Positions 1-25,371 of a DNA stretch of 25,371 nucleotides are shown piece after piece. The notes beneath the pieces were generated by a model. The model was not told where the DNA came from. It did not search any database and worked only from the letters and a program-made list of their open reading frames with translations. Source of the stretch: a virus (Duplodnaviria; Caudoviricetes); IMG/VR virus record IMGVR_UViG_3300037631_003982, positions 1 through 25,371 of that record; one strand, given 5' to 3'. Position numbers and translations under genes: made by a program. Numbering within the stretch: position 1 is the stretch's first letter; each line of letters starts with the position of its first letter.

Positions 1-572
1 ACGTTACTATCAAAAAGGTATGTTTGCCCTTGCTTGATATTGAGAGGTTTGGAATTTTGCATACATAACTCTTGTGTGGCATCTGTTGTTAAGGATTCAT
101 CTACTATCGTTTTAGATATAACATTAGAGTCTGCTTGAGATATTACATACATTGAATTAGTATCAAAAGAATCTGTTATAGGAGTCCAAACATTTTTGAT
201 ACCAGGACCGTTTCCTGTCCATGCATCTTTATGAAACCCTAATAGTCTACCGTTGTTTTCCTGATCAGGCGTTACAATCCTTATATTTAATGTACGTTGT
301 ACCATCCATTCTAAATCTGTTCTGTCATATAAAATATGAGAATAATATGCATCTATTTTTTCTAACATATCATCACGTTGACATGCTTTTTGTAAATGGT
401 ATATAAGTTCAGGAATATCTGTTTGTTCTAAATGTATATGTAGTTCTTCAAAGGATTTTAAATGTGGATATTTTTCTTGTGCAATAGTAAGCCAAATATC
501 TTTCCAATTGAATTGCTCTATTGGATAGTCTATTGTCTGGTTATCCCATTCTAGTCTGTATTTGTTTGGCAT
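1..572 (-). CDS. 2OG-Fe(II)/PhyH-like oxygenase, 3' end beyond window (absent from ORF track)
   Basis: Manual translation from ATG at 572: MPNKYRLEWDNQ...NIRIVTPDQENNGRLLGFHKDAWTGNGPGIKNVWTPITDSFDTNSMYV...GQTYLFDSN, open to the window edge. H-x-D followed by NxWxP is typical of PhyH-like dioxygenases. Confidence 0.7.
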   Translation of the reverse strand, partial: MPNKYRLEWDNQTIDYPIEQFNWKDIWLTIAQEKYPHLKSFEELHIHLEQTDIPELIYHLQKACQRDDMLEKIDAYYSHILYDRTDLEWMVQRTLNIRIVTPDQENNGRLLGFHKDAWTGNGPGIKNVWTPITDSFDTNSMYVISQADSNVISKTIVDESLTTDATQELCMQNSKPLNIKQGQTYLFDSN

Positions 573-604
573 CTATTATAAATCTTCGTAATTATCTATG
601 CTCA

Positions 605-623
605 TATTTATCGACAATAAATA
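605..623. promoter_or_regulatory. Divergent T4-like late promoter motifs
   Basis: GATAAATA on - (605-612) and AATAAATA on + (616-623) between divergent genes. Confidence 0.55.
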
Positions 624-628
624 TAGAT

Positions 629-1090
629 ATGAGACTAGAACGGCTTGACTTCAATACCATAAAAACAATATGGGAAAACAATCTATGGCCAAACAGAACA
701 AGTGCAATAGAAACTCATAGTGTAATGACGTGGCCTTATGAAGGTAATCCTGAACAATATGATATGGATATATTTAATTACCCTGCTACTTTTTGGGGAG
801 CCTATTTAGATAATAAATTAGTAGGTGTAAATTCAGGACACAAAACTACTGACGAGCAATATCGTAGTAGAGGCATATGGGTAGATCCTGAGTATAGAAT
901 AAGAGGTGTTGCCCAAATGTTATTCCTAATGACAGCACATCAGGCCAAAGTTGAAGGGTGTGAAATGTTATGGAGCATTCCAAGAAAAATCGCCCTGCCA
1001 GCCTATACCAAATTTGGTTTTGAGACTGTGGGCGATTATATTGTTACTGAAACGTCAGAAGCAAATATCTATGTTAAGTTAGCCTTTTGA
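629..1090 (+). CDS. GNAT family acetyltransferase
   Basis: RGIWVDPEYRIRGVAQML (motif A) and AYTKFGF. Start moved from 521 to ATG 629 because the upstream part overlaps the minus-strand gene and promoter. Confidence 0.8.
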   Translation: MRLERLDFNTIKTIWENNLWPNRTSAIETHSVMTWPYEGNPEQYDMDIFNYPATFWGAYLDNKLVGVNSGHKTTDEQYRSRGIWVDPEYRIRGVAQMLFLMTAHQAKVEGCEMLWSIPRKIALPAYTKFGFETVGDYIVTETSEANIYVKLAF

Positions 1091-1609
1091 TTGTTGCTCT
1101 AACCATTTTAACATAGTATCAGCATCACTTACTTGAAAAGGGTCTCCATCAGAATTATCATCTAATCCTGGTTCTACCCAAATCATTTCAACAACTCCGT
1201 TGTTAACGATCATTGAGTATCTCCAACTTCTCATACCAAAACCAATATTAGTTTTGTCTACTAAGAATCCCATTTTTCTAGTAAAAAGTCCTGCTCCGTC
1301 TGGAACAGGCTTAACGTTTTGTACACCTAATTGTTTAAACCAAGAGTTCATAACAAATGTGTCGTTTACACTAATGCAATAGATATCATCTATTCCATGT
1401 CCACATATTTGATCATAGTATGCATCAAATGTAGGAACATGTGTACTTGAACATGTTGGTGTAAATGCACCTGGTAGTCCAAATACTGCAACACGTCTAT
1501 TTGCAAACATCTCGTTTGAAGTTAGATCATACCATTCAAATCCTGGTGCTTCGTCTATCTCACGTCTTGTTTTAAATACCACTGGTGGTACTCTGATATC
1601 AACTGCCAT
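1079..1609 (-). CDS. Peroxiredoxin (Prx5-type redoxin)
   Basis: GLPGAFTPTCS active-site motif, SVNDTFVM, GFGMRSWRYSM. RBS GGAGAGG upstream. Confidence 0.93.
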   Translation of the reverse strand: MAVDIRVPPVVFKTRREIDEAPGFEWYDLTSNEMFANRRVAVFGLPGAFTPTCSSTHVPTFDAYYDQICGHGIDDIYCISVNDTFVMNSWFKQLGVQNVKPVPDGAGLFTRKMGFLVDKTNIGFGMRSWRYSMIVNNGVVEMIWVEPGLDDNSDGDPFQVSDADTMLKWLEQQSKG

Positions 1610-1618
1610 TATCCTCTC

Positions 1619-2041
1619 CTATTTAGGTAGTTTCCCATAAGGGTTTTTGTATTTCTTTGCTTCTGGTGTATCCTTTGCCGCTCTCACTAACCAATACAAT
1701 GGTATTAAGTTTAGCACAGGTACAAAGAAAGCAATTACCCACCAACCACTATGACCTCTGTCATGTAGTCGTCTTACAGTAACACTTAGTGATGCTGGTA
1801 ATGTTGCCAATAACCAGATCGCTACAAATATTCCTGCGTTGTTATTTTCCGCAAATGGATCTAACCAATTAAAGAATGTAAAACCTATAAGGCTATCTAT
1901 TCCCATTGCCACTAGAGCAATAATACTTGCGTACAATGTAAAGAACCAATACTCTGGTCTATTACTTCTTCCGCTCCAGTCTTTCCATCTGTCTACTAAT
2001 ACTGTTTTCAAGTTATTAGTAATGTGATTAATTATATTCAT
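1619..2041 (-). CDS. DUF805 inner-membrane protein
   Basis: SGRSNRPEYW and VTVRRLHDRGHSGWW signatures; three hydrophobic segments. Confidence 0.9.
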   Translation of the reverse strand: MNIINHITNNLKTVLVDRWKDWSGRSNRPEYWFFTLYASIIALVAMGIDSLIGFTFFNWLDPFAENNNAGIFVAIWLLATLPASLSVTVRRLHDRGHSGWWVIAFFVPVLNLIPLYWLVRAAKDTPEAKKYKNPYGKLPK

Positions 2042-2066
2042 TTATTCCTTGTTATATTAAAAACTA

Positions 2067-2074
2067 TATTTATT
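2067..2074 (-). promoter_or_regulatory. Late-promoter-like motif upstream of DUF805/peroxiredoxin
   Basis: AATAAATA on - in a 38-nt gap. Confidence 0.45.
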
Positions 2075-2079
2075 AGTAT

Positions 2080-2403
2080 TTAAAGTATACCCATCTGATA
2101 TTTGGCTTCGTCTGATACATGAATATCAGGATTCCAAGGGGGCTCAAATGTTAGATTTAACTTAATCATGTTTACACCTTCTGTACTTCTAACTGCAAAT
2201 TCTGATTCCATCATAATTAGTTCACCAAAAGGACAATTAGGTGCAGTTAGAGTCATTAGAACTTGCACATCGTTTTCTTCGTTTACACTGATGTCATAAA
2301 TTAAACCTAAGTCTACTATGTTGATTCCTATCTCAGGATCTACAACTCGTTTTAAGTTACGGCGTACTTGCTCTGCTAAACTAATTTCGCTACTGCTTTG
2401 CAT
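2080..2403 (-). CDS. sufT: DUF59/MIP18 family Fe-S assembly factor (SufT/PaaD-like)
   Basis: VVDPEIGINIVDLGLIYDI, MTLTAPNCP, FEPPW motifs; last gene of the suf run. Confidence 0.88.
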   Translation of the reverse strand: MQSSSEISLAEQVRRNLKRVVDPEIGINIVDLGLIYDISVNEENDVQVLMTLTAPNCPFGELIMMESEFAVRSTEGVNMIKLNLTFEPPWNPDIHVSDEAKYQMGIL

Positions 2404-3560
2404 AAAGAATCTGATAATTTTTGTAAGTCTTCTTTTGTATTATATATACCAGGACTTACTCTTAGTACACCTTTTCCGCCACTTACTTTATTTACAATAG
2501 GATGAGCACATAACTTTCCAACCCTAACAGCAATGTTATCCATTCCTAACAAAGCACTCACATCACTTGGATGATATCCATGGCATGTAAAACTGTAAAC
2601 ATATCTTCCGTTTTGTCTGTAATTAGGATATATTAATTTTAATCCTTGTATGTTAAAGATGTCAGTGTCGCTCATAGCAAAATCTAGTTTTGTAAAGTGT
2701 CTTGAAATCTCATTGTAACCAACAAATTTAATGTATTCAGCCGCAACACCTAACCCTAATATACCTGCTATGTTTGGTGTACCTACTTCGTGTTTAGCAG
2801 GACCGTCATAAAATTCTACGTTACCTTCAAAGTCATAATGGCTAACAGAACCTCCGCCTAGCCTTACACTTCTCAAACGTTCAAATGGTATTCTACTATA
2901 CATAAATCCTATGCCTGTTGGTCCATACATTTTATGACCACTAAAAACAGCATAGTCAATAGTATAAGGATCAAACTCATGTGTTCCAATAGTTTGACAT
3001 CCATCAACTATAACCTTAATCCCTTGATCATGTGCCGCCTTACATAGTTTTCTAAAGTTAGTTCCTATACCAGTTACATTACTATGACTATGTATGGCCA
3101 ATACTGCATAAGGATACTGTTCAAATAATTTACATGCTTCTTCTGTATTAATAGTGCCACGTTCTGTAACAGGTAGTACAACAAGCCTTCCATTCTTAAC
3201 TGTTCTTCCCTGTGCCATCCAAGGTAATATGTTTGCTGTATGTTCTGCTTCAGTTGTAATTACGACTGGTGCATCTTTATGCCACTCTGCAATCATGTTT
3301 AAACCTTCTGTAGCACCTGCTGTAAACATTATTTGTTCTGTTCTTGCCCCTATTAGTTCTGCTACTTGCTCTCTGGATAGTTCTATATCTGCAGATACTT
3401 CTTGACTAATAGAAAAGTCTCCCCTATTAACATTACATCTTTGTTGTTCATAATATCTATTCATACGATCTAAAACACTTTGATGTGTTTGTGTTGATGC
3501 CGCACTATCTAAATATACTAGATCAGGATTGTTTGCTAATGTTGGAAAGTCTTGTTTCAT
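2376..3560 (-). CDS. sufS: SufS-type cysteine desulfurase (class V PLP aminotransferase)
   Basis: LVYLDSAAS, EHTAN, VDGCQ, FSGHKMYGPTGIG (PLP Lys), EVGTPNIAG, RVGKLCAHP (catalytic Cys). Confidence 0.9.
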   Translation of the reverse strand: MKQDFPTLANNPDLVYLDSAASTQTHQSVLDRMNRYYEQQRCNVNRGDFSISQEVSADIELSREQVAELIGARTEQIMFTAGATEGLNMIAEWHKDAPVVITTEAEHTANILPWMAQGRTVKNGRLVVLPVTERGTINTEEACKLFEQYPYAVLAIHSHSNVTGIGTNFRKLCKAAHDQGIKVIVDGCQTIGTHEFDPYTIDYAVFSGHKMYGPTGIGFMYSRIPFERLRSVRLGGGSVSHYDFEGNVEFYDGPAKHEVGTPNIAGILGLGVAAEYIKFVGYNEISRHFTKLDFAMSDTDIFNIQGLKLIYPNYRQNGRYVYSFTCHGYHPSDVSALLGMDNIAVRVGKLCAHPIVNKVSGGKGVLRVSPGIYNTKEDLQKLSDSLCKAVAKLV

Positions 3561-4744
3561 TTTAAAAATGCTTCTTTTAATAATTCTGTTGCTTGGAAAG
3601 TATCTATACCTTTACTAGTTAAATAGTATAAATCATTTTCGTTTATGTTACTTATTGTACAACCGTGTGTACACTCTATTTCTTTGGTATTAATATCTAA
3701 TTGAGGTTCTGATACAGCACTTGCCCTATCACTTAACAATAAATTTTTATTGGTAAGGTGTGCCTTAACATCTGTTGCATCATCGTCAACAATAATATTA
3801 CCTAAGAAACTACTATACGATTTATCATCTAATACAGATTTAACGTCTATATTGCTTTCACTTTCTATATCTTTGTGATGTACGTCAACAACTATATTAT
3901 TAATGGATTCATTCTTACAATTAAATCTGCCCTTCACATCTGTTTTACAGTTTCTATATGAATCTATATAAAGTAAATCCTGATTGTATAAACTACCTGA
4001 TCCTATTGTTTCTATATCAAACTTACTGTTAGGGAATTGTACTACTTGAGTCTCTATAACATTAAGACCTTTTTCCTTATTGGTTTCATCATGATATCTC
4101 GTAACTTTTAGTTTACCATGTTCTCTAACCAAATAGATTATTTTATATATTTTACATCCTTCTTTGTTTTCAAATGTTTCTTCTATGGTGACATTGGCTC
4201 CTTCACCTACATCTATAATAGCAACCACACAATTTAAATCGTTATCCTTATATCTGTCTGCATATTTTACAGTAATTTGAGACTTTGCTTGGTTTTTATA
4301 TCTGATCCCTACAGGTCCTGTGGAATGTATTAATGCTAAATCACCTATTCTTCCTGTGGGTTCAAAGTAGTCTTGATACAATTTTAATTTGTTACCAAAT
4401 GTAGTAGGATTATAAAAGTTACACTCATACTTTCCAGCGAAGTAGTCAGAACTTGTAAGATGTAAATATCCATCATCTATTAGTACAAGACTTGTTTCAT
4501 TATCTGTATCAAAGGATTTTATTTTTGGATTAGTTGTATTTGTATGGTTACGCAATACATCTATCTTCATATTCTTATAAAACTTATTGGACAAAGTATC
4601 GCCACTCTTACTTAATGAGGAGTAAACTTCCTTTGCAATATTGTGGAATGGAGACTTCTTATTAATTAGGTTGTTATGTCTCAACCCAACATCTAATAAT
4701 GAATGAAGATCTGTAAGACTATATTTTACTTCCTTCATCCTCAA
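3557..4744 (-). CDS. sufD: Fe-S cluster assembly protein SufD (divergent)
   Basis: C-terminal NKNLLLSDRA...EPQLDI...ECTHG...LYYLTSKGI; located between sufC and sufS. Start may be the second ATG at 4738. Confidence 0.82.
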   Translation of the reverse strand: MRMKEVKYSLTDLHSLLDVGLRHNNLINKKSPFHNIAKEVYSSLSKSGDTLSNKFYKNMKIDVLRNHTNTTNPKIKSFDTDNETSLVLIDDGYLHLTSSDYFAGKYECNFYNPTTFGNKLKLYQDYFEPTGRIGDLALIHSTGPVGIRYKNQAKSQITVKYADRYKDNDLNCVVAIIDVGEGANVTIEETFENKEGCKIYKIIYLVREHGKLKVTRYHDETNKEKGLNVIETQVVQFPNSKFDIETIGSGSLYNQDLLYIDSYRNCKTDVKGRFNCKNESINNIVVDVHHKDIESESNIDVKSVLDDKSYSSFLGNIIVDDDATDVKAHLTNKNLLLSDRASAVSEPQLDINTKEIECTHGCTISNINENDLYYLTSKGIDTFQATELLKEAFLK

Positions 4745-5453
4745 ATCCGTTTTCTAATATATTGTAAGCAATATCTATATTGTCTGTTTGTTTAGCATAC
4801 CCAGACCTTTCTATTACTGTTAATGTATTAGGGTTCAACTTTTTAATTAACTCCGCATAATGACTTATAATAATTAAACATTTTCCCTCTTTACTAGCGA
4901 ATTCATTTAATTTTTCTACTAATACTTTAATAGCATCTACATCTAATCCACTATCAGGTTCATCTAGTATTGCAACTTGTGGGTCTAACATATCTAATTG
5001 TATTAGTTCGTTTTTCTTTTTCTCACCACCACTTGCTTCTAAATTTAATTGTTTCTTATCCCAACTAGGATCTAATCCTAGATCGTCTGAAAGTCCTCTA
5101 AACTTTGTTAAGTTATCTTTTATAGATATTGGTCCGTTTTTTGCTGTCAAACATTGTTTAACGAATTGAAAATTACTAAGTCCCTCTATTGGAGTAGGGT
5201 TTTGAAAACTAACAAACAACCCTGCTTGGGCTCGTTCATATGTTTCTAAATCTAATAAGTCGTTGTTATTAAGTGTAGCACCACCTTCTACCTGATAACT
5301 AGGGTTACCCATAAGAGCATGAGCAAATGTACTTTTTCCTACACCATTAGGTCCCATAATAATATGTACACCAGGGCCATACTCTAATGTTAATTGTTTT
5401 AGAATAGGAGAATATTCATCAACTTTTATCGATAAGTCTTGTACTACTAACAT
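4719..5453 (-). CDS. sufC: Fe-S cluster assembly ATPase SufC
   Basis: GPNGVGKST, ERAQAGLFVSFQNP, SGGEKKKNE, LDEPDSGLDVDA, IISHY. Confidence 0.93.
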   Translation of the reverse strand: MLVVQDLSIKVDEYSPILKQLTLEYGPGVHIIMGPNGVGKSTFAHALMGNPSYQVEGGATLNNNDLLDLETYERAQAGLFVSFQNPTPIEGLSNFQFVKQCLTAKNGPISIKDNLTKFRGLSDDLGLDPSWDKKQLNLEASGGEKKKNELIQLDMLDPQVAILDEPDSGLDVDAIKVLVEKLNEFASKEGKCLIIISHYAELIKKLNPNTLTVIERSGYAKQTDNIDIAYNILENGFEDEGSKI

Positions 5454-5785
5454 CAGTGATTCCTTCCTCCATCAAATACACATACAAAATATAATCCTAT
5501 ATCACTTGTATTATATACTTTGTGAAACTCTCCATCATTAATACAAACTACATCGCCTGCACCTACAGTAAACCGCCTATGGTCTATTTCCATTTCGCCT
5601 TCACCTGATACAAACATATATACTTCTTCTTGTCCTTGATGTCTATGTCCATTTGTTTCTTGTTGAGCTCTTAAAAATGTACTACTTAAAATTAAATTTT
5701 TACCAAAAGCATTGTCTTTTAACAAATAAGTTTCGTTGTCTTTAATAACTTCTCCGCCTATGTCTCTCATATCAACTTTTTGCAT
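5453..5785 (-). CDS. Cupin-2 domain protein
   Basis: GHRHQGQEEVYMFVSGEG...GDVVCINDGEFHKVYN metal-binding cupin motifs. Confidence 0.9.
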   Translation of the reverse strand: MQKVDMRDIGGEVIKDNETYLLKDNAFGKNLILSSTFLRAQQETNGHRHQGQEEVYMFVSGEGEMEIDHRRFTVGAGDVVCINDGEFHKVYNTSDIGLYFVCVFDGGRNH

Positions 5786-7227
5786 TATCCAACTGCTCCT
5801 TCCAGTGTTACATTTAATAATTTATTTGCCTCAGCGGCAAACTCTAGTGGTAAATGTTGAAATACATCTTTGCAAAACCCATTTACCACACAATTCACTG
5901 CGTCTTCCTCATCCAATCCTCTGCTTTGTAAATAGTATAATGCATCTTCTGATAACTTTCCTGTTGATGCCTCATGCTCTACAATACTGTTGTTATTATA
6001 CTGCATAACTACCGGTATTGTCAATGCCCTACTGTTATCTAACATTAAACTGTCACATTGTGTATAGTTCCTACTGTTGTCTGCCTTCTTTCCTATACGA
6101 ACTTGACCCCTGTAAGTGTTTGAACTATCTCCAAAACTTATGCCTTTGGATATAATGGTGCTTTTGGTATTCTTACCAACATGCAACATCTTTGTTCCTG
6201 TATCTGCTTGTTGTTTTCCTTTTGTTACCGCAACACTATAGAACTCTCCAACACTATTGTCTCCTTTGAGTATACAACTTGGGTACTTCCACGTAACGGC
6301 ACTTCCTGTCTCAACCTGTGTCCAACTTACCTTACTGCTTTCTCCCTTACACATTGCTCTCTTTGTTACAAAGTTTAGTACGCCACCAACTCCATTCTCA
6401 TCTCCTGGATACCAATTTTGTACTGTTGAGTATTTAATTTCTGCCCTGTCGTGTGTTACAAGTTCTACTACAGCCGCATGTAATGTATTCTCATCATATG
6501 CAGGAGCCGTACAACCTTCTAAGTAACTAACATAACTGTCCGCATCTGCTATAATCAGTGTTCTTTCAAACTGTCCTGTATTACGAGCATTGATGCGGAA
6601 GTATGTGTTTAATTCCATAGGACATCTTACGCCTTTTGGAATATAACAAAAGGTGCCATCAGTAAAGACGGCACTATTTAGGCAAGCAAAGTAATTATCC
6701 TTTGAAGGGATAACACTACCTAAATACTCTTTTACGAGTTCGGGGTGTTCTTGTATGGCTTCACTTATACTGCAAAATATAATGCCATGTTTTTTTAATT
6801 CTGATTGGAATGTTGTAGCAATACTAACACTATCAAATACAACGTCAACTGCTACTGTGGGTATTTTGTTTTCTGCTTCTATACCCAATAAGGAATCTCT
6901 TTCGTGTAATGGTACACCTAACTTATCAAAAGTGTCTAATATCTCTTGTGGAATATCTTCTTTGTTACGGAATTTAGGTGCTGAGTAATAACTTAATGCC
7001 TGATAATCTATAGGTGCATAGTTTACATGAGCCCATGTAGGCTCTTTTATTTTTTGTAAATGATCAAAGGCCTTCAACCTAAATTCAGTTACCCATTCAG
7101 GTTCGTTTTTTATAGCACTAAGTTTTCTTACTACTTCTTCTGTAAGTCCAGGTTCAAAGTCCTCAGTTTCAGTTGGTGTACTGAATCCTGCTGTATACTT
7201 ATTCTTTAATTCGTCTAGGTTATTCAA
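5785..7227 (-). CDS. sufB: Fe-S cluster scaffold protein SufB
   Basis: [58 protein letters not shown]; full-length 480 aa. Confidence 0.97.
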
Positions 7228-7519
7228 TGTTCTCCACCACTATGGTTAAAGGATATTTGTTAAATCTTGTTACCTGAACTGCTTCTTGTTTCTTTTGCTC
7301 AGCAATTTCATAGCCGTAAGTTCCAGCAATACCTTTTCCGTCTTCATGTATTTGCATCGTTACATCACGAGCCTCATCAATAGTTTTATTGAATATCTCT
7401 ACAAGTAACTGAACAACAAAATCCATAGGGGTGTAATCGTCGTTTAATAAAACAACATTGAATCTTTGTGGGAAATCTAATTTAGATTTGCTTATTGTGT
7501 TTAATTGTGTCTCTGCCAT
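7220..7519 (-). CDS. clpS: Clp protease adaptor ClpS
   Basis: [36 protein letters not shown]. Confidence 0.95.
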
Positions 7520-7725
7520 TATTTTGAGTGTTTAGGTAGTTTTGCTTCTACAAAAAACTCATGTTTTCTTTTAACAGGATTATACTTTTTAATTCTCATC
7601 TTTCTGTTTTCTTGAATTAAAGTTTTTGTTTTTACAAATGTGTAGTGATAAGTGTGACTATCCCTTGTTTCTCCTTCTGGGATAAGGTATAGTAACGTTT
7701 TTTTCTTATTGCTTTTGCTTGCCAT
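7519..7725 (-). CDS. rpmG: Ribosomal protein bL33 (Cys-less type, divergent)
   Basis: 68 aa basic protein with YHYTFVK...KMRIKKYNPVKRKHEFFVEAK, matching the L33 C-terminal pattern KKYxPxxRKHxxFxExK. Confidence 0.8.
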   Translation of the reverse strand: MASKSNKKKTLLYLIPEGETRDSHTYHYTFVKTKTLIQENRKMRIKKYNPVKRKHEFFVEAKLPKHSK

Positions 7726-7736
7726 AATATTTAAGT

Positions 7737-7762
7737 GGGGAGAGTATATTTCCCCTCTCCCC
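7737..7762 (-). terminator. GC-rich hairpin between hsp20 and rpmG (terminator or 5' stabiliser)
   Basis: GGGGAGAG(7737-44)/CTCTCCCC(7755-62) 8-bp stem. No good U-tract, so the role is uncertain. Confidence 0.45.
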
Positions 7763-7764
7763 TA

Positions 7765-7772
7765 TATTTATA
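7765..7772 (-). promoter_or_regulatory. T4-type late promoter upstream of the rpmG-clpS-suf chain
   Basis: Exact TATAAATA on -. Confidence 0.65.
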
Positions 7773-7779
7773 ATAAAGT

Positions 7780-8232
7780 TTAAGATACTTTAATTTTTTG
7801 TGGTTTTAATGCATCAGGAACATTTCTAAATAATTCTACTTTAAGTAGACCGTCCTCTAGTTTTGCACTCTTAACCTCCACATACTCAGCAAGTTTAAAA
7901 CTTCTCACAAAGTCTCTTTCTGCAATACCTTTATGTAAAAACTCGACATCGTCCATGTATCCGGACTCATCAGGTTTAATAGTACCAGTAATTAATAAGT
8001 TTCCGTCTTCCAACTGGATATCTATTTCGGACTTTTTAAATCCTGCAATAGCCAATGTAATGGAATACAGATCATCACCGTCTTTACTGATGTTGTATGG
8101 TGGATAGCCTTGTGAATTATTAGATGAATTCATTTGAGTTTCAAACTCATTGAATAGTCTGTCAAATCCGACTGTGGCTCTATATAGTGGGTTTAGTGTA
8201 TCAGAAGTGATACGAAATTGTTTGCTTACCAT
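7780..8232 (-). CDS. hsp20: Small heat-shock protein Hsp20 (IbpA-like)
   Basis: VGFDRLF, YPPYNI, ITLAIAGF, FLHKGIAERDFVRSFKLA, LEDGLL. Confidence 0.96.
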   Translation of the reverse strand: MVSKQFRITSDTLNPLYRATVGFDRLFNEFETQMNSSNNSQGYPPYNISKDGDDLYSITLAIAGFKKSEIDIQLEDGNLLITGTIKPDESGYMDDVEFLHKGIAERDFVRSFKLAEYVEVKSAKLEDGLLKVELFRNVPDALKPQKIKVS

Positions 8233-8306
8233 GATATTATCTCCTTAAAAAAGCAAGTTAATTTATTTTACTAGTTCTTTTTAAACCCTATTGGCGAATA
8301 AAAAGA
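8233..8306 (-). promoter_or_regulatory. ROSE-like RNA thermometer in the hsp20 leader
   Basis: Minus strand AACUUGCUUUUUUAAGGAG-N8-AUG: UUGCU (8252-56) just 5' of the SD (8241-47), preceded by a hairpin UCUUUUUA/UAAAAAGA (8276-8306). Confidence 0.65.
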
Positions 8307-8718
8307 TCGCGGAGTGAGGTCGTTTCTGTTAGTGTGTATCTGTATCTCCTCACAACACTTGGCAAACTTCTTGGTTACTTTAAGTGTTACCACTCTCAGT
8401 CCTTTGTTGGTTGCCCCAAAAAATAATGCTAATAGCATCATTCTAATCTTGGATTAAAAAGTCCGTGCTCTTTTGAAGACCTCTATTTCAAAGCCCGAGC
8501 ACTTTTGAAGACTTAATCTTCCTTGTGCTAAGTCTATAATACAAGTACCTAGTTCTTTAGCACGACGTATGTTTTCCTCATTCTTACCATTCGGTTCGTT
8601 TCTCTTACGATCTACTTACCTTGTGTAAGTCTGTTTCCAACTTACGGCAATTCAAATTTTACAGTAGACTTTAGTTTCTTACGATTCTATTGCCCTTGCA
8701 TTATTTGTTTTGCAAAGT
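8307..8718 (-). ncRNA. Candidate large structured RNA / hsp20 leader of unknown class
   Basis: Longest ORF-track-free gap in the window, at least 8 helices found by eye, starts just downstream of GATAAATA (8719-26). Confidence 0.5.
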
Positions 8719-8726
8719 TATTTATC
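8719..8726 (-). promoter_or_regulatory. Late-promoter-like motif at the 5' end of the structured region
   Basis: GATAAATA on -, 6 nt after the stop of the upstream gene. Confidence 0.55.
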
Positions 8727-8732
8727 TTTTTA

Positions 8733-9224
8733 CTACTTTCTACCCTTATTTAATGGCGGTAAATTACCATATTCTGTAACAAAATGGTCTAAATATACCA
8801 TCTCTAAGTCTTTATGTATAGATCTTTCTACAATTTTCTCTTCTCCCATTACATTTACTGTAACAGTAGTAACAGGTAATTGTTTTGCCCATACACTTAC
8901 TTTGCCTTTCTTTACAGCAGAATAAAGTTCCTCTCTAATAACTGTATCAGTTGTACAACCATTTATGTACCTTCCCAGTCTACTAAAAGTTCCTTTTTTC
9001 CATCTAGGATTTTTACCTTTAGTTTCAAGTAGTAAAGGATTTCCTGATTCACCACACTTTACTATGTTATTATCTTTAACAATAAAGTATAGCCAACTCT
9101 TTTTATCAGGACCTACGAAATTATAATCAACATTCTCATAGTACCATTGATCATCTCTGTCAGGATGTAATATTACATCACATACCTTACTAAATCCATC
9201 TTCTATGTAGTTGTTTATTTTCAT
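8733..9224 (-). CDS. GIY-YIG-like endonuclease (reminiscent of T4 endonuclease II)
   Basis: WLYFIVKDNNIVKCGES...RLGRYING...DLEMVYL...LPPLN follows the Y..G..R..E..N catalytic layout. Confidence 0.55.
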   Translation of the reverse strand: MKINNYIEDGFSKVCDVILHPDRDDQWYYENVDYNFVGPDKKSWLYFIVKDNNIVKCGESGNPLLLETKGKNPRWKKGTFSRLGRYINGCTTDTVIREELYSAVKKGKVSVWAKQLPVTTVTVNVMGEEKIVERSIHKDLEMVYLDHFVTEYGNLPPLNKGRK

Positions 9225-9226
9225 GC

Positions 9227-10084
9227 TTATAGTATAGCAAGACTGTTGCAGAAGTCAACAGTATTTTTATGAAATTCTGCAACTTTTTCTAATGTAAATT
9301 CGTCTTTGCTAAATCTCACAAATGCACCTGAAGTATTGTTTCTCCATTCAAAGTCTATAAGACCACTGTCATTTAACATAAATGCAAGTTCTTCACAGTT
9401 TTTATCTGTTTTAGTCATCTCTGCTTTGCCTTTTACTCTTAGCAAAAATGATGCACTAGAGTCTAGTAAGTCTACATTCATTTTATACTTTCCAACATTT
9501 TGCATACTAACATACTCTTGTGCAACTTTATTGAACTGCCCAGGGTATGCATCATGGATAGATTGGTGTGATTGGAGTTTAGAATCTTTACTTTCCATAG
9601 ACTCTCTATTACTTAATACCTTAACTTTTTGTTTTGTATCATATGGTCTCATAGATGTAAACCAATTTACACTTATATCATTACCATGCTTATATATTTC
9701 AGGGTGTACAATATAAATTTTAAAGTTAGATGTTGCATTCATATACTTTACAAAGTCTCTCATCTTTTCTGTAAGGTCCTCACAAATAATAACACAATCT
9801 TCTGTGCCTTGATCAAAACCATACAGCATAATTTTACTTGCGTGTACATCATCAAGCCAGCCTGTAGCATCTTGACATTCTATAGCAAACAATACATTAT
9901 CATCTGTATCAGTTGCAACAAGATCTATTCTTTTACTACCAGCAGTAGGAACTTCATACTGCATTTTAAACTCACCTGTGTAATCAACTGCTTCTAATAA
10001 CTTAGAGGACCATTCGTGATTTCTACAAACATCAGTAGTAAATTTTACTTCACCACCGTATTCTTTAATGTTAATTTTTTCCAT
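9227..10084 (-). CDS. Putative PD-(D/E)xK-fold nuclease-like protein
   Basis: QYEVP...RIDLVA...FAIECQ...DDVHASKIMLY resembles the E..D..ExQ..H pattern of restriction-endonuclease-like domains. Confidence 0.5.
   Translation of the reverse strand: MEKINIKEYGGEVKFTTDVCRNHEWSSKLLEAVDYTGEFKMQYEVPTAGSKRIDLVATDTDDNVLFAIECQDATGWLDDVHASKIMLYGFDQGTEDCVIICEDLTEKMRDFVKYMNATSNFKIYIVHPEIYKHGNDISVNWFTSMRPYDTKQKVKVLSNRESMESKDSKLQSHQSIHDAYPGQFNKVAQEYVSMQNVGKYKMNVDLLDSSASFLLRVKGKAEMTKTDKNCEELAFMLNDSGLIDFEWRNNTSGAFVRFSKDEFTLEKVAEFHKNTVDFCNSLAIL
9231..9258 (-). promoter_or_regulatory. sigma70-like promoter for the GIY-YIG-like gene
   Basis: TTGACT-N16-TATACT with TGn extension, inside the 3' end of the upstream ORF; -10 ends 6 nt before the ATG. 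Confidence 0.6.
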
Positions 10085-10431
10085 TACGCAGACTCCTTTT
10101 TATAGTTAGCCATTTCTTCTTTAACCATTTTACGATACTCGCCCATTAACTGCCAACCATTAAGGTCGCCTACAGTTTGAATATCAAAACCATAACCTGT
10201 TTTCTCACTTCTGTTTGGTGTGTAAGAAACTTGGGTGACTGAACCAAATACTATTTTGTAATATTTTTGTTCGTAGTAGTCGCCTCTTTTGTCACCCGAT
10301 ATCCAAAATGCATTGTCTGTTCTTGCAACTGGACTTAGTTTGGCACCAGTACATCTTTCTATAAACCTTTTTAAAGTTTCAGTAGGCTGATAATCTTTTG
10401 AAAGAACGGTTGTGTTTCTATCTTTAATCAT
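10084..10431 (-). CDS. Hypothetical protein
   Basis: 115 aa ORF coupled to both neighbours by TAATG overlaps. Confidence 0.75.
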   Translation of the reverse strand: MIKDRNTTVLSKDYQPTETLKRFIERCTGAKLSPVARTDNAFWISGDKRGDYYEQKYYKIVFGSVTQVSYTPNRSEKTGYGFDIQTVGDLNGWQLMGEYRKMVKEEMANYKKESA

Positions 10432-10943
10432 TACGCCGCCTCCACTTCAGTTTGTAGTTGAGGATCTTTACGATCAAACCAACCATTAGCAGTTTTATAC
10501 TGACATTTGTAGTCATTTCTAGTACCACCCTCACCAGGTACCCATTGTTCCGCTCTGCTAATAATAGCAGGGTTCCAATAAGATTCATCACCAGGAGTGT
10601 GATGGGTACGACATTTCCACTGCTTGTCCTCATAATAGAACTGTGTAGCAATTTCCCAACTCTCACAAATTGGTCCTTTTCCGTCGCCATTTTTACCAAG
10701 ATCACGTATCTCCCAGTCGATGATATACTCTTCGAAAGCCTCGTTCTTACTTTCTATTAGTTTACTTAATGTAGGTATGCCATCAGTAACAATACTATTG
10801 ATATTGGCTTCAGTTAAGTCAGTAACAAAATAAGTGCTACCACCCTTAAACTTCCAATGTGCTTCATCTACACCATGTTCATAACCTTCGTTATGAGCCG
10901 CATAGTTTTCTCTGTATTGTGTGTTTATTACTAATGTTTGCAT
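10431..10943 (-). CDS. Hypothetical phage-type protein
   Basis: 170 aa, RBS GGGAG, directly downstream of a sigma70-like promoter; TQYRENY...WKFKGGSTY motif. Confidence 0.8.
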   Translation of the reverse strand: MQTLVINTQYRENYAAHNEGYEHGVDEAHWKFKGGSTYFVTDLTEANINSIVTDGIPTLSKLIESKNEAFEEYIIDWEIRDLGKNGDGKGPICESWEIATQFYYEDKQWKCRTHHTPGDESYWNPAIISRAEQWVPGEGGTRNDYKCQYKTANGWFDRKDPQLQTEVEAA

Positions 10944-10978
10944 AATTTAACTCCCTTATTAATTTAAACTATACATAT

Positions 10979-11006
10979 AGTATAGCAGGAAAACACATAT
11001 TGTCAA
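10979..11006 (-). promoter_or_regulatory. sigma70-like early promoter
   Basis: TTGACA-N16-TATACT with TGn extension. Confidence 0.7.
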
Positions 11007-11012
11007 GTGTTT

Positions 11013-11273
11013 TTATGCTTTTATTTGCAATTCTTTTTGGTTCATTTTATCAAACCACTGACGCATAAAGTACTTTCTAATGATTGCAACTATTGTAAAT
11101 ACTGTAGTTAAAAATATAGTCATCATTAAATTATTTGCAGAGTCGTTATCATTTATTCCTAGTAACGTTGCTATCCACAATAATACAAAGTTTAAAGGGA
11201 AATTAATTATTAATGCAAATGTTGTGTCTACTACTGCTTCTCGCATTGCTTGTTTCTTTTTTATGCTATTCAT
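11013..11273 (-). CDS. Small 2-TM membrane protein
   Basis: Two hydrophobic helices followed by IIRKYFMRQWF. Confidence 0.7.
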   Translation of the reverse strand: MNSIKKKQAMREAVVDTTFALIINFPLNFVLLWIATLLGINDNDSANNLMMTIFLTTVFTIVAIIRKYFMRQWFDKMNQKELQIKA

Positions 11274-11607
11274 GAATAAAATATCCTTCCATATCTTTAT
11301 TAATTTTTAACTTGTTTAATGGCTGATGACCAAACATAATTTTAAATAATGCATAGTCTTGCTCATCTTCAAATACAGCATCAACAATTAATTTTAAACT
11401 GTAGTCTGAGTCTCCCCAATTCCTCTCAAAACTTATTTTTGCACCAGACTCTTCAGCCCATTTCCAATATTGTTTTAATGTATTATGTGTTGCGGAGTCA
11501 TGTATGTAATCATAATCGCCATCGTCTTTTACAACTGCTTCAATTATTCTTACTTTCATTCTTACTTTCTTCAAATTTAAATCCGTCTGGTCTGGCCTTA
11601 TTAGCAT
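11266..11607 (-). CDS. Hypothetical phage-type protein
   Basis: ORF with FEDEQDYALFKIMF motif; true start may be ATG 11559. Confidence 0.65.
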   Translation of the reverse strand: MLIRPDQTDLNLKKVRMKVRIIEAVVKDDGDYDYIHDSATHNTLKQYWKWAEESGAKISFERNWGDSDYSLKLIVDAVFEDEQDYALFKIMFGHQPLNKLKINKDMEGYFIHE

Positions 11608-11863
11608 ACCAAGGTTCTTTTGTCTTAGACCTTTTATAAAACATTGCTATACCATAAGCACTAATTAAAAACCAAAAGAACTCTATAACCATACTAGGTT
11701 TGTTTGGTGTTTCAATTAAACTTACAGTAACAAGTATTGCTACAAGTAAGTTGTTAAAACTGTACCAAAAACCTTTAGGGTCTATTCTATCTAATTGAAG
11801 TAAGGCGTATGTTACTATTAATAATGCTACTCCGGTGTATCCAACAAACTCAGGTATTGTCAT
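11540..11863 (-). CDS. Small 3-TM membrane protein (CBU_0592-like)
   Basis: GYTGVALLIVTYALLQLDRI...YSFNN...SMVIEFFWFLISAYG. Start placed at MTIPEF because 11864-11914 lies within another ORF. Confidence 0.7.
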   Translation of the reverse strand: MTIPEFVGYTGVALLIVTYALLQLDRIDPKGFWYSFNNLLVAILVTVSLIETPNKPSMVIEFFWFLISAYGIAMFYKRSKTKEPWYANKARPDGFKFEESKNESKNN

Positions 11864-12002
11864 CTTTTTTATCCTTTTTCTTATTTCCAAAAATCTTTTC
11901 CCAATTTTCAGCATATTTTTCTTGATCAGTAGGTTTCTGTACAGAGCCTTTGCCTCCGTGCCATTGTCCTTTACTCTTTCCTATATTTTTATCTTCGCTC
12001 AT
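11850..12002 (-). CDS. 50-aa basic phage-type protein (absent from ORF track)
   Basis: MSEDKNIGKSKGQWHGGKGSVQKPTDQEKYAENWEKIFGNKKKDKKDDNT; ATGA overlap with the upstream gene and fills the gap. Confidence 0.75.
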   Translation of the reverse strand: MSEDKNIGKSKGQWHGGKGSVQKPTDQEKYAENWEKIFGNKKKDKKDDNT

Positions 12003-12376
12003 ACAAACAACTCTGCTAAGTTCATTAATACTGCTGTACCTGTAATAGCACTACCTATCATAATTGCTTTATCGTTCCATACATGCCCAACATATACCCA
12101 AGCAATTGAACTTAAGGCATAGGCTACTTTGCCTAATGTCATAAAGTCTGCACTTTGTAAGAAGACTCCTGATACTGCAAGTATTGTTGCCAGCCATTTA
12201 ATATAACTGTCTATGCCACCTGTTGGTGTACTAGGAGAAAATATATCTACTTGCTCTTGTGCTTCAGCAAGTTCCTCTTTTAATCTATTACGTTCTGCAT
12301 TTAGTTCACGTGCTAATTGTCCTGCTCTACTAGTTGAGTCTATCTTCTTAACTTCTTCTTTATATGACTTTTCCAT
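11999..12376 (-). CDS. Small membrane protein (DUF6552-like) with N-terminal coiled coil
   Basis: YIKWLAT...AWVYVGHVWNDKAIMI; paralogous to the next ORF. Confidence 0.7.
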   Translation of the reverse strand: MEKSYKEEVKKIDSTSRAGQLARELNAERNRLKEELAEAQEQVDIFSPSTPTGGIDSYIKWLATILAVSGVFLQSADFMTLGKVAYALSSIAWVYVGHVWNDKAIMIGSAITGTAVLMNLAELFV

Positions 12377-12699
12377 TAGTTACCCAAAAAATATTTTAAT
12401 AAACCTGATGCAAGTACAAACATTAACACACCATTTAATAACAACAATGCTCTATCCTTCCATAAGAGCCCAACAACCATCCAGCCTGTGACTCCTACAA
12501 AACTAAAGATATTATCTAACAAGTTAGCAATTTGACTGTCTATATCTGGTCCATTTATTCTAAACATAGCAGATAGTAAAATAAAGAAACTTGCTGTCCA
12601 CTTTATATACCAACTTGCGTCTTGTTTAGGTGTAGCACTTTTATATATTCGTTTACTGTTTGCTATTTCGTCTGGATGAAACTCTTGCTTATTTGCCAT
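12376..12699 (-). CDS. Small membrane protein (DUF6552-like)
   Basis: WYIKWTAS...GWMVVGLLWKDRALLLLNG, three TM segments. Confidence 0.75.
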   Translation of the reverse strand: MANKQEFHPDEIANSKRIYKSATPKQDASWYIKWTASFFILLSAMFRINGPDIDSQIANLLDNIFSFVGVTGWMVVGLLWKDRALLLLNGVLMFVLASGLLKYFLGN

Positions 12700-12907
12700 G
12701 TACTTTACTATTCCTTTTATATTGTCTCTTGTTCATTTCTTTATCAAACTCTTTCTCAGTCCACATATAGATTTCTTTATACTTTCTAAAGTGTGGTATC
12801 CTTTCGTATGTGTCACAGTCAAAGTCACAGTTCTTACACCATTTTTCTATTGGGTGATTGCATTCAGGCCACTTCCAATCGTGTGGAATCTGTATGTAAG
12901 AACTCAC
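12689..12907 (-). CDS. Small Cys-containing hypothetical protein
   Basis: 72 aa, CxH...CxxCxxxC; overlaps both neighbours. Confidence 0.6.
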   Translation of the reverse strand: MSSYIQIPHDWKWPECNHPIEKWCKNCDFDCDTYERIPHFRKYKEIYMWTEKEFDKEMNKRQYKRNSKVHGK

Positions 12908-13137
12908 TACTGCATGTTCCTACTAAATTCTAATTCTTGTTCCCAATTTTCCTTATTACTAATGTATTGGTCTGTGCCTTTTTGTGCAATGATTAGTCGC
13001 CCACCATCCATATCTAATCTGATACTATCTGTTTTTACAATCTCACCATGCCTTCCTATAAAGGTTGCTTCTATATTTCCTTGTTTATCTTCTGGGTGTA
13101 GATTTTCTATTAATGTTACGATTTCTTCCTTCTTCAT
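12907..13137 (-). CDS. Hypothetical protein
   Basis: 76 aa, ATGA-coupled to the upstream gene. Confidence 0.7.
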   Translation of the reverse strand: MKKEEIVTLIENLHPEDKQGNIEATFIGRHGEIVKTDSIRLDMDGGRLIIAQKGTDQYISNKENWEQELEFSRNMQ

Positions 13138-13619
13138 CCTCTTCTCATTCTTGCTATATCTTTTGCTTGATCAGTGCCTTTCATAACTGGTACTGCATTA
13201 CTTTTGTGCATAGTAGCAATGCCTTGTATAAGGTCACCTGTGTACTTCATAGGCTCCTTCTTAGTACCATGGCTCATGCTCTCACTATTAAATGTACCTG
13301 ACTTCATTTGCTGTTCCATAAGACTAGGATACTTTTCTCTATGCTCAGCATCTTGTTTTACTCTCCAATTAGTATCAGGCTGTAACTTTGTAAAGTGCCT
13401 GTAGTCTCTTGGGTCTGGTCTTTTAGATGCTGTACCATAACAGTAGTCAATATACTCTTGTAGTGTGTCGTATCTCATATGATGCATGTGTCTACGTTTC
13501 ATAGATCTATTATGCTCACGCCATCTAAGTTCCAGCTCTTTAAGTTTACCTTTAGTAATCTTAGCCTTATACTTTTTAGTATTAATCGTAGAAAACCTGT
13601 TATCTAAATGCATTGTCAT
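13134..13619 (-). CDS. Phage-type hypothetical protein with C-terminal GIATMHKSNAVPV motif
   Basis: Basic 161 aa ORF directly after a sigma70-like promoter; motif recalled from phage hypotheticals. Confidence 0.75.
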   Translation of the reverse strand: MTMHLDNRFSTINTKKYKAKITKGKLKELELRWREHNRSMKRRHMHHMRYDTLQEYIDYCYGTASKRPDPRDYRHFTKLQPDTNWRVKQDAEHREKYPSLMEQQMKSGTFNSESMSHGTKKEPMKYTGDLIQGIATMHKSNAVPVMKGTDQAKDIARMRRG

Positions 13620-13625
13620 ACACTT

Positions 13626-13653
13626 ATTATAACAGGTTGTATTAGTTTGTCAA
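13626..13653 (-). promoter_or_regulatory. sigma70-like promoter
   Basis: TTGACA-N16-TATAAT with TGn; -10 ends 6 nt before ATG 13619. Confidence 0.75.
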
Positions 13654-13857
13654 CTATTTTGTAAGATTTTTATATACTGATTTAGTTAAGTCACCGTATA
13701 TTGGTGCAAGAATTAGTATAGCAATTAGAAGCAATCCGTTACCTATTTGCTCTCCTGTAAGTCCAGCATTTGTACCTATGTATTTAATACCAAATATTAC
13801 ACCAGCAATTAATGTAAATGAACCTAATCCTATTAATGTGTTTATAAATGTTTTCAT
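13654..13857 (-). CDS. Small 2-TM membrane protein
   Basis: 67 aa, two hydrophobic helices, RBS AGGA. Confidence 0.7.
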   Translation of the reverse strand: MKTFINTLIGLGSFTLIAGVIFGIKYIGTNAGLTGEQIGNGLLLIAILILAPIYGDLTKSVYKNLTK

Positions 13858-13899
13858 ATGTTATTCCTAATAAGTGTAAGATTAATTTCTTACTCTCTT

Positions 13900-13927
13900 A
13901 TAATAGCATATCTTGTGTCTTTGTCAA
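13900..13927 (-). promoter_or_regulatory. sigma70-like promoter
   Basis: TTGACA-N16-TATTAT with TGn. Confidence 0.65.
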
Positions 13928-13962
13928 CCTTTTTATACTATATATAGTACATTTTGTACTAT

Positions 13963-14397
13963 TTAACTAAAATCTTTTAACATTTTTGTTATTTCTAATG
14001 CGTGTTGTTCTTCCATACCAATTTGACCTCTGGCATATTCTTCTAACATTATACTTGCATTTTCAACTTCTTCTAGTAATTCTTTGTATTTGTTTACTGC
14101 TCTAACTTCATGTTCTAAACTTTCAGTTAGTATTTGAATAACACTATGATCATGTGATTCTTCTATAGGTGCTATTTGTTGACTAGGATGTCCGTCAAAG
14201 CCTGTGATATATTCACCTGCAATCAAGGCATGTTGTAAACTTTCTGTTGCTTGTTCCTGTAGGAATGCTACAATAGGAATCCTGTTGGGTCCTGTTATCA
14301 TTAACGAACTGTGAGCATAACGTACAACTCCTGCCATTTCTAATTCAACTATCTCGTTGAGTAACTCACATACTCTTTTTAAATTTAAATCTTTCAT
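13963..14397 (-). CDS. bfr: Bacterioferritin/ferritin-like diiron protein
   Basis: LNEIVELEMAGVVRY, ESLQH, EHEVRAVNKY, EEQH: ferroxidase ExxH motifs of a four-helix bundle. Confidence 0.82.
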   Translation of the reverse strand: MKDLNLKRVCELLNEIVELEMAGVVRYAHSSLMITGPNRIPIVAFLQEQATESLQHALIAGEYITGFDGHPSQQIAPIEESHDHSVIQILTESLEHEVRAVNKYKELLEEVENASIMLEEYARGQIGMEEQHALEITKMLKDFS

Positions 14398-14465
14398 TTG
14401 TTATATTTCCAAGTTATCCATATAGTTGCAGTTACCATAAATGCAATTAGTAGTGTTAATCCCAT
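14394..14465 (-). CDS. 23-aa single-TM micro-protein (absent from ORF track)
   Basis: MGLTLLIAFMVTATIWITWKYNK; TAATG overlap with the cytochrome c stop and ATGA overlap with the bfr start. Confidence 0.6.
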   Translation of the reverse strand: MGLTLLIAFMVTATIWITWKYNK

Positions 14466-14911
14466 TACCTAGGTAGTCCTGCTTCTATAAAGGCACCAAT
14501 TGTTTCCATATCCTTTGCGGATAACATTCCTGCCTGTGCCCACATAGTGCTACTCATTGCACCAACCTGTTCTTTATTTTTGTATTGTACAAGTCTGTTT
14601 ACAATGTATGATTTGTCTCTACCTTGTAAACTTGGAAATGGTCCCATACCACCGCCATCTGCTCCGTGACATGCGGCACAACCTGCCCATAAACTTCTAA
14701 TGCTACTGAACTCATCAGCACTTGCTAATGCTTGTTTGCGTTGTTCTATCTCTGCTGGTGTTCCATACAGTTTAACATACTCAACATAACATTCGCCTGT
14801 GCAACTATGTCCACCTGTGCCACCAGTGTATTCTAACTCTGGGTATACTTTAAATCCAAAGAACACCGCTATTGCTAGTGTTCCTAATAATGCCATTCCT
14901 AATTCTCTCAT
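14465..14911 (-). CDS. Membrane-anchored class I c-type cytochrome (c553/c4-like domain)
   Basis: N-terminal TM, CAACHGADG heme motif, FPSLQG, YIVNRLVQYK, distal Met in MSSTMWAQA. Confidence 0.9.
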   Translation of the reverse strand: MRELGMALLGTLAIAVFFGFKVYPELEYTGGTGGHSCTGECYVEYVKLYGTPAEIEQRKQALASADEFSSIRSLWAGCAACHGADGGGMGPFPSLQGRDKSYIVNRLVQYKNKEQVGAMSSTMWAQAGMLSAKDMETIGAFIEAGLPR

Positions 14912-14985
14912 TTCTTATCCTCAGTTCTTCTTACTATCCAAACTACTAATAATGTAAATACCATTCCTGCAAACACATATTCCAT
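14908..14985 (-). CDS. 25-aa single-TM micro-protein (absent from ORF track)
   Basis: MEYVFAGMVFTLLVVWIVRRTEDKK; GGAGA RBS, ATGA overlap with the cytochrome c start. Confidence 0.6.
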   Translation of the reverse strand: MEYVFAGMVFTLLVVWIVRRTEDKK

Positions 14986-14986
14986 A

Positions 14987-15778
14987 CTATTCTCCATCGT
15001 AATACTCAAGACGCTCAATGTCGTCTTCGTTTGTTTCTTCACCATATTGTATTTCTATAATATGGCAAGGTTCTGTAGTCTTATTTACAATTTGATGCCA
15101 ACTACCTGCTCTAACAGTAAAGGATTGGTCTGTTTTAATAACATGGTATGAGTAATGCTCAGGTAAATCAGTGTCAGCACCATACTTAACTTCACATTGC
15201 CCTTTACTTACAAACCATATTTCACTTCGTTTAAAGTGTCGCTGATAACTAATTCCTTTACCTGGTTCAATAATAAGTTCTTTTACCTTTACCGCTGAGT
15301 CTTGAAACAAATCACTAAACTCGCCCCACACTCTGCGTTCTGTTGGATACTTCCATTCTTTTAATATCCAACTACTACTGTTGGATTTATCACTTCCGCC
15401 TACACCAAATTTAAATGTGTAGCCATCTACTGACATCTCTGGAATATTGTCTTTTGTTCTATCACCTCCGTTGCAAAAGATCCTATTATATCCTGGGTAT
15501 GCTTTCTTTATATGTTTTAAAGTACTACATACAGAACCGTCATTATCACCACCACCAAATACACTATCAACGTATTCAAGTCCTTCTATTATATTTGCAC
15601 GTTCTTCAAAAGGCATAAAAGGTCTACCTTTCTTTTTAGTTAACCATTCATCAGAGTTTACTATAACACATAGTTGGTCACCATATTTTTTTGCTTCTTT
15701 AAATAATTTTAAATGTCCTGAGTGCAAAGGATCAAATCCTCCACTTACAATTACTATTGAGGGTTTTTTACTTTCCAC
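14987..15778 (-). CDS. Cytidylyltransferase-like domain fused to a mannose-6-P isomerase type II cupin
   Basis: SGGFDPLHSGH, KKGRPFM, NGGDR, KSNSSSWIL; then RVWG, SYQRHFKRSEIW, WHQI, IIEIQYGE, EDDIERLE. GTG start at 15778 preferred over 15811. Confidence 0.88.
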   Translation of the reverse strand: MESKKPSIVIVSGGFDPLHSGHLKLFKEAKKYGDQLCVIVNSDEWLTKKKGRPFMPFEERANIIEGLEYVDSVFGGGDNDGSVCSTLKHIKKAYPGYNRIFCNGGDRTKDNIPEMSVDGYTFKFGVGGSDKSNSSSWILKEWKYPTERRVWGEFSDLFQDSAVKVKELIIEPGKGISYQRHFKRSEIWFVSKGQCEVKYGADTDLPEHYSYHVIKTDQSFTVRAGSWHQIVNKTTEPCHIIEIQYGEETNEDDIERLEYYDGE

Positions 15779-16157
15779 GATCACGCAACCTTCTGATGCG
15801 TTCCTTAGCAACCCAAGCCTTTCTTTTCTCTCGTTTACCTTTTAAATATTTTTGTCCGGAAACAGGAGTAGGCATATACTCTCCTTTAGCAATCATATTA
15901 TCTTGTTCTTTTCTAGAACGTTTCTTTGCTTGATCCTTCATACGTTTTCGTTTTACTGAAGGTTTTTCGTAGTGTTCTCTTTTGGAAAGTTCTTTTTGGA
16001 AATCCATTTTTTCTAAAACTTTTTTAAGACGTCTTATAGCACCGTTAACATCATCATATCTTACTTCAATATTTCGACCCTTGAATTTATCTAAGTAATG
16101 TTCTTTCTTTTTAGGTTTGCTGTCCCTTTTTGTGTATTTGTTTTTATTAAATGCCAT
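15768..16157 (-). CDS. rpsU: Ribosomal protein bS21 with N- and C-terminal extensions
   Basis: IEVRYDDVNGAIRRLKK...ELSKREHYEKPSVKRKR core. Confidence 0.88.
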   Translation of the reverse strand: MAFNKNKYTKRDSKPKKKEHYLDKFKGRNIEVRYDDVNGAIRRLKKVLEKMDFQKELSKREHYEKPSVKRKRMKDQAKKRSRKEQDNMIAKGEYMPTPVSGQKYLKGKREKRKAWVAKERIRRLRDRGK

Positions 16158-17421
16158 CTATTCCTCTGTAAAGTTTGTAGTCCTCATCTATCTCCTCTCT
16201 ATTATCGTTAAAAATTAGGATAGGTTTAATTTCCTCTGCTGGATATTTATCGTAACGAACTCCTATAACACCTTTTTTATTGAGCTCACTTGCTCTAAAC
16301 ATTATAGATGTAACACTATTTTCAACAAAAGATTTTAATGATCTTGCACCCACCTTGCTTTGATCTGCAAGTCTGGCTACATTAGATAAGTATTCGTCTT
16401 CAAAATGTATATCTAAATTATCTATTTTTAGGAGTGCTTCAGTTTGTGATAAAACATTATTCTTTATGCTACCTAATATACTTTTTAGATGAGATTCGTT
16501 TAATTTTTCTAATGTTGCAATCACTGGAAGTCTACCTACGAGTTCAGGTATAAGTCCAAACTGTATTACATCTTGTGGTGTAACTGATTCAAGTAATTCT
16601 TCTCTTACCTTGGTGTCTATAAGTTTACTATTGAATCCCATATTACTGTTCTTTCTTAATCGTTTTTCTATTTGAGCTTCTATACCTACAAATGCTCCGC
16701 TTAATATAAACAACACATTACTAGTATCAAATTCTACATATTCGTCTGTAAATTTTTTACCTGTACCTACTTTAATTTTTGTTTTAGTTCCTTCTATAAG
16801 TCTTAACAAAGCCTGTTGTACACCTTCTCCACTTACATCTCTTGTACTTGTATTGCTCTCAGACTTCCTAGCCTTCTTATCAACCTCATCTATAAAAACA
16901 ACACCTCTTTGGGCTACTTCTATATCGTAATCTGCTAAACTTAAAAGTCTTTCTAAAACACTTTCTACGTCCTCACCAACATAACCTGCTTCAGTTAATG
17001 TTGTGGCATCAGCAATAGCAAATGGTACGTTGAGCTTCTTAGCAAGTGTCTTAGCAAGTAGTGTTTTACCTGTTCCAGTTGAACCCATTAATAGTATATT
17101 TGTTTTCTCTAATTCAACATCTTTTACTTGATTAGTAATTCGTTTATAATGATTGTATGCATTTACAGACAATATTTCTTTAGCATAATCTTGTGCCATT
17201 ATATATTCGTCTAAAAAGGATTTAATTTCCATTGGTTTTGGAATGGAAGAGAAGTCTAAAGTATCGAAACTTAAATTACTGTCTTCTTTTACAATGTCAT
17301 AACTTAATTTTATACATTCATCACAGATATAAACATTAGGACCTGCTATGAGTTTTTCAACTTCCTCTCTATGCTTACCACAGAAGTTACAATTTAGTTT
17401 TTGTTGTGTGTCGTCTGTCAT
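16147..17421 (-). CDS. clpX: ATP-dependent Clp protease ATPase ClpX
   Basis: CNFC...ICDEC zinc finger, GSTGTGKT, DATTLTEAGYVGEDVE, IDEVDK, RDVSGEGVQQALL, MGF loop, PELVGRLP, GARSL. Confidence 0.97.
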   Translation of the reverse strand: MTDDTQQKLNCNFCGKHREEVEKLIAGPNVYICDECIKLSYDIVKEDSNLSFDTLDFSSIPKPMEIKSFLDEYIMAQDYAKEILSVNAYNHYKRITNQVKDVELEKTNILLMGSTGTGKTLLAKTLAKKLNVPFAIADATTLTEAGYVGEDVESVLERLLSLADYDIEVAQRGVVFIDEVDKKARKSESNTSTRDVSGEGVQQALLRLIEGTKTKIKVGTGKKFTDEYVEFDTSNVLFILSGAFVGIEAQIEKRLRKNSNMGFNSKLIDTKVREELLESVTPQDVIQFGLIPELVGRLPVIATLEKLNESHLKSILGSIKNNVLSQTEALLKIDNLDIHFEDEYLSNVARLADQSKVGARSLKSFVENSVTSIMFRASELNKKGVIGVRYDKYPAEEIKPILIFNDNREEIDEDYKLYRGIDGI

Positions 17422-19349
17422 TTATTTTTAGTTATGTACGTTTTATTTATGTCTGGTTCATCATCTGACTTCGGTAAAGGCGTGGCCCAGAATCCTATTT
17501 TCTTTCTAACTTCTTCTTCAGAAGATTTTTGTAACAGTTCTAATATTTCCTTTTCTGTTAGATCTTCTTTATTAAGTTCACTGTTAGCCATCAATCTTGC
17601 GGCTTCACGTAAGTCTCCAGTTGCGGCTTTTTCTACTTCAACCGGTACTTCCTTTTCTATGACCTGTGGAGGAGTCATTTTAAGATTAGTATTCTCTTGA
17701 CGTAAAGCAGATATTTCAATTAGTAATTCGTTTACCTTATCTGTGTTTTCTACTTTTACAATTCTTTGTTTGCTTGGGACTTCAACGACTCGCTCTGGTC
17801 CTGGAACTTCAACGATTCGTTCTGGTCCTGGGACTTCCTTTTCGACAATGCGTTCAACCTCCTTGATGACCTCAATCTCCTTTGGGACTTCAACTTCAAC
17901 GATCTTTTCAACTGGCACCTCCCTTTCAACTACCACTTCTTTAATTACTTCAACCGGAACTTCTACTATCTTCTCAACTTCTTTTTCTATTATAACTTCT
18001 TTAGGCTTATCGTCAAGAGCCTTTAATGTTTTTTTGTACTTCTTTTCCAATAACGATAAGGCCTTTTCTATTTTGTCCGCTCTTTTTTTTTGGGAGGCAC
18101 TTTCTGCCATTGCCTTTGCGGCATCTTCTGCCGCACTAGGAAGGTCTGGCATATTATCGCCGTATATTTCTCTGCTTTGTTCTTCAAAATCACTATCCCA
18201 ATATTTGTCTGGGTCGTCTTCTGGGTCCTTTGGAGTACTAGGTCCTGTGCTTTCTAAATTAATACCGTACCTAAGTAATGTCTGGTTTGCCGCAATCAAT
18301 AACATAACTGCTAATGGATCAAATACAAAAACAAAAAGTAATATGAATATTCTTATTGCTTTGTCCATTACTGATTGGTCTGATGCACCATAAAGTAATT
18401 CAGCCACATATTTAATTGGGCCTACTTCTCGCTCTAAGTCTCTTACTTTACTTTCTGCTTCAAACTTATCGTCTTTTAATACTGCAATGACATCATATAT
18501 ACCATCTATCTGATTATTAAATTCGTCTATCTTAATTAAGTTATCGTCTTGTGCTGATTGGCTATTGTTTCTTAATCTGTTTATTTCAGCATTAGCACCG
18601 TTGATTGTGTCTTGTGCTTGTAATCTATATGCATCTATATTTGCTTGTTGCTTGTCTATGTCTACTTTTATATCTGCACGTTGTTGTTCTTGTTGGTTGT
18701 ACAAGTCGTTTGCCTGTGCAACATAGTCTATTTTTTCTGTAGTGTCTCCTTGGAATATACCACCTTCATCTGTGGTTACAATCTCTACACCTTTGTTTCT
18801 TAAATCGTTTACTGCTTTATCTAATACTGCTAGTTGGTCTCTAAGTCTGTCTATTTGTCCTTGTGCATAATCTATATCGCCTTGTACTCTTTGCCATGCA
18901 CCATCTCTTATAGTTTCTTGTTGTGATATACTTTCACTTACGTCAACACTTCCGCCTATACTGAGTATTCTATCTTCTATGATATCTATTTTATTTTCTT
19001 CTCTGGCTATCTGTCCGTCTAGTCTATCTACTTCTGCAAATGCTACAGCACCATCGCTTGAAACATCAGAAGCCGCTTTAGAAAGATAACCGTAGATACC
19101 AGCAGATGTAATTAACATAAGAACAATTACGGCACTACTAAGGTATGTTTTTAAGGCTAAGGAAGTTTCGTTCCAATAACGATACAGCCAACTTGCTGTA
19201 AGTAGTTTACCTACTTCTAATACACCAGCCATTATGGCTACACTTAGAGGCATGCCTCCAAAGAATATCATAAGTCCAGCAATACTGAACCAAGCGGCTA
19301 CGCCGGCAATTGCCAGAGCGGTGATTAATGTAAGTAGTCCGAACCACAT
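17418..19349 (-). CDS. Membrane-anchored long coiled-coil protein with V/E/K/P-rich repeats
   Basis: Three N-terminal TMs (LEVGKL), coiled coil, GPIKYVAE, fourth TM (FVFDPLAV), then EKIVEVP repeats. Confidence 0.85.
   Translation of the reverse strand: MWFGLLTLITALAIAGVAAWFSIAGLMIFFGGMPLSVAIMAGVLEVGKLLTASWLYRYWNETSLALKTYLSSAVIVLMLITSAGIYGYLSKAASDVSSDGAVAFAEVDRLDGQIAREENKIDIIEDRILSIGGSVDVSESISQQETIRDGAWQRVQGDIDYAQGQIDRLRDQLAVLDKAVNDLRNKGVEIVTTDEGGIFQGDTTEKIDYVAQANDLYNQQEQQRADIKVDIDKQQANIDAYRLQAQDTINGANAEINRLRNNSQSAQDDNLIKIDEFNNQIDGIYDVIAVLKDDKFEAESKVRDLEREVGPIKYVAELLYGASDQSVMDKAIRIFILLFVFVFDPLAVMLLIAANQTLLRYGINLESTGPSTPKDPEDDPDKYWDSDFEEQSREIYGDNMPDLPSAAEDAAKAMAESASQKKRADKIEKALSLLEKKYKKTLKALDDKPKEVIIEKEVEKIVEVPVEVIKEVVVEREVPVEKIVEVEVPKEIEVIKEVERIVEKEVPGPERIVEVPGPERVVEVPSKQRIVKVENTDKVNELLIEISALRQENTNLKMTPPQVIEKEVPVEVEKAATGDLREAARLMANSELNKEDLTEKEILELLQKSSEEEVRKKIGFWATPLPKSDDEPDINKTYITKNK
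17775..17837. repeat. 27-bp in-frame tandem repeat (2.3 copies)
   Basis: tgggacttcaacgactcgctctggtcc / tggaacttcaacgattcgttctggtcc / tgggacttc, encoding EVPGPER(I/V)V. Confidence 0.85.
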
Positions 19350-19356
19350 AATGTAC

Positions 19357-19415
19357 TATTTATCGCTTATTTGTGTTCCATTAACAACGTTTTGGATAAA
19401 GGTGTATTATAAATA
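19357..19415. promoter_or_regulatory. Divergent T4-type late promoters
   Basis: GATAAATA on - (19357-64) and exact TATAAATA on + (19408-15). Confidence 0.65.
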
Positions 19416-19420
19416 TAGGA

Positions 19421-20599
19421 ATGCATATAGAAAAAATAGATAATATACAAAGTGCAGGAGATCATATACCTGGTCTAGTTGATTTATTTTTAGACGAACA
19501 GTCATCTGATAAGTCACTTGTATATACAGAATTTTTTCCTAATATACATAAACACTTTGCAAATGAAATACAACAATTATTTACACTAGGAACATTACAC
19601 GGCTCTAAAGGTGTAAGTGTAGATTTAGTTTGTTCTCAACCTTCTGATATTTACTATGAAATATGTCCTAAAACTTTACAGAGTTTACCTAAAAACAAAA
19701 TAAAATACTTTTTACAAAATTACAATGTAATTATACATGATTACGTTGAAGGTTCTTGGTGGTTTAATATGTCTATTACTCCTGTAGAATTTATAAGAAG
19801 TCTTAATATCTTACCACGTAATGTAATTTTATCAACTACTAGTGGCGATAACGAAGAAGTTAAAGAACTTAATATAAAATCAGGATTTTTTCCTTTGTGG
19901 ATGATGAGAGAATATTCAGATCTTCATTCAGAACTTCCACTAGGTATTGAATTTAATTTTAATCCAAAAAAACTTGCTCTCATACCTGCAAGAAAGGCCA
20001 GGAGTAGTCGTGTAATATTACTTGCAAAAATGCATGAAAAAAAGTTACTAGACGATTGCGACTGGAGCCTAGTAATAAATTTTAATGAGGATGGAGAAGT
20101 TGGAGATTTTTTTACTAGTCCTGCACTTAGTCATAAAAGATTTAATTTAATGGAAACAAGCGATGAACCTTATATAAAAAACTTTTTCAATAGATACAGG
20201 AAAGAATTACCTAAAGTGTTTGAGGAAATCCCTAACAACTCTGTAGCAGATTGTAGATTCATTAATGCATCTTGGTTAGGTTCTTATAATTATTATATTG
20301 CAACAGAACCAACATTAGGAGGTTCAATTCATGCTACGGAAAAAACTTGGAGAGGAATGGGTTTAGGCCTACCTGTAATTACTCTTGCAAGTGCAGGATT
20401 TAATACTTGGTTAGAATCACTAGGGTTTAAAACAATAGGCGACTTTGATCATTTAGACTGGGACGAAAGAGTATTTGCAATAGTAGACTTCTTACAAAAA
20501 CCTATAGATTTAGAGTATAATGAAAGTGTTGCTAGGCACAATTACAACTTAGTACACGATAAAAAGTTTATACTTAGTTTAATAAATATTCCAGAATAA
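19421..20599 (+). CDS. Hypothetical protein, possibly glycosyltransferase-related
   Basis: 392 aa; C-terminal E...TEKTWR...P.I...LESLGFKT...HNYN resembles a GT10-like nucleotide-sugar-binding segment. Confidence 0.55.
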   Translation: MHIEKIDNIQSAGDHIPGLVDLFLDEQSSDKSLVYTEFFPNIHKHFANEIQQLFTLGTLHGSKGVSVDLVCSQPSDIYYEICPKTLQSLPKNKIKYFLQNYNVIIHDYVEGSWWFNMSITPVEFIRSLNILPRNVILSTTSGDNEEVKELNIKSGFFPLWMMREYSDLHSELPLGIEFNFNPKKLALIPARKARSSRVILLAKMHEKKLLDDCDWSLVINFNEDGEVGDFFTSPALSHKRFNLMETSDEPYIKNFFNRYRKELPKVFEEIPNNSVADCRFINASWLGSYNYYIATEPTLGGSIHATEKTWRGMGLGLPVITLASAGFNTWLESLGFKTIGDFDHLDWDERVFAIVDFLQKPIDLEYNESVARHNYNLVHDKKFILSLINIPE

Positions 20600-20630
20600 A
20601 AAAAGGGCAAGTAGATATCACTCTTGCCCT
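20598..20630 (-). terminator. Rho-independent terminator after queD (convergent gap)
   Basis: AGGGCAAG/CTTGCCCT stem followed by a T run on -. Confidence 0.75.
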
Positions 20631-20667
20631 CGCTCAAAACTATTCGTTCATCATTTATCTTTCTTCG

Positions 20668-21153
20668 TTATTTCTCAGAATCTACAAATCGTATCTTCTG
20701 AGTGTCTGCAAGTTCGCATGTTGCACTATTGGCTTCATGTTCTCTTACAGTGACCTTTTGAACCCAGCATCTTCCGTTGCTGATATCATTAACAATCCGT
20801 TCTGCTTCGTCAAAGGCCTGTTCAGCAAATCTTTCACAACCTACTGCACCAACAACTCTCAGATCAATTAGATTTTTGTCTGCTAGTTCTTGGAATGTTT
20901 CAAACTCTGGGTCATCACTTGCTAACAAGTAAGTATGGTCAAACATATGTTTTAACCATTCTTTAAGTGGCTTTAGTCCACCAAAGTCTACGGCCCAGTT
21001 GCGATCATCTAATTCATCACAACCAAAAGTAAACTCAAATTGTATAGCATAACCGTGTATTAAGTTACAGTGACTATCAGCTCTCCATTGTCTAAATGCA
21101 CAACTGTGACCAGTTGCATGTGTATATGTTTTACCGGAATAAAAACGTTTCAT
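20668..21153 (-). CDS. queD: 6-carboxytetrahydropterin synthase / PTPS family
   Basis: HCNLIHGY, WAVDFGGLK, FDHTYL, VREHEANSA. Confidence 0.88.
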   Translation of the reverse strand: MKRFYSGKTYTHATGHSCAFRQWRADSHCNLIHGYAIQFEFTFGCDELDDRNWAVDFGGLKPLKEWLKHMFDHTYLLASDDPEFETFQELADKNLIDLRVVGAVGCERFAEQAFDEAERIVNDISNGRCWVQKVTVREHEANSATCELADTQKIRFVDSEK

Positions 21154-21177
21154 ACTTGTACCTCTAATATATTGTAT

Positions 21178-21205
21178 ATTATATACTCTATTTAGGCAAT
21201 GTCAA
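21178..21205 (-). promoter_or_regulatory. sigma70-like promoter with an embedded late-like motif
   Basis: TTGACA-N16-TATAAT; spacer contains CCTAAATA. Confidence 0.7.
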
Positions 21206-21235
21206 GTACTTTATAGTATAATCTGGTTCAATATA

Positions 21236-21715
21236 CTAATCTTCCATTATTTTTTCTGCTTTATCAAAATCTTCTTGGCTTACAACGCCTTCACGTAATA
21301 ATTTATCTCTGTTTACCATGTGCTTCGCTTGTACTTCTTCTTTGCTACCGCCAAAGTATGCCACAGCATTTCCTGTTTCAATAAGTACATCTGTCGCTGG
21401 ACGCCATGCGTCTTTCTCTGCATCATAAACATCAAAGTCACCTAAGATACGACCAAACTTACCTTTCATATCTTCGCCGTCTTTATTGACTTGTGTTTTT
21501 AAAACAGGACTTTCGCCTAAAATACTTTTTAATTTTTCTTTTGCGGCTAATCCAAATAACTTTTCTACTTTGTCTGATGTTCTGCTTTCAGGTGTATCAA
21601 TACCCATCATGCGAACTCTTTCGTCTCTCAACCAGACACCAAATCCTAAATCTATATCTACGTCTACTGTGTCGCCGTCCACGACTTTCACGACGTTACA
21701 TTTATATTCATACAT
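21236..21715 (-). CDS. Thermonuclease (SNase) family protein
   Basis: KVVDGDTVDVDIDLGF, RVRMMGIDTPESRT, GKFGRILG; RBS AGGAG. Confidence 0.92.
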   Translation of the reverse strand: MYEYKCNVVKVVDGDTVDVDIDLGFGVWLRDERVRMMGIDTPESRTSDKVEKLFGLAAKEKLKSILGESPVLKTQVNKDGEDMKGKFGRILGDFDVYDAEKDAWRPATDVLIETGNAVAYFGGSKEEVQAKHMVNRDKLLREGVVSQEDFDKAEKIMED

Positions 21716-21751
21716 ACTGTTACTCCTAATTGTGTGTATTATAACAGTATA

Positions 21752-21759
21752 TATTTATC
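21752..21759 (-). promoter_or_regulatory. Late-promoter-like motif upstream of the nuclease
   Basis: GATAAATA on -, followed by TGTTATAAT (extended -10). Confidence 0.5.
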
Positions 21760-21768
21760 GTTATTAAA

Positions 21769-22620
21769 TTACTTTCTATCCCAATGTTTTCTAAAGATAA
21801 CATTTATAAATGTTTTAAGCATTTGAGTTGACCGACTTTCATTCTTTTGCCTTTGATAGTTATCTAATACAGCATGTGTGATTAAGTTTGGTAAGTCTTT
21901 ATTTTCAGAGAAATCTACTAAACTATAGTCCTCATTTCTATTTTCCATAATTATAGAATACATGGTATATTCTGAAGTAAGATAATCGTTTACATTGTCA
22001 TTATGGTAAGAAGTTTGTAAAGCAATTTTTAATGTACTTTTATCTTTACTACTTTTTACATTCATACGAGGTAGGTCTAGATCAAAGTGCTTTTTAAAAA
22101 AGGAATCTAAGTTTGGTAGGTCTATCCAAAACGTGGTATCAACTAAACTGTGTATTGTAAATGCCTCCCATAACCAATTAGCAACGTGATAACTATTTGC
22201 TAAAGAATAGTCGTTTCCATTGTATTTGAAAAGTTGTATAATCATATGTTCAAAATACTTTTTATTCTTTTCCACAAGCAAGACTGCCGCTCTATCATCT
22301 GATATTCGTTTATGACTTACTATTTGTGCATCATTATTAAGACTTATTACTTGTCTATTGTATTTTAAACCTGATTGGTCTGGCAACATAAACATACTGA
22401 TATCTTCTAGAAGACCACTTATGTATCTATCATGTGGGTCTCTAAAAAGTATATATGCAGTATAGTTTTTTAACTTATTATAAGGAGGTACTTGATATTT
22501 TGTATGGTCTATCTCATGCCAATTGCTATCTTTTTTCTGTAATGGATCTGCAACTGAAGTTGTACCATTTTTACCATGGCTGTATATAAGTTGTTTAGTA
22601 ACTTCGTTGATTAAAAACAT
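21769..22620 (-). CDS. Sulfotransferase-family-like protein
   Basis: KNGTTS (5'-PSB-like) and FRDPHDRYISG (3'-PB-like) PAPS-binding motifs. Confidence 0.6.
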   Translation of the reverse strand: MFLINEVTKQLIYSHGKNGTTSVADPLQKKDSNWHEIDHTKYQVPPYNKLKNYTAYILFRDPHDRYISGLLEDISMFMLPDQSGLKYNRQVISLNNDAQIVSHKRISDDRAAVLLVEKNKKYFEHMIIQLFKYNGNDYSLANSYHVANWLWEAFTIHSLVDTTFWIDLPNLDSFFKKHFDLDLPRMNVKSSKDKSTLKIALQTSYHNDNVNDYLTSEYTMYSIIMENRNEDYSLVDFSENKDLPNLITHAVLDNYQRQKNESRSTQMLKTFINVIFRKHWDRK

Positions 22621-22628
22621 ACTTTTAT

Positions 22629-23171
22629 TTAGTCTGTTCTAAATAAAAATGTATGGTTCTCGACTACTATTGTTACAGGATATACCGTACTCCAACTAGG
22701 TGTTGAAATATTATGATTATAATAATGTGTTGCACCTTTTGTAGGATCACGATACCATATGTTTCGTTCCATTAATTTAACAGCAACTTGCATTGACGTT
22801 ACCCAATCTCTCATATTGGGTTCTATAACTTTACCTCTTCTAGGTTCTGCTTTATAATATAATTGAGGGGCGTCTTTAAGACCATCGCAATACCAAGCAA
22901 ATTGACACATGTCTCTAATTACTTTGCCCTTCCATAGTCTTGCTTCGTAAACAACACCACATACAGTATCAGGATACTTAGGATGTTCTACTCTATTAAG
23001 TACAACATTGCCTACTGCTTGTTTGCCTTTTAAACTTTCACCACGTGCTTCGTAGTAAATGTTTTGAGCCATACAATATGTTTCATTCAACCTATCATCA
23101 GACACAGGGCCTGTTGACATTAACATTGTCATTAACAATGCTTTTGCTGTGATAACACTTGATTCAATCAT
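22629..23171 (-). CDS. Cell wall hydrolase, SleB/Hydrolase_2 family
   Basis: [49 protein letters not shown]. Confidence 0.93.
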
Positions 23172-23197
23172 AAAGATCTCCTAAAAGTTATACTATT

Positions 23198-23225
23198 ATT
23201 ATAACATTTTTAGTGTTTATGTCAA
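23198..23225 (-). promoter_or_regulatory. sigma70-like promoter
   Basis: TTGACA-N16-TATAAT with TGn. Confidence 0.75.
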
Positions 23226-23229
23226 GTGT

Positions 23230-23523
23230 CTATTTGACTATCTGAATGTCTGATGTTGCTTCTGTAAATTTATCAGCAATTTGTTCTACTGTAGGACTCA
23301 TCGCTACGACTGTTACTTTATTTATGCTGATTTTGTTTGGAATAGAGCTCATCATCCAAGGTACGAGACCTAATCCGCCTTCTGGATTTGGTGCAACTAT
23401 ACTTGCTTTGGATACTTGAATAGAAGAATCATCTTCACCTTCGTATCTTGCTATAATCTCTTCGCCTGTAATTATCTTTACAGTTACTACATCATTCTTC
23501 GCTATTGGTTTTTCCATTAACAT
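23230..23523 (-). CDS. Phage-type small beta-rich hypothetical protein
   Basis: VTVKIITGEEIIAR...GLGLVPWM...; GTTAAATA late-like motif upstream (23558-65). Confidence 0.75.
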   Translation of the reverse strand: MLMEKPIAKNDVVTVKIITGEEIIARYEGEDDSSIQVSKASIVAPNPEGGLGLVPWMMSSIPNKISINKVTVVAMSPTVEQIADKFTEATSDIQIVK

Positions 23524-23650
23524 TTGCTTAGTACCGGTTTAGTGTATATTAAAACTATATTTAACATTAAGTAATTAGTTATCTCCTGACTTTCGGCTCG
23601 TAAATAAACTTTGAAACAACAATTTTGTTGTATTCACAATGGAGGTTGAT

Positions 23651-23881
23651 ATGGATATTCTTAAGAGTGTTGGCGGATGGGCCAAACAACTTACAGATGT
23701 CGGTATGAGTGTGATAGCACTTGGAGTAGTACTAGAAGTATTATTTAAAGGTGCTGTTCCTTTCCTAGGAGATATGACTGTAGTAGCAAATATTATGGGT
23801 ATCTTGAACGGATTAAGCAACGAAGGTCTACTAGGTTTAGTAGGTATTTGGGTCTTGTACCATATCTTTAACAAGAAGTAA
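23651..23881 (+). CDS. Small Gly-rich membrane protein
   Basis: GGAGG RBS at 23641-45 favours ATG 23651; two hydrophobic segments; CGTAAATA upstream and terminator downstream. Confidence 0.8.
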   Translation: MDILKSVGGWAKQLTDVGMSVIALGVVLEVLFKGAVPFLGDMTVVANIMGILNGLSNEGLLGLVGIWVLYHIFNKK

Positions 23882-23896
23882 ACATAACACAAAACT

Positions 23897-23925
23897 AAAG
23901 AGCCCTGGAAACAGGGTTCTTTTTT
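23897..23925 (+). terminator. Rho-independent terminator
   Basis: AAAGAGCCCTG-GAAA-CAGGGTTCTTTTTT. Confidence 0.85.
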
Positions 23926-23977
23926 GATCATTTTACCGCTAATTTAACTGTTTTGTTACTTTTTTGTTAAATATATT

Positions 23978-24106
23978 TGTTGGGCAGAATAGATTTCAGT
24001 CTAACAGTAATAAAAAATCGGCTCCCTCGTAGTAAAGCCTAGAATAGCAGGAGAAACTGCAAATGACTGTTCCAACATTTGATATATGCAAGGTGGCCAC
24101 CCAGCA
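23978..24106 (+). ncRNA. Candidate ~130-nt structured small RNA
   Basis: Starts 4 nt after TTAAATA (23967-73); nested helices closed by TGTTGGG/CCCAGCA. Confidence 0.5.
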
Positions 24107-24116
24107 TTACAATTAG

Positions 24117-24851
24117 TTAGGATAGTTCCTCTAATTTTTCCATTAGAGCGAACTTCCGAGGTGCATTCCTACTTCCGTGTAGGTGGATAATTTGTGCATC
24201 TTTTAATTCACAATCGTTCCATTCGTTTGAATATAATCTTCTTTGCTCCCAATCTTCTAAAAAAAGTTGGTGCCCTTGGTATGCTACTGTAGGTTGTAAT
24301 GTATTTTTAATTGTCCTGCCTTCTTGATCCCATAACATTTTATTTAATATAAATTGTTCTGTATTCCAACTATTGAAATCCCAGTTGTTTGCCATTTCTA
24401 ATCCCATGTCCCAAATGTCTTGACTCATGGTACTAGGATAGTATCTTACATCTGCATTAAAGAAATGTTTATGCTGTATGTCATAATGATTAGGTTCAAC
24501 ACTACTTTTAGGATCTGTGTAGTTAAACATTCTGAAGTCATCATACTCACCAAAGAACTTAGTAGGCTTCATCATAATATTATCAGGCCCACAATATAAA
24601 ATATTTGTGTCTCCCTGTTTCCATATATCATATATTTCAAAGAAATGATCTTTAAATACTTCTTGTATATTATCTACTTCTTTATTAAAAAATATAAACT
24701 CCCAATCACCCTGTAAATGTTTTTCAAAAGAACGCAAACTTATATCATGCATTTTCATATACCAGTCGTATAAATCTCCTTCTGCACTACGATCTTCAAA
24801 CCACATTGGTGACTTAATTTTATATAAACTTCTTATTAAATAATTTTTCAT
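24117..24851 (-). CDS. Putative nucleotide-diphospho-sugar transferase (GT-A-like)
   Basis: ILYCGPD, FFNADVRYY, TEQFILN, IIHLHGSR resemble GT-A motifs; adjacent to a sugar methyltransferase. Confidence 0.6.
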   Translation of the reverse strand: MKNYLIRSLYKIKSPMWFEDRSAEGDLYDWYMKMHDISLRSFEKHLQGDWEFIFFNKEVDNIQEVFKDHFFEIYDIWKQGDTNILYCGPDNIMMKPTKFFGEYDDFRMFNYTDPKSSVEPNHYDIQHKHFFNADVRYYPSTMSQDIWDMGLEMANNWDFNSWNTEQFILNKMLWDQEGRTIKNTLQPTVAYQGHQLFLEDWEQRRLYSNEWNDCELKDAQIIHLHGSRNAPRKFALMEKLEELS

Positions 24852-25371
24852 TAAACAAATCTCACTTGAGGAAAGTATTGTATATATTGCGTAGACTTAT
24901 CTTCTCTTATATTTTGCACATTCGTTTTTATTTCGTTAAAGAAGTTCCATGCAAGAGGAATGACTACTATGTGTTCGTCTATATCTAAACTGCTTCTGTC
25001 TTTTATAGGAATGTTAGTGCCTGGTGTAAGTAAGCCTTGTTTAAGTTCGTTGTCATCAACTATCCAGTCCAACTGTATATCGTTTGCATTCAATACAGTC
25101 ATACCTTTAGCCGCCGCACCATAACCTACTACGGGTGTGCCTTCTGCTTGACACTTTGTAACTAAGTCTTTTAACTTCTCAACAATACTTCTGGCATTAT
25201 TACCAAACATTTGATAGAAGTTAGGATTGTGCCTGCCTTCTTTACCTTCTTTCCTTATAGTTTCTGTAACTGAACTTTGCACGTCAGCACCCTGATGCTT
25301 TAATACAAACACATAACTATCTCCATGTATAGGAGTTATAACTATATCTGTTAATACTAATCCTGCTCGTT
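24851..25371 (-). CDS. NDP-sugar C-methyltransferase, C-terminal part (5' end beyond window)
   Basis: Frame open to the edge: TPIHGDSYVF..., VVGYGAAAKGMTVLN, IVDDNELKQGLLTPGTNIPI, PLAWNFFNEI. Confidence 0.88.
   Translation of the reverse strand, partial: RAGLVLTDIVITPIHGDSYVFVLKHQGADVQSSVTETIRKEGKEGRHNPNFYQMFGNNARSIVEKLKDLVTKCQAEGTPVVGYGAAAKGMTVLNANDIQLDWIVDDNELKQGLLTPGTNIPIKDRSSLDIDEHIVVIPLAWNFFNEIKTNVQNIREDKSTQYIQYFPQVRFV

Follow-up and report, generated by a model that had tools for sequence, protein, structure and literature searches.

Does a virus own a complete machine for building iron-sulfur (Fe-S) clusters, and whom would such a machine serve? The question is raised by a locus in a 25,371-nucleotide stretch of an IMG/VR virus record (hereafter the window), which an earlier note had read as a near-complete SUF system coupled to bL33 and ClpS genes in a phage-like genome. 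Probably, the window belongs to a T4-like marine jumbo phage whose sufB, sufC, sufD, sufS and sufT form a working, phage-owned SUF system, predicted to make clusters mainly for the phage's own radical SAM enzymes. This reading builds on genes, residues, selection and synteny, together with hallmarks and Fe-S clients found in relatives.

An unbroken chain of eight genes

Eight open reading frames, all on the minus strand, lie at positions 2080..7772 in the order rpmG-clpS-sufB-cupin-sufC-sufD-sufS-sufT. Each overlaps its successor, by 1, 8, 1, 1, 26, 4 and 28 nt in turn, which bears out the unbroken chain described earlier; the sufC/sufD overlap is 20 nt rather than 26 if sufD begins at ATG 4738 and not at the in-frame TTG 4744. 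The chain opens with rpmG (7519..7725), a divergent, cysteine-free bL33 gene, and clpS (7220..7519; PF02617, E 4e-27), which encodes an N-degron adaptor with an intact N-D-D...H pocket. Then follow the scaffold subunit gene sufB (5785..7227, TTG start; NF008773 and TIGR01980, both above cut-off), an accessory insert encoding a 110-aa cupin (5453..5785; PF07883) with intact HxH...E and H metal motifs, and the ABC ATPase gene sufC (4719..5453; TIGR01978, above cut-off). The last three are sufD (3557..4738), encoding a full-length, fast-evolving partner subunit; sufS (2376..3560), a group II cysteine desulfurase gene whose best NCBIfam model is TIGR01979, below cut-off; and sufT (2080..2403; PF01883), encoding a DUF59/PaaD-like maturation factor. 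SufB, which is of the PRK11814 type, and SufC pass NCBIfam cut-offs. SufD, SufS, SufT and ClpS match the correct models below the NCBIfam cut-off, yet above Pfam's.

Upstream on the same strand lies hsp20 (7780..8232; PF00011, phrog_432), encoding an IbpA-like small heat-shock protein. Downstream, behind further TAAATA motifs (2082-2067), another minus-strand unit (1079..2082) holds a DUF805 gene (1619-2041) and a Prx5-type peroxiredoxin gene (1079-1609), the latter following the cluster in all 13 complete syntenic loci. The window also encodes a ferritin-like protein, cytochrome c and bS21; it contains no tRNA genes or Rfam families.

Viral context and relation to cellular suf operons

The order hsp20-(rpmG)-clpS-sufB recurs in 15 of 35 IMG/VR SufB loci, of which 13 carry sufB, sufC, sufD, sufS and sufT complete and two are cut by contig ends. 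One syntenic relative (G002; 340 kb, 91% complete) is T4-like, with gp23, terminase, portal, sheath and a gp55-type sigma factor, and holds homologues of 25 of the 41 window proteins; terminase was found in three of five records (G002, G003 and G005). SufB identity between the window and these hallmark-bearing relatives is 78%. The closest record, G001 (93% SufB identity), is a 57-kb fragment without a match to gp23, terminase or radical SAM proteins. Viral hallmarks on the same contig are found for G002 and not for the window, whose 25 kb hold no capsid, terminase or other hallmark gene. Shared gene order with relatives that do carry hallmarks makes it likely that the window comes from a giant T4-like marine phage.

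This absence of hallmarks, together with a sufB-C-D-S-T order that is the native proteobacterial one, would fit a cellular or chimeric contig, or a recent, decaying host capture. That alternative is largely refuted and very improbable, given that the same order with phage-type flanks stands on 15 independent records, that relatives carry hallmark genes on the same contigs, and that GC content is uniform across the window (30 to 38%). Nor did we find clpS, rpmG or cupin next to sufB at any of 80 cellular loci, in agreement with the earlier statement that cellular suf operons are not led by rpmG-clpS. Cellular SufBs were at most 66% identical in those 80 GTDB loci (the GTDB and metagenome scans covered 3 of 64 parts) and at most 68% identical in 302 alpha- and gammaproteobacterial genomes. 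Within this sampling, the near-identity to one bacterial lineage that would have spoken for a cellular origin was not found, and the genes are under purifying selection.

In trees, the syntenic SufBs form one clade (SH-aLRT 100 under two models). SufC and SufS trees recover the same two subgroups and separate all viral from cellular rows (100 and 92), and support for a wider, all-viral SufB grouping falls from 99 to 86 under a mixture model. The two SufB trees give no settled placement among proteobacteria and assign no host.

SufB matches occur in 23 of 50,697 phage records, and those from Staphylococcus, Listeria and Enterococcus records match at 42%. Microcystis phage MaAM05 was considered as a cultured precedent and rejected: its sufBCDS-iscU set sits at the record end beside panB, panC and pxpA, has 54% GC, nests among cellular rows in trees, and may be host DNA.

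Intact and selected Suf proteins

The key residues named in the earlier note are present. SufB aligns to 5awf_A (E 7e-188), and with numbering from that alignment the equivalents of E. coli C254, Q285, W287, K303, C405, E432, H433 and E434 occur in 16 of 16 syntenic rows. Walker A/B, Q-loop, SGG signature, D-loop and H-loop of SufC are kept in 15 of 15 rows, as are the SufD equivalents of C358/H360; the SufS PLP lysine and catalytic cysteine and the SufT DPE...T...C motif are each kept in 14 of 14. There are two departures, Ser/Leu in the window SufB at E. coli C414/H417, and RVGKLC in the window SufS where RxGHHC is expected. The second His of that motif is missing in all 14 SufS rows, and neither His before the cysteine is kept in the window.

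Compared with four relatives, dN/dS is 0.05 to 0.09 for SufB, 0.15 to 0.19 for SufC, 0.25 to 0.51 for SufD, 0.11 to 0.26 for SufS and 0.04 to 0.12 for SufT, with dS near saturation, values that point to purifying selection on the suf genes. An intact set under selection, far from cellular copies, supports the reading of a phage-owned SUF.

Among close relatives, SufB is 88 to 93% identical and SufD 34 to 47%. Such uneven drift could mean that phage subunits mix into or take over the host SUF complex, with SufB as the central piece and SufC, SufD and SufS, which drift fast, as adaptors. Other phage lineages lend this some weight, since SufD is there shortened to 143 to 194 aa or the suf genes are scattered, and one jumbo phage without SufB (G037) retains a degenerate, non-catalytic sufC-sufD pair. 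In the syntenic rows, however, all checked catalytic residues of SufC, SufD and SufS are kept, the trees indicate that the set was inherited together, and SufD is full-length with a predicted fold like that of E. coli SufD (pLDDT 88.5; best match 5awf_B, TM 0.70), so we regard subunit mixing as improbable. SufB and SufD also co-fold in prediction, with a score of 0.75 against 0.00 for the best control, at least 96% of contacts agreeing between runs and partner pLDDT of at least 84; the mark applied is reached by 116 of 157 solved pairs and 2 of 215 mismatched pairs. Because a similar complex (5awf) is already solved, this shows likeness only. In the model the two subunits meet along their C-terminal beta-helix strands. 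Judged from their sequences, the phage proteins would probably assemble Fe-S clusters.

Neighbors, promoters and the question of one operon

How closely are rpmG, clpS and the cupin tied to suf? The single-sequence bL33 match is weak (Pfam E 0.0034, below cut-offs); with a profile built from 11 copies, 46 of 46 PDB matches are bL33 chains (best E 7e-6). ClpS pocket residues are kept in 16 of 16 rows; of 120 cupin homologues, 120 and 118 retain the metal motifs. A bS21 search for short relatives returned eight matches, and bL33 had none among cultured phages.

One may picture rpmG, clpS, the cupin and suf as one functional late operon, in which bL33 would retune ribosomes and ClpS would route host Fe-S proteins to proteolysis, freeing iron. 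Overlaps are unbroken in the window, clpS stands directly before sufB in 15 of 15 syntenic loci, sufE directly before clpP in four of four clade records showing sufE (two of them near-identical), and G002 encodes ClpX, ClpP, ClpS and a ClpA-like ATPase. Yet conserved order within one clade may reflect a single insertion event, and the members come and go: rpmG is present in 11 of 15 syntenic loci and absent from 4, and of 14 IMG/VR syntenic loci, 2 have the cupin between sufB and sufC (as do L286 and L287) and 12 lack it. All 15 syntenic loci have hsp20 upstream. Hsp20-clpS is an older phage backbone, shared by many phages that lack suf; this order was seen in 28 of 44 ClpS-seeded loci, and in none does sufB come straight after clpS. 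Other SUF phages keep clpS away from sufB, and sigma-70 promoters split the chain at differing points, in three relatives between rpmG and clpS. We therefore consider a single functional operon quite unlikely. Of the coupling that the earlier note proposed, the overlaps stand and the functional link is weakened; the association is largely positional, and rpmG and clpS are likely neighbors of the SUF machine, not parts of it.

Before the chain, the exact octamer TATAAATA is present as reported (7765..7772, minus strand, read 7772-7765), as a predicted late, gp55-type promoter. We rejected the octamer as evidence by itself, as it occurs twice in the window against 5.64 expected. It gains weight from position: in all 12 of the examined loci with rpmG, a TAAATA core is followed after 1 to 3 nt by a GC-rich hairpin, and only 2 of the 12 have the exact T4 octamer. 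In G002, TAAATA stands upstream of genes 99 times in sense against 22 expected (35 antisense), and the gp55-type sigma factor is clear (E 2.5e-93); a TATAAATA-like -10 element without a -35, enriched before genes, is accompanied by this sigma factor. In the window the hairpin lies between hsp20 and rpmG (7737..7762, minus strand; -16.4 kcal/mol). It is terminator-like in relatives, with 7 of 12 loci having at least five T among the 8 nt that follow, and has a weak U tail in the window (three T).

A sigma-70-type promoter was overlooked in the first reading. Within the 3' end of sufB, 239 nt ahead of the next gene, TTGACA-N18-TATAAT (5995..6024, minus strand, read 6024-5995) is a perfect 12/12 match and a predicted early promoter for cupin-sufC-sufD-sufS-sufT. 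The window has four sites of this type against 0.06 expected; the sufB-internal site recurs in L001 and L004, and 12 of 12 loci have a near-perfect promoter within the cluster or shortly upstream of it. This recurrence makes early plus late expression more likely. The late-type motif of the earlier note holds, and the reading of the cluster as late is weakened.

Upstream of hsp20, a TAAATA motif (8724-8719) introduces an ORF-poor, structured leader of about 490 nt (8233..8724, minus strand) that is conserved and covarying in relatives. It ends in a hairpin over the ribosome-binding site, has an MFE z of -3.3 and compensatory change in 22 of 32 predicted consensus pairs, and matches no Rfam family.

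Nine RNA-labelled runs from five studies contain only 0.06 to 0.15 of the sequence words. Four yield short contigs over suf genes, some of them almost without change (0 differences over 207 nt, 3 over 232 and 4 over 236); the contigs cover 24 to 29 of 30 bins, unrelated genes included. Assembled contigs of RNA libraries are silent on whether, from which strand and when a gene is transcribed; what they do reveal is no more than the presence of close relatives in marine and salt-marsh libraries.

Sulfur relay and Fe-S demand

SufE is encoded in 11 of 20 SufB-bearing records, among them both near-complete ones. It is divergent (E 7e-9) and keeps its cysteine in G002, G004, G005 and G026, all of the same clade; the window has none. 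The A-type carrier SufA was not found in the window, G002 or the other syntenic fragments searched, and A-type carriers occur in other SUF lineages (G007, G008, G009 and G031).

The earlier note had the virus supplying its own Fe-S enzymes. The intact, selected gene set and the large radical SAM complement of relatives speak for this; the window itself holds no Fe-S client gene. Radical SAM matches number 11 to 12 in G002, 22 in G007 and 23 in G006, whereas five near-complete jumbo phages that lack SufB have 1, 7, 1, 1 and 5; the comparison is of two with five hand-picked, related genomes (p 0.035), and G037, one of the five, has a single weak match. Relatives by gp23 in which SufBD was not found have 15 each in two fragments (44 to 47%) and 8 in another (74%), so SUF may not be needed for such expansions.

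Following E. coli SUF, cysteine would be the sulfur source for SufS, and SufE, whose gene lies apart from the cluster next to clpP in relatives, would relay the sulfur to SufB; a SufBC2D complex would build the cluster with ATP, and SufT would help deliver it. An ancient capture from a proteobacterium is the likely origin of the suf block, which would then have been inserted behind phage hsp20-(rpmG)-clpS and inherited as a unit. Two promoter types likely read the cluster, host sigma-70 early and TAAATA late. Activity, timing and the recipients of the clusters are what we infer from this arrangement.

Alternatively, SUF could work mainly for the host: in the course of a long infection with oxidative stress or iron limitation, it would repair the Fe-S enzymes of host respiration and metabolism. 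Stress-type genes in the window (peroxiredoxin, ferritin-like protein, Hsp20 and cytochrome c) and in G002 (SOD, alternative oxidase and glutaredoxins) would suit this role, as would early expression from the recurring sigma-70 promoter, and a viral sufE is read that way in PMC8940887. The 11 to 23 radical SAM genes of SUF-bearing records, against 1 to 7 in complete SUF-less ones, point instead to the phage's own needs, and we judge a mainly host-directed role unlikely; the two services do not exclude each other. The oxidative-stress tolerance proposed earlier would carry over by analogy from cellular SUF biology.

G002 further encodes ferredoxin, an FNR-like reductase and SAM synthetase. A self-contained Fe-S economy can be imagined, with complete SUF, ferredoxin/FNR and SAM synthetase, sufC-D-S-T early and rpmG-clpS-sufB late, and ClpS/ClpP, each at a suf locus, degrading host Fe-S proteins for 11 to 23 radical SAM enzymes; we hold this fuller scheme to be doubtful.

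Known systems and significance

Like E. coli SUF (sufABCDSE; 5awf, 2zu0), the phage has SufB, SufC, SufD and a group II SufS in which catalytic and ligand residues are retained, and the predicted SufB-SufD interface is likewise on C-terminal beta-helix strands. Unlike it, the set is phage-borne, is led by hsp20-rpmG-clpS with phage-type promoters, has no IscR/Rrf2 gene in front, carries RVGKLC for RxGHHC in SufS, has SufE detached beside clpP in relatives, and lacks a detected A-type carrier in G002. Proteobacterial sufB-sufC-sufD-sufS-sufT operons share the order, sufT last, and the PRK11814-type SufB; phage identities to them are 61 to 68% for SufB, 34 to 42% for SufC, 29 to 35% for SufS and about 21 to 44% over partial alignments for SufD.

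What has been published of Fe-S genes in phages amounts to single helpers, namely A-type carriers, IscU, SufE and PaaD/SufT. Marine T4-like environmental phages with ATC, IscU, paaD (SufT family) and up to 12 radical SAM genes have been described, with supply of viral Fe-S proteins proposed (Nishimura et al. 2017, PMC5332604). The accessible part of that paper reports only carriers and IscU, unlike the SufBCDS of the window, and its 10 supplementary files gave no match for SufB, SufC, SufD, SufS, SufE or cysteine desulfurase. Phage Fe-S carrier genes and radical SAM expansions are thus already published; a literature search covering mostly open-access papers found no report of phage SufBCD. 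By capsid, the nearest cultured phages to G002 are PA5oct/Paride and GAP32/CBB-type jumbo myoviruses (70% and 62%); they are absent from the 23 records with a SufB match. CBB is described as having early promoters of RpoD type together with a gp55-like sigma, and ATAAATA is its predicted late motif (PMC5259590). Both bL33 and bS21, common in aquatic viruses (Mizuno et al. 2019, PMC6375957), occur in the window, whose bL33 is longer (68 aa) and divergent; the accessible part of that paper describes no bL33-SUF link.

A whole scaffold complex with its desulfurase would mean a virus bringing its own cofactor factory, and offers an answer to how the products of 11 to 23 radical SAM genes are matured. 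The phage suf set may also act as an experiment of nature on the SUF system, with SufB frozen and SufD drifting; the shrinking of SufD to a third, or its loss of ligands, in other lineages would show which scaffold parts matter.

Intact SUF genes in an overlapping cluster

The SUF cluster comprises eight ORFs on the minus strand, spanning positions 7725 to 2080 of the window. All seven junctions along rpmG-clpS-sufB-cupin-sufC-sufD-sufS-sufT overlap, by 1 to 28 nt (successively 1, 8, 1, 1, 26 (or 20), 4, and 28 nt), which bears out the unbroken eight-gene chain described in an earlier note made from the sequence alone. SufB and SufC score above the NCBIfam cut-offs; SufD, SufS, SufT, and ClpS hit the correct NCBIfam models with scores below cut-off and pass those of Pfam. 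The single-protein match of the rpmG product to bL33 is weak, and a profile of 11 copies retrieved bL33 chains only (46 of 46), so that the predicted bL33 identity is firm at the profile level and weak for the lone protein. Another ribosomal protein in the window, bS21 (15768-16157), carries long N- and C-terminal extensions.

A scan of IMG/VR for SufB returned 35 loci, 15 of which share the order hsp20-(rpmG)-clpS-sufB (hereafter, syntenic loci). The genes sufC, sufD, sufS, and sufT follow in order in 13 of these 15, and the other two are truncated by contig ends. Alignment of the syntenic rows, which include two pairs of identical copies, upheld the claim that key residues are intact. All 16 SufB rows retain the residues aligned to E. 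coli (5awf) C254, Q285, W287, K303, C405, and E432-H433-E434. The ATPase motifs of SufC are intact in all 15 rows, C358/H360 of SufD in 15 of 15, and the PLP lysine and catalytic cysteine of SufS in 14 of 14. There are two departures: the second His of the SufS motif RxGHHC is never present in the syntenic rows, and the SufB positions of E. coli C414/H417 are Ser/Leu.

SufD is the weak-looking member of the set, yet its model predicts a full-length fold (pLDDT 88.5; best match E. coli SufD, TM 0.70). SufB and SufD co-folded with a score of 0.75 against 0.00 for the best control, with at least 96% of contacts agreeing between runs and partner pLDDT of at least 84; the mark used was reached by 116 of 157 solved pairs and 2 of 215 mismatched pairs. 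Note that this score reports likeness, not binding, because a like complex has already been solved. In other phage SUF lineages, SufD is shrunk to 143 to 194 amino acids (L014, L017-L022, L026, L027, L029, L032, and L256), and in one such phage (G006) sufB and the mini sufD lie about 96 kb apart. SufE is absent from the window and was found in 11 of 20 SufB-bearing records, including both near-complete ones. It lies directly before clpP in all four records of the syntenic clade that show it, and between sufS and sufT in five records from other SUF lineages. A search of G002, a T4-like jumbo phage with the same suf order, found no A-type carrier.

Viral context

The window makes up the entire virus record of 25,371 bases. 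Hallmark genes were not seen in the window itself, where the 44 ORFs scanned include no capsid, terminase, or gp55 gene; they were found in G002, a syntenic record of 340 kb that is 91% complete. A Pfam scan of 378 of its 379 called ORFs identified gp23, portal, prohead protease, terminase, sheath, baseplate, DNA polymerase B, and helicase, and G002 also encodes a gp55-type sigma factor. The phage has homologues of 25 of 41 window proteins, often in the same order, and its closest cultured relatives by capsid are PA5oct/Paride (70%) and GAP32/CBB (62%). Among five syntenic records, terminase is present in three and gp23 in one, the rest being fragments. The record nearest to the window (G001; SufB 93% identical) has phage-type lysozyme and endonuclease genes, and its 57 kb yielded no hallmark genes. 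Synteny with hallmark-bearing relatives thus argues strongly that the window is of viral origin.

Two other features of these genomes deserve mention. A 643-amino acid membrane protein of the window (17418-19349), with a coiled coil, V/E/K-rich repeats, and no family match, is conserved immediately ahead of clpX in many phages of this group. In G002, a CHASE2 adenylate cyclase gene neighbors genes for CsgF, CsgG, FecR, and curlin repeats (L129:10308-14716).

Origin and selection

Cellular SufBs are distant from that of the window. The best 80 GTDB loci, from 3 of 64 parts of GTDB, are 61 to 66% identical, and the top identities were 67% in 151 alphaproteobacterial and 68% in 151 gammaproteobacterial genomes (tallies that count the unpublished genomes G088, G237, and G339, of which the maxima are independent). 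The best 120 protein matches in a large database are 89 to 100% identical. Syntenic SufBs form a single clade (SH-aLRT 100) under both a plain model (85 rows, of which 36 come from viruses or phage records and 49 from the 80 cellular loci) and a mixture model (47 rows). A wider clade adding 14 other viral SufBs has support of 99 in the plain-model tree, and the split between phage and cellular SufBs has support of 86 in the mixture-model tree. Five viral rows nest among cellular ones; therefore, SUF was captured more than once. In the SufC and SufS trees, which carry long-branch warnings, every viral row separates from cellular rows (100 and 92), with the same two subgroups. The cultured-phage record MaAM05 (L036, MW495066.1, 267786-273195) ends in sufBCDS-iscU beside pan genes, a stretch with 54% GC; its suf sequences nest with cellular ones, and this end may be host DNA.

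Proteobacteria have sufB-C-D-S-T as their native order. As the earlier note held, cellular suf is not led by rpmG-clpS: none of 80 cellular loci has clpS, rpmG, or this cupin adjoining sufB. Against four relatives, dN/dS is 0.05-0.09 for SufB, 0.15-0.19 for SufC, 0.25-0.51 for SufD, 0.11-0.26 for SufS, and 0.04-0.12 for SufT, with dS near saturation. We found neither a cellular or chimeric contig nor Suf proteins nested at near-identity and in native synteny inside one bacterial lineage. At the level of sequence and evolution, an intact SUF system owned by the phage is well supported.

Linkage to bL33, ClpS, and the cupin

The proposed coupling of suf to bL33 and ClpS is weakened. All 15 syntenic loci have clpS ahead of sufB, and the genes overlap in the window; rpmG is present in only 11 of 15, and hsp20-clpS is common without suf. 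Among 44 loci found through ClpS, 28 have hsp20 upstream, two have SufB within 7 kb, none has it directly behind clpS, and none has the window-type bL33. The cupin occurs in 2 of 14 syntenic loci and additionally in L286 and L287, and the sufB-sufC junction accepts other inserts, such as DUF1289 in G002. The simplest reading would be one old suf insertion behind an hsp20-clpS backbone. A functional link between Clp and suf may nonetheless exist, because both suf loci of the syntenic clade touch a clp gene. Phage bL33 and phage ClpS are each already known from the available text of PMC6375957 and PMC7824862. Downstream of the cluster, the DUF805 gene (1619-2060) is an optional insert, carried among syntenic loci only by L005 and L011; an RNA-library contig from a close relative joins sufT to peroxiredoxin, with DUF805 missing.

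Promoters and the hsp20 leader

The late-type promoter claimed ahead of rpmG survives as its core. The exact T4-type octamer occurs no more often than chance predicts (2 occurrences against 5.64 expected in the window). TAAATA, its core, is meaningful: in G002 it lies upstream of genes 99 times in sense against 22 expected and 35 in antisense, including the portal, terminase, and sheath genes, and ATAAATA is the late motif predicted for CBB and GAP32 (available text of PMC5259590). Its position is also conserved, 1 to 3 nt before a GC-rich hsp20-rpmG intergenic hairpin in 12 of 12 rpmG loci; a U-rich tail follows in seven of the 12 and is lacking in the window. A start 6 nt downstream of TAAATA would fall within the first arm and would weaken the hairpin from about -16 to -9 kcal/mol; late transcripts could therefore pass the hsp20 terminator.

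A sigma-70-type site (match of at least 11/12) also occurs within the cluster in 12 of 12 loci examined, against a shuffle mean of 0.32 per region, two antisense matches, and a single positive among 59 cellular loci, most of which have higher GC. It lies before clpS in three loci (L002 and L005 among them), at the sufC start in six, within the sufB 3' end in L001, L004, and the window (this site is missing in L002 and L005), and elsewhere in L034. The window's other three perfect sites are intergenic, upstream of genes. Because sigma-70-type sites recur in addition to TAAATA, early and late expression of the cluster seems more likely than the late-only expression first proposed. At five of the six sufC starts (L007, L008, L010, L013, and L033), the ATG follows 6 nt after the -10 box, as it does after the window promoters at 13653-13619 and 9258-9224; early transcripts from such promoters look leaderless, in contrast to the AGGAG sites at many other genes.

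Upstream, the hsp20 gene has a conserved, modular, structured noncoding RNA leader of ~490 nt (8233-8724, minus strand) behind a TAAATA motif, with a folding z of -3.3 and compensatory change in 22 of 32 consensus pairs over 17 sequences. It contains GNRA-capped hairpins and one built on a twin CTTCAAAAG module, with hexamers that are complementary in all 29 distinct copies (three variants). The ribosome-binding site is covered by an invariant ACTTGCT...AGGAGA hairpin, which resembles a ROSE thermometer. Of 44 loci with two module copies, 42 have hsp20 downstream, and Rfam gave no match to the leader. In one RNA run from salt marsh, contig depth summed to 2099 to 8455 at the leader and to at most 84 elsewhere, only a hint given that the contigs are possibly from relatives.

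Iron-sulfur supply

That viruses usually carry single Fe-S genes is consistent with the available literature. Nishimura et al. (PMC5332604, in its accessible parts) describe A-type carriers, IscU, and paaD, together with 12 radical SAM genes, in marine genomes of T4-like type and already propose supply of viral Fe-S proteins; PMC8940887, likewise, reports viral sufE without sufS. Whereas carriers, IscU, and paaD were reported there, the phage group studied here has the SufBCD scaffold and SufS. Suf scaffold terms are absent from 10 supplementary files of PMC5332604, the available text of PMC7678222 and 10.1101/2023.02.24.528798 contains nothing on phage SufBCD, and we found no report of such a scaffold in the literature covered, which takes in few subscription papers.

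G002 has 11 radical SAM matches and 12 long ORFs with CxxxCxxC; SAM synthetase, a ferredoxin, and an FNR-like reductase are encoded as well. In two further SUF phages the radical SAM matches number 22 (G007, complete) and 23 (G006, 55% complete), as against 1, 7, 1, 1, and 5 in five near-complete jumbo phages that lack SufB (p 0.035 for 2 versus 5 genomes, which are few, hand-picked, and related). One of these five, G037, 92% complete, has a sufC-sufD pair (L499:4973-6716) without ABC signature or C/H ligands, and a single weak radical SAM match. Seven of the G002 radical SAM genes, several with SPASM domains, form a tandem array around a desaturase (L134:4503-14249 and L133:4580-12610), adjoining a carbamoyltransferase and a 2OG-Fe(II) oxygenase, and the opposite end of the contig holds three more along with SAM synthetase; this looks like a modification pathway.

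The activity, timing, and clients of the phage system are what we infer. A serious rival to supply of phage enzymes is that the machine supports the host under oxidative stress, a reading favored by the peroxiredoxin, ferritin-like protein, and Hsp20 that flank the cluster. The ferritin-like gene and an adjoining c-type cytochrome gene lie at 13963-14911 and could possibly provide an iron store for the SUF machine. Supply of phage Fe-S enzymes draws on the many radical SAM genes of relatives; against it, such expansions also occur without SufBD. Radical SAM genes are present in 11 of 12 gp23 relatives, with SufBD detected in none of the 12, and these reach 15 in fragments 44 to 47% complete and eight in one 74% complete. 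Radical SAM expansion is therefore clade-wide, and SUF may help without being a requirement. The earlier observation is confirmed and its interpretation partly supported.
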